Shown here piece after piece: positions 1 through 42,754 of a stretch of DNA of 42,754 nucleotides. Numbering within the stretch: position 1 is the first letter of the stretch; every line of letters starts with the position of its first letter. The DNA comes from a virus (taxonomy: Duplodnaviria; Caudoviricetes), in IMG/VR virus record IMGVR_UViG_3300037424_000179, positions 1 through 42,754 of that record, one strand, 5' to 3'. Under the pieces are notes generated by a model. That model searched no databases and had not been told where the DNA came from. It was given only the letters and a program-made list of their open reading frames with translations. A program made the position numbers and the translations under genes.

Positions 1-127
1 CGATGCCCCATTTAATGATCAGTCAATAGCGGAAGGGCCTGCCCCAGAGCATTACATTCTTTTCAATCAAACTGGAATAATGATCAATTGGACTGGTGAT
101 GAATATGCAATCAATTATCAATTACAG
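1..127. repeat. 127-bp terminal direct repeat (copy at 42628-42754); circular-assembly overlap
   Basis: cgatgccccatttaatg...caattatcaattacag is identical at both ends; 127 is a common assembler k-mer; an ORF runs in frame across the junction. Confidence 0.95.
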
Positions 128-724
128 GTTTCTCTCTATGCTGATTTCAGGACAACCTTTCTAGATACCGTTGTGACAGATTCTCAATATTCATTCACTG
201 ATTCCCAGGTTGATAATGCAAAGCGGTTTTGGAGAGTCAGGCCAAGCAACGGTTCGATTTATTATCGCCCTTGGTCAGAAGTTGGGAATTATTGGTTGGA
301 CACCTCTGCATCTGTTCAGGTTGAGTTGGATCATAATCAATGGGCCTTGGTTGATATTGATGACACTACGGACAAATATATATTCGACCTCTTTCCCTTA
401 TATGCCATTGTTCCGCAGAATCTTTTAAGGGCGCAGGCCAGGAATAGGCTCGGTGAATTGCTTTCAGAATATCTAACCACCAAGGCCACGATCCAACTTC
501 AATTCAATGGCAATCAATATATGGAATTTCCACAGATGAATGAGTTTAGGCGGTTCCATACATCCAAAAGAACTTTCTATTTGTGCGGATTCTTCGACGG
601 AGAAAGGATCAGCCCAATGCCTCACATATGGAAAGTCGAATATATCGAAGATCCAATGCTTACAATGTTTTCAGCGGGACGGCCTGACCTTTTAATGGGC
701 ACTCTCAATTTTCAGGAGGTTTAA
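1..724 (+). CDS. 3' part of putative distal tail (Dit-like) protein; true start ATG 42596, 251 aa across the junction
   Basis: The frame of ORF 80..724 stays open back to ATG 42596, which overlaps the tape-measure stop (ATGA); position directly after TMP; Fn3-like WRVRP...WSE segment. Confidence 0.65.
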   Translation, partial: DAPFNDQSIAEGPAPEHYILFNQTGIMINWTGDEYAINYQLQVSLYADFRTTFLDTVVTDSQYSFTDSQVDNAKRFWRVRPSNGSIYYRPWSEVGNYWLDTSASVQVELDHNQWALVDIDDTTDKYIFDLFPLYAIVPQNLLRAQARNRLGELLSEYLTTKATIQLQFNGNQYMEFPQMNEFRRFHTSKRTFYLCGFFDGERISPMPHIWKVEYIEDPMLTMFSAGRPDLLMGTLNFQEV

Positions 725-726
725 TT

Positions 727-3171
727 ATGACTGCGCAATATCCAAGCGAGACAACTTTATCAGGGGCAGGAAGTCTGCTCGAACCAAAAAACAATACGAA
801 GGTTGAAGTCACCGCCGACATTAATGATCTGGTGACTACGATCCCCACTGGAGATACATCGGCCCTAGCCACGGAAGGATATATGACCTTCATGGATGGA
901 ACAAAAGAGATCATTTATTACACAGGTAAAACATTGAATTCTTTAACTGGTGTTACGAGAGGAGCTGACGGATCAAACAATACGGCTCATCTCGACGGAG
1001 CAGAGATCGAATACAGAGTTAATGTTGGTTATCGAACAAGGCAGAACGAAGAAATAAAAGCCATCTCTGATGACCTACGAGATATTTTCACCGTTGATCT
1101 TGATGATGGAGTCACCCCTGCTTCTACTGCAACAGATTTAAAAGTCAGGATGGATCACATAGCGACACAATTGGCATTACTTTCTGGAAAGGCGGATTGG
1201 AAAACGGCTCCTGCCACAACCCTGGAAGCAGAATATACTGATACGAATAACATCAAGACAATTGACCTGGACGAAACCGCTACTCCTGCGACGACTGCAT
1301 CATCCATTAAAGATAGATTGGATCAAATCTCTAACCGGATTATTGCCATCACTGGGAAAGCAGACTGGAAAACAAACCCCGTCAAAACAAATGAAGCACT
1401 TGATACAGAAATTTCCAATTCCTACAACAATGCTCCTGATGACACCCAGGCTCCTGCTGATACGGCGATATCTCTTGAACAACGGGTTGACCAAATAGCC
1501 GGAGGGATGAAAGCCATCACTGGTGAATCCAGTTGGAAAACTGCACCTCCTAATAACATCTCTGAAACGAATACGATCATCACCGACCTTGCAGGAAGAG
1601 TTGATATGCTTCGGCCTACTGAACAGGGAACCCCAGACAATACGGTTCTCGTTTCAGCCGGACATTATGTCAGCTCTGATGGATCAGAGAGAGTCTATTT
1701 CGCAGGTGGAAACTCTCCTGCATTCTCTGTGGTTACGGCTGATTCGAGAATAGACTTATTAACCATTGATGATACTGGAACGTTGGGAATTTTAGCCGGA
1801 ACGCAATCCGCCTCTCCCGTTGTTCCATCTTATCCAACTGATAAACAGGTTATAGCCCATGTTCTCATAGACGAAACTGGAACAGTTGTTATTAACACAG
1901 CAGACATTACTGATGCAAGATTCTTTTTAAATCTTGGTGGAGGAAGTACAGGAATTGATTATAGAGAGAACTATGTACTGGGAACACCAAAAGACAATTA
2001 CACTGGATCATTGACAACTATTGATTTGGTCGGGTCGTATGTTATTGGCGGGAAAAATCTAAGAGTTATTTACGAAGGCGTAATGTTGACTCCAACTGTC
2101 GACTATACGGAGACAGATGCCAATACGATTACAATGATTCTTTCTGTTGCCTCTGGCAAACAATTATCTTGTTATTGGTCTGTCGCTACGATAGCCGGAG
2201 ATGCAAACTCTGTTGATGGTATATCTGCATCCGCAACACCGACGGCGAACAATCTCCTGGCGTTGGATTCAAATGGAAAATTTCCTGCGACAGTTATTTC
2301 AGAACTGGTCAGCTTCTTTAGCTACAGGAGGCCAGTGCTTGTTTATTCCGGAGTTAGCACTGTTGATATAGAAAATAATACTGGAACGGCTGATGAGACA
2401 AAGATAATTTTCCCAGACGGAGACTCTAGATCTGTCGTTGAAAATCCCGTCAGTCAGTATCGCAGATTCGATATAACAGCAACGGCATCTTTGACGGCAA
2501 CACATGACTCAGGGTTACGCTCAGGTGAATCAGAAGCGTCAGACACCTGGTATGCTCTCTATGCGGTTAAGACCACGGATGATGCCACAAAGTTTGTGAT
2601 CGTTGGAACAGTCACACTCCCACTCCAAGCTAACTACACAACGCTGAATGGGTACTTTGGAACTGATGGATGGGTTTATTTAGGGCTTATTCGAAACGGA
2701 GCAATATCGACGCAGGCTACGAACATTTGCAAGTTTGTCATGTGTGGAAATGAAATAAAACTCTATGAGGTTCAGGACACCGCAAATATAGCGGGTAGTC
2801 GTGATTCATACGGTATACGGATTGCACATGGAGCTTCTGTATCGAGTCTAGTTTACACATATTCAGCTGGAACAGGATCTACAAGCATACCGAACAACAT
2901 AGGAATGTGTGATTGGATTGGAATAACAACAGCTGTTTCTCGAGAGCTTCAGATTGGGGATCAAAATATAAACGTTGGCTCCTCAAATTCCGTTTGCATT
3001 GCCGTCCTCGGGGATACGAGTGTCATTGGATTTCAGTCTTACGCTTGGAGAAATGCATCCGATCTTGGCGCAGGGATAGGAAACTCAGGGGCAACAGCCG
3101 GAGCGCACTCCATACTGCTTCGTGGATGGACAGATAAGGCTTTAGGCATCGGGTCAAACCCACTAATTTAA
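727..3171 (+). CDS. Large tail fibre / receptor-binding protein, 814 aa
   Basis: Thr/Ser/Gly-rich; N-terminal EIIYYTGKT..LTGVTRG..H motif seen in phage tail proteins; three internal 56-aa repeats; C-terminal domain paralogous to the next gene. Confidence 0.75.
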   Translation: MTAQYPSETTLSGAGSLLEPKNNTKVEVTADINDLVTTIPTGDTSALATEGYMTFMDGTKEIIYYTGKTLNSLTGVTRGADGSNNTAHLDGAEIEYRVNVGYRTRQNEEIKAISDDLRDIFTVDLDDGVTPASTATDLKVRMDHIATQLALLSGKADWKTAPATTLEAEYTDTNNIKTIDLDETATPATTASSIKDRLDQISNRIIAITGKADWKTNPVKTNEALDTEISNSYNNAPDDTQAPADTAISLEQRVDQIAGGMKAITGESSWKTAPPNNISETNTIITDLAGRVDMLRPTEQGTPDNTVLVSAGHYVSSDGSERVYFAGGNSPAFSVVTADSRIDLLTIDDTGTLGILAGTQSASPVVPSYPTDKQVIAHVLIDETGTVVINTADITDARFFLNLGGGSTGIDYRENYVLGTPKDNYTGSLTTIDLVGSYVIGGKNLRVIYEGVMLTPTVDYTETDANTITMILSVASGKQLSCYWSVATIAGDANSVDGISASATPTANNLLALDSNGKFPATVISELVSFFSYRRPVLVYSGVSTVDIENNTGTADETKIIFPDGDSRSVVENPVSQYRRFDITATASLTATHDSGLRSGESEASDTWYALYAVKTTDDATKFVIVGTVTLPLQANYTTLNGYFGTDGWVYLGLIRNGAISTQATNICKFVMCGNEIKLYEVQDTANIAGSRDSYGIRIAHGASVSSLVYTYSAGTGSTSIPNNIGMCDWIGITTAVSRELQIGDQNINVGSSNSVCIAVLGDTSVIGFQSYAWRNASDLGAGIGNSGATAGAHSILLRGWTDKALGIGSNPLI
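1096..1599 (+). repeat. Three in-frame 168-nt (56-aa) degenerate repeats in the fibre gene
   Basis: Units start at 1096, 1264 and 1432 and contain LSGKADWKTAP / ITGKADWKTNP / ITGESSWKTAP. Confidence 0.85.
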
Positions 3172-3181
3172 GGAGAATAAA

Positions 3182-4054
3182 ATGACTACAAGCATACCAG
3201 TTGGAATTTTAGATTTAACAGCATTGGCGAATTATCGGAGGCCTGTTCTTCAATGGAATAGTATCACTGAAGTTGACGTTGAGACAAACGCAGGAACCGG
3301 AGGGAACGATACAACGAAGATTATATTTCCAGATGGTGATGTTAGGACTGTTGTGGAGGCATACGCAGGAGATCAGTATAGAAGATTTAATATAACGCAG
3401 ACCGCCTCACTTGTTGCTACTCACAATTCTGGCTTACGGTCTGGAGAGAGCGAAGCAAACAACACTTGGTATGCCATCTATGCAGTAAAGACGACTGATG
3501 ACGCAACAAAATTCGTTATGGTCGGTACAGTTACACAGCCAATATATACAAATGTGAGTACCCTTGATGGATATTTCGGAACCAATGGATGGGTATATCT
3601 TGGGATGATTTGCAACGGCAACGCTTTTTCATCTGGCGATATTCTTAAATTCAACCAGGTTGGTAACAGAACATTTCTTACTGCCGTAGAAACATATACT
3701 TATGGTGGATCTGGAGCAGGGCTTCAATTGGCCGGAAATACTGCTTCAACACTGACATGGACTTATGCTACTGGAACTTCTGGACTTGTCGTCCCTACAA
3801 CAGTAAAAGTCGGAGTTGTTAATTTTGGGATAGACCCGAGTGCCACTGGGCAAAACATAAGCATACTCAGGAGTGATACGACAAGGGCATTTTTACGCAT
3901 TACAAATGGCGACGCTGATAGAATTCTTCTTACAAGACCATTAGATTTGACGGAAGGTTTTTATATTTCAGCTCCGGCCAGTATAGCTATGCACATCGGA
4001 TTAGAAGGATTTGATGACAGTGCTCTTGGTATCGGATCGAACCCCCTTATCTAG
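3182..4054 (+). CDS. Stand-alone paralog of the fibre C-terminal domain (putative second receptor-binding protein)
   Basis: Shares YRRPVL, TKIIFPDGD, QYRRF, SGLRSGESEA, YAVKTTDDATKFV and terminal ALGIGSNPLI with 727..3171; SD AAGGAG. Confidence 0.75.
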   Translation: MTTSIPVGILDLTALANYRRPVLQWNSITEVDVETNAGTGGNDTTKIIFPDGDVRTVVEAYAGDQYRRFNITQTASLVATHNSGLRSGESEANNTWYAIYAVKTTDDATKFVMVGTVTQPIYTNVSTLDGYFGTNGWVYLGMICNGNAFSSGDILKFNQVGNRTFLTAVETYTYGGSGAGLQLAGNTASTLTWTYATGTSGLVVPTTVKVGVVNFGIDPSATGQNISILRSDTTRAFLRITNGDADRILLTRPLDLTEGFYISAPASIAMHIGLEGFDDSALGIGSNPLI

Positions 4055-4063
4055 GATCACTTA

Positions 4064-5746
4064 ATGCCATCAGCTTCTTTCATAACAGAGATGAATCGGA
4101 AGCAGGGTTCACAGCCTGTTGTTAAATTAGAATTTATTGATAAGGCTAATAATGTTACAGATATTTCTCGATATTATGTAAGCGGTGCAAACTTTGAGTT
4201 TTCAAGAGAGAGAGCGCCCGATGTTATCCAGGCAGGCAATTTCGATGTGGTTGTCATTAATTCAGATAATACATTCTCAGAATTTGATCCGTCCTCTCTC
4301 TTTTATAATCTGGACTATACCCTTGCAAAGATTAGAATCTCCCTTGGTTTTGTTTTATCCACAGGTCTTATTGAATACGAAACACAGGCAGTTGGATATA
4401 TAGACCAGATCACAACCAATCCAATTGAATCAACAGTGACCTTAAGATGCAGAGATATCATGCGAAGGATTCTCGACTCTGTTTTGAGGAATAGGCCAGA
4501 GAACGAAATCCCTATCCTTGGAACATCTTCTGGAAACGGGTTTATGTCAAAGGTATCAACTCTTCCATTCTCGACGGTAAATGAAGATTGGACTGTTACC
4601 TGTACGACCGGAGGGGTTGATTCCGTTGCTCAATTTTCTGTTGTTGGAACTGTATCCGGAAGCATTGGGCCTGCAACATCAGGGATTGACTTCTCCGACA
4701 CAACTGCTGGAATAAAATTCAAAATATCCTCTGGCAGTATTGCTTGGGATATCGGGGATGTATTTACTTTTTCAACAAATCAGGCTCCAGAGTGGGATAC
4801 GATTAATGCCGTTAAAATTATCTGGTCTATTCTTACAGGATACAACTGGGACAGCGACACGCAGGAACCATTTTCTAGTCTTGTTTTAAATTTTGACCGG
4901 ACACAATCCTCTGCCAATGTTGATATTGATTATGACTCTTTCGTTTCCACAATTTCTGGGATTGATGAACTTGGAGAAGCTCTGAAATTAAAAGGGTATA
5001 TAGATTATGAAAGCTCCGCATCCGGATTCATAGAGGGAATACTTGTTTTATTTTTTGGTTCATTATTCACCGGCTCAGATGGAAGGATAAAGATACAGAC
5101 ACATCTCCCCATTTTCGGAGGCACGGCTCTCGATGGATCATTCTCAGACGCTGACAAAATATCAGCTCTTGGTTATTCAAAAACAATTGATGAAGTTATT
5201 AATTTTGTTACTGTCGCTTACAAGAATTCTGATATCTGGGGATTCTCTGATGAGTCGCAACCGTTGGACGGCGCTTATTCTTTTTCTGATTCAGCCTCTA
5301 TAACAAAATATGGGAAACTCCTTTATTCTCTTACGACAGATTGGTTCGTGCCAAATGGAATTCACATTAAGGGAGTGGGGTCAACCTTGATTCAGAAGTT
5401 TTCAGAGCCTCCATTAAACATTGAATTTCAAACTGGATTAGATGCTTTGCTTATGAACGTTGGTGATTACGTTGACGTAACTGATACGAAATATTATCTT
5501 TCTGATGTTAAGGGAGAGATTGTTCAGGTATCAAGAAGTTTTGATAATGAGCCGAAGTCTGTTTCTATTCGTATAAGACGTGACAATGATATTGATTTAC
5601 TATGGGGATTCCTAGGATCAAATGTTGATGAGGGCGATGGAGAAAGCCCCCAATCTTCTAATTGGGACACAGCCACAGAACTTGATAAAAGATTTATTTA
5701 CCTTTCACAAACAGGAGGCGGTGGGCCTGACTACCGGATGTATTGA
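4064..5746 (+). CDS. Putative tail hub / Tal-like baseplate protein
   Basis: 560 aa, acidic and beta-rich; TVTLRCRD, DEVINFVTV, SITKYGK and LLMNVGDYVDVTD segments resemble siphophage hub proteins; position in the tail module. Confidence 0.6.
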   Translation: MPSASFITEMNRKQGSQPVVKLEFIDKANNVTDISRYYVSGANFEFSRERAPDVIQAGNFDVVVINSDNTFSEFDPSSLFYNLDYTLAKIRISLGFVLSTGLIEYETQAVGYIDQITTNPIESTVTLRCRDIMRRILDSVLRNRPENEIPILGTSSGNGFMSKVSTLPFSTVNEDWTVTCTTGGVDSVAQFSVVGTVSGSIGPATSGIDFSDTTAGIKFKISSGSIAWDIGDVFTFSTNQAPEWDTINAVKIIWSILTGYNWDSDTQEPFSSLVLNFDRTQSSANVDIDYDSFVSTISGIDELGEALKLKGYIDYESSASGFIEGILVLFFGSLFTGSDGRIKIQTHLPIFGGTALDGSFSDADKISALGYSKTIDEVINFVTVAYKNSDIWGFSDESQPLDGAYSFSDSASITKYGKLLYSLTTDWFVPNGIHIKGVGSTLIQKFSEPPLNIEFQTGLDALLMNVGDYVDVTDTKYYLSDVKGEIVQVSRSFDNEPKSVSIRIRRDNDIDLLWGFLGSNVDEGDGESPQSSNWDTATELDKRFIYLSQTGGGGPDYRMY

Positions 5747-6303
5747 TGTCATACGTTGACCTGACAACAGAATTTGAATCTGGAGATTTAATTACGTGGC
5801 AACAATTTCAGCAACTTGCAGATAACGATGCCTTTAAACATTTGCCGTCTGCAACGGTGATGTTATTCATTCAGGCGACAGCTCCAACAGGCTGGACAAA
5901 GCAAACTGGATTCTCAAGCCAGGCTTTAAGGGTTGTTGATGGTTCAGGAGGTTCTACTGGCGGTGGGAGCGTAAAACCAGGAGACACAATTTCCCTTGCA
6001 CATACGCACTCTATTTCCACAGGCCATGTTCATGCAGTAGGTACACATACGCATGACCAGGATACGCTCCTTTCTGGCGTAGGATTAAATCCACCAATAG
6101 GGACTAGAATTGTTTCTGCTGATACTGATGATGTTAATGTTTATCTCGAAACATCAGGATCAACAACAGTGAGAAAATTACTGCCATACACAAAAACAAA
6201 CCCATCGCAGAATTCTCAATCAGCGAATTCGGGTGCTGTTGCATCATCTCTTGCTGACATTGTTTTTAAATATCAAGATTCGATTATTGCGGTGAAGGAT
6301 TAA
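5746..6303 (+). CDS. HxH-motif short tail-fibre/needle protein, paralog 1
   Basis: ATG 5746 overlaps the upstream TGA; MLFIQATAPTGW collar-like motif; HTH, HVH, HTH motifs. Confidence 0.7.
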   Translation: MSYVDLTTEFESGDLITWQQFQQLADNDAFKHLPSATVMLFIQATAPTGWTKQTGFSSQALRVVDGSGGSTGGGSVKPGDTISLAHTHSISTGHVHAVGTHTHDQDTLLSGVGLNPPIGTRIVSADTDDVNVYLETSGSTTVRKLLPYTKTNPSQNSQSANSGAVASSLADIVFKYQDSIIAVKD

Positions 6304-6308
6304 TTTGC

Positions 6309-6857
6309 ATGAGTTACGTTGATTTAACAGGAGTCTTTCAATATAAAAAACTTCTCCCATGGTCGAGACTTGCACAGCTTGCCCAGAATGATGCCTTTGA
6401 TGTTTTTCTTGCAGGAACAAAACATTTATTTTATATGGCCACCCCTCCAATTGGATATACAAAGATCACTGGAACAGATGACCATGCAATTAGGATTGTA
6501 AGCACAACGGGAGGCGGGACTGGAGGGACAGCCAATTTTTCTGGAACAGTTACACAGGCCCATAGCCATACAATAGACAGCCATCAACATAATGAGCCTG
6601 TTCATTCCCATGCGATAAGAAACACTGGGGTTGTCTCATCTTCTTATACGACTGATTATGGTTATATTATTTCCGGGAATGTATACATTAAAACGTCAAC
6701 AGTTGTTGGAACTTTTTTTCCTAACTATGCTCTTGGGAAAACCATTAATAATACAACAACTCTTTCCGGATCTAATACGGGAGGAACAACCGATTCACAG
6801 CTTTCAAATATTCAATTCGCCTATGCCGATGTTATTGTGGCGAGTAAGGATTCATAA
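6309..6857 (+). CDS. HxH-motif short tail-fibre/needle protein, paralog 2
   Basis: MSYVDLT start, FYMATPPIGY, HSH/HQH/HSH motifs, DSQLS C-terminus. Confidence 0.7.
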   Translation: MSYVDLTGVFQYKKLLPWSRLAQLAQNDAFDVFLAGTKHLFYMATPPIGYTKITGTDDHAIRIVSTTGGGTGGTANFSGTVTQAHSHTIDSHQHNEPVHSHAIRNTGVVSSSYTTDYGYIISGNVYIKTSTVVGTFFPNYALGKTINNTTTLSGSNTGGTTDSQLSNIQFAYADVIVASKDS

Positions 6858-7399
6858 TGGCATACACAGATATGACGACAGGATATTTTTCTTATAAGGC
6901 ATTGTTGCCTTATCAGAATTTAAACCTGTTAGCGGACAATGATGAATTCGATACGTTAGCCGGAGGAACAGGAATGATTTTCCCACAGGCAACCGCTCCA
7001 ATTGGATGGGTAAGGCAGGAAACCGTTAATGATTCATTCATTAGAATTGTTGATTCATATGTTGGATCTGGTGGAGCAGATGGATTGTCTGTCGGATTAT
7101 TATTGCAACATACACATACGACCTCTGCGCATGGACATAATCTCACATCCCATACTCATTTGATTGATTACACAACCGCATCTTCTGGAATAAGCGCAAC
7201 GGCAGTGGGAACTGATTCATCGACAAACGACAGACTGTTTACTATCACTGGAGGCGGCGGCACGACTTCTCATCTTAAAAATATTACTGAAGCTGGGGTT
7301 GGATCTCCTTCTGATGGAGCCACACCTAATACAGATTCCCAATTATCAGATACGATTTTTAAATATTTAGACACACTCTATTGTGTAAAGGGATCATAA
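6857..7399 (+). CDS. HxH-motif short tail-fibre/needle protein, paralog 3
   Basis: MAYTDMT start, IFPQATAPIGW, HTH/HGH/HTH motifs, DSQLS C-terminus; TAATG coupling at both ends. Confidence 0.7.
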   Translation: MAYTDMTTGYFSYKALLPYQNLNLLADNDEFDTLAGGTGMIFPQATAPIGWVRQETVNDSFIRIVDSYVGSGGADGLSVGLLLQHTHTTSAHGHNLTSHTHLIDYTTASSGISATAVGTDSSTNDRLFTITGGGGTTSHLKNITEAGVGSPSDGATPNTDSQLSDTIFKYLDTLYCVKGS

Positions 7400-7818
7400 T
7401 GGACACCGAAAGAGAATATATGACTTGTCCTCTTAATCATAAGCTCTGCTGTAATGGCTTAAACGATTCAGCGCCCAAACATCCAATAACAAAGCAGAAG
7501 ATGAAATGCCGATGGTGGAGATCGTTGGCAGGGAAAGACCCGCAGAGTGAAAAGACTTTTGATATGGGAGACTGTTCAATACCCTGGGGGCCTGTGACTG
7601 CAATTGAAAATTCGCAGATGGCTAGACAGGCTGGAGCCTCGATGGACAAGGTTGCCAATCAGGTGCATGAATTGAATTTAGCTTTCAAGAATCTCGCTCT
7701 CGGTATGCAAAACATTGCCGGAGCTATTGTTAAAATATCAGAGGATCAAAAAGACTTAATAGAACATCGAGGATTCATTGAGGTTCCAACAAATGGAGCC
7801 GTGGAACACGAGCAATAA
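7399..7818 (+). CDS. Cys-rich phage protein after the fibre genes (possible fibre assembly chaperone)
   Basis: Start at ATG 7399 (TAATG overlap); CPL...CRWW..LAGKDPQ...CSIPW...IENSQ followed by a coiled coil. Confidence 0.55.
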   Translation: MDTEREYMTCPLNHKLCCNGLNDSAPKHPITKQKMKCRWWRSLAGKDPQSEKTFDMGDCSIPWGPVTAIENSQMARQAGASMDKVANQVHELNLAFKNLALGMQNIAGAIVKISEDQKDLIEHRGFIEVPTNGAVEHEQ

Positions 7819-8352
7819 ATGAACTTATGGTCAAAACTTATGGCTTTCTTTTATATGTGGAAGCGTAGAAGTACAGACGATCTGGGTATATCTCGACAAG
7901 GATGGGATGTGAAGGCAAAACAATTGAGTGTTCCACAATTCAGAGTAATAAGAAAATGGTTTTCAGACACAACAACAATAAGCGAACTCTTTATTGAAGG
8001 CTCCAAGAAATGTTTTATCCTCGAGGATGCCGTAAGAGCCGAGAAGATTCCAGGGAAGACTGCTATCCCAGAGGGAACCTACGAGCTTATAATTTCATTC
8101 TCCAATAAGTTTAAGAAACACCTTCCCCTATTATTAAACGTTCCGAACTATTCAGGCATACGAATCCATCCAGGGAACGATCACAATGACACCTCCGGAT
8201 GTCTGCTCCCTGGTATGGAGAAGGATGATAACAATGAAAAGATTTTTTATTCGAGAAAAGCATTCAGCGACATATTTGAATTGCTTAAAGTGATGTGCGC
8301 TCATGAAAAAGTCTGGATTGAAATCACCAATGAAAGAAAAGAAACCGTCTGA
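7819..8352 (+). CDS. DUF5675-family (L,D-transpeptidase-like) putative endolysin
   Basis: FILED..KIPGKTAIPEGTY..LLLNVPNYSGIRIHPGN....TSGCLLPG, with the His/Cys pattern of this family. Confidence 0.8.
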   Translation: MNLWSKLMAFFYMWKRRSTDDLGISRQGWDVKAKQLSVPQFRVIRKWFSDTTTISELFIEGSKKCFILEDAVRAEKIPGKTAIPEGTYELIISFSNKFKKHLPLLLNVPNYSGIRIHPGNDHNDTSGCLLPGMEKDDNNEKIFYSRKAFSDIFELLKVMCAHEKVWIEITNERKETV

Positions 8353-8719
8353 GATAGGTTTATATTTAGAACAAAAGAACGATATTGACCAGATCAGGAA
8401 AGATGTTGAAAACCTGATGCGGACTGATTTAAATCTTTCTCACAAACAAGATATGATGTCCCAGAAGTTAGATACACTTGTCGAACGGATTAACGAAGGT
8501 GTTTCAAAGACGGCATGGAATACCCACAAAGACGTTCAAGAGATAAAGAAAATTCTCATTGAAGTGAACAGCAAGACGGCGCTCATGGAGCAAAGAGTTG
8601 AAAGCAACTTCGTTGATCTTGATCGTTTGAAAAGTTGGGTATACTGGATCGCTGGCGTAGGGGTGTGCGGTGGACTTGTTGCGCTGGCATTTACTTTCGC
8701 TAAAAATCCTCCTTGGTAA
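8303..8719 (+). CDS. Coiled-coil protein with C-terminal membrane anchor (lysis-associated; start may be 8330)
   Basis: Heptad-rich body; hydrophobic WVYWIAGVGVCGGLVALAFTFA tail; follows the endolysin. Confidence 0.55.
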   Translation: MKKSGLKSPMKEKKPSEIGLYLEQKNDIDQIRKDVENLMRTDLNLSHKQDMMSQKLDTLVERINEGVSKTAWNTHKDVQEIKKILIEVNSKTALMEQRVESNFVDLDRLKSWVYWIAGVGVCGGLVALAFTFAKNPPW

Positions 8720-8728
8720 AGGATATAA

Positions 8729-9271
8729 ATGGCAAGGAATACATCATTTATGGAATGGTTAGATCAGACCAGAAGGATAAACAAATCCGTCGATATGATC
8801 TGTATGGAAACTATTGATGGGATCGTCAAGGCGATTAGATATGTTGATCGAAGAGTTATTTATAGAAATAAGAAATTCTTTGAACGCTTCTGCACCTATT
8901 ACCACAAACCCAACCCTGTTAATATCATCAGACAAATCAAGAAAAAAGATATGTCCCCTTGCCACTCGTGCCACAAAGATCAAAACGCCACCAAGATTCT
9001 CTCGGAGTACGTGCAGGGATCGATCAATAGGTGTTGGACGGGAATCGATATGGTTCAAACACAATGGTTCGAGATCATAGACTTCATGTTTGAAATGCCA
9101 CAGCTCGTTAACCCGAATGCCATTGATGAATATATAGCCGGAAGAATCACCGAGGTGTGCCGAAACAATCGAAAGCTAAACCCACTTGCAAACGGAACAG
9201 CAAAAAGATTCGGGAGATACTGGCGTGACAAGGATGGGAAATGGCGACAAGAAAAACGAAGGAGATTTTAA
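8729..9271 (+). CDS. Hypothetical basic protein with a CxxCH motif
   Basis: 180-aa ORF, SD AAGGA, abuts both neighbours. Confidence 0.55.
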   Translation: MARNTSFMEWLDQTRRINKSVDMICMETIDGIVKAIRYVDRRVIYRNKKFFERFCTYYHKPNPVNIIRQIKKKDMSPCHSCHKDQNATKILSEYVQGSINRCWTGIDMVQTQWFEIIDFMFEMPQLVNPNAIDEYIAGRITEVCRNNRKLNPLANGTAKRFGRYWRDKDGKWRQEKRRRF

Positions 9272-9981
9272 TGGACGGATCAACAATGACAATCGAAGAG
9301 ATTAAGAAACACTTAAGAAAAGATTATGGCAAATGGCCTTGGCAGAAACCAACCAAGGAAGACAGGTTGCAGATTACAGAAGAACAATGGGCACAGATTG
9401 ATTGGACTCCAGAAGAGATTGAACGGAATTGCGCTCTTCCACACAAGATGTGGAACATGAGGAGCGACGATCAGGTTTGGCCTTTATGTTATAGGTGGCG
9501 AGGAGATTCAGCTTATGGGTACAGAGCCGGAGAAGGACACGCCAAGTTTATGCCAGAACTGCCCCAACTTGTGGAGGGTAGAGGGATTGCAAGATGGATG
9601 GCCCGCCACGACACCTCTGTGGTTGAAGTGCCTGAATTCGCAGACTATAGACAAATTTGGAGGCCAGACAACCTGCCTCAAGTTATTGAGTTTTACGAAC
9701 GGAAAGGGGAAAACCCACACTTCGGACAGAAGCTGACAATGCCGAAAGAAGAATTCCTGGCCACCTATTCACCGACACCCTTGCAGAAATTTTCAAAGCG
9801 GTCTAAGTTATTACTTGATCCGCACCACTATTCGTGGCATAGGATGATACAGCAGAACGAACACTATACTGGAGATGACTTTCCTGATTGGGTTGTGTTC
9901 TATCGTATAGGTGCCAGGATGGACAGCTTCGACTCTTACTATGTCCTAAACGCTTTTTACTTTGGATTGCACTGGAATTAG
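9271..9981 (+). CDS. Hypothetical Trp/Tyr-rich protein
   Basis: ATG 9271 overlaps the upstream TAA and follows AAGGAG; 236 aa. Confidence 0.6.
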   Translation: MDGSTMTIEEIKKHLRKDYGKWPWQKPTKEDRLQITEEQWAQIDWTPEEIERNCALPHKMWNMRSDDQVWPLCYRWRGDSAYGYRAGEGHAKFMPELPQLVEGRGIARWMARHDTSVVEVPEFADYRQIWRPDNLPQVIEFYERKGENPHFGQKLTMPKEEFLATYSPTPLQKFSKRSKLLLDPHHYSWHRMIQQNEHYTGDDFPDWVVFYRIGARMDSFDSYYVLNAFYFGLHWN

Positions 9982-9995
9982 TACGGAGGATTAAA

Positions 9996-10238
9996 ATGAT
10001 AAGCAAAATTAAAACATGGTTAATCGGTTCAGTCGTTTTGAAAAAGGTAGCAGGGAAGTTTGCAAAACATGGAACGGGAGCCATCATCGGCCTCCTGACC
10101 TCTGTTAAGGTTGCTCCCTATCTAGCGCAGTTGGGAATCACTCTTGACCCAGGACAGTTGGAAGCAGGTCTGACTATTCTTTTAATTGCGTTGTTTGGTG
10201 CAATTTATAATTTTATGGAGCATAGGTTCTTTAAATAA
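9996..10238 (+). CDS. Holin-like small membrane protein
   Basis: Start reassigned to ATG 9996 after GGAGG; 80 aa with two hydrophobic segments and basic ends. Confidence 0.6.
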   Translation: MISKIKTWLIGSVVLKKVAGKFAKHGTGAIIGLLTSVKVAPYLAQLGITLDPGQLEAGLTILLIALFGAIYNFMEHRFFK

Positions 10239-10254
10239 TTTATATTAGGAGCTT

Positions 10255-10713
10255 ATGGAATTTAGGCTCTTAACATTAACACAAAACAGGTTTTCTAAAA
10301 TTGACGGAAATTTATATCCAATAGTTTCAAAAACAAAATGGACTTATTCCTGTCATGGATATGCCGTTAGGACTATAAATCGAAAGCGTCAATATCTCCA
10401 CAGATTCATAATGGATGTGAAAAAAGGGGAAACTGTGGATCATATAAATGGGGATAAACTAGACAATCGGCTATCGAATCTCCGAGTATGCAGTCAGTCC
10501 ATTAATTGTCTTAATAAGCATAAACTGCTTTCTACGAATAGCAGTGGATACAATGGGATAAGAAAGCATATAGTCAAATCCAATAATAATATTTATGAGT
10601 ATTGGGAATCATGTTTTCAATATCAAAGAAAAAGAAATAGAAAATTCTTTAAAACTTTAATAGAGGCGATAAAATTCAGGAAAGACGTAGAACATAGGTT
10701 TGTAAAGAAATAA
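10255..10713 (+). CDS. HNH homing endonuclease with AP2-like C-terminal domain
   Basis: YLHRFIM...VDHINGDKLDNRLSNLR motif; NSSGYNGI...FKTLIEAIKFR; AT-rich. Confidence 0.9.
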   Translation: MEFRLLTLTQNRFSKIDGNLYPIVSKTKWTYSCHGYAVRTINRKRQYLHRFIMDVKKGETVDHINGDKLDNRLSNLRVCSQSINCLNKHKLLSTNSSGYNGIRKHIVKSNNNIYEYWESCFQYQRKRNRKFFKTLIEAIKFRKDVEHRFVKK

Positions 10714-10718
10714 AGACA

Positions 10719-11132
10719 ATGAATATAAAACCTGGAACGACTTATGCTCAAGTAAAGAAGAGTGCAGAGCGTAGCAAGTGGGAAGATTATTTCATCTTCC
10801 ATTTAAAGGTGGCCAAGCTCCCCATCCCAAAGCAACAGTTTAAGTTTGCGGAACACATCGGCCGGAGGTGGCAGGTTGACTTTGCCTGGCCAGACCTTAA
10901 ACTCTTTGTTGAGATAGAGGGTGGCATCTGGCGCAAGAATAAGTTTGGCAATTGGGCCGGAGCGCATACCCACCCAACGGCCGTATTAAGAGACATAGAG
11001 AAATACAACCATATGGCCTTGCTCGGCTATCGATTGTTTAGGTTCTCAGATAAAGACCTCAGGGACGGGTCAGCCATCGAAATGATGAAAAAGGTCTTTT
11101 CCCCACAAATTTCAGGGGGGATTGGCGGTTAA
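10719..11132 (+). CDS. Vsr/DUF559-like PD-(D/E)XK endonuclease (possible resolvase)
   Basis: QFKF..RRWQVDFAWPDLKLFVEIEGGIW...H...RDIEKYN...GYRLFRF. Confidence 0.8.
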   Translation: MNIKPGTTYAQVKKSAERSKWEDYFIFHLKVAKLPIPKQQFKFAEHIGRRWQVDFAWPDLKLFVEIEGGIWRKNKFGNWAGAHTHPTAVLRDIEKYNHMALLGYRLFRFSDKDLRDGSAIEMMKKVFSPQISGGIGG

Positions 11133-11183
11133 GGTTTGGGCTTCCAGGTTCTCCTTGATTGCCGTCCCCCCCCTTTTATTTTT
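11115..11183 (+). terminator. Intrinsic terminator ending the late/lysis transcript; 18-nt loop
   Basis: GGGGGGATTGGCGGTTAAGG (11115-11134) pairs with CCTTGATTGCCGTCCCCCC (11153-11171) using several G-U pairs, then TTTTATTTTT. Confidence 0.8.
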
Positions 11184-11201
11184 ATATAATTGACCATTAT
11201 A

Positions 11202-11211
11202 AACCTGGAGG
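11202..11211 (+). promoter_or_regulatory. Extended RBS motif AACCTGGAGG (exact copies 11202, 12206, 16748; one-base variants 12719, 14139, 14751, 32828)
   Basis: Each copy lies 4-9 nt before a start codon; most late genes use AAGGAG instead. Confidence 0.75.
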
Positions 11212-11220
11212 TTAATTACT

Positions 11221-11562
11221 ATGGATTTAGAACTCATCCAAAAGAAGTACAGAGTTTCCCGCCAAGAAGGAATGCCCGTACACGAACCACTTAATCAAGA
11301 AATCATTGGGAAGTACGGAACCATATACCCTTATTCAAAAACCCAACTCGGAATACAAATCAGGGCCGGAGTATTGGCCAATCGAATTGCCAGAATGAAG
11401 AAATGGGAGATTATCCAAGATGCAGATGATTTGGTGACATTTCTGGCCGACCCCAAGGATATCCTTTTCTTCTGTAAATACATCAGAGCCAGGAGGCGAA
11501 GGGTCTTGAGTCCAGAACACCGATTGAAAGCCATTAAAAACCTTAAAGGAATCACCGCCTAA
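11221..11562 (+). CDS. Hypothetical basic protein
   Basis: 113-aa ORF with strong RBS; TATAAT at 11185-11190 upstream. Confidence 0.65.
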   Translation: MDLELIQKKYRVSRQEGMPVHEPLNQEIIGKYGTIYPYSKTQLGIQIRAGVLANRIARMKKWEIIQDADDLVTFLADPKDILFFCKYIRARRRRVLSPEHRLKAIKNLKGITA

Positions 11563-11650
11563 TTAACACGCCCCGAGCCTAGAATCGTTTTAAATTGGTT
11601 TTATGGGTAATTCCTCACAAACCACTTTTTAATCGAATTTCGCCTTCCCC

Positions 11651-11659
11651 TGTGGATAA
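11651..11659 (-). promoter_or_regulatory. Consensus DnaA box (TTATCCACA on the - strand)
   Basis: TGTGGATAA in the largest intergenic region, followed by an AT-rich tract (11660-11715). Confidence 0.55.
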
Positions 11660-11682
11660 CTTAAAATAAGACAAAATAGTTG

Positions 11683-11711
11683 TTTACTTCTGGAAAATCA
11701 TTTTTAATAAT
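11683..11711 (+). promoter_or_regulatory. Putative sigma70 promoter for the non-coding RNA
   Basis: TTTACT-17 bp-AATAAT; predicted start ~11718, at the base of the first hairpin. Confidence 0.45.
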
Positions 11712-11717
11712 TTACCT

Positions 11718-12190
11718 ATCTCGGGGGAGATGAAGATTAGGTCATAGGCTTTCAATTTAAGCCTTCGGCACACCTATGACTCTACATTCTTCCCCTAAAA
11801 GATTGTTCTTTCCGATAAAGTGCCGAGGGCTTTTCTTTTTGTAGGGATAGTTTAAGATTGTTTTTCAACCCTAAGTTTATAGTTGATGGTTTAGTGTAAA
11901 TGAAAAACAAAAGAACTAGGATGTTGCGCCGTTAATCTGGGCAAGTGAGACCCTTAACACCCAGTCATTACCCAAGGAAAAGTTTATAACAGGTTTATTT
12001 AAAACCTGTATGGAAGATCTTGAAGAAGGTTTTCCGGAAACATCCGACGCTTTATCTTCTAAGCGTGCTAAGTAGGAAGGCAGACAACCATTTGGGGGGG
12101 ATCGGCTAAACGGAGATCCAAACTATGACCTGCCATTAAGACCATATAACCTAAAAGAGAAACCCTTGGGGGAGTATAAGGGTTATAGTC
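11718..12190 (+). ncRNA. Putative ~470-nt structured non-coding RNA / replication-origin RNA
   Basis: No ORF of 60 aa or more in any frame; about ten complementary stem pairs found by eye, several with G-U pairs that favour the + strand. Confidence 0.55.
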
Positions 12191-12219
12191 AATAAACATT
12201 AAATGAACCTGGAGGAAAA

Positions 12220-12636
12220 ATGATTGTTACTTATTATGACGGTTGCTGTGAACCAAGGAACCCTGGAGGCAATACGGGATTTGGAGCCGTCATTTCAAAA
12301 GATGGAATTGAACTTAAACGCCTGTCTATGTATTCTCCTGCCCACCCTCAGAATTCAAATAACGTTGCTGAATACAAAGGGCTTACCTGTGCCCTTGAAT
12401 GGTTATTAGAGAACGGATTTGAAAAACAAAAGACCATTTTCTATGGCGATAATATGATGACCGTTCGGCAGATGAATGGACAGTGGAAGGCCAAGAGTGG
12501 TATGTATATCCCACATTATTTAAAGGCCAGAGATATTGGGAAGCGGTTCAATAATCTTAAATTTATTTGGATTCCAAGGGAAGAGAATGGGGTTGCTGAT
12601 GAGCTATCAAAAGCCCAACTCATTAAAAAAAAATAA
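12220..12636 (+). CDS. rnhA: Ribonuclease HI
   Basis: YYDGC, SNNVAEY, GDN, FIWIPREENGVADELS: all four acidic catalytic positions present. Confidence 0.92.
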   Translation: MIVTYYDGCCEPRNPGGNTGFGAVISKDGIELKRLSMYSPAHPQNSNNVAEYKGLTCALEWLLENGFEKQKTIFYGDNMMTVRQMNGQWKAKSGMYIPHYLKARDIGKRFNNLKFIWIPREENGVADELSKAQLIKKK

Positions 12637-12655
12637 AATTCTGTATACAACCCCT

Positions 12656-12684
12656 TTGGAAAATATATAATTTCTCTTTATAGT
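12656..12684 (+). promoter_or_regulatory. Putative sigma70 promoter of the recombination operon
   Basis: TTGGAA-17 bp-TATAGT, with GTATAC palindromes at 12643 and 12683. Confidence 0.55.
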
Positions 12685-12732
12685 ATACGGAGTCACTCGA
12701 CCCGTGAATGAAAAACAAAAACTGGAGGCAGT

Positions 12733-13554
12733 ATGAATGAAATTGAACAATCGTCTCAATCCCAAATCCACCCGTCCGATCCCGTCTCGTCAAACTCGCT
12801 CGATGTCCTCATTGAAAAAGCCAGGCAGTACCCACGCAACATCGCCCTCGCCATGAAAAACGCTAACAAGGAACTCGAAATGGTTCCCGACCTCGCCGAG
12901 CGTGCTTACTATTCTATTCCTTACAAGGAAGGGAATTCTCGTAGGATGGTCGAAGGACTTTCAATCAGAGCTGCAATGGCACTTGCTCGATACTGGGGGA
13001 ACATTGCCACTGATGGCAGAATTATTGGAGAGGACAAATCCAACTATTACGTCAAAGGATTTTGCATTGATCTTGAAAGCAACATCCAAAATTCTACTGA
13101 AGTCAAAGTCTCGAAATTCTACAAGCCGAAAGGCTCCCAAGGTGTAGTCCCATGGAACGCCGACATGATGCGGAACCAAGTTTTATCTGGGATCAGTAAG
13201 GCCAGGCGGAACGCCGTGTTGATGTCCTTGCCTGAATGGGTTAAGGATGGTTACTTTAACAAAGCCAAAGAACTCGTTATTAAACCCACCTCGACCGCTC
13301 TCCCCGTTGAATCAATCCAGGTTAGAATCATGAAAGGCAAGAACGCCATTTGCACCGAGTTTAAAATTGAACCCGATGTGTTGGATGATTACCTTATGGA
13401 ATTCTTTGACGGCTACGATGATGCTTCCTATCTCGTCCACCTTCGTGGAATTTACAATGCCATTAAAGAAGGGAATGTTTCCCCTGGCGATATACGGCAA
13501 AAGAAATCTCCGGCCATGCCAACCGAGAAGAAATCCGATGACGGCGCAGTTTAG
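12733..13554 (+). CDS. Putative single-strand annealing / recombination protein
   Basis: ARQYPRN..AYYSIP..VEGLSIRAA..LARYWGN..SKARRNAVL..LP pattern; directly upstream of the exonuclease; function inferred from context. Confidence 0.55.
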   Translation: MNEIEQSSQSQIHPSDPVSSNSLDVLIEKARQYPRNIALAMKNANKELEMVPDLAERAYYSIPYKEGNSRRMVEGLSIRAAMALARYWGNIATDGRIIGEDKSNYYVKGFCIDLESNIQNSTEVKVSKFYKPKGSQGVVPWNADMMRNQVLSGISKARRNAVLMSLPEWVKDGYFNKAKELVIKPTSTALPVESIQVRIMKGKNAICTEFKIEPDVLDDYLMEFFDGYDDASYLVHLRGIYNAIKEGNVSPGDIRQKKSPAMPTEKKSDDGAV

Positions 13555-14140
13555 ATTTGATCCGGAAGATCATGCCTATTATCTGGGCGATGAAAAACTC
13601 CCGTCAACAACTGGCATATTGCAAGCGGTGGGAATCTACAAGCCAAGTGGGTTTGCAGACGAATACGATATGTGGGTCGGTTCCGCTTCTCATCGAGCTA
13701 TCGAACTGTATTGCAAAGGAACGTTGGACGAGAATAATCTTGATAAACAACTCCGTCCCCGACTCGATGCCTACCGGAAGTTTGAACGGGCCACCGGATT
13801 CAAACCTTACAAGGAATGGATCGAGAGGCCGAGTTACTCCGAGCTGTGGCGATATGGTTTTACGCCTGACCTCGTCGGAGAATTCCCTAACGGTGACTGC
13901 GGAGTCGTTGATGCAAAGTCAGGAAGCGTCGATCCGGCCACCGCTATTCAAACGGCTTCTTATGCTCATGGCCTCACCGATTACTTTGAAGGGGAAAAAA
14001 CATTCCGTCGGTTCGGATTGAAAGTGGACAAGGAAGGACGGCCTGGGCTTGTGGAATTTACGGACCACAAAGACTTCGCTGTCTGGATGAACGCCTTGTC
14101 CATATACAATTGGATAAGAAATAACAGAAAAACAAAATAA
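13538..14140 (+). CDS. PD-(D/E)XK exonuclease (RecB/lambda-exo-like)
   Basis: Start reassigned to ATG 13538; HAYY..LPSTTGIL, GSASH, YGFTPDL, VVDAKSG, QTASY motifs. Confidence 0.8.
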   Translation: MTAQFRFDPEDHAYYLGDEKLPSTTGILQAVGIYKPSGFADEYDMWVGSASHRAIELYCKGTLDENNLDKQLRPRLDAYRKFERATGFKPYKEWIERPSYSELWRYGFTPDLVGEFPNGDCGVVDAKSGSVDPATAIQTASYAHGLTDYFEGEKTFRRFGLKVDKEGRPGLVEFTDHKDFAVWMNALSIYNWIRNNRKTK

Positions 14141-14153
14141 CCTGGAGAACAAA

Positions 14154-14768
14154 ATGATTAATGCTACCGAAGTAGAAACAAAGACATTTGAATTGGAAAG
14201 AAAAGAACACGTGAACCTAGCCACCATCGCATACGAAACCGCAAAATCTATCAGAGATGCAGATTCGTTTCAATGCGCCACCGACCTCCTTCTCAAAATC
14301 AAAACTCGCCGTAACCGTTGGAAAGAATTCATTGATCCACTTGTCAGGTCTGCCAAAGAAGCCCACAACAAAGCCTTAGCGAAGCGCAGGGAGGTTGAAG
14401 AACCTTTGCGCCAGGCCGAAGAAGATATCCTTAAGCCGGCCATTGAAAAGTGGATTGCCAAACAGGAGGACATCAGACGGGCGCAGGAAGTGGAAATGAA
14501 AAACCAAACCGGATTCGATATCGTTCTCCCTACCGTAACCAAGAAGGAAGGCATTTCATACAGAACAACATGGAGCGCAGAAGTTGTGGACATGAAATTG
14601 TTTGTTGATGCAATCGTATGTGGCAGGATTCCCATCGAAGCCGTCATTCCCAATATGCCCATGCTTAACAACATGGCAAAAACTTTTAAAACAGGTCTTG
14701 GATGGCCAGGCGTTCAGGTTAAATCTGAAAAGTCTGTGTCAGCAAGACCAAACATGGAGGCATTATAA
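14154..14768 (+). CDS. Coiled-coil phage protein of the recombination module
   Basis: Long helical body and C-terminal GISYRTTWSAEVVD...PGVQV; RBS motif upstream. Confidence 0.6.
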   Translation: MINATEVETKTFELERKEHVNLATIAYETAKSIRDADSFQCATDLLLKIKTRRNRWKEFIDPLVRSAKEAHNKALAKRREVEEPLRQAEEDILKPAIEKWIAKQEDIRRAQEVEMKNQTGFDIVLPTVTKKEGISYRTTWSAEVVDMKLFVDAIVCGRIPIEAVIPNMPMLNNMAKTFKTGLGWPGVQVKSEKSVSARPNMEAL

Positions 14769-15172
14769 TGGTACGCAGAGGACAACCCGCAGACATTCAA
14801 ACAAAAGTGATTAAGGTATTCGATGAACAATCAAGCACATACGACAGGGGGGGAGGATCAGAGTTAAGAGTGATCGCATGGATCGTAAACGGAAGCGAGA
14901 AGCAACCGCAACTCGAACGCCGTGAATGGTGGATGACCGAGGATGGAACGAAGCGTGCAGGGAAAGCCAAGGGCTTAACCTCTTCCGACTTTCAATTCAT
15001 CCTTCAACACGCCAGAGAAATAGGCGAAGCATTAGGGCTTCCGGCCAAGATAGTACAACAGGCTTTAATGACCGTTAATGAACCGTCAGCCAATGGGGAA
15101 AAGACATCCGACGAAAAGACCGCCGACGAGCTTGCCACTGAAACCGTGGACGCAGGTGCGACAGGGTGGTAA
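14768..15172 (+). CDS. PC4/YdbC-like single-stranded DNA-binding protein
   Basis: ELRVIAW..NG..PQLERREW...KAKGLT..DF pattern plus an acidic C-terminal tail ending in Trp. Confidence 0.65.
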   Translation: MVRRGQPADIQTKVIKVFDEQSSTYDRGGGSELRVIAWIVNGSEKQPQLERREWWMTEDGTKRAGKAKGLTSSDFQFILQHAREIGEALGLPAKIVQQALMTVNEPSANGEKTSDEKTADELATETVDAGATGW

Positions 15173-16431
15173 CGGAAAAAGGAAAGACGTTTGCCTCTGG
15201 CATTCCCGTTTATTGTTCTTATTCAAAGATCGTAAATATAAACGAGCTGACAGAAAATCCTCGCAACCCCAACCACCATCCGGAAGAACAGATTAAACTT
15301 CTCTCCAAGGTTATCCAGGGGAACGGGTGGCGCACGCCCATCACCGTTTCAACCAGATCAAAGTTTATAACTCGTGGCCATGCCAGACTTCAATCGGCCA
15401 AGTATCTAAACGTTCAGGAGGTTCCGGTTGATTATCAGGATTATGAATCTGATGAACAGGAGATTGCGGATATGTTGGCCGACAACAGGATCGCAGAGCT
15501 TTCCGACCTGTCCGTCTTTGAAGTTAAGGATCTCATTGAAGAATTGGAAAAGGCCGGAGCTGACTTAGATCTTACCGGATATGATGAACAGGCCCTGGAG
15601 ACTTTAAGGGCCGCCTTCGATGGAGATATTCCTGAAACAACAGCTCAAGATGACGATGCACCAGGGATAAAGAATGAATGCAAATCAAAGGTTGGGGAAT
15701 TATATTCAATGGGAAATCACAGGTTACTTTGTGGAGATGCGACATCCACCGATCATTTTAAACAACTTATGTGTGGGAAAAAAGTTGACATGATTTTAAC
15801 AGATCCGCCTTATGGAGTTAATTATGCTGGGAAAAATGAAATGCTTAATAAGTTTGACAAGGGAAATAAGAATCAAAGAGAAATTGAAAATGATGACGAC
15901 GTGGATTACAGAGTTTTCTTTACAGCCTTTTTAAAAGTTATTGAGATGTCAGATTACAATACATCCTACATTTTTATGTCAGGGAAGGAGCTTCACAATT
16001 TAAGAATAGCTTTCCAGGATGCTGGATTTTATTGGTCTGACTATCTCATCTGGGCAAAGAACAATCACGTTCTGGGAAGAAAAGATTACAACGCAAAACA
16101 TGAATTCGTTATGTATGGATGGAAAGACCACCACAAATTCTATGGCCCTTCCGGAGTGACAGTTATCGAATGCGATAAACCTCTGAAGAATGATCTCCAT
16201 CCAACAATGAAGCCAATAAAACTTCTCGTGAAGCTGATAATAGACGGAAGCCAAAAAGGACATATTGTTTACGACCCCTTCATCGGCTCCGGTTCAACAA
16301 TTATAGCCTGCGAGAAAACAGGGCGATCCTGTTATGGGATGGAAATAGATCCACATTATGTCGATGTTGCCATTGAAAGATGGGAGAAATTAACAGGACA
16401 GAAGGCGACATTAATAAACGACGCTAAATAA
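15166..16431 (+). CDS. ParB-like N-terminal domain fused to an N6-adenine/N4-cytosine DNA methyltransferase
   Basis: NPRNPNHH..GWRTPI..GHARL..ADNRIAEL; HRLLCGD, TDPPY, HPTMKP, YDPFIGSGST, GMEIDP. Confidence 0.92.
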   Translation: MVTEKGKTFASGIPVYCSYSKIVNINELTENPRNPNHHPEEQIKLLSKVIQGNGWRTPITVSTRSKFITRGHARLQSAKYLNVQEVPVDYQDYESDEQEIADMLADNRIAELSDLSVFEVKDLIEELEKAGADLDLTGYDEQALETLRAAFDGDIPETTAQDDDAPGIKNECKSKVGELYSMGNHRLLCGDATSTDHFKQLMCGKKVDMILTDPPYGVNYAGKNEMLNKFDKGNKNQREIENDDDVDYRVFFTAFLKVIEMSDYNTSYIFMSGKELHNLRIAFQDAGFYWSDYLIWAKNNHVLGRKDYNAKHEFVMYGWKDHHKFYGPSGVTVIECDKPLKNDLHPTMKPIKLLVKLIIDGSQKGHIVYDPFIGSGSTIIACEKTGRSCYGMEIDPHYVDVAIERWEKLTGQKATLINDAK

Positions 16432-16486
16432 CGCATCGTTTATATATGGCAATCCTGTGAAATAATTGTGACAGGGAAGATAGGGG

Positions 16487-16515
16487 TTGAAATAAGGTAT
16501 AACATTCGTTACACT
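16487..16515 (+). promoter_or_regulatory. Sigma70 promoter with overlapping palindromic operator
   Basis: TTGAAA-17 bp-TACACT; inverted repeat GTATAAC-attc-GTTACAC at 16497-16514 (one mismatch). Confidence 0.65.
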
Positions 16516-16547
16516 ATATTATAGGATGGAAAACCAAGGGAGGCTCT

Positions 16548-16736
16548 ATGGAAGACATCATCACCAAGATTCAAAAGAAAGCAAAAGCCCGAGGGCTTTC
16601 CCAGGAACGGGTGGCCCAAGAAATAGGGGTATCATTTCAAACCGTGAATAGATGGTTTCATGGGAAGTCAAAAAGGATGCACCACACCACCGTTATGGCC
16701 ATTGAAACCTTTTTAGATAGGGATGCAAAGCAGTAA
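16548..16736 (+). CDS. XRE/Cro-like helix-turn-helix regulator
   Basis: GLSQERVAQEIGVSFQTVNRWFHG. Confidence 0.9.
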   Translation: MEDIITKIQKKAKARGLSQERVAQEIGVSFQTVNRWFHGKSKRMHHTTVMAIETFLDRDAKQ

Positions 16737-16763
16737 GCAAAAATGAAAACCTGGAGGCACGAC

Positions 16764-16928
16764 ATGAACCGTTTACAAGTCATGGACTCAATCATTAACC
16801 GCTACCGAGAACTTGAACCTCAAAACCAAATCGAAACACTCCGAGAAATCCTTAAACGAATCCCCGATGCCGACCTCTGGGTGCTTGCTCAAACAATGGG
16901 AATCGTAATCGAGTCTCATCATGAATAA
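16764..16928 (+). CDS. Small hypothetical protein
   Basis: ATG 16764 follows AACCTGGAGG. Confidence 0.6.
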   Translation: MNRLQVMDSIINRYRELEPQNQIETLREILKRIPDADLWVLAQTMGIVIESHHE

Positions 16929-17112
16929 CCCTAAGCGAATCTCACCAATGGAAGTGGCCGACGAAATGGGAATGAGCATTATTGAACTCATGGAAGAATC
17001 TATGGAAAGAGGTATCGCTCCTGCTTGCTGTGAAGAATATTGTGATGTCGAACCGGATGGCGTATGTCCGCACGGCCACCCATCCATCCTTAAAGACCTG
17101 GGGATGCTATGA
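16921..17112 (+). CDS. Small Cys/His (zinc-binding) phage protein
   Basis: PACCEEYCDVEPDGVCPHGHPSIL. Confidence 0.65.
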   Translation: MNNPKRISPMEVADEMGMSIIELMEESMERGIAPACCEEYCDVEPDGVCPHGHPSILKDLGML

Positions 17113-17360
17113 GTGCGCAATCAAACTGGGAAAACAAACGGGCGATTGATTGCGCCGAACACAATCAACCCCATTGCCGAGAATTCCCAGATCATTCATG
17201 TTCTGAATGTCATTCATATCACACCGAAGAAAATGAATTCAATTCCTTCTGCGAACAATGCTCAAACGATTTCTGCTTCACCTGTCGTGGGACTGGTTAC
17301 ATATCAAACGGGAATGTTGAATGCCCAGCCTGTCATGGGTCAGGGCGAGTAACAAAATAA
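17109..17360 (+). CDS. Zinc-finger protein with DnaJ-type CxxCxGxG repeats
   Basis: CFTCRGTG, CPACHGSG and further CxxC pairs; ATGA coupling. Confidence 0.65.
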   Translation: MSAQSNWENKRAIDCAEHNQPHCREFPDHSCSECHSYHTEENEFNSFCEQCSNDFCFTCRGTGYISNGNVECPACHGSGRVTK

Positions 17361-17380
17361 AAGTAAAAGGGGAAATCAAA

Positions 17381-17692
17381 ATGTTATTCCATCATCCAAA
17401 AAGACTCTGCGCCACCTGCCTCGAAACCATCCAACCAAAAATCCATACCCCAGGCCATATCCTGGTCGAACTCATGCTGTGGGTTCTCTTCATCATCCCA
17501 GGGTTTATCTATACGGTATGGCGCAACATGGCCAAGAAAGATGTCTGCCCTCTCTGTATGTCTGACCAATTGCTCCCTCTCGATTCAAAAAGAGCCAAGT
17601 TATTATTAAGCCAGAACGAATTGATTTCTCATAGCACAACTGTCCCCGATCAAGTGAGAAAAATGCCTAACCAAGACAGGAAAGTGGCGTAA
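17381..17692 (+). CDS. Membrane-anchored zinc-ribbon protein (LITAF-like layout)
   Basis: CATC...hydrophobic LVELMLWVLFIIPGFIYTVWR...CPLC; start reassigned to ATG 17381. Confidence 0.65.
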   Translation: MLFHHPKRLCATCLETIQPKIHTPGHILVELMLWVLFIIPGFIYTVWRNMAKKDVCPLCMSDQLLPLDSKRAKLLLSQNELISHSTTVPDQVRKMPNQDRKVA

Positions 17693-17697
17693 CACAA

Positions 17698-17743
17698 TGG
17701 CGGGGATGGTTCAATTTGAGAGGAGTTGAATTCATCCCTGCCA
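17698..17743 (+). other. Long intergenic hairpin without a U-tract
   Basis: TGGCGGGGATG-GTTCAATTT pairs with GAGTTGAAT-T-CATCCCTGCCA, about 20 bp with G-U pairs. Confidence 0.65.
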
Positions 17744-17754
17744 AAGGATTTGAA

Positions 17755-17988
17755 ATGAGGATTCAATGTTTCTTTAAAGGACATAAGAAATTCAAGATCA
17801 TAGCCGATGGAACGAAGGACAATCTCGTGTACCAGAAGGGAGAGCGGATGGTTGATTGTTATGCAGGTGTGCTTTATTTATGCGACTGCGGAGATGAATT
17901 CTATGTTGGGCCAAGGGTTCCATTTGAAACAAAAGAGGAGGATACGAAATGCGTAAAACAACGGAAAGCAAAATCAAAAAAGAAATGA
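17755..17988 (+). CDS. Hypothetical protein
   Basis: ATG 17755 after AAGGA; CFFKGH and CDC motifs. Confidence 0.55.
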   Translation: MRIQCFFKGHKKFKIIADGTKDNLVYQKGERMVDCYAGVLYLCDCGDEFYVGPRVPFETKEEDTKCVKQRKAKSKKK

Positions 17989-18197
17989 AGGAAACCCGTA
18001 AGGAAATAAACAGACAAATTAAAATAATAAACAGCCAGATTGAACCAGGATATACGGACATTGTTGTTGGACTTAAAAATGGAGAATCAATGATTATGTG
18101 CCGAGTAAAGGCCCATGCCTCTGATGTTATTCAATGCCTTCACTATGCATATGACATTTATTGGCCAGATAGAAAAATGGGGAGGAAAATAAAATGA
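17985..18197 (+). CDS. Hypothetical protein
   Basis: ATGA overlaps at both ends. Confidence 0.5.
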   Translation: MKETRKEINRQIKIINSQIEPGYTDIVVGLKNGESMIMCRVKAHASDVIQCLHYAYDIYWPDRKMGRKIK

Positions 18198-18385
18198 AAC
18201 GTATACATACCATTCTCATCATCGGAATCATATACGCACTTGGGGTTATCTCAGCTCCACTATGGATTGGCCTTGTGTCCGCATACGAAGAATCATCTGG
18301 ATCGTGGTCAGCCACAGAGAAAAGGCAGATTATACGATTGCTTGAATCGATTGATAATAATACACAAAGGATCGTAAACAAATGA
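18194..18385 (+). CDS. Small membrane/secreted protein
   Basis: MKR followed by a hydrophobic stretch; SD GGAGG. Confidence 0.6.
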   Translation: MKRIHTILIIGIIYALGVISAPLWIGLVSAYEESSGSWSATEKRQIIRLLESIDNNTQRIVNK

Positions 18386-18395
18386 GCAAAATAAG

Positions 18396-18710
18396 GTGGC
18401 GATGATTATGAGCATTAATTGGGAAGCAGAAATCAAAAAGGCAAAGATGTTTTGCACACAGGCGACGGCATTAAAATATCTTGATCTTGCAGAGCAGATT
18501 CTTAAAGAGAGAAACGAGGCCGTTGAAAATCTGTTTTGCATGGTCAATCAACACTGTCACGACCCCAAGGAAGACGGGCGCTTAAATTCTTATGGGTTGA
18601 CAGACAATATGATGGCGCTTGAATTCTTAGAACGAATGGGTTACGTCAGCATCAAGAAGAGGATCGGCCGGGGTGCGATCGCTGAGATTGTGGACAGAAA
18701 AGAGGGATGA
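18396..18710 (+). CDS. Hypothetical protein (start may be ATG 18402 or 18408)
   Basis: Fills the gap in the tightly packed + strand operon. Confidence 0.55.
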   Translation: MAMIMSINWEAEIKKAKMFCTQATALKYLDLAEQILKERNEAVENLFCMVNQHCHDPKEDGRLNSYGLTDNMMALEFLERMGYVSIKKRIGRGAIAEIVDRKEG

Positions 18711-18711
18711 A

Positions 18712-19389
18712 ATGGAGAAGGGAACTATAAGAGAATTTTCCAAGTATAGAATAGGAAGAATACAAGCTGAAGAGGCATACCAGTTTATCCTCAAAAGGCA
18801 TTACGCCAGAAGGATACCATCCATCAGTTTTTGCTTCGGTCTATTTAGGGACAGGGAAATCGTCGGGATATTAACGATAGGGAAACCCGCCAGCCCTTCT
18901 TTGTGCGATGGTGTATGTGGAAAGGAAAATTCGCATAGAGTGTATGAGTTAAACAGGTTATTCCTTGAGAATGGACTTCCAAAGAACATGGGAAGCTATT
19001 TTATCTCAAGGTGTCTTGGATATTTACGACCACCACCACACCAACACGAAGGTTTTATTATCGTCTCTTATGCTGACACCGATATGAATCACTGCGGATA
19101 CATATATCAATCAACAAATTGGATATACACAGGAATAACAAAAGAGAGAACAGACATCGGAGATGAGGACGGGACACACTCAAGGCACTACGACAAGGGA
19201 TTAGACTATTCAAAGAACCGGAAGCACAGATCGGCTAAACATAGATATGTTTATTTTATAGGGGATAGGGTGTTTAAAAGAAGAATGAATCAGGCCCTAA
19301 AGTATCAGGCTTCTGAATACCCAAAGACAGAGAACAAGAATTATGACACCGGATCATGCGAGAAGCAGATCTATTTATGGGAGGAATGA
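18712..19389 (+). CDS. mom: Mom-family (GNAT-fold) adenine modification protein
   Basis: KRHY..FGLF..GKPASP..YELNRL..IVSYAD....HCGYIYQSTNWIYTG..KHRYVY; start ATG 18712. Confidence 0.8.
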   Translation: MEKGTIREFSKYRIGRIQAEEAYQFILKRHYARRIPSISFCFGLFRDREIVGILTIGKPASPSLCDGVCGKENSHRVYELNRLFLENGLPKNMGSYFISRCLGYLRPPPHQHEGFIIVSYADTDMNHCGYIYQSTNWIYTGITKERTDIGDEDGTHSRHYDKGLDYSKNRKHRSAKHRYVYFIGDRVFKRRMNQALKYQASEYPKTENKNYDTGSCEKQIYLWEE

Positions 19390-19392
19390 GCG

Positions 19393-19581
19393 ATGATAAA
19401 TAAAGAGGGTAAAGAATTTGTCGCATCTATTATTGTTCCTAACGCAAGAAGAGCCGGGATTATGTATCGGGTATTAAAAGCGATTATCGGTGAAGCCATC
19501 GACAAAAAAGCAAGCAAACTAAAAATCATTGTGGAGATTCAGGAGTGTTGTCCGGCATGTAACAGGAGGGCTAAGCGATGA
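19393..19581 (+). CDS. Small hypothetical protein
   Basis: SD GGAGG; ATGA coupling to the next gene. Confidence 0.55.
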   Translation: MINKEGKEFVASIIVPNARRAGIMYRVLKAIIGEAIDKKASKLKIIVEIQECCPACNRRAKR

Positions 19582-19799
19582 CAAATAAAAACAGGGGTGA
19601 TGAACCGGTTTTTCCTCGGCCGTGTGATCCAGGGGAGATGTTTTTCCCTGGCTTAACAAAGAGAGAGTATTTTGCGGCGAAGGCGATGCAAGGGCTTTTG
19701 TCAGATCCGGAAGTCTGTCCAAATAGCATCCAGGCATTGGCGGGCGCATGTGTACGTTACGCCGACGCTTTAATCTTGGAACTTGAAAAGGGGAAATAA
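19578..19799 (+). CDS. Conserved small phage protein
   Basis: PVFP...GLTKREYFAAKAMQGLLS...YADALI motif common in phages. Confidence 0.75.
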   Translation: MTNKNRGDEPVFPRPCDPGEMFFPGLTKREYFAAKAMQGLLSDPEVCPNSIQALAGACVRYADALILELEKGK

Positions 19800-19800
19800 C

Positions 19801-20094
19801 ATGGGCTGTCATCGACTTGTAGACGAAAACAATTCCACGGCCGGATTTCTTTGTGTTCCAACAGTCAAAGAGCAAAAGGTTCGTATACGTAAATGCCCGA
19901 ATTGTAAACGAAAGCGCCGTTTTTATGAGTGGTTCCAAGACTGGTATGGGTGGCACGTGACATGCACGGGGTGCGGCGATCAATGGCAAGACGGGGAAAT
20001 GTGCGAACGCCCGTTTGCTCCACGGTGGCGGATTGAAAACATTGCGAGAGCAAAAGCAAAAATCAAAAGAATGAGGCAAGAAAAGGGGAAATAA
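19801..20094 (+). CDS. Zinc-ribbon protein
   Basis: CPNC...CTGCGD; start ATG 19801. Confidence 0.6.
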   Translation: MGCHRLVDENNSTAGFLCVPTVKEQKVRIRKCPNCKRKRRFYEWFQDWYGWHVTCTGCGDQWQDGEMCERPFAPRWRIENIARAKAKIKRMRQEKGK

Positions 20095-20096
20095 CA

Positions 20097-20402
20097 ATGG
20101 CCAAGCTAACAATTGAAAAAGCGAGGGAGATAGTTTTCAAGGAATTCTACAATCCGGAGGTTGATGAAGGTTTGGTTGTTCGTGCCGGAGGGTTTATTGA
20201 GGGGCATGAATCGAGGGAGCCTGAAATTGAAAAGAAGGATCAGCGGATCAAGGAACTGATTGAGGTTGGTGATATGCTGTTTACGGCGGCAACAAATGCG
20301 AAGCGATTAACTATGGGGCCATCTTATGAGACATGGGACACGATCATGATTGATCTGCTGGACGCTATCCGAATGTGGAAGGTGAAGAAGGGGTTGAAAT
20401 GA
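20097..20402 (+). CDS. Hypothetical protein
   Basis: Operon packing, ATGA coupling. Confidence 0.55.
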   Translation: MAKLTIEKAREIVFKEFYNPEVDEGLVVRAGGFIEGHESREPEIEKKDQRIKELIEVGDMLFTAATNAKRLTMGPSYETWDTIMIDLLDAIRMWKVKKGLK

Positions 20403-20617
20403 ACTGTCCCAAATGCACAAAAGACTGTCACGAAGATGCGAAAGCCTTAAGGGAAACTATCGAGAGCTTAAAGAAAGCGGCTGAGGGAAAAGAGGAAATG
20501 AAGAAATGGTTTCAAGAGAAGATCCGGGCGTTACTTATTGCCGGGGATGAAATGGTCGACGAGTCTAAGGATTGTTACATCAGCGCTACTTGGTATAAGG
20601 CGAGGGCGGGGTTATGA
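20399..20617 (+). CDS. Hypothetical protein (N-terminal CPKC)
   Basis: ATGA overlaps at both ends; LLIAGDEM resembles LIEVGDML in the upstream gene. Confidence 0.55.
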   Translation: MNCPKCTKDCHEDAKALRETIESLKKAAEGKEEMKKWFQEKIRALLIAGDEMVDESKDCYISATWYKARAGL

Positions 20618-20835
20618 ACGAGCAGGAAGCTGAAAATTTCATCAAGGTATGGGATGCCAAACCAAATACGATAAACACATTATCCGGGGAATACATGATC
20701 GGAATGGCGGAAGGATATCTTGAGGCCATAGACAAAGCCGAAGTACTTGCTGAGTGTATAGATGGCCTTATTTGTGGTACATGTGATGGAGAAACAGCCG
20801 AGGAAGTTTTGAGGAAATGGGAGAGGGAAAAATGA
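20614..20835 (+). CDS. Hypothetical protein
   Basis: ATGA overlaps at both ends. Confidence 0.55.
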   Translation: MNEQEAENFIKVWDAKPNTINTLSGEYMIGMAEGYLEAIDKAEVLAECIDGLICGTCDGETAEEVLRKWEREK

Positions 20836-21014
20836 CTAAGAAAGATAAAGCAAGAATTGAAGAGCTAGAGGCTCAAGTAAAATGGTTACAGTTTCAAATA
20901 GATAAACTTCAAGAAAGACGTTATTCACCACCAGTATGGGTATATCCACAGCTATGGCAGACATATCCAGTTGTTACATGCTCATCTAATACAACAGTAA
21001 GTGGTGTCAAATGA
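20832..21014 (+). CDS. Small coiled-coil hypothetical protein
   Basis: ATG 20832 overlaps the upstream TGA. Confidence 0.5.
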   Translation: MTKKDKARIEELEAQVKWLQFQIDKLQERRYSPPVWVYPQLWQTYPVVTCSSNTTVSGVK

Positions 21015-21133
21015 CTGAATTAACATCAGCCATAGGTGGAGCCTGTGTAGTCCTATCGAACCAGGAACTCCTTAATGTCACTGTTACTATGCGGAACGCA
21101 TACATTACAATGGGAAGGCAAAAAGAATGTTAA
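21011..21133 (+). CDS. 40-aa ORF missing from the supplied track (MTELTSAIGG...GRQKEC)
   Basis: ATGA overlap with the upstream stop; ends inside the start of the next gene, filling the gap. Confidence 0.45.
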   Translation: MTELTSAIGGACVVLSNQELLNVTVTMRNAYITMGRQKEC

Positions 21134-21411
21134 ATGATATTAAAACAATCCATAACCTTGTCAAGAAATTCCTGGGAGAAGATTTAAGAACCAGAGATGA
21201 TGACACATATCTTCTCTTTAAAGTCTGGAAGCATCAGGGCTTTGAAATACCAGAACCGCTTGCCACCAAGATCATAAACAATGCCGTCCCTCCAGAATCA
21301 GTGAGAAGGGTTAGACAGAAGTTACAGGAGGGTGGCGAATACCAGGGCAAGGCAAGGCAACAAAGACTCTTTGAAGAACAAGAAGTAAAACAATGGGCAA
21401 GACAAAACTAA
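21127..21411 (+). CDS. Conserved phage protein, possibly winged-helix DNA-binding
   Basis: TRDDDTYL..VW...PESVRRVRQKLQ pattern. Confidence 0.6.
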   Translation: MLNDIKTIHNLVKKFLGEDLRTRDDDTYLLFKVWKHQGFEIPEPLATKIINNAVPPESVRRVRQKLQEGGEYQGKARQQRLFEEQEVKQWARQN

Positions 21412-21421
21412 GGAGAATTAA

Positions 21422-21625
21422 ATGACAAATGAATCACGAGTAAAAATTGCCGTATCACTACTAGTAGACGGGGAACCGATGTGGCACTTAGCACTCGACA
21501 CAAATCCAAAAGCATTAACACGACTCGGGATGGAAGAGTATACGAAGGTTGTCAGGTCAGCCGAAACAGAATTAAAAAATCAAATCATTAAGCATGAGAA
21601 AGCATTAAAATCCAAGGATGAATGA
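21422..21625 (+). CDS. Hypothetical protein
   Basis: SD AAGGAG. Confidence 0.6.
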   Translation: MTNESRVKIAVSLLVDGEPMWHLALDTNPKALTRLGMEEYTKVVRSAETELKNQIIKHEKALKSKDE

Positions 21626-21637
21626 TAAAATATCCTA

Positions 21638-21988
21638 ATGACTATATCTAAACGAACTCTTGATCGAATCAAACTTATCCTTGAACAGGAGAACGATCAC
21701 CAGGAAAAAGAACTCCTCCAGCTCGCCACCGCCTATACGGATTTAAAGGAATCTGTCCTCGAATGGATTACCTTCTGGATGGAACACGCCGACACCGCAC
21801 TCAAGTCAACCGATCATTCAGACTGGAGGAATATCCTTTCTTCCATTTCCGGTTCGATGAAAGGCTCCATAGACGAACTCTCCAAAGATATAAAAGACCT
21901 AACACATGAAACGGATTCCATGTTAAAATATCAGAATGTTCTACCGGATGAAAGTAACGGAGACAATACGAAAGACGGTACTCGTTGA
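21638..21988 (+). CDS. Hypothetical helical protein
   Basis: 116-aa ORF in operon. Confidence 0.55.
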   Translation: MTISKRTLDRIKLILEQENDHQEKELLQLATAYTDLKESVLEWITFWMEHADTALKSTDHSDWRNILSSISGSMKGSIDELSKDIKDLTHETDSMLKYQNVLPDESNGDNTKDGTR

Positions 21989-22130
21989 AGCCGACGACGA
22001 ACAATCAGCACACGCCAAAGCTAGAGATGGATTCGGTTCCGGTATTACCTTCCCCAAACATGAAGTCTATACTGAAGTCATAAAGATAGACGCAGACCCT
22101 CAACCCGAATATAAAAATCTCTCTGAGTAA
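21936..22130 (+). CDS. Small hypothetical protein
   Basis: VTETIRKTVLVEADDEQSA pattern seen in small phage proteins. Confidence 0.55.
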   Translation: MFYRMKVTETIRKTVLVEADDEQSAHAKARDGFGSGITFPKHEVYTEVIKIDADPQPEYKNLSE

Positions 22131-22177
22131 TATATATACGAAACACCGTATAACCCATTACACTTATATATAATCTC

Positions 22178-22206
22178 TTGTATTTAATAAGTAAACGGTT
22201 TATTAT
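22178..22206 (+). promoter_or_regulatory. Putative promoter of the packaging/structural operon
   Basis: TTGTAT-17 bp-TATTAT in an AT-rich gap; predicted start coincides with ATG 22213. Confidence 0.5.
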
Positions 22207-22212
22207 ATTGGA

Positions 22213-22719
22213 ATGTCTGAAACAGCCGAACCATCTGATAATAAAAATCGTTTAACTAATAACAGATCTAACAAGATGCATTTGAAAGATCCTTTCCTGA
22301 CTGAATACAGGAAACATGGAACCATTGGCCTTGCGTGTGAGAAGGTCGGATTAGAAAGGCGAACGATTCAAAGATGGCGGCATGAAGATAAAGAGTTTGC
22401 TGAAAAGTTTATTGCCTGTGATCTAGGCATAACAGAAGTGTTGGAAAGATCCGCCCTTGCCAGAGCCTTGGATCGTAACAGTCGGGACTCGGCTACACTC
22501 ACCATCTTTCTCCTCAAAGCACGCAACCCAGAGAAGTACAAAGAACGGTATCAGCAAGACCTTGATCCGAAGGTCGTTGAAACAATGGTGAGCCAATTTC
22601 TTAATGCGGTGAAGAAACACGCTCCTGACTTCTGCCCTCACTGTAAGAACCATCTCGGCCTTCCAGAGAAAATCTCAAAAGAGTTGGAAACACTTTCCAA
22701 TTCCTTAAGCAATTCATGA
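22213..22719 (+). CDS. terS: Terminase small subunit
   Basis: HTH (ACEKVGLERRTIQRWR..DKEF), LERSALARA, TIFLLKARNPEKYKER; immediately upstream of terL. Confidence 0.8.
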   Translation: MSETAEPSDNKNRLTNNRSNKMHLKDPFLTEYRKHGTIGLACEKVGLERRTIQRWRHEDKEFAEKFIACDLGITEVLERSALARALDRNSRDSATLTIFLLKARNPEKYKERYQQDLDPKVVETMVSQFLNAVKKHAPDFCPHCKNHLGLPEKISKELETLSNSLSNS

Positions 22720-24242
22720 CGGCTCTGAACGCCCACCGATCTCGTCCATACATCAACACAGACAAAATCGCATCCACTGTTTTTTCTAAGGTATCAAAAG
22801 CCATGTTATCAAGGCAGATGGGCTTTCCCGAATTCATGCGTGAAGCCTGGAACATCCTTGAACCTGCCAACCCAATTGTTGATTCGTGGTACATCGAACT
22901 GATATGTGAACATCTCCAATTGGTAACCGAAGGCAAGATAAGAAAACTCCTCATCAACATTCCCCCACGTTCCGGAAAGTCAAACATCGTTACGATACTC
23001 TGGCCTGTATGGTCATGGACACAAAAGCCATACCTTAGATTCATTTTCTGTTCTTACTCATCTTCACTCTCAGTTAAACATTCAGTTGATCGCCGGCGGG
23101 TTATCGAATCGGATTGGTTCAAGCGTAACTGGGGGAGCATCGTCACCCTGGCCGACGACCAGAACCAGAAGAACGAATACCAGAACACAGCCAGAGGTCA
23201 TATGATTACCACATCGGTCGGAGGTACAGTTACGGGGAAGGGCGGTGATGTGATCGTTGAGGATGATATGCTGAACCCTCAAGAGGCCGAATCCGAAGCC
23301 TCTCGTAGCCATACCATCGGGATGCACAAAAACGTCTTATCCTCAAGGCTCGACAACCCTAAGACAGGATCACGGGTTATCGTCGAACAGCGCACACACT
23401 TCAAAGACCTATCAGCCCATGTCCTCAAAGAAGAGGCCGACTGGACTCACCTCTCACTACCAATGAGGGCCGAAGCCGAAACAAAAATTATTTTCCCAAT
23501 ATCTAAAAAAGAAATTGTCAGAAACCAAAATGATTTGTTAAATCCCGAAAGAATCGGCGAACCGGAAGTTGAGGACATGAAGCGCACAATGGGAACTCGA
23601 ACGTTTGTTGCCCAGTGTCAGCAGAACCCAACATCCGAAGAAGGAAATATTTTAAAACGAAATTGGTGGAGATTCTGGTATGCTCCACCTGCCGGATCAG
23701 AGATGACGATCCAATCTTGGGACATGAGTTTCAAGGAAACCAAGACCGGATCATACGTTGTCGGTCAGGTCTGGAAGAAGCGTGGAGCTAATTTTTATTT
23801 GATTGACCAGTGGAGGAAGCGAGTGGACTTTGCTGAATGTATTCCCGCAATGCTTTCAATGAAAGGAAAATATCCTGAATCCTCTGCAATACTTATCGAA
23901 GATGCCGCCAATGGCCCTGCCATCATATCCCAACTTGAAATGAGAATCCCTGGAATCATACCGATCAAACCTATGGGCGCAAAGATAGCCAGAGCGCAAG
24001 CAATCGCCCCATTCGCAGAGGCCGGAAATATTCACCTGCCAGACCCAGTAACAAATGATTGGGTTCATGATTTTATAGAAGAGTGTGCTTCCTTCAAGGG
24101 TGCTACCGGAGAAACGAATGACCAGGTTGACGCACTGAGTCAGGCAATCACATGGTTAAATGGCCTCTCTGTTCCAATGGATAATTCAGAAGTGGACTGG
24201 ATGGGGATGGAAGAATTAAACACAGTTGGAGGATTCGGATGA
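22716..24242 (+). CDS. terL: Terminase large subunit
   Basis: Walker A INIPPRSGKS, Walker B VIVEDD, coupling EQR, nuclease QSWD / LIED / DQVDA. Confidence 0.95.
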   Translation: MTALNAHRSRPYINTDKIASTVFSKVSKAMLSRQMGFPEFMREAWNILEPANPIVDSWYIELICEHLQLVTEGKIRKLLINIPPRSGKSNIVTILWPVWSWTQKPYLRFIFCSYSSSLSVKHSVDRRRVIESDWFKRNWGSIVTLADDQNQKNEYQNTARGHMITTSVGGTVTGKGGDVIVEDDMLNPQEAESEASRSHTIGMHKNVLSSRLDNPKTGSRVIVEQRTHFKDLSAHVLKEEADWTHLSLPMRAEAETKIIFPISKKEIVRNQNDLLNPERIGEPEVEDMKRTMGTRTFVAQCQQNPTSEEGNILKRNWWRFWYAPPAGSEMTIQSWDMSFKETKTGSYVVGQVWKKRGANFYLIDQWRKRVDFAECIPAMLSMKGKYPESSAILIEDAANGPAIISQLEMRIPGIIPIKPMGAKIARAQAIAPFAEAGNIHLPDPVTNDWVHDFIEECASFKGATGETNDQVDALSQAITWLNGLSVPMDNSEVDWMGMEELNTVGGFG

Positions 24243-26020
24243 TTGAAACAATTAAGAAATATTTTGAAGCCAAGAGAAAATCTTTTGATGTAAAGATCCA
24301 AGAGGCAGAAGCTATTGAGCGGATGATTAAAGAGGCTTCCGGCCTTGTGACTGAACGTCCTGGTGATGGTGGATGGTCGAGAGGTGATCCCGTTACTGAC
24401 CAGGAAAAAGGACATTTACAAACCAACCAACTTGAGATGATTCGGAAGGCGAGAGAGTTTTATCGTTGGGACCCAATCGGGCGAGCCTCAATCCAAACGA
24501 TGGTTAACTACATCATGGGGAAAGGATTAAGCATTACTCCCAAGACAGAAGATCCTTTGGCGTGGTATGTGTGGCGTGAATTCTGGACAGCAGAAAGAAA
24601 CAAGATGGAGTTAAAACAATTCGAGATGGTTTATCGGCTGTTCAGAGACGGAGAAGTATTCATTCGGTTTTATGACAAAGACGAAGAAGGAATGTCCACA
24701 GGAAAAACAACAGTAAGATTCATTGATCCTCTCCTAGTTAGAAACCCTGCCTCAGACGGACGCACCGCACCTCAAAACTTTAATAAAAATACAACCAAGT
24801 CTGGAATCGAACACGATTCGAATGACGTTGAAAAGGTTATCCGGTATTGGGTAATGACCAATGCGGACACAGGGGAATTTTATGATGTCCCTGCCGAAGA
24901 GATGCTTCACATTAAAATATTTGCAGACTCAGATCAGAAGCGTGGTGAAACATTTATTCAGCCAGTCATGCGAATGATGAAGCAATACAACCTCTGGCTC
25001 GATAACAGAATCCTTCTCAACAAAATGAGAACAGCCATTGTGATGATTAAGAAAATAACGGGAACACCTTCCCAGGTAACCCAGATGTCCAACACCATGC
25101 GAACAGTTGACAGTGGTGGATCTAACTACACAAAGAAAGAACAGATCCGAGGCGGATCAGTCATTGTTGCCAACCCAGGTGTTGATTATCAGATGCAGTC
25201 ACCTAACATCAATGCTTCGGATGTTAAAGACGATGGACGTGAAATGAAGTTAAACATAGCCGGAGGGCTTAACCTTCCAGAATATGTTTTTGGTGATGCG
25301 TCTAATGCTAACTACGCCTCCTCTCTTGTGGCCGAGGCTCCATTTGTAAAGGCGGTTGAATACTGGCAGATCAGTTTAGAATTCTGGTTCAAGAAACTTT
25401 ACAAGAAAGTTATTAATAATGCTGTCGCCGGTAATGTTCTCACCGAACCAGACGATCAAGAATTTCTTCGTCGACTCAGAACAGTGAATGACCTTCAAGA
25501 AATTGACGGGCAAGAAGATGGGAAGGCTGATGGGATGTCACCAAAAGAACAGGCTCTTAAAGACCTGATGCCGAATGGCAAAGTGGAGACCCCTACGGAA
25601 ATCTTCTATGGTTGCGATATGCAATGGCCCGAGATCATTCATCGGGATCAAAAAGCATTCACCGAATCATTGCAGTTGGCGAGGACGGCAGGGTGGGTCA
25701 GTGATCAGACCGCATCCTCCGCTTTGGGATGGGACTTCAACGAAGAAGTACGGAAGCAAAAGAATGTTGAAGATGAAGCAGAGCTAACAGGCAATCCATT
25801 GTTGGGAATTAAATCTGGTGAAGAAAAAGAAGCCTCTGATGATGGAGAGATGGATGATGAAATAAATTCTGTGATAGCAAGCCTTACGGACAAAGAGAAG
25901 CAGGATATTATTGCAAAGACAGACCCGAAGGAGATTGCCAATATATTAATGGCGAAAACCAACGGGAACGGAGGAGGACAAAATGGCAGTAGCAAAGTTG
26001 GGACAAGCATCGCACAATGA
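24239..26020 (+). CDS. Portal protein
   Basis: Follows terL; RLFRDGEVFI, VRFIDP, GIEHD, VPAEEMLH, GDASNANYASS motifs; acidic C-terminal region. Confidence 0.9.
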   Translation: MIETIKKYFEAKRKSFDVKIQEAEAIERMIKEASGLVTERPGDGGWSRGDPVTDQEKGHLQTNQLEMIRKAREFYRWDPIGRASIQTMVNYIMGKGLSITPKTEDPLAWYVWREFWTAERNKMELKQFEMVYRLFRDGEVFIRFYDKDEEGMSTGKTTVRFIDPLLVRNPASDGRTAPQNFNKNTTKSGIEHDSNDVEKVIRYWVMTNADTGEFYDVPAEEMLHIKIFADSDQKRGETFIQPVMRMMKQYNLWLDNRILLNKMRTAIVMIKKITGTPSQVTQMSNTMRTVDSGGSNYTKKEQIRGGSVIVANPGVDYQMQSPNINASDVKDDGREMKLNIAGGLNLPEYVFGDASNANYASSLVAEAPFVKAVEYWQISLEFWFKKLYKKVINNAVAGNVLTEPDDQEFLRRLRTVNDLQEIDGQEDGKADGMSPKEQALKDLMPNGKVETPTEIFYGCDMQWPEIIHRDQKAFTESLQLARTAGWVSDQTASSALGWDFNEEVRKQKNVEDEAELTGNPLLGIKSGEEKEASDDGEMDDEINSVIASLTDKEKQDIIAKTDPKEIANILMAKTNGNGGGQNGSSKVGTSIAQ

Positions 26021-26180
26021 AATAACTAATTTACGACAGCAACATTTTGATCTTGATGTTGAACTCGGAGAAGTTTTGAACACAACGTCTTTTGAGATCA
26101 AGAGAATGATTGTCGCAAGAATCCCGCAGTTGATCGCAGAGATCAAAGCAGAGATGGCGGCAAGGGAAAATGATATCTGA
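25983..26180 (+). CDS. Small hypothetical protein
   Basis: SD GGAGG; bridges the portal and MuF genes. Confidence 0.55.
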   Translation: MAVAKLGQASHNEITNLRQQHFDLDVELGEVLNTTSFEIKRMIVARIPQLIAEIKAEMAARENDI

Positions 26181-27417
26181 AGCAGTAAAAGTTAAACCGA
26201 ACCTGGGAGGGGCCGGATATAACCGACCCGTTGTTAGTGTTGTTTGGACACCGGCACTTAAGAAGATTAATAACCGTTATCCTTCGGCACTGAAATCAAA
26301 GAAGTGGGCAGAGATAGTCAAACTTGTTAATTCGGATCAGGTTGAGTTGGCCATGGACCTGGCCAGGACGACCGAGAACTCCCCTGAGATTAAATTCAGG
26401 AACACATTAACTAGACGGACAAGGGTTGAACGGACAGCATGGTTCACGAGGATGGCACAAGGCGATAGGGAATTAAGGGCATTGTTTACAACATTCGCAG
26501 ATAGGATTGCTCCCTACATAGAGAAAAATGCTACAAGCATTGGAAACATAGCGAGGATAAATATCCGAGTGCATGAGATGGTGACAGAGCTAAGGGTAAA
26601 CCTGAGATCATGGTTAAATAGATTGGTGAGAGATACAGCGAAGATTGCTTTACGGGCTAAGGGTGATGCACTCAAACCCATATTTAAGAACAGCCAGGAA
26701 GCCTTTGAAGAATCGTTTGGATGCACACTCGAAACAATACTTGAAGCGTTTCAGATCGGTGAGGAAAGGACGTTATCAGAAGCAACAAAGCCAAAGTTGG
26801 CAACGATATATATCAAGACAGGGTTGGCTTCTATCAGCCCTGCGATTAAAAGCTCTTCTCTGAAATGGAAGGGTGTTCAGAAGAAAGTATTGAAAACAAT
26901 TTTAAAAAAGAACATAACAGGATTAAATCCTTCAACGAGGATATGGGATATTACTCAATCCGTTGAGCAAACATTAAAGAGGACGATTGCTACAGAGATT
27001 GCGAAAGGAACATCGTCCAATAAGATTGCCCGTAACATTAAAATTTATGTGAACCCAACCAAGTTGGCTCCCGTTGATACCGGAGCACTTGGGCCAGGTG
27101 TATATAAGAGCGCATATAAGAATGCGAGAAGGTTGGCGGTCACGGAAACAAACAGAGCATATGCCAAGGCATCCGGAGAGTTTGCAAAGGCCAAGCCCTG
27201 GATCATTGGAAAAGAATTTCATCTCTCGGGTTCGCACAAGATGAGTGACGAATGTGATTCGTGGGATGGTCAGATAGTTTCCGTCGATGAATATAATGAC
27301 ATGGTTGACTCGGGACAGTTTCCTTTCCATCCGCATTGTATGTGCTACGACACCGACGTCATTGATGAGAACTATTTGGATAAGTCAGAAATAACAGACG
27401 AGGAGGAGGCGGCATGA
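26170..27417 (+). CDS. Head morphogenesis protein (MuF/SPP1 gp7-like)
   Basis: ARRLAVTETNRAY...CDSWDG...PFHPHCMC. Confidence 0.85.
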   Translation: MISEAVKVKPNLGGAGYNRPVVSVVWTPALKKINNRYPSALKSKKWAEIVKLVNSDQVELAMDLARTTENSPEIKFRNTLTRRTRVERTAWFTRMAQGDRELRALFTTFADRIAPYIEKNATSIGNIARINIRVHEMVTELRVNLRSWLNRLVRDTAKIALRAKGDALKPIFKNSQEAFEESFGCTLETILEAFQIGEERTLSEATKPKLATIYIKTGLASISPAIKSSSLKWKGVQKKVLKTILKKNITGLNPSTRIWDITQSVEQTLKRTIATEIAKGTSSNKIARNIKIYVNPTKLAPVDTGALGPGVYKSAYKNARRLAVTETNRAYAKASGEFAKAKPWIIGKEFHLSGSHKMSDECDSWDGQIVSVDEYNDMVDSGQFPFHPHCMCYDTDVIDENYLDKSEITDEEEAA

Positions 27418-28358
27418 AGAAGAATGGATTTAGAAAATTTGAATTTGAATCTGACCTGACAGAATCGGTCGGAGGTGCAAGCATCCAAACGGATGCAGGC
27501 ATTATTGGCGGTGTTGTTTTGTTGACTGGTGAGAAGGTATCTAGGAACAAAACATTCTATACAAAGAAAGCACTTAACGAGGCTGTCGCCCGATATGAAG
27601 GTGCAAAAATGTATATCGACCACCCCAAACCGGATGAAGGATCGACCAGGAGCGTGCGTGACTTGGGCGGTACATATAAAAATGTCCGTATCGAGGAAGG
27701 CAAGTTTCTTAAGGCGGATCTTTATCTATTGCCAAACCCTGAGATCAGAAATCTGGTGATTCCTATTGCTGAGTCAAAGCCTAACGGCGTCGGACTGTCA
27801 ATTAGGGATAGGGGAAAAGGTAGAGATGAGAACGGTGTATTCCTGGTTGAGGGCTTTGCCCCTAAAGGGCCATTCTCTATTGATCTCGTAACAGAAGCAT
27901 CTGTGAACGAGACGTTGTTTGAATCCACTGAAGGAGGAGAAGAAGATATGAAAATCGAAGACATCAAAATCGAAGACCTCCAAAGCGGGAATCCATCACT
28001 CATCGAATCTATAAGAGCCGATGAACGGGCAACCGTTTTGAAGGAGTACGACGAAAAAATTAAGAAGGGTGAATCTGCTGACAAGATTATTCTTGAAGCG
28101 CAGAAGCTCGCCATTCTGACATCTGCTAAATTGCCAGAAGATCATTCCGCTATGTTGAAAGAAATCATCATCAGCGAAACTGTCACCCTGGAACAAGCAG
28201 GAGTTATTATTAATAAACACAAAGAGTTAGTTGAAAAATTGACTCTGACCAAACCAGATCCAAAAGTGAAAAATGCTGGAGGATCTAAAGATGGGAACTT
28301 GGAAGAAGGTAACGAAGTGACCGATGAAGAACTCATCGAAGCACTCGTTAGAGCTTAA
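27414..28358 (+). CDS. Prohead protease / scaffold fusion
   Basis: SRNKTFY, MYIDHP, VGLSI, SIDLVTEAS protease motifs; acidic helical C-terminal half with a possible internal start (GGAGG..ATG 27948). Confidence 0.8.
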   Translation: MKKNGFRKFEFESDLTESVGGASIQTDAGIIGGVVLLTGEKVSRNKTFYTKKALNEAVARYEGAKMYIDHPKPDEGSTRSVRDLGGTYKNVRIEEGKFLKADLYLLPNPEIRNLVIPIAESKPNGVGLSIRDRGKGRDENGVFLVEGFAPKGPFSIDLVTEASVNETLFESTEGGEEDMKIEDIKIEDLQSGNPSLIESIRADERATVLKEYDEKIKKGESADKIILEAQKLAILTSAKLPEDHSAMLKEIIISETVTLEQAGVIINKHKELVEKLTLTKPDPKVKNAGGSKDGNLEEGNEVTDEELIEALVRA

Positions 28359-28376
28359 TAAAGGAGGACACAGAAA

Positions 28377-28793
28377 ATGTCAAATGTATTCAGCAAAAGA
28401 ACAGGGTTCGAATTGAATCGAGCCTATCCTGTGGGCTCTGGGGTTCTCATCGAACCAGGAGACCTATTAAAATTGTCAGGCGGGAAAGTTACCGCTATGA
28501 CTGCGGCGTCGGACAATCTCACTTTCATCGGGAAAGCTGTGGAAGCACACCAAGCGACTCTCGGCTCCGGTGAGATTACTGTATCACTCGCAAACGGCAA
28601 CGTGATATTTGAATATGACTTGGATGCGGCAACAGACATCGCTGTTAATGATGAACTTCAATGGGCTACGAAGCAATCATTGAAAAAGTCTGCTACCGAT
28701 CCAATCGCTGTTGCTGTGGAATCGAAACTCCAAGCCACTTCCATTCGGTGCGTGTTGAAAATACCTGCGCTCTTGGTTGGGGATGCGAGCTAA
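28377..28793 (+). CDS. Capsid decoration/cement protein
   Basis: Between protease and MCP; IEPGDLL, FIGKAV, IAVNDEL, IAVAV pattern. Confidence 0.7.
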   Translation: MSNVFSKRTGFELNRAYPVGSGVLIEPGDLLKLSGGKVTAMTAASDNLTFIGKAVEAHQATLGSGEITVSLANGNVIFEYDLDAATDIAVNDELQWATKQSLKKSATDPIAVAVESKLQATSIRCVLKIPALLVGDAS

Positions 28794-28820
28794 CGATAAT
28801 CTCAAAGGAGGACAAATACA

Positions 28821-29885
28821 ATGTCAAAAGAATTAGTAAATCTCGTTGAGGCATACGAGACAAAGTTTAGCAACCGCAAAGTTGCTCATGCCGAAATCGG
28901 TAAAAAGATCAGATCTCTTATCGAAGAAAAGAAATTGGATGTGGATCGGATATCCTTCAAAGGATTGTGGGAACAGACTGTTGAGAAAAGAGACTTGTCA
29001 GAAAACCTGACCAGCTCTGCCTTTCCAGTTATCGCCGGAGAAATCATCAGCAAAGTTATGATTGATGCCTATACCGTATTCCCTAAGGTCGGTGATTCTC
29101 TCGTTCGCACCGTTCCTTCTCGTTTGAAAGAATCCAAAATCGCCGGATGGAAAGCTATTGGGATCATTAAACAGGTTCACGAAAGAGAATCTTATTCCCA
29201 GGTTACACCGCCCGACGAAAAATATGTTCGCATTGCCAATGAAAAATTCGGTGGTCTTTTAGACCTGACCAAAGAAGCTATCTTCTTTGACCAAACCGGA
29301 GAACTCATTGATCGTGCCCGTATGCTCGGAGAAGAAGGCGCACGTTTCCGAGAAGAAAAAATCATGAACTGTGTCACCGATACTCTCTCCAAGTCTTATG
29401 ACCTTGGTGAATTGTATTCTTCTGGTAATGGCAATCTCAAAACTTCCAACCCGCTTGGAACTTCTGGATGGCAGAACGTTCATGTGTCTTTGCTTGAAAA
29501 GAAAGACGAAGAGAATAAGCCAATTTGGGTGATGGGTGATCGGCCAGTGATGGTCATCCCTGCCAACCTGTGGCCTACCGCTGAGAAATTGGTTCGCAAT
29601 GAACGGGGAGACCTGGGAACTGCGAATCTTGATGTCAACTTGGCTCGCAATATGTTTGACATCATCGTGAATCCTTACCTCGCTTCCGGTTCAACGACCT
29701 GGTGGTACGGTGGATTCAAACGTCAATTCCGATGGGAAGAAATCTGGCCTCTTGAAACTTATTCGAGAGTTGGTCAGGACACGGAAGACGGATTCAACAA
29801 AGACGTTATTCAGCAATTCAAAGTATCCTTCTATGGTGGATGCGGTGCGGCTGATACGAAGTACGTCTATGAAAACCAAGCGTAA
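28821..29885 (+). CDS. Major capsid protein (HK97 fold, Mu gpT-like)
   Basis: 354 aa; TSSAFP, KFGGLLDLTKEAIFFD, LGEEGAR, MVIP, IIVNPYL; strong SD. Confidence 0.88.
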   Translation: MSKELVNLVEAYETKFSNRKVAHAEIGKKIRSLIEEKKLDVDRISFKGLWEQTVEKRDLSENLTSSAFPVIAGEIISKVMIDAYTVFPKVGDSLVRTVPSRLKESKIAGWKAIGIIKQVHERESYSQVTPPDEKYVRIANEKFGGLLDLTKEAIFFDQTGELIDRARMLGEEGARFREEKIMNCVTDTLSKSYDLGELYSSGNGNLKTSNPLGTSGWQNVHVSLLEKKDEENKPIWVMGDRPVMVIPANLWPTAEKLVRNERGDLGTANLDVNLARNMFDIIVNPYLASGSTTWWYGGFKRQFRWEEIWPLETYSRVGQDTEDGFNKDVIQQFKVSFYGGCGAADTKYVYENQA

Positions 29886-29896
29886 GGAGAAATAAA

Positions 29897-30211
29897 ATGA
29901 ACAAAAGCACATTCTTAGCAGTTGCATTTGGAATGATTGCGTTTGTCGGCCTTGCGCTCGGTGCTTACACAACATTCACTGATCTGAAAACGACTGGTGA
30001 TATGTTGGTTGGGGATACGTTAACTGTTGTTGGGGATACCGTTCTCGGTGGGCCTGCAACAGCAGATTATATTATTCTCTCGGAAGCTGTTAATGTTGCG
30101 GTGACAACCCCTACTGTGGTTGGGCAACTTGTTCGCAATGCGAGCTTCGTTGTTTATATTGCAAGCGGAACAGCCGGCGTAAGCCAGTGGATCAAGGTAG
30201 GAGCGCAGTAA
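29897..30211 (+). CDS. Structural/accessory protein with a signal-peptide-like N-terminus
   Basis: MNKSTFLAVAFGMIAFVGLALG followed by xGD beta-repeats (TGDMLVGDTLTVVGD). Confidence 0.65.
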   Translation: MNKSTFLAVAFGMIAFVGLALGAYTTFTDLKTTGDMLVGDTLTVVGDTVLGGPATADYIILSEAVNVAVTTPTVVGQLVRNASFVVYIASGTAGVSQWIKVGAQ

Positions 30212-30218
30212 ATTATCA

Positions 30219-30258
30219 GGACTAATCCCTGGGGGGAGAAATCCCCCTGGGGTTGTCC
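30219..30258 (+). other. GAAA-capped long hairpin after the capsid genes (terminator-like, no U-tract)
   Basis: GGACTAATCCCTGGGGGGA-GAAA-TCCCCCTGGGGTTGTCC. Confidence 0.65.
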
Positions 30259-30272
30259 ATTAGGAGAATAAG

Positions 30273-30644
30273 ATGGCGAATAAACTAATTAACAGAGAGA
30301 TTGTTAAATCATCTCCACGATCTGTTTTTCTTATCACTGGATCAATTGACACGGCAGAAACAGCCGTAACCAAGATTGACATTTCAGCTTTGATCGGTGC
30401 GCCGACACGAATAAGGATTCTTTCTATTGAAGGCAATACGGAAGGATTGAATGTCCAGTTATCTTTTGATCGTGCGACGAATGGTGATGCGTGTGTTATT
30501 GCTGGATCAATTAATTTAGACGATCCGATCGAAGATATTGGAACTGGGGCCGGAACAGGAGACTTGCTTTTATCGACTCTTGATTTAGCCTCGGGAGGCA
30601 ATAGAGGTTATACCCTGCGCATTTGTGTTGAGGAAAAAGTCTAA
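30273..30644 (+). CDS. Putative virion accessory protein
   Basis: SD AGGAG; beta-rich; GAGTGDLLLST. Confidence 0.6.
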   Translation: MANKLINREIVKSSPRSVFLITGSIDTAETAVTKIDISALIGAPTRIRILSIEGNTEGLNVQLSFDRATNGDACVIAGSINLDDPIEDIGTGAGTGDLLLSTLDLASGGNRGYTLRICVEEKV

Positions 30645-30901
30645 TGACCGACGTTGAGATCTGGGCGCTACAGCAATTCAGTGCGTCTGGGTCAGATGTG
30701 CGAATGTATTATACGACCATATTGGCCGATGAGAAGATGGAATACATTGCCGTCAGTCCTGCTGTGGGTGCGCCCACGAGCTATAAGGTGTGGTACATTG
30801 GGAAACTTTATTACAGCGAAACGACAGGATGTATGATTCGGTTCGTTAAGTTATCAACGCAGGAAATTCTTGATAACAGGGCGAGCTTATTCCCTGTTTA
30901 G
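30644..30901 (+). CDS. Small putative virion protein
   Basis: TAATG coupling; VWYIGKLYY...DNRASL pattern. Confidence 0.6.
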   Translation: MTDVEIWALQQFSASGSDVRMYYTTILADEKMEYIAVSPAVGAPTSYKVWYIGKLYYSETTGCMIRFVKLSTQEILDNRASLFPV

Positions 30902-30910
30902 GGTGGAGAA

Positions 30911-31321
30911 ATGGGATGCAATTTAACACCAATATTAAATCCGTTCACTGGAAGGCTCCAACTAATAGGGCAAGTCAGTGGCGGTGGGAGTGGAACCGTG
31001 GTTAGCCCTGCAACCGTATTGGCCAAAGCCATAGCCTCATCCGTTCCTTCCTCAACGAAAACCACTGTCGTGACCCTTACCGCCTCGGTTGACACCTACA
31101 TTACGGCCATCATCGGATCAGGGATGGAGTATGGGAAGTGGTTCATAGTCATTGATTCTGTGGATCAAGCTATAAGGCGTGGAGGTTCTGACCGTGATGT
31201 GATTTGGGAATTCACCAATCCGTTGAAGGTCAGTAGCGGTTCGATTATTGATGTGAAGGTTGAACATTTCGTGACCGGACAGAATCCAGATTTTGAAGCG
31301 TCGATATTGGGATACGTATAA
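30911..31321 (+). CDS. Putative virion accessory protein
   Basis: N-terminal LNPFTGRLQ plus Gly linker and a beta-sandwich-like body (FTNPLKV). Confidence 0.6.
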   Translation: MGCNLTPILNPFTGRLQLIGQVSGGGSGTVVSPATVLAKAIASSVPSSTKTTVVTLTASVDTYITAIIGSGMEYGKWFIVIDSVDQAIRRGGSDRDVIWEFTNPLKVSSGSIIDVKVEHFVTGQNPDFEASILGYV

Positions 31322-31569
31322 TGGCCGACATTGGAATTCCTAAAAACTATTTGGTTGTCCCTACAAAAGAAATTGACGAGATGTGGATTCAGGTTCAGAT
31401 ACAGGAAAAGAAATCCATGATCGCAAGAAAGAATCAAGACATTGAAGATTTAAAAAAGGGACGCATACTGGATTTAGAAGCTCAGATTAAATTGCACGAG
31501 CTCGAAATAAAGAGCCTGGAAGCTAGACTAAAACAGTCCAAGGCTTCAATAGAAGCCAGGGCACTATAA
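31321..31569 (+). CDS. Small coiled-coil protein
   Basis: TAATG coupling; heptad pattern. Confidence 0.6.
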   Translation: MADIGIPKNYLVVPTKEIDEMWIQVQIQEKKSMIARKNQDIEDLKKGRILDLEAQIKLHELEIKSLEARLKQSKASIEARAL

Positions 31570-31587
31570 AAAAAGGAGGACAATGTC

Positions 31588-32754
31588 ATGGCAGATGGAC
31601 ATTTTCCAACATTAGTTTCCGCAACAAGAGATGCAAACGCAACAGCTAATCCAATATTCATTCAGATTACCGATGGAACAAATCTTATCGGGGTCACCGC
31701 ATCGAATGAGCTTAAGGTTATTCTCGGAGCAAACTCCGGTGTCGATATCGGTGATGTTGATGTCACCAGTGTTATTCCTGGGGTTGGAGCTACCAATCTT
31801 GGCAAGGCAATCGGTGCTGTGGCAGGTGCTACTGATACCGCCGTCCCTGCACTCGCTATTCGTGACGACGCTCTTACCACCTTGGCTGATGCCGATGGTG
31901 ACTATGTAGGATTGAGAACCACATCCACAGGGGCATTGTGGGTTGCGACAACCACAGCAGGGAATTCAAATATTGTAGCCGACGACTCGGCCTTTACCGT
32001 TGGAACGTCATTCGTTGGTGTTAATGGTTATCTGGCAGATGAAACAGCTCCGGATTCTGTTGACGAAGGAGACATCGGTGCGGCTCGGATGACCCTTGAC
32101 CGTAAACAGTTGATGGTTATTGTTGATCCAACCACAGATGCAAACAGATTGGCAATTGATGCGAGTGGATATGCAACAGCCAATATTAACGGGACCGTTA
32201 CCGTTACCGCAACGGCCTTGGATATTCGGACGATTACCAAAGCCACCGATTCGATTCAGATATCCAAAGATACTTCGGCCAATGCGACCGGAAATGGAAT
32301 CTTTGTCGAAATCGATGCCATCAAATCGGGATTGTATTTGCCTATCTCTAAGAACTCCTCAATTAACTCGGAAGCCAACCCAATCTGGGTGCAGACAACG
32401 ACCTCTGGAGTTTCTGGAAATGAGGTTCAGTCTTACAACACAGGTTCTGCAATCGCTTCTGACACCGCATCGAATCATGATTACACGGTCACTGGAACAA
32501 CGTTCTTGTTGAAAAGTGTTATTGGTTCTTTCTCTGGCGGTGGTAAAATTGAAGTGCAATCAGGCCCAGTCGCTTCTTTGACAACGAAGGCAGTTGCTTT
32601 TGTTTCAAAGGAAGGTGGGACTGAGCAGTTATTTTTTGATCCACCTATTGAAGTGCCTGCGACATCGACCGGAACGGTCAGAGTCATTCGCACCAATAGA
32701 CAGGGACAGGCTCAAGATGTTTATTCAACTATTATCGGAAACGATGTAGCTTAA
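31588..32754 (+). CDS. Thr/Ser/Ala/Asp-rich putative head fibre/spike protein
   Basis: 388 aa; internal repeats ANATANPIFIQ / ANATGNGIFVE / INSEANPIWVQ; strong SD AAGGAGG. Confidence 0.65.
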   Translation: MADGHFPTLVSATRDANATANPIFIQITDGTNLIGVTASNELKVILGANSGVDIGDVDVTSVIPGVGATNLGKAIGAVAGATDTAVPALAIRDDALTTLADADGDYVGLRTTSTGALWVATTTAGNSNIVADDSAFTVGTSFVGVNGYLADETAPDSVDEGDIGAARMTLDRKQLMVIVDPTTDANRLAIDASGYATANINGTVTVTATALDIRTITKATDSIQISKDTSANATGNGIFVEIDAIKSGLYLPISKNSSINSEANPIWVQTTTSGVSGNEVQSYNTGSAIASDTASNHDYTVTGTTFLLKSVIGSFSGGGKIEVQSGPVASLTTKAVAFVSKEGGTEQLFFDPPIEVPATSTGTVRVIRTNRQGQAQDVYSTIIGNDVA

Positions 32755-32759
32755 TAATT

Positions 32760-32818
32760 TGGAGTGGTGGGGTTGGGCTCTTACTTCGGCGTTCGAGTCT
32801 GACCTCACCTTCCATTTT
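32760..32818 (+). terminator. Putative intrinsic terminator
   Basis: TGGAG-T-GGTGGGGTTGGGCTC pairs with GAGTCTGACCTCACC-TTCCA, then TTTT. Confidence 0.65.
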
Positions 32819-32841
32819 AAAAAATAAAACTTGGAGGACAC

Positions 32842-33078
32842 ATGGCAGACTTACCAATCGAAGGAAAAGATAAAGAGAATATGAAAGAAACAATTACCAA
32901 GACACCAATCAAAGAGGAATTGAAAAAAACAGGCGGTCAGGTTCAGATCATCCCATCAGCACAAGGGAATGAGTTGGTTGTTCTCGTGCAGGTGCTTGCA
33001 AGCATCAATCAGAATCTCTCTTTCCTAGCCTCAACGATCTACAACCATTTTAATCCAGCAGGAAAGAAAAATGGGTGA
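32842..33078 (+). CDS. Small hypothetical protein
   Basis: AACTTGGAGG RBS. Confidence 0.55.
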   Translation: MADLPIEGKDKENMKETITKTPIKEELKKTGGQVQIIPSAQGNELVVLVQVLASINQNLSFLASTIYNHFNPAGKKNG

Positions 33079-33754
33079 TATCCCCAACGTAGAGAAAGAC
33101 AGAATTGTCATTGAAGGGCCAACTGGTAATGATCAAAAGGTCAGTGCCACTGGATCAACGCAGGTCAACTTGTTTGATGATAGTGGGGCAATCCTTCTTG
33201 GTCAGAAGGCAATGACGCTCTCCCTGCCTGTCGTATTAGCATCAGACCACTCCATCATTGATGTTCAAACCAGAGCGGAAGCGGCGGGAGCGAATGATCG
33301 TCTTTTTGTTTTGAATTCAGAAATAACTCTTGGGGCAGCGGAAGAACCTCTCATGCTGATAACGAATCCTGGTGGGAGCGGGTATAAGATCCTTTTTCAA
33401 GACCTGCAGGTTTCGTGCATCGATGTCGGGAACGGGGAATCGGCCATCAGGATTTATAAAACGCCAACGATTACAGCGAACGGGACAGCGAACTCAGCAA
33501 AGCCAATCCGTGTCGGGGCGACACTTCCGACGTCTGCAACAAACTCTTACGATCAGCCGACCATCTCTTCAAACGGAACAAGGATGTACACTTTTTATAT
33601 TACGGGCGGCCCAGCGAGCGGTGGAACATACATGTACAACTTCCAATCGAAATTCATTCTTGACCCTGGTTATTCCATACTCCTAACGGGAGATGCCGAC
33701 GGAACAGGTCGATTGATTGGCACGAACATTGTTTGGGCGGAGGAGGCGGTCTAA
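33071..33754 (+). CDS. Putative virion accessory protein
   Basis: GQKAMTLSLPVVLASD motif, LITNPGGSG, ILDPGYSILL, terminal WAEE; Thr/Gly-rich. Confidence 0.65.
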   Translation: MGDIPNVEKDRIVIEGPTGNDQKVSATGSTQVNLFDDSGAILLGQKAMTLSLPVVLASDHSIIDVQTRAEAAGANDRLFVLNSEITLGAAEEPLMLITNPGGSGYKILFQDLQVSCIDVGNGESAIRIYKTPTITANGTANSAKPIRVGATLPTSATNSYDQPTISSNGTRMYTFYITGGPASGGTYMYNFQSKFILDPGYSILLTGDADGTGRLIGTNIVWAEEAV

Positions 33755-34155
33755 TGTATGTGAATTTCAACGAAAAAGATTATGTGTTCAAGGGCGATGG
33801 CGTAAAATCCACAGCGACAAAAAATACCACAACGAACATTGATTTTGAAGTCGAGGACAATTTTATCTACGTTAACGGGGCTGAGTTTATTCAAGCGAAC
33901 GCCGTGTTTGGCGATTACGTTGAGTGCAAGATTGTCGACATAGATAATGTCCTCGGATATGGAGCTGGCACTGTCCTGACGCAGTACATAACAAAATGGT
34001 ATATCGATCCATCAACAACACGGTTCTGTTTGGAATCACCTTATGCGGGGAATGTTCCGAACGGGTGTTATATGCGTGTCATCTATCACAGCGTCGGGAC
34101 AGTCAATGACGTGGATGTTGCGGTGAATTATTTTTTTCATAAATGTGGAGCATGA
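33754..34155 (+). CDS. Putative virion accessory protein
   Basis: Start ATG 33754 (TAATG); GDYVECKIVDIDNVLGYGAGTVL...MRVIYHSVGT. Confidence 0.6.
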   Translation: MYVNFNEKDYVFKGDGVKSTATKNTTTNIDFEVEDNFIYVNGAEFIQANAVFGDYVECKIVDIDNVLGYGAGTVLTQYITKWYIDPSTTRFCLESPYAGNVPNGCYMRVIYHSVGTVNDVDVAVNYFFHKCGA

Positions 34156-34370
34156 GGGTAATAGGTACGAAAAAAATAACCAGCGGAATATTAATAGCTG
34201 TATCACTTGGGTTGATTGTGTGGGATGTTTTTATGGCTGGAAACGCTACGCATGGCGACACGATATCTGAAATCGTTTTGAATTTTGCTTTCAATAACCC
34301 ATCAATACCTTTCGCATTAGGGTGCATAATGGGACACTTGTTTTGGCCACAATTGGTCAAGGAGGATTAA
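34152..34370 (+). CDS. Small two-helix membrane protein
   Basis: ATGA coupling; ILIAVSLGLIVWD..DTISE..IPFALGCIMGHLFW. Confidence 0.6.
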   Translation: MRVIGTKKITSGILIAVSLGLIVWDVFMAGNATHGDTISEIVLNFAFNNPSIPFALGCIMGHLFWPQLVKED

Positions 34371-34637
34371 ATGGGATACGATCAAACAACTTTAGAAACA
34401 CAACTTACTTTGATACAGACTGCGATTTCAACCGCCCTTGCCAACCCTAGGCCTGATTGGTCTGTTGGCCAGGTGAAGATGAGCCAGGGTGGATATTTAA
34501 AAATGCTTTTCGAACAACAGGACAGCATCATTAAACAGCTTAAGGAAATTCCTGCCGAGGTTGTGAATACAGCAAACGATAGGGTGACCGCCTTCGGAGA
34601 AGATATGACTGAATACCACAATGAGGATTCCTTCTAA
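34371..34637 (+). CDS. Head-tail adaptor (gpW-like)
   Basis: Helix-hairpin-helix pattern LETQLTLIQTAI..WSVGQVKMS..YLKML; position; SD AAGGAGG. Confidence 0.55.
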   Translation: MGYDQTTLETQLTLIQTAISTALANPRPDWSVGQVKMSQGGYLKMLFEQQDSIIKQLKEIPAEVVNTANDRVTAFGEDMTEYHNEDSF

Positions 34638-35002
34638 TGGCTTCTCCATTCCTTCCAGGGATGAGAGCTGAGATTAAAGCCCTTATTTTAGAGTGGGGAA
34701 AGTCTACTAAGATCAGCAGATTCTCTGCTTCCGTTGCCACAGGTGGAAGGTTGTCCGGTTCTTTTGTTTCTGGAGCCACTGAACTTATTTGGATTCAGCC
34801 TGTCGGTGGATTCTCGGATGTGAAAGAGGCAGACCTCGACGAAGAAACAACGCACCTTTGCTTTCAGTATTGGAGCGGTTATAACATGAGAGCGAAAGAT
34901 CGTTTGCTCCCTAGCGGGGAGACACTCGAATATGATGTCATCAGATCGCATCTAAAAGAGTCACACCAATTTTCAGAATTGAAACAGGTTAGGAGAAGTT
35001 AA
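34637..35002 (+). CDS. Head-closure/stopper protein
   Basis: 121 aa; IWIQP, MRAKDRL..EYDVI; canonical position. Confidence 0.65.
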   Translation: MASPFLPGMRAEIKALILEWGKSTKISRFSASVATGGRLSGSFVSGATELIWIQPVGGFSDVKEADLDEETTHLCFQYWSGYNMRAKDRLLPSGETLEYDVIRSHLKESHQFSELKQVRRS

Positions 35003-35370
35003 TGGCGGATGTTCGAGGTGTTGAAACTATTATTTTTAACATGAAAAACTTTGAGAAGAGTAAACTTGCGAAGGTTAAATCTGCCATTGGAATGACACAG
35101 AGTTACATTTCTAACTATGCGAGAAGCAAACATCCATATACAGACAGAACAAGCAACCTGACAAGGTCAATTCAGCCAGGGGAAATAACTGTTGGCGATG
35201 ATGGAATTGTTGGTGAGATTGTAGCCAATATGGAATACGCCAAATATCTTGAAGGGAATCCATCAGAGGGCAAACTTGGTATAAGCGAAGGGAAATTTGC
35301 TTTTCTTGTCCCTGCTTTAAAAGCCAATGAAGGAATATTCAACGATCTTATGAGGAAGGCATTATTATGA
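35002..35370 (+). CDS. HK97 gp10-like tail completion protein
   Basis: PYTDRTSNLTRSI, NMEYAKYLEG, FLVPAL. Confidence 0.8.
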   Translation: MADVRGVETIIFNMKNFEKSKLAKVKSAIGMTQSYISNYARSKHPYTDRTSNLTRSIQPGEITVGDDGIVGEIVANMEYAKYLEGNPSEGKLGISEGKFAFLVPALKANEGIFNDLMRKALL

Positions 35371-35792
35371 AAGAAGTCGATGAGCTTATCTATCAAAGAT
35401 TAAAGAACGATTCTGGAATCATGGGACACCTAAGCAATCAGGTTGGCAGGATAGGATACGGATTCCAATTACAGGCCGGACTTAATAGCCCTCAGTTAAG
35501 ATATACGCAGGCGATTGGAAATCCTGGTAGATTGACCGGAGACTTTGCTAGAACACTCGAATACATTTATGAGTTTGGTGTTTGGTCTAACAGCAACGTG
35601 GATGTAATCAGCAGATTAAAAAGACTTTTTGATGGACACACGTTTACAATTTCGGGAACATCAGAGGCCGGAGCCGTCAGGAGTGTTTTCTTTTGGGACG
35701 GGCCAGATACATATGATGAAGGATTAGAGATAGGCCGAAAGGATGTCCAGTTTAAATTTTTCGTAATACCAAAAGCACAGAATCCAATATAG
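35367..35792 (+). CDS. Tail terminator protein
   Basis: ELIYQRLKND start, EFGVWS; directly before the tail tube gene. Confidence 0.7.
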   Translation: MKEVDELIYQRLKNDSGIMGHLSNQVGRIGYGFQLQAGLNSPQLRYTQAIGNPGRLTGDFARTLEYIYEFGVWSNSNVDVISRLKRLFDGHTFTISGTSEAGAVRSVFFWDGPDTYDEGLEIGRKDVQFKFFVIPKAQNPI

Positions 35793-35815
35793 GAATAAAG
35801 TAAGGAGGATTAATT

Positions 35816-36589
35816 ATGTCAGGTAACAATCAAAACGCATATGCAAAGCCAAGCAGGATGCTCTTAGGCGTAGGGGATTTATACATCGATGATGTATTCG
35901 TTGGCAATCTCAAGGGTGCTGTTAATTTAACGGTCACCAGAGGATACGCTTATCAGCGACCAGGAAATAACATCGCAGACATTAAAGGCGAGGTAACATC
36001 AGAAGAGGTGATGATGACCGCAGAAATTTGCGATCTCAAAGTGGATCAGTTAAGACGGGCATTTGGTATTGACCAGGCCGTTATATCTGAATCCAAGACC
36101 ATTCGTAAACGACAGATACTTAAATTGTCTGGAGTTGCGCCAACCTCTTTAACTGAGAGTGCCATATACGGGACGGTAAAAGTTTCTTCGATGGATCGTG
36201 AAACTAGCTATGTATCTGGAACGGATTATCGTTTGAGTGGTTCACCTTTTGATATTGGAAGGGTTGCGTTGGGATCTATCACAGACGGACAATATGTGGC
36301 CGTTGAATATGACTTTTCAGATGCCGGAGCAAAAGCGGTTCTATTCGGTGGAGAAACCAAAACCCCAAACACATTCCGAATTGACTATACGCATTTAGAC
36401 TCCGACGGGAAAACGTGGCAGATTACTTTTTACAAAGCAATGGTGAATACTGATTTCGCTATGGCTTTCAATGAAAGAGAATCCGGAGACTATACGATCC
36501 ACAACATCAGCTTCAAAGCCTTGGTTGACACAACTAAACCAGAAGGCCAAAACCTATACGAGATAATTCAGGAAGATGGGGCTGTATAA
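35816..36589 (+). CDS. Major tail tube protein with an inserted beta domain
   Basis: MLLGVGDLYI, GNLKGAV, ITFYKA, ISFKAL; insert containing YVSGTDY..GSITDGQ.V.VEY. Confidence 0.8.
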   Translation: MSGNNQNAYAKPSRMLLGVGDLYIDDVFVGNLKGAVNLTVTRGYAYQRPGNNIADIKGEVTSEEVMMTAEICDLKVDQLRRAFGIDQAVISESKTIRKRQILKLSGVAPTSLTESAIYGTVKVSSMDRETSYVSGTDYRLSGSPFDIGRVALGSITDGQYVAVEYDFSDAGAKAVLFGGETKTPNTFRIDYTHLDSDGKTWQITFYKAMVNTDFAMAFNERESGDYTIHNISFKALVDTTKPEGQNLYEIIQEDGAV

Positions 36590-36663
36590 AAAAATTAAAG
36601 TAATGGTGTCCACGGCCGCCAAGATATTTATGGTGGATAGAGACATGAAAGGAGCAGAGCAAT

Positions 36664-37761
36664 ATGCCAACTCCAATGGATGTTCAGGCAGATGAATTTA
36701 GAAGTGCTGGAATCCCTATTAAGATGGGGATTAAGACCGCTAAGAATGAGAAAGGAAAAGGCGACTTGCCAAAAGACTTCTCTGACATAGCCAGTAATAC
36801 GTGGCTTCTCAGGTGGGCAAGACATTCGGCACAGAATTATCCAATCGTATTAAGGTCTGACGGTGTCCGGTTTTTAACGGGTGCTTGTACCAAGATTCCC
36901 GCTTTCGTTGTTGGGATAGGGCCAAGCCTCGATGCCAATATTGAAGAACTGAAACGAGCATATAGGAGAGCGATCATCATTGCCACGGATGCGTCGCTTT
37001 ATCCGCTCCTTGCTAAAGGCATTAAGCCGGACATCGTCATCAATTTTGATTGCCAGAGGGATCAGAAAACCCTCTGGGAAAACTTACCTAAGAATGCAGG
37101 TGACATCACTTTGATTGCCAACTCCTGCTGCCACCCCAATATTTTTAAATCCTATCCAGGGCCATTGATGTTCTATAACCAATGGCACAAAAAGGATGTA
37201 TTCGTTGACCGCCTTCTCCCGTATATCTTCCCACACTTGGGCGACCTCCCGAGCGTCGGGACAGTCGGGAACATGGGAATTATGTTGGCCTCTAAGATGG
37301 GATGCGATCCGATTATGACAGTTGGAATGGATCTCTGTTACCAGAAGAAAGGTGATGGGTGGCAGTACAGATGCGAAGATTACCGATATGGGAAGGATTA
37401 CATGGAGGTATATGGATGGATGAAACGGGAGAATAAAACGCTCTATGATAACGATGAACGGGTTAAACGGTCTTATGAAAAGAAGATCGGTGAGAACGTA
37501 TACCGCATTGACCCCGAGCTGGATGCCTACCAGGAGTGCCTTGTCGGGCTGACCGATGGCCTCCGAATGAAGATAATCGACTGTTCCATTGAAGGAATCT
37601 TAAGAGAATATTTTAGAAACATATCTATAACACAAGCCATAAATGAATTCTGTACTGAGGAATTGAGCGAGGGAAGAACATCTCTTTTCCGCTTGAAGGA
37701 TCTTGTGAAGGACGGGAGAAAACAATGGGGGGAAGATTCAAAAAATGGTCACAGCTATTAG
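36664..37761 (+). CDS. Maf/DUF115 (MAF_flag10, MptE-like) family putative glycosyltransferase
   Basis: AFVVGIGPSL, IIIATDAS, GIKPDIVINFD, GTVGNMG..LA..MGCDPIMTVGMDLCY. Confidence 0.82.
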   Translation: MPTPMDVQADEFRSAGIPIKMGIKTAKNEKGKGDLPKDFSDIASNTWLLRWARHSAQNYPIVLRSDGVRFLTGACTKIPAFVVGIGPSLDANIEELKRAYRRAIIIATDASLYPLLAKGIKPDIVINFDCQRDQKTLWENLPKNAGDITLIANSCCHPNIFKSYPGPLMFYNQWHKKDVFVDRLLPYIFPHLGDLPSVGTVGNMGIMLASKMGCDPIMTVGMDLCYQKKGDGWQYRCEDYRYGKDYMEVYGWMKRENKTLYDNDERVKRSYEKKIGENVYRIDPELDAYQECLVGLTDGLRMKIIDCSIEGILREYFRNISITQAINEFCTEELSEGRTSLFRLKDLVKDGRKQWGEDSKNGHSY

Positions 37762-38860
37762 TGAAAAAGGAGTTAAATGTAACGATCTTCAATGTCAGGT
37801 TCACACAGTGGACGCTGTTAGAAGATCTCTGGAGCCTCGTAACGTTCCGGAAAAGACGATGTCTGTCCTTCATCTCACAACCACCGACCCTGCCGGCGCA
37901 GGATACAACCTTGTCCAAGCCCTCCAAAGATACACTTGTGCGAGCGCACGGATCTTTACATCCCACCCAAACGTCTACGGACACCCAGAAGATATAGGGA
38001 CGGTATACGATTACTATGACGAACTAGAACAATTGTTGCTTGATGCAGACGTTCTCCACTTCCATAAGATCAATGAGGACTATGAGATTGGCCTCCCATT
38101 AAACTCATCAAGAAAAAGGTCTTGGAGAATAAAAGATTTCCTTACCCTCCGAAAACAAAAGGCACTCGTTTATCACATTCACGGACATCCTTTCGAGCGG
38201 AAAAATCCAGTCGAAAATGGAAAACAGTATTCTGAAAAGAAAGCTCGTTTGCTCGCCAGCACCCCCGATTTGGAAGCACTTTATAAACCACATTGCGATG
38301 TTGAATACTTCCCAAACTGTGTGCCGCAGGATGATCTTCTTTATGCTCCACGTGGAACAAATAAGATGCTGACTGATTCAAAAGGATTAACCAGATACAT
38401 TGTGGCGCATACGGTTAGCGTCCCGAGCCTTAAAAACGTGGCACAGATTGAAGAGGCGGTCAGATATGTATCCAGAACAAAGCCTGTCAACTATTTACAG
38501 CTTTCTGATATGCCATTCGATAAGGTTATGAGGGTTAAGAGACACTCACATATCATCTTCGACCATATGCAAGGATATTATGGCCTCGCCTCCCTTGAAG
38601 GATTTAGCCTTGGGAAGCCAGTCATCTGTGGGATTAACGATTACAATATCAAGGCGGTCTGCAACTTCTTTGGCATAGGGGATTCCCACCCTTGGCAGAT
38701 AGCGAGGACGCTTCAAGAGCTTAAAGATACCCTTATGGATTTAATTTCTAACCCTGAAATGATGGATGCTGTTGGGTGGCAAGGCAGACAGTTTATGGAA
38801 AATACATGGAGTGATAAGAATGTCGCAACCAGATTGGCCCAAATCTATTCCTCCCTTTAG
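37745..38860 (+). CDS. GT-B fold (GT4-like) glycosyltransferase
   Basis: DPAGAGY, ADVLHFH, YFPN, IIFDHMQGYYGLASLEGFSLGKPVI, GRQFMENTWS. Confidence 0.8.
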   Translation: MVTAISEKGVKCNDLQCQVHTVDAVRRSLEPRNVPEKTMSVLHLTTTDPAGAGYNLVQALQRYTCASARIFTSHPNVYGHPEDIGTVYDYYDELEQLLLDADVLHFHKINEDYEIGLPLNSSRKRSWRIKDFLTLRKQKALVYHIHGHPFERKNPVENGKQYSEKKARLLASTPDLEALYKPHCDVEYFPNCVPQDDLLYAPRGTNKMLTDSKGLTRYIVAHTVSVPSLKNVAQIEEAVRYVSRTKPVNYLQLSDMPFDKVMRVKRHSHIIFDHMQGYYGLASLEGFSLGKPVICGINDYNIKAVCNFFGIGDSHPWQIARTLQELKDTLMDLISNPEMMDAVGWQGRQFMENTWSDKNVATRLAQIYSSL

Positions 38861-39620
38861 AGGAAACCCTCCCGATGATACGGTGGGGATTGTTATTCCG
38901 TTAAAGGACAATCTCAAATTCTTTAAACTGGCCTTTCATTCCGTCCTTAGTTTTACCGACCACCCCTATATGCTGACCGTCGTTGACAATATGTCATCCA
39001 TGTCCACCCGTACATATTTGGAATCCATCAGAAAGAATCACCCGATCAATGTGATCCGATACCAGAAGGAGTTTAACTTCTCCGCAGAAATAAATTCCGG
39101 AATGAACTATATGTTTAAGAACTCTGGTGTAAAATATGGTCTGGCGTTGAATTCGGACGTGGTGGTTGAACCTGGTTGGCTGTCCAATATGGTGCAGATG
39201 ATAAACGGGAATCCGAAATGGGGGATCTCAGGGCCAGTTTCAAACATAGCCATCAATTCACAGGAAGGCAGAAAGGGCAGAGACATCATAGCGACTGATT
39301 ACGTTTCAGGATTCTGTATGTTGTTCAAGAGAGAAGTCTATGAAACACTTAATGGGTTCGATGAAAACTATCATGGTGGGTGCTACGAGGACAGGGATTT
39401 TTGTTACAGAGCATCCAATCTTGGATGGAGATCTATTGTTGATACGTCGGTGTACATACATCACTTCTGGAAGGCAACCCGTCGATCCGACCCAAGATCG
39501 GAAACTCAAGTTGTGGAGAATCGAAACAGATTTTTTAGCAAATTCCCTATTCTCACCAAAGATCCCATTCCTACGAATAGTATTGTCAAGAGAGAATTTA
39601 AAACTTCGGATATATTATGA
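38820..39620 (+). CDS. GT2 family glycosyltransferase
   Basis: Start ATG 38820; IVIP, VVDNMS, NFSAEINSG, LNSD, SGFCML, GFDE..YEDRDFCYRA. Confidence 0.9.
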   Translation: MSQPDWPKSIPPFRGNPPDDTVGIVIPLKDNLKFFKLAFHSVLSFTDHPYMLTVVDNMSSMSTRTYLESIRKNHPINVIRYQKEFNFSAEINSGMNYMFKNSGVKYGLALNSDVVVEPGWLSNMVQMINGNPKWGISGPVSNIAINSQEGRKGRDIIATDYVSGFCMLFKREVYETLNGFDENYHGGCYEDRDFCYRASNLGWRSIVDTSVYIHHFWKATRRSDPRSETQVVENRNRFFSKFPILTKDPIPTNSIVKREFKTSDIL

Positions 39621-40159
39621 CTGTTGAAATTTATAAACAATTCAAGGAGATGCTGAAAGATGAAAGTGACATCCAAGGACACCTGGAGTTTATCAACAGA
39701 GAATCCTGCGGTATTATCCTGGAGTGCGGTGTCCGTGACGGCTATTCCACGACAGCATTACTACTCGGGGTGGACAATGGACGGGGACATTTGTTCTCAG
39801 TCGATAGAAATAATTCTTGCGAAAGGCACTTCCCAAACCATAAAGACTGGACATTCATTAACGCCTATTCAACAGACGAAAAGAAAATATCGGAAGCCGT
39901 CCTTGGCCAAGGTTATCCAGTCCTCTTTGATCTCATCTTCCTCGATACAGAACACACCTATGAGATCGTCTACCAGGAGCTTGCATTATGGTCTGGACAC
40001 CTTAAGCCAAATGGGAAAATACTCATTCACGATGTCACAACATACCACCAAGGAGCCGGAAGAGCCTGTCAATATTTTGCACAAAGAGAGAAGTGGGATT
40101 ACCAAATCCGAGAAGGATGGAACGGATTAGGAATCTTAAAACGAAAGGAGAAAAAATAA
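39617..40159 (+). CDS. Class I SAM-dependent methyltransferase (Methyltransf_24-like)
   Basis: ILECGVRDGYST, FSVD, FDLIFLDTEHTYE, LKPNGKILIHD. Confidence 0.88.
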   Translation: MTVEIYKQFKEMLKDESDIQGHLEFINRESCGIILECGVRDGYSTTALLLGVDNGRGHLFSVDRNNSCERHFPNHKDWTFINAYSTDEKKISEAVLGQGYPVLFDLIFLDTEHTYEIVYQELALWSGHLKPNGKILIHDVTTYHQGAGRACQYFAQREKWDYQIREGWNGLGILKRKEKK

Positions 40160-40587
40160 TGACAACAGCAGTCGAGTCAACAGAACTCAAGTCAACAGAA
40201 CTCAAATTAAAACCTGGGATGACAATTGAAAAAGTTATTGGTGATAAGACTTTATTTCTTAAGCCAATCCCCTATGGAAGATTAAAAGACTTGGTGAAAG
40301 TTATTTTTAAAGCCATGGATCAATTCGTGAATATGTCCAATAAAGATATTTTTATTCAATTCCCAAAAGTGTTTGAAGAAAATCTTCCTAAGATTATGCC
40401 TTTGATGTTTTCCTCCAAGGAACACCCGTTTTTAAATTCGGATTGGATTGATGAAAATATGTCGCTTGTAGATATGAGGGATATCATCGAGAAGATGATT
40501 ATAATTAATGGGTTAGAAGATTTTTTAGGTCAAAAGGGGAAGCTAAAGATAGAAGCAAGCCTCCCCGGGATTCAGCAGAACAAATAA
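40159..40587 (+). CDS. Tail assembly chaperone (gpG-like)
   Basis: ATG 40159 after AAGGAG; lies before the TMP; slippery T TTT TTA at 40521-40527. Confidence 0.75.
   Translation: MTTAVESTELKSTELKLKPGMTIEKVIGDKTLFLKPIPYGRLKDLVKVIFKAMDQFVNMSNKDIFIQFPKVFEENLPKIMPLMFSSKEHPFLNSDWIDENMSLVDMRDIIEKMIIINGLEDFLGQKGKLKIEASLPGIQQNK
40175..40204 (+). repeat. 15-bp tandem duplication AGTCAACAGAACTCA x2 (STELK-STELK)
   Basis: Directly visible. Confidence 0.9.
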
Positions 40588-40838
40588 CTTCCCCAGGATT
40601 CCTGGGAGAACTTTTCATTTATCACTTATTAGGAATGACATACGGATGGACAACAAGAGAAACGGACAGATTAACACTCCCAACAATATTGGGGCTGATG
40701 GAGCAGATGCGGGAACTACCACCTGTGAGCGTGATCTTGAAAGGCATATTGAAGCCTACAACGACGCAACCGCTTTCGCAACAATTGGGTTCTGCTGGAA
40801 TGAATATGATGAAAGGAAAAGTGAAAAGGAGAAAATAG
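40521..40838 (+). CDS. -1 frameshift extension of the tail assembly chaperone (gpGT-like)
   Basis: The -1 frame is open from the heptamer to TAG 40838 and includes ORF 40635..40838 (YGWT...LTLP). Confidence 0.75.
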   Translation, partial: FFRSKGEAKDRSKPPRDSAEQITSPGFLGELFIYHLLGMTYGWTTRETDRLTLPTILGLMEQMRELPPVSVILKGILKPTTTQPLSQQLGSAGMNMMKGKVKRRK

Positions 40839-40841
40839 ACA

Positions 40842-42599
40842 ATGGCCACTAACGCAGGCGCACTCATTGTTGACATCCAAGCAAACATTGGTAAATTTAA
40901 ATCCAATCTTGAAGAAGCCAAGAAAGGATTAAAAGGTTTTGCCAATAACACCAAGAGTTTTATTGCTAATCATAAACTTCTTATTGCCGGAGCCGTTGCC
41001 AGTGTTGGAGCCGGTATTGCAAAGACCATTAAGGCTTATGGCGAAGAGGAATTGGCCGTTGCCAAACTAGATCAGGCCCTCAGAAACCAAGGGAAATATT
41101 CTCAACAAGTTTCAAAAGACCTCCAAGATTTTGCTTCATCTATTCAAAAAGTAACAACCTACGGAGATGAGGCCGTCATATCACTTCAGGCCCAATTAAT
41201 CGCTTTCGGATTAGAAGGCGATGAATTAAAAAAATCAACCAAAGCCACTCTCGATTTAGCGGCCGCAAAAGAAATCGATTTAAAAAGTGCGGCTGACCTC
41301 GTCGGAAAAGCCTTCGTTGGTGAAACAGGAACTCTCTCCAGATATGGGATCATCCTCGATAAAGGAATTCCTAAGACCCAGAAATTTTCCAATGCGCTAG
41401 AAAAAATGAATGCCATGTTTGGAGGACAGGCGGAGGCCCAAAGAAAAACAACTCTCGGGCAATTAACCGCTTTGGGTAATACATTTGGTGACCTTCAAGA
41501 AACAATTGGATCTTTAATTGCCGGACAAGGTAATTCTTTAATCACTGTCCTCGATTCATGGATTTTGAATTTGGATAAATCTTTGAAGGCAATACGAGAT
41601 CAAACTATTGCCTGGGGTGGATTCGGTGAAACAATGAAGCGAGTAGGGTTGGAAATGTTGCGTGAAGTAATGAAGATGTTGATAAACATTTCCAATAGCA
41701 TGTTTACACTCGGCCCTATTTTCAAACTTTTGAAGATTGATATTGACGCTGTTAAATTAAGCGTGGATGCTCAAGTTGATGCCTGGCAAGCAGAGATTAA
41801 TAATTCTCAAAGGAGTGCTGTTGTCACTCAGGAAGGGGAATTAAAAAAGCAAGAGGCGGTAAAAGAAACAACGGCAGTAATCACCGAGGATGAAAAGAAA
41901 AGGAATGAGGAAATCCTCCGTATTGCTGATGCCAGGATTAAACGATGGCAGGATGACAATGCTAAGAAGATGGAATTGGAGCGTGATCTTGCCGAGAAAT
42001 TAAAAGAACAATCTGAATACTGGACAACCTTTGCCAAGGATCAGGCCAATTCAATGTTCGATCAATTCGGGCAGGGTGTTGCCGATATGATTCTCGAAGC
42101 AAGAAAATTCTCTGATGTCATCAAACAGATTTGGAAAGATATTGCCAGAGCCGTAATTGCCGAGATTGCCAAGATGATTGCTAAGTGGATTGCCTTTCAA
42201 ATCCTTACGGGAGGAGCAGGAGGAGGATTTGCATCTGCATCGAGTTTCTTTGGAGGGATGGCTTCCGGCGGTGTAATTGCGGAGCCGTCTATTATTACAG
42301 GGATGCGCTCTGGGAAATCCTTTGTTGCCGGAGAAGCCGGCAATGAGGCGGTCGTCCCTTTGAAGGAGATGACTCACGCTGGAAGCAATAGGCAAATGGA
42401 CATGCGTGGATTTGGTTCTCTTGCTGGTTCAGGCGGTGGAGGGATGAGCGTTACTGTAAATATTTCCGGCCAATTCATTGAAGGGGATCAATCAAAATGG
42501 CAAAGTTTGATTAAGAATAAAATCGTGCCTGAGATTAGACGCTGGACACAATCAAATCCGAATGGGCCATTTGAAAGAAAGAGAGGATCACTTACATGA
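40842..42599 (+). CDS. Tape measure protein
   Basis: GALIVDIQAN start, ASSIQKVTTYGDE, Ala/Lys-rich helices, C-terminal MASGG..AGEAGNEAVVPL. Confidence 0.92.
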   Translation: MATNAGALIVDIQANIGKFKSNLEEAKKGLKGFANNTKSFIANHKLLIAGAVASVGAGIAKTIKAYGEEELAVAKLDQALRNQGKYSQQVSKDLQDFASSIQKVTTYGDEAVISLQAQLIAFGLEGDELKKSTKATLDLAAAKEIDLKSAADLVGKAFVGETGTLSRYGIILDKGIPKTQKFSNALEKMNAMFGGQAEAQRKTTLGQLTALGNTFGDLQETIGSLIAGQGNSLITVLDSWILNLDKSLKAIRDQTIAWGGFGETMKRVGLEMLREVMKMLINISNSMFTLGPIFKLLKIDIDAVKLSVDAQVDAWQAEINNSQRSAVVTQEGELKKQEAVKETTAVITEDEKKRNEEILRIADARIKRWQDDNAKKMELERDLAEKLKEQSEYWTTFAKDQANSMFDQFGQGVADMILEARKFSDVIKQIWKDIARAVIAEIAKMIAKWIAFQILTGGAGGGFASASSFFGGMASGGVIAEPSIITGMRSGKSFVAGEAGNEAVVPLKEMTHAGSNRQMDMRGFGSLAGSGGGGMSVTVNISGQFIEGDQSKWQSLIKNKIVPEIRRWTQSNPNGPFERKRGSLT

Positions 42600-42754
42600 A
42601 CTATGCTTTTAACGATTTTGCTTTTAACGATGCCCCATTTAATGATCAGTCAATAGCGGAAGGGCCTGCCCCAGAGCATTACATTCTTTTCAATCAAACT
42701 GGAATAATGATCAATTGGACTGGTGATGAATATGCAATCAATTATCAATTACAG
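42596..42754 (+). CDS. 5' part of the putative distal tail protein (continues in 1..724)
   Basis: ATG overlaps the TMP stop; MNYAFNDFAFNDAPFNDQ... Confidence 0.7.
   Translation, partial: MNYAFNDFAFNDAPFNDQSIAEGPAPEHYILFNQTGIMINWTGDEYAINYQLQ
42628..42754. repeat. Second copy of the 127-bp terminal repeat
   Basis: Identical to 1-127. Confidence 0.95.

Follow-up and report, generated by a model that had tools for sequence, protein, structure and literature searches.

Plasmids of the ColE1 type replicate from a folded RNA in which an internal segment pairs over a long range near the 3' end and a G-rich loop pairs with C-rich template DNA; RNase HI processes the transcript, and a DnaA box lies nearby. 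The passages on ColE1 in one report describe a promoter-driven folded RNA that primes host Pol I with no initiator, and those on cluster A mycobacteriophages present RepA and a non-coding RNA as alternative solutions, with the RNA region located by parA (PMC7157519). In the lactococcal Ceduovirus phages c2, bIL67 and 923, the origin is described as non-coding; it follows an early promoter where the late and early regions meet. Ceduovirus origins come in several unrelated but interchangeable types and replicate without phage proteins, and the non-coding transcript PE1-T has been implicated (PMC7150918, in the passages on these origins). Phages of two host groups are thus known to have RNA-dependent origins, and the passages that describe them give no shared fold or priming mechanism. 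The structured motifs ARRPOF, GEBRO and PAGEV, of 223-349 nt, have been linked to replication, ARRPOF in a rep-independent region (sections of PMC5737381). ARRPOF is described as pseudoknotted and as forming domain-swapped dimers, with a suggested role in transcription (sections of PMC12990946).

In this study, we analysed the whole genome of a phage of Caudoviricetes (record IMGVR_UViG_3300037424_000179; 42,754 nt), hereafter the window. Comparison with relatives indicates that its largest gap is a conserved non-coding module in the initiator slot. With a probability of about 55%, we read this gap as a transcript-dependent, ColE1/c2-like origin that stands in for an initiator gene. Like the Ceduovirus origins, it is ORF-free, promoter-led, situated at the late/early boundary and one of several interchangeable types. 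Unlike them, it carries one RNA fold that recurs across dissimilar phages and swaps with DnaD/O-type initiators. The activity of the Ceduovirus origins has been shown, whereas that of the window element is inferred here. When 51 nt of the core were searched against GenBank phages, only a chance match resulted, although a motif of this length makes such a search a weak test. The RNA origins of cluster A phages maintain plasmid prophages beside parABS, whereas in the window neither parA nor an integrase was matched, and its element occupies the main initiator slot. Neither Rfam nor sequence comparison linked the element to ColE1 RNA II/RNA I. By layout the element appears to work like the c2 and ColE1 origins, and no sequence match placed it in any of these groups.

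A coding-free gap in a genome without a recognised initiator

The ends of the window share a 127-nt overlap, which indicates a circular genome, and its genes lie on one strand. The record class is direct terminal repeats, the CheckV estimate is 80%, and the window is colinear with its nearest relative, G001 (100% complete). The overlap and the colinearity bear out the initial annotation, in which the genome had appeared complete. Among 230 ORFs of at least 50 aa on both strands, 74 plus-strand ORFs were scanned against Pfam and PHROGs, with no match to any initiator, helicase, primase, polymerase or integrase family. The initiator, DnaB and DnaC proteins of relatives likewise gave no BLAST match in the window or in the complete G001. 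The claim that no initiator, helicase, primase or polymerase is recognisable therefore held in all of these searches; most window ORFs match no family, and they could include an initiator hidden from profiles and BLAST.

The gap extends over 657 bp (11563-12219), in agreement with the sole large ORF-free region of about 650 bp noted before, and its longest stop-to-stop frame is 68 aa. A hidden gene or an initiator relic inside the gap was considered and rejected on frame length and on comparison with the initiators of relatives. The gap and its surroundings contain the following features.

10719-11132, plus strand: gene for a DUF559/phrog_503-like nuclease (Pfam/PHROG match), in the same place in relatives; upstream marker of the slot
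11651-11659, minus strand: perfect DnaA box TGTGGATAA (sequence match), 24 nt upstream of the -35 hexamer
11660-11715, no strand: AT-rich tract, 80% AT, in the top 0.1% of windows, overlapping the promoter-like site
11683-11711, plus strand: predicted sigma70-like promoter, score 9/12
11715-11841, plus strand: leader and candidate attenuator, with a terminator-like helix (11759-71/11820-32) with a T tract and a competing helix (11741-48/11773-80)
11842-11873, plus strand: first hairpin with AGGG/CCCT arms, common to the window, L013 and L014
11935-11967, plus strand: conserved core hairpin, with outer helix (11937-41/11960-64), CAA/A internal loop, inner helix and apical loop
11949-11956, plus strand: pairing segment of the apical loop, complementary to 12177-84
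12094-12100, plus strand: G7 run, present without conservation
12168-12184, plus strand: G-rich 3' motif and loop partner (12177-84), conserved in the family; 3' end of the element
12220-12636, plus strand: gene for a Sulfolobus tokodaii-type RNase HI that retains the four acidic residues and loses its C-terminal tail at an A9 run; accessory
12733-13554, plus strand: phrog_3657 gene (PHROG), first of the recombination cluster; marks the slot on its downstream side

The DnaA box, AT-rich tract and promoter-like site that had been reported are all present. A perfect DnaA box arose in 7/2000 shuffles of the gap; a further perfect box lies within a gene at 4355, and matches to a relaxed consensus were at chance level (5 vs 4.66 expected). 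Promoter-like sites of the 9/12 class numbered 8 against 4.2 expected, and 11683-11711 is one of these. On the minus strand, no promoter at 9/12, such as an antisense RNA I would use, was found within the gap. Whole-genome skew was monotonic because all genes lie on one strand, and skew was uninformative for an origin. It did not change across the site (-0.131 vs -0.123, p 0.86), and third-position skew did not flip. The absence of a skew change fits unidirectional replication, yet it lends the origin reading no support.

These signals also bear on whether the locus is a host-DnaA-dependent mimic of oriC, or whether an unrecognised phage initiator acts and the RNA only activates replication or is incidental. 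We regard both as very improbable. The perfect box of the window adjoins the AT tract, and G001 has five tandem boxes in the same slot, as a mimic of oriC would predict; however, the box of the window is single, and a perfect box was found within 500 nt in only 1 of 22 other members of the element family described below, and the reading of the DnaA box as a fixed part is not supported. Within the slot, boxes occurred in the window, in G001 and in L102 (one). As for an unrecognised initiator, the conserved orphan ORFs 8729 and 9241 (8729-9981) are both kept in G001, but their neighbours are lysis genes and neither resembles an initiator family. For 9241, 22 relatives were found, in which Trp/Pro/Arg motifs recur and which belong to no known family; no initiator-like motif was seen in them by eye, and the ESM Atlas gave no usable lead for either ORF. 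ORF 11221 has one relative and is absent from G001.

Exchange of the gap with initiator genes in related phages

Relatives were retrieved through the downstream gene at 12733, which gave 22 distinct loci at 40% identity or more. No solved structure was matched by sequence to the 12733 family, and the label "annealing protein" for its product is a guess drawn from the neighbouring genes. Including the window, the census comprised 23 distinct loci, of which 15 complete slots were counted and 8 partial ones left out. A full initiator gene occupied 5/15 slots (L011, L015, L110, L111 and L115), the core element another five (window, L013, L014, L104 and L117), and other non-coding designs the remaining five (L005, L012, L102, L106 and L116). 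The initiators were assigned by PHROG in L015, L110, L111 (with DnaC) and L115 (with DnaB), and by BLAST to L110 in L011. A full initiator and the core never occurred in the same slot among the 15. DnaB was visible in L108 and L109, which belong to the partial slots; an RNase H-like ORF seen by eye after DnaB in L109 (E 0.08) was left out of the counts.

Parts of initiators were found beside non-coding DNA. A 183-aa ORF of L012, directly after the non-coding DNA, corresponds to the C-terminal half of the initiator shared by L011 and L110 (E 1e-16). In L013, L014 and L117, profile searches showed that only this C-terminal domain of the initiator is kept, as a separate ORF some kb beyond the element. 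The same C-terminal-half profile had no match in the window or G001. In G001, which has no rnhA, the five tandem boxes lie in a different non-coding element of the slot, and no initiator was found by BLAST with the proteins of relatives or by scanning four of its own ORFs. The G001 slot element covaries with L101 at 14/43 predicted pairs (two sequences).

Several other slot designs were observed. A second, unrelated structured element with covarying helices is present at L005:1615-1900 and L101:48-300, with tandem DnaA boxes following in G001. The phage of L102 is near-identical to that of L101 in the next gene, and its own slot (L102:2440-3090) has CT/GA repeats, the DnaA box and a 150-aa ORF with an HNH domain at its end. 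The non-coding stretches L012:9062-9871 and L106:900-1604 have like beginnings and are followed by short ORFs. A third design, L116:1560-2200, lies upstream of an rnhA that is 65% identical to that of the window. It has a small hairpin with an ACAA/C loop, and also a loop that is complementary to a G-rich site lying 166 nt further along; the L116 element is perhaps a divergent core member.

A family of covarying core hairpins

The first search pattern was a hairpin common to the window, L013 and L014. It gave 13 viral matches, 5 of them real, and 34 matches in GTDB, of which the one real match came from an Omnitrophota bin, where its contig looks phage-like. Without the stem requirement, there were at least 119 matches, at least 6 of them with 5 or more pairs. 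A wider pattern was made from the L117 variant with the inner 10-26 nt left free, and it gave 80 matches. Of these, 18 do not overlap an ORF of at least 110 aa; the outer pair was matched in 18/18 of them vs 42/62 of the others, and an inner helix was present in all 18. Four matches overlapping short ORFs were added by eye, and 58 of the wider-pattern matches were left out. The resulting family has 28 sequences, and the phages that carry them are diverse and differ greatly in composition and gene content.

The two inner pairs that adjoin the CAA/A loop were maintained in 26/27 sequences, with 3-4 pair types from among C-G, G-C, U-A and A-U. The core hairpin covaries: the 27-sequence alignment contained 57 double changes vs 16.6 after shuffling, a value reached in 0/500 shuffles, although permutation counts overstate independence because the members are related. 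The outer helix was partly selected by the search pattern, whereas the inner helix was not for 22/27 sequences. CAA was invariant in 27/27, and the facing base was mostly A. Covariation, and not folding energy, thus establishes the RNA structure. The folding energy of the gap was modest (z -2.78 on the plus strand and -1.32 on the minus strand), and 6/143 genome windows outside the gap scored below its best window. Of the roughly 470 nt dense in stems described earlier, the covarying structure stood, whereas the folding energy was unremarkable.

In the passages that define it, the C-loop orients a hairpin loop for tertiary contact (bioRxiv 10.1101/2021.12.02.470923, PMC8570644). The CAA/A loop appears to fit this description, being asymmetric, with a longer strand that starts with C, in a hairpin whose loop would make a tertiary contact. 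Because of this fit, RNA would be favoured over single-stranded DNA, and the plus strand over the minus strand.

Rfam, including the models of ARRPOF, GEBRO and PAGEV, which were described from plasmids, gave no match for the window or member loci (20 loci in one search, and 11 loci at E up to 1 in another). BLAST of the core and member regions against plasmids and GenBank phages gave chance matches only, again a weak test for a short motif. A model search of 151 genomes of the phylum of L200 gave 5 weak matches, which were rejected as mostly coding and without family context. The motif was not described in the literature found; it may be listed without a name in the supplements of PMC5737381 or PMC10690425, and it was absent from the 6 supplementary files of the latter that were searched. 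Judged by these searches, the element is an uncatalogued RNA family absent from Rfam. Since many phage genomes have no recognisable replication gene, such a family offers a searchable and structurally defined candidate substitute.

The members listed share a common layout of promoter-like site, terminator-like leader, core, variable stems and G-rich 3' motif. The G-rich 3' end pointed out in the initial annotation is present and kept across the family as part of the conserved element. Its G7 run, likened there to the G-tract of ColE1, is not conserved: L013 and L014 have no such run at the aligned position, and a second G7 of the window lies inside a gene at 14847. The leader may form an attenuator switch, although the constrained fold of its terminator was poor (-15.7 vs -35.4 kcal/mol).

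Placed downstream of a promoter and of a leader that resembles a terminator, where a long operon on the same strand begins, the element could instead be a cis-regulatory RNA, such as a processive antiterminator or a translational switch, that heads the early operon while replication proceeds by other means. In favour of this role, the next start codon follows the loop partner at a distance of 13-18 nt in L365, L377 and L392. Across 20 members, however, the distance from partner to next ORF ranged from 5 to 493 nt and the downstream genes were unrelated, and in L402 a new promoter-like site follows right after the element. Among the relatives, terminator-like leaders precede full initiator genes as well, whereas the core does not. 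We therefore consider a cis-regulatory role unlikely.

Pairing of the apical loop with the 3' end

The window loop at 11949-56 is complementary to 12177-84, directly after the G-rich motif. In three members both sides are changed relative to the window and still pair: ACGGCUUA with UAAGCCGU in L013, CACCGUCU with AGACGGUG in L387, and UGCAGACUU with AAGUCUGUA in L363. L408 has 11 loop-tail pairs. The score of a loop with its own tail was at least 7 in 15/28 members vs 18% of cross pairs (0/20,000 permutations), and it was below 7 in 13/28, so that the pairing is unconvincing in about half. When tails were placed with a loop-blind anchor, which was designed after the sequences had been viewed, the means were 5.17 for own tails vs 4.06 (0/50,000; 27 sequences, L378 being too short). 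This result was unchanged without 3 near-duplicates. The co-variation of loop and tail offers a clean break-and-restore test.

Covariation points to a folded RNA with long-range pairing near the 3' end, as in ColE1-type primers, with a geometry that differs from that of ColE1: the mostly C-rich loop of the window matches the G-rich non-template strand or RNA tail. Since the displaced non-template strand has the same sequence as the RNA tail, the loop could pair with either. The co-variation is compatible with RNA-RNA pairing and with pairing to the non-template DNA strand alike, and it cannot tell them apart.

The RNase HI gene is an occasional neighbour

Over residues 1-132, the window RNase HI matched that of Sulfolobus tokodaii (PDB 2EHG, 3ALY; E 1e-29) with the acidic residues aligned; D7, E51, D77 and D127 are kept. 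Unlike the S. tokodaii enzyme, the product is phage-encoded; it ends at 138 aa and lacks the C-terminal tail that its nearest relatives conserve. The gene stops at the A9 run, and the conserved xFxIQP tail lies in another frame (12625-12665). The letters of the A9 run were the same in a second sample, and slippage there could give a longer form. The gene, earlier called intact, is so in its catalytic acidic residues, but its conserved C-terminal tail is out of frame. Passages on Sto-type RNase HI enzymes report that they also cut RNA-DNA junctions (PMC4423430), and this would fit primer removal.

The RNase HI had been proposed as a dedicated partner of the gap. PF13456 was matched in 0/25 other genomes (G001 and 24 carriers of the core, 9 of the 25 having a completeness of 90% or above; a control matched 5/14), and an RNase H clade profile had no match in 5 of those 25. 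No convincing core was present at any of 80 phage rnhA loci, and at least 300 nt without a same-strand ORF lay upstream of rnhA at only 14/76 loci. In the slot census, rnhA occurred in 2/15 slots (window and L116), and L001 has it together with an initiator. Linkage of the region to rnhA in relatives was thus not found; of the 12 closest RNase H relatives (P0002-P0013 clade), genomic context was seen for that of L116. At L033:4430-4950, non-coding DNA with G runs and short tandem repeats lies upstream of rnhA, with no core match. On this sampling, rnhA is an occasional accessory neighbour of the element and not a fixed partner.

A strict ColE1-type origin, in which the primer is cut by a dedicated RNase HI of the phage itself, is improbable in light of these counts and of G001, where rnhA is lacking. 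It would account for the start of rnhA 43 nt past the 3' motif, for the catalytic residues kept, and for L116, which independently combines non-coding DNA, possibly a divergent core, with a similar rnhA.

Carriers outside the slot

The carrier scan took ORFs of 130-750 aa from 10 genomes (118/134 and 138/194 of those listed, structural- or spurious-looking ones being dropped) and 11 early ORFs of G002. The count covers 11 other near-complete or terminally repeated genomes; the 230-kb carrier G007 was left out. A full initiator was present in 4/11 (G002, G008, G020 and G024), DnaB only in 1/11 (G015), and nothing was recognised in 6/11, these fractions having no baseline from unrelated phages. 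An integrase match was found in 3/24 carrier genomes. In G015 and G022, the core lies between recT/erf and a RuvC/RusA resolvase, an interval that is the usual position of the lambdoid initiator.

In G020, which has an initiator, a primase fragment and a helicase, the core lies 1.7 kb from parA and there is no integrase. It is the only carrier with parA near the core and resembles the cluster A RNA origins in this; the core there would fit the part of a second origin used in a plasmid state. G024, which encodes both an integrase and an initiator, fits that idea less well. In G008 and G024, the element is separated from the replication genes and lies in the late region in antisense orientation. 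This position, and the coexistence of full initiators in the four genomes, would suit a free-standing structured RNA, such as a scaffold, a multimer, a protein sponge or a packaging aid, in which loop and tail would pair between molecules as in the ARRPOF dimers. Such an RNA leaves the exchange with initiator genes, the stand-alone C-terminal domains and the DnaA boxes unexplained, and we think it quite unlikely. GroEL lies beside terminase in three small carriers (L436:15195-16760, L449:13683-15242 and L458:6091-7626).

A possible mechanism of the proposed transcript-dependent origin

The comparisons above demonstrate slot exchange, conservation and pairing, and the later steps are modelled on ColE1, c2 and cluster A phages. 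Host RNA polymerase would transcribe from about 11715, and read-through of the leader terminator may be the control point. The core loop of the folded RNA would then capture the sequence behind the G-rich motif, either in its own tail as a pseudoknot or in the displaced non-template strand; capture of the displaced strand would stabilise an R-loop. The purine-rich, G-rich 3' end would stay hybridised to the template and prime host Pol I, with the helicase loaded by host PriA or DnaA. In the three relatives L013, L014 and L117, the stand-alone C-terminal half of the initiator may aid this loading. RNase HI would be optional, the host enzyme normally serving, and the phage copy in the window may trim or remove the primer. 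The initial proposal of an RNA-primed origin is supported by the initiator slot, the covarying element, the promoter-like site and the G-rich end; its dedicated RNase HI, the G7 run as a ColE1-type G-tract and a fixed DnaA box are not supported.

More tentatively, an RNA of this kind may have replaced the origin-binding half of DnaD/O-type initiators across phyla, its C-loop-positioned loop gripping the displaced strand and the R-loop priming with host enzymes only. If this is true, the co-variation of loop and target would make the origin programmable, and relatives would preserve intermediate stages of the takeover, in which the RNA stands beside a headless initiator. The conservation of the core across diverse phages would make the priming mechanism of such an origin testable, and it could yield small origins for hosts without vectors.

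Other genes of the window

The ORF at 14768-15172 had no Pfam or PHROG match; from a motif seen by eye, we take its product to resemble a PC4/YdbC-type single-stranded DNA-binding protein. A DNA methylase gene lies at 15166 and a Mom-like gene at 18673. Within the tail cluster, 36664-40159 contains MptE-like, glycosyltransferase and methyltransferase genes, a set that suggests glycosylation of the virion.
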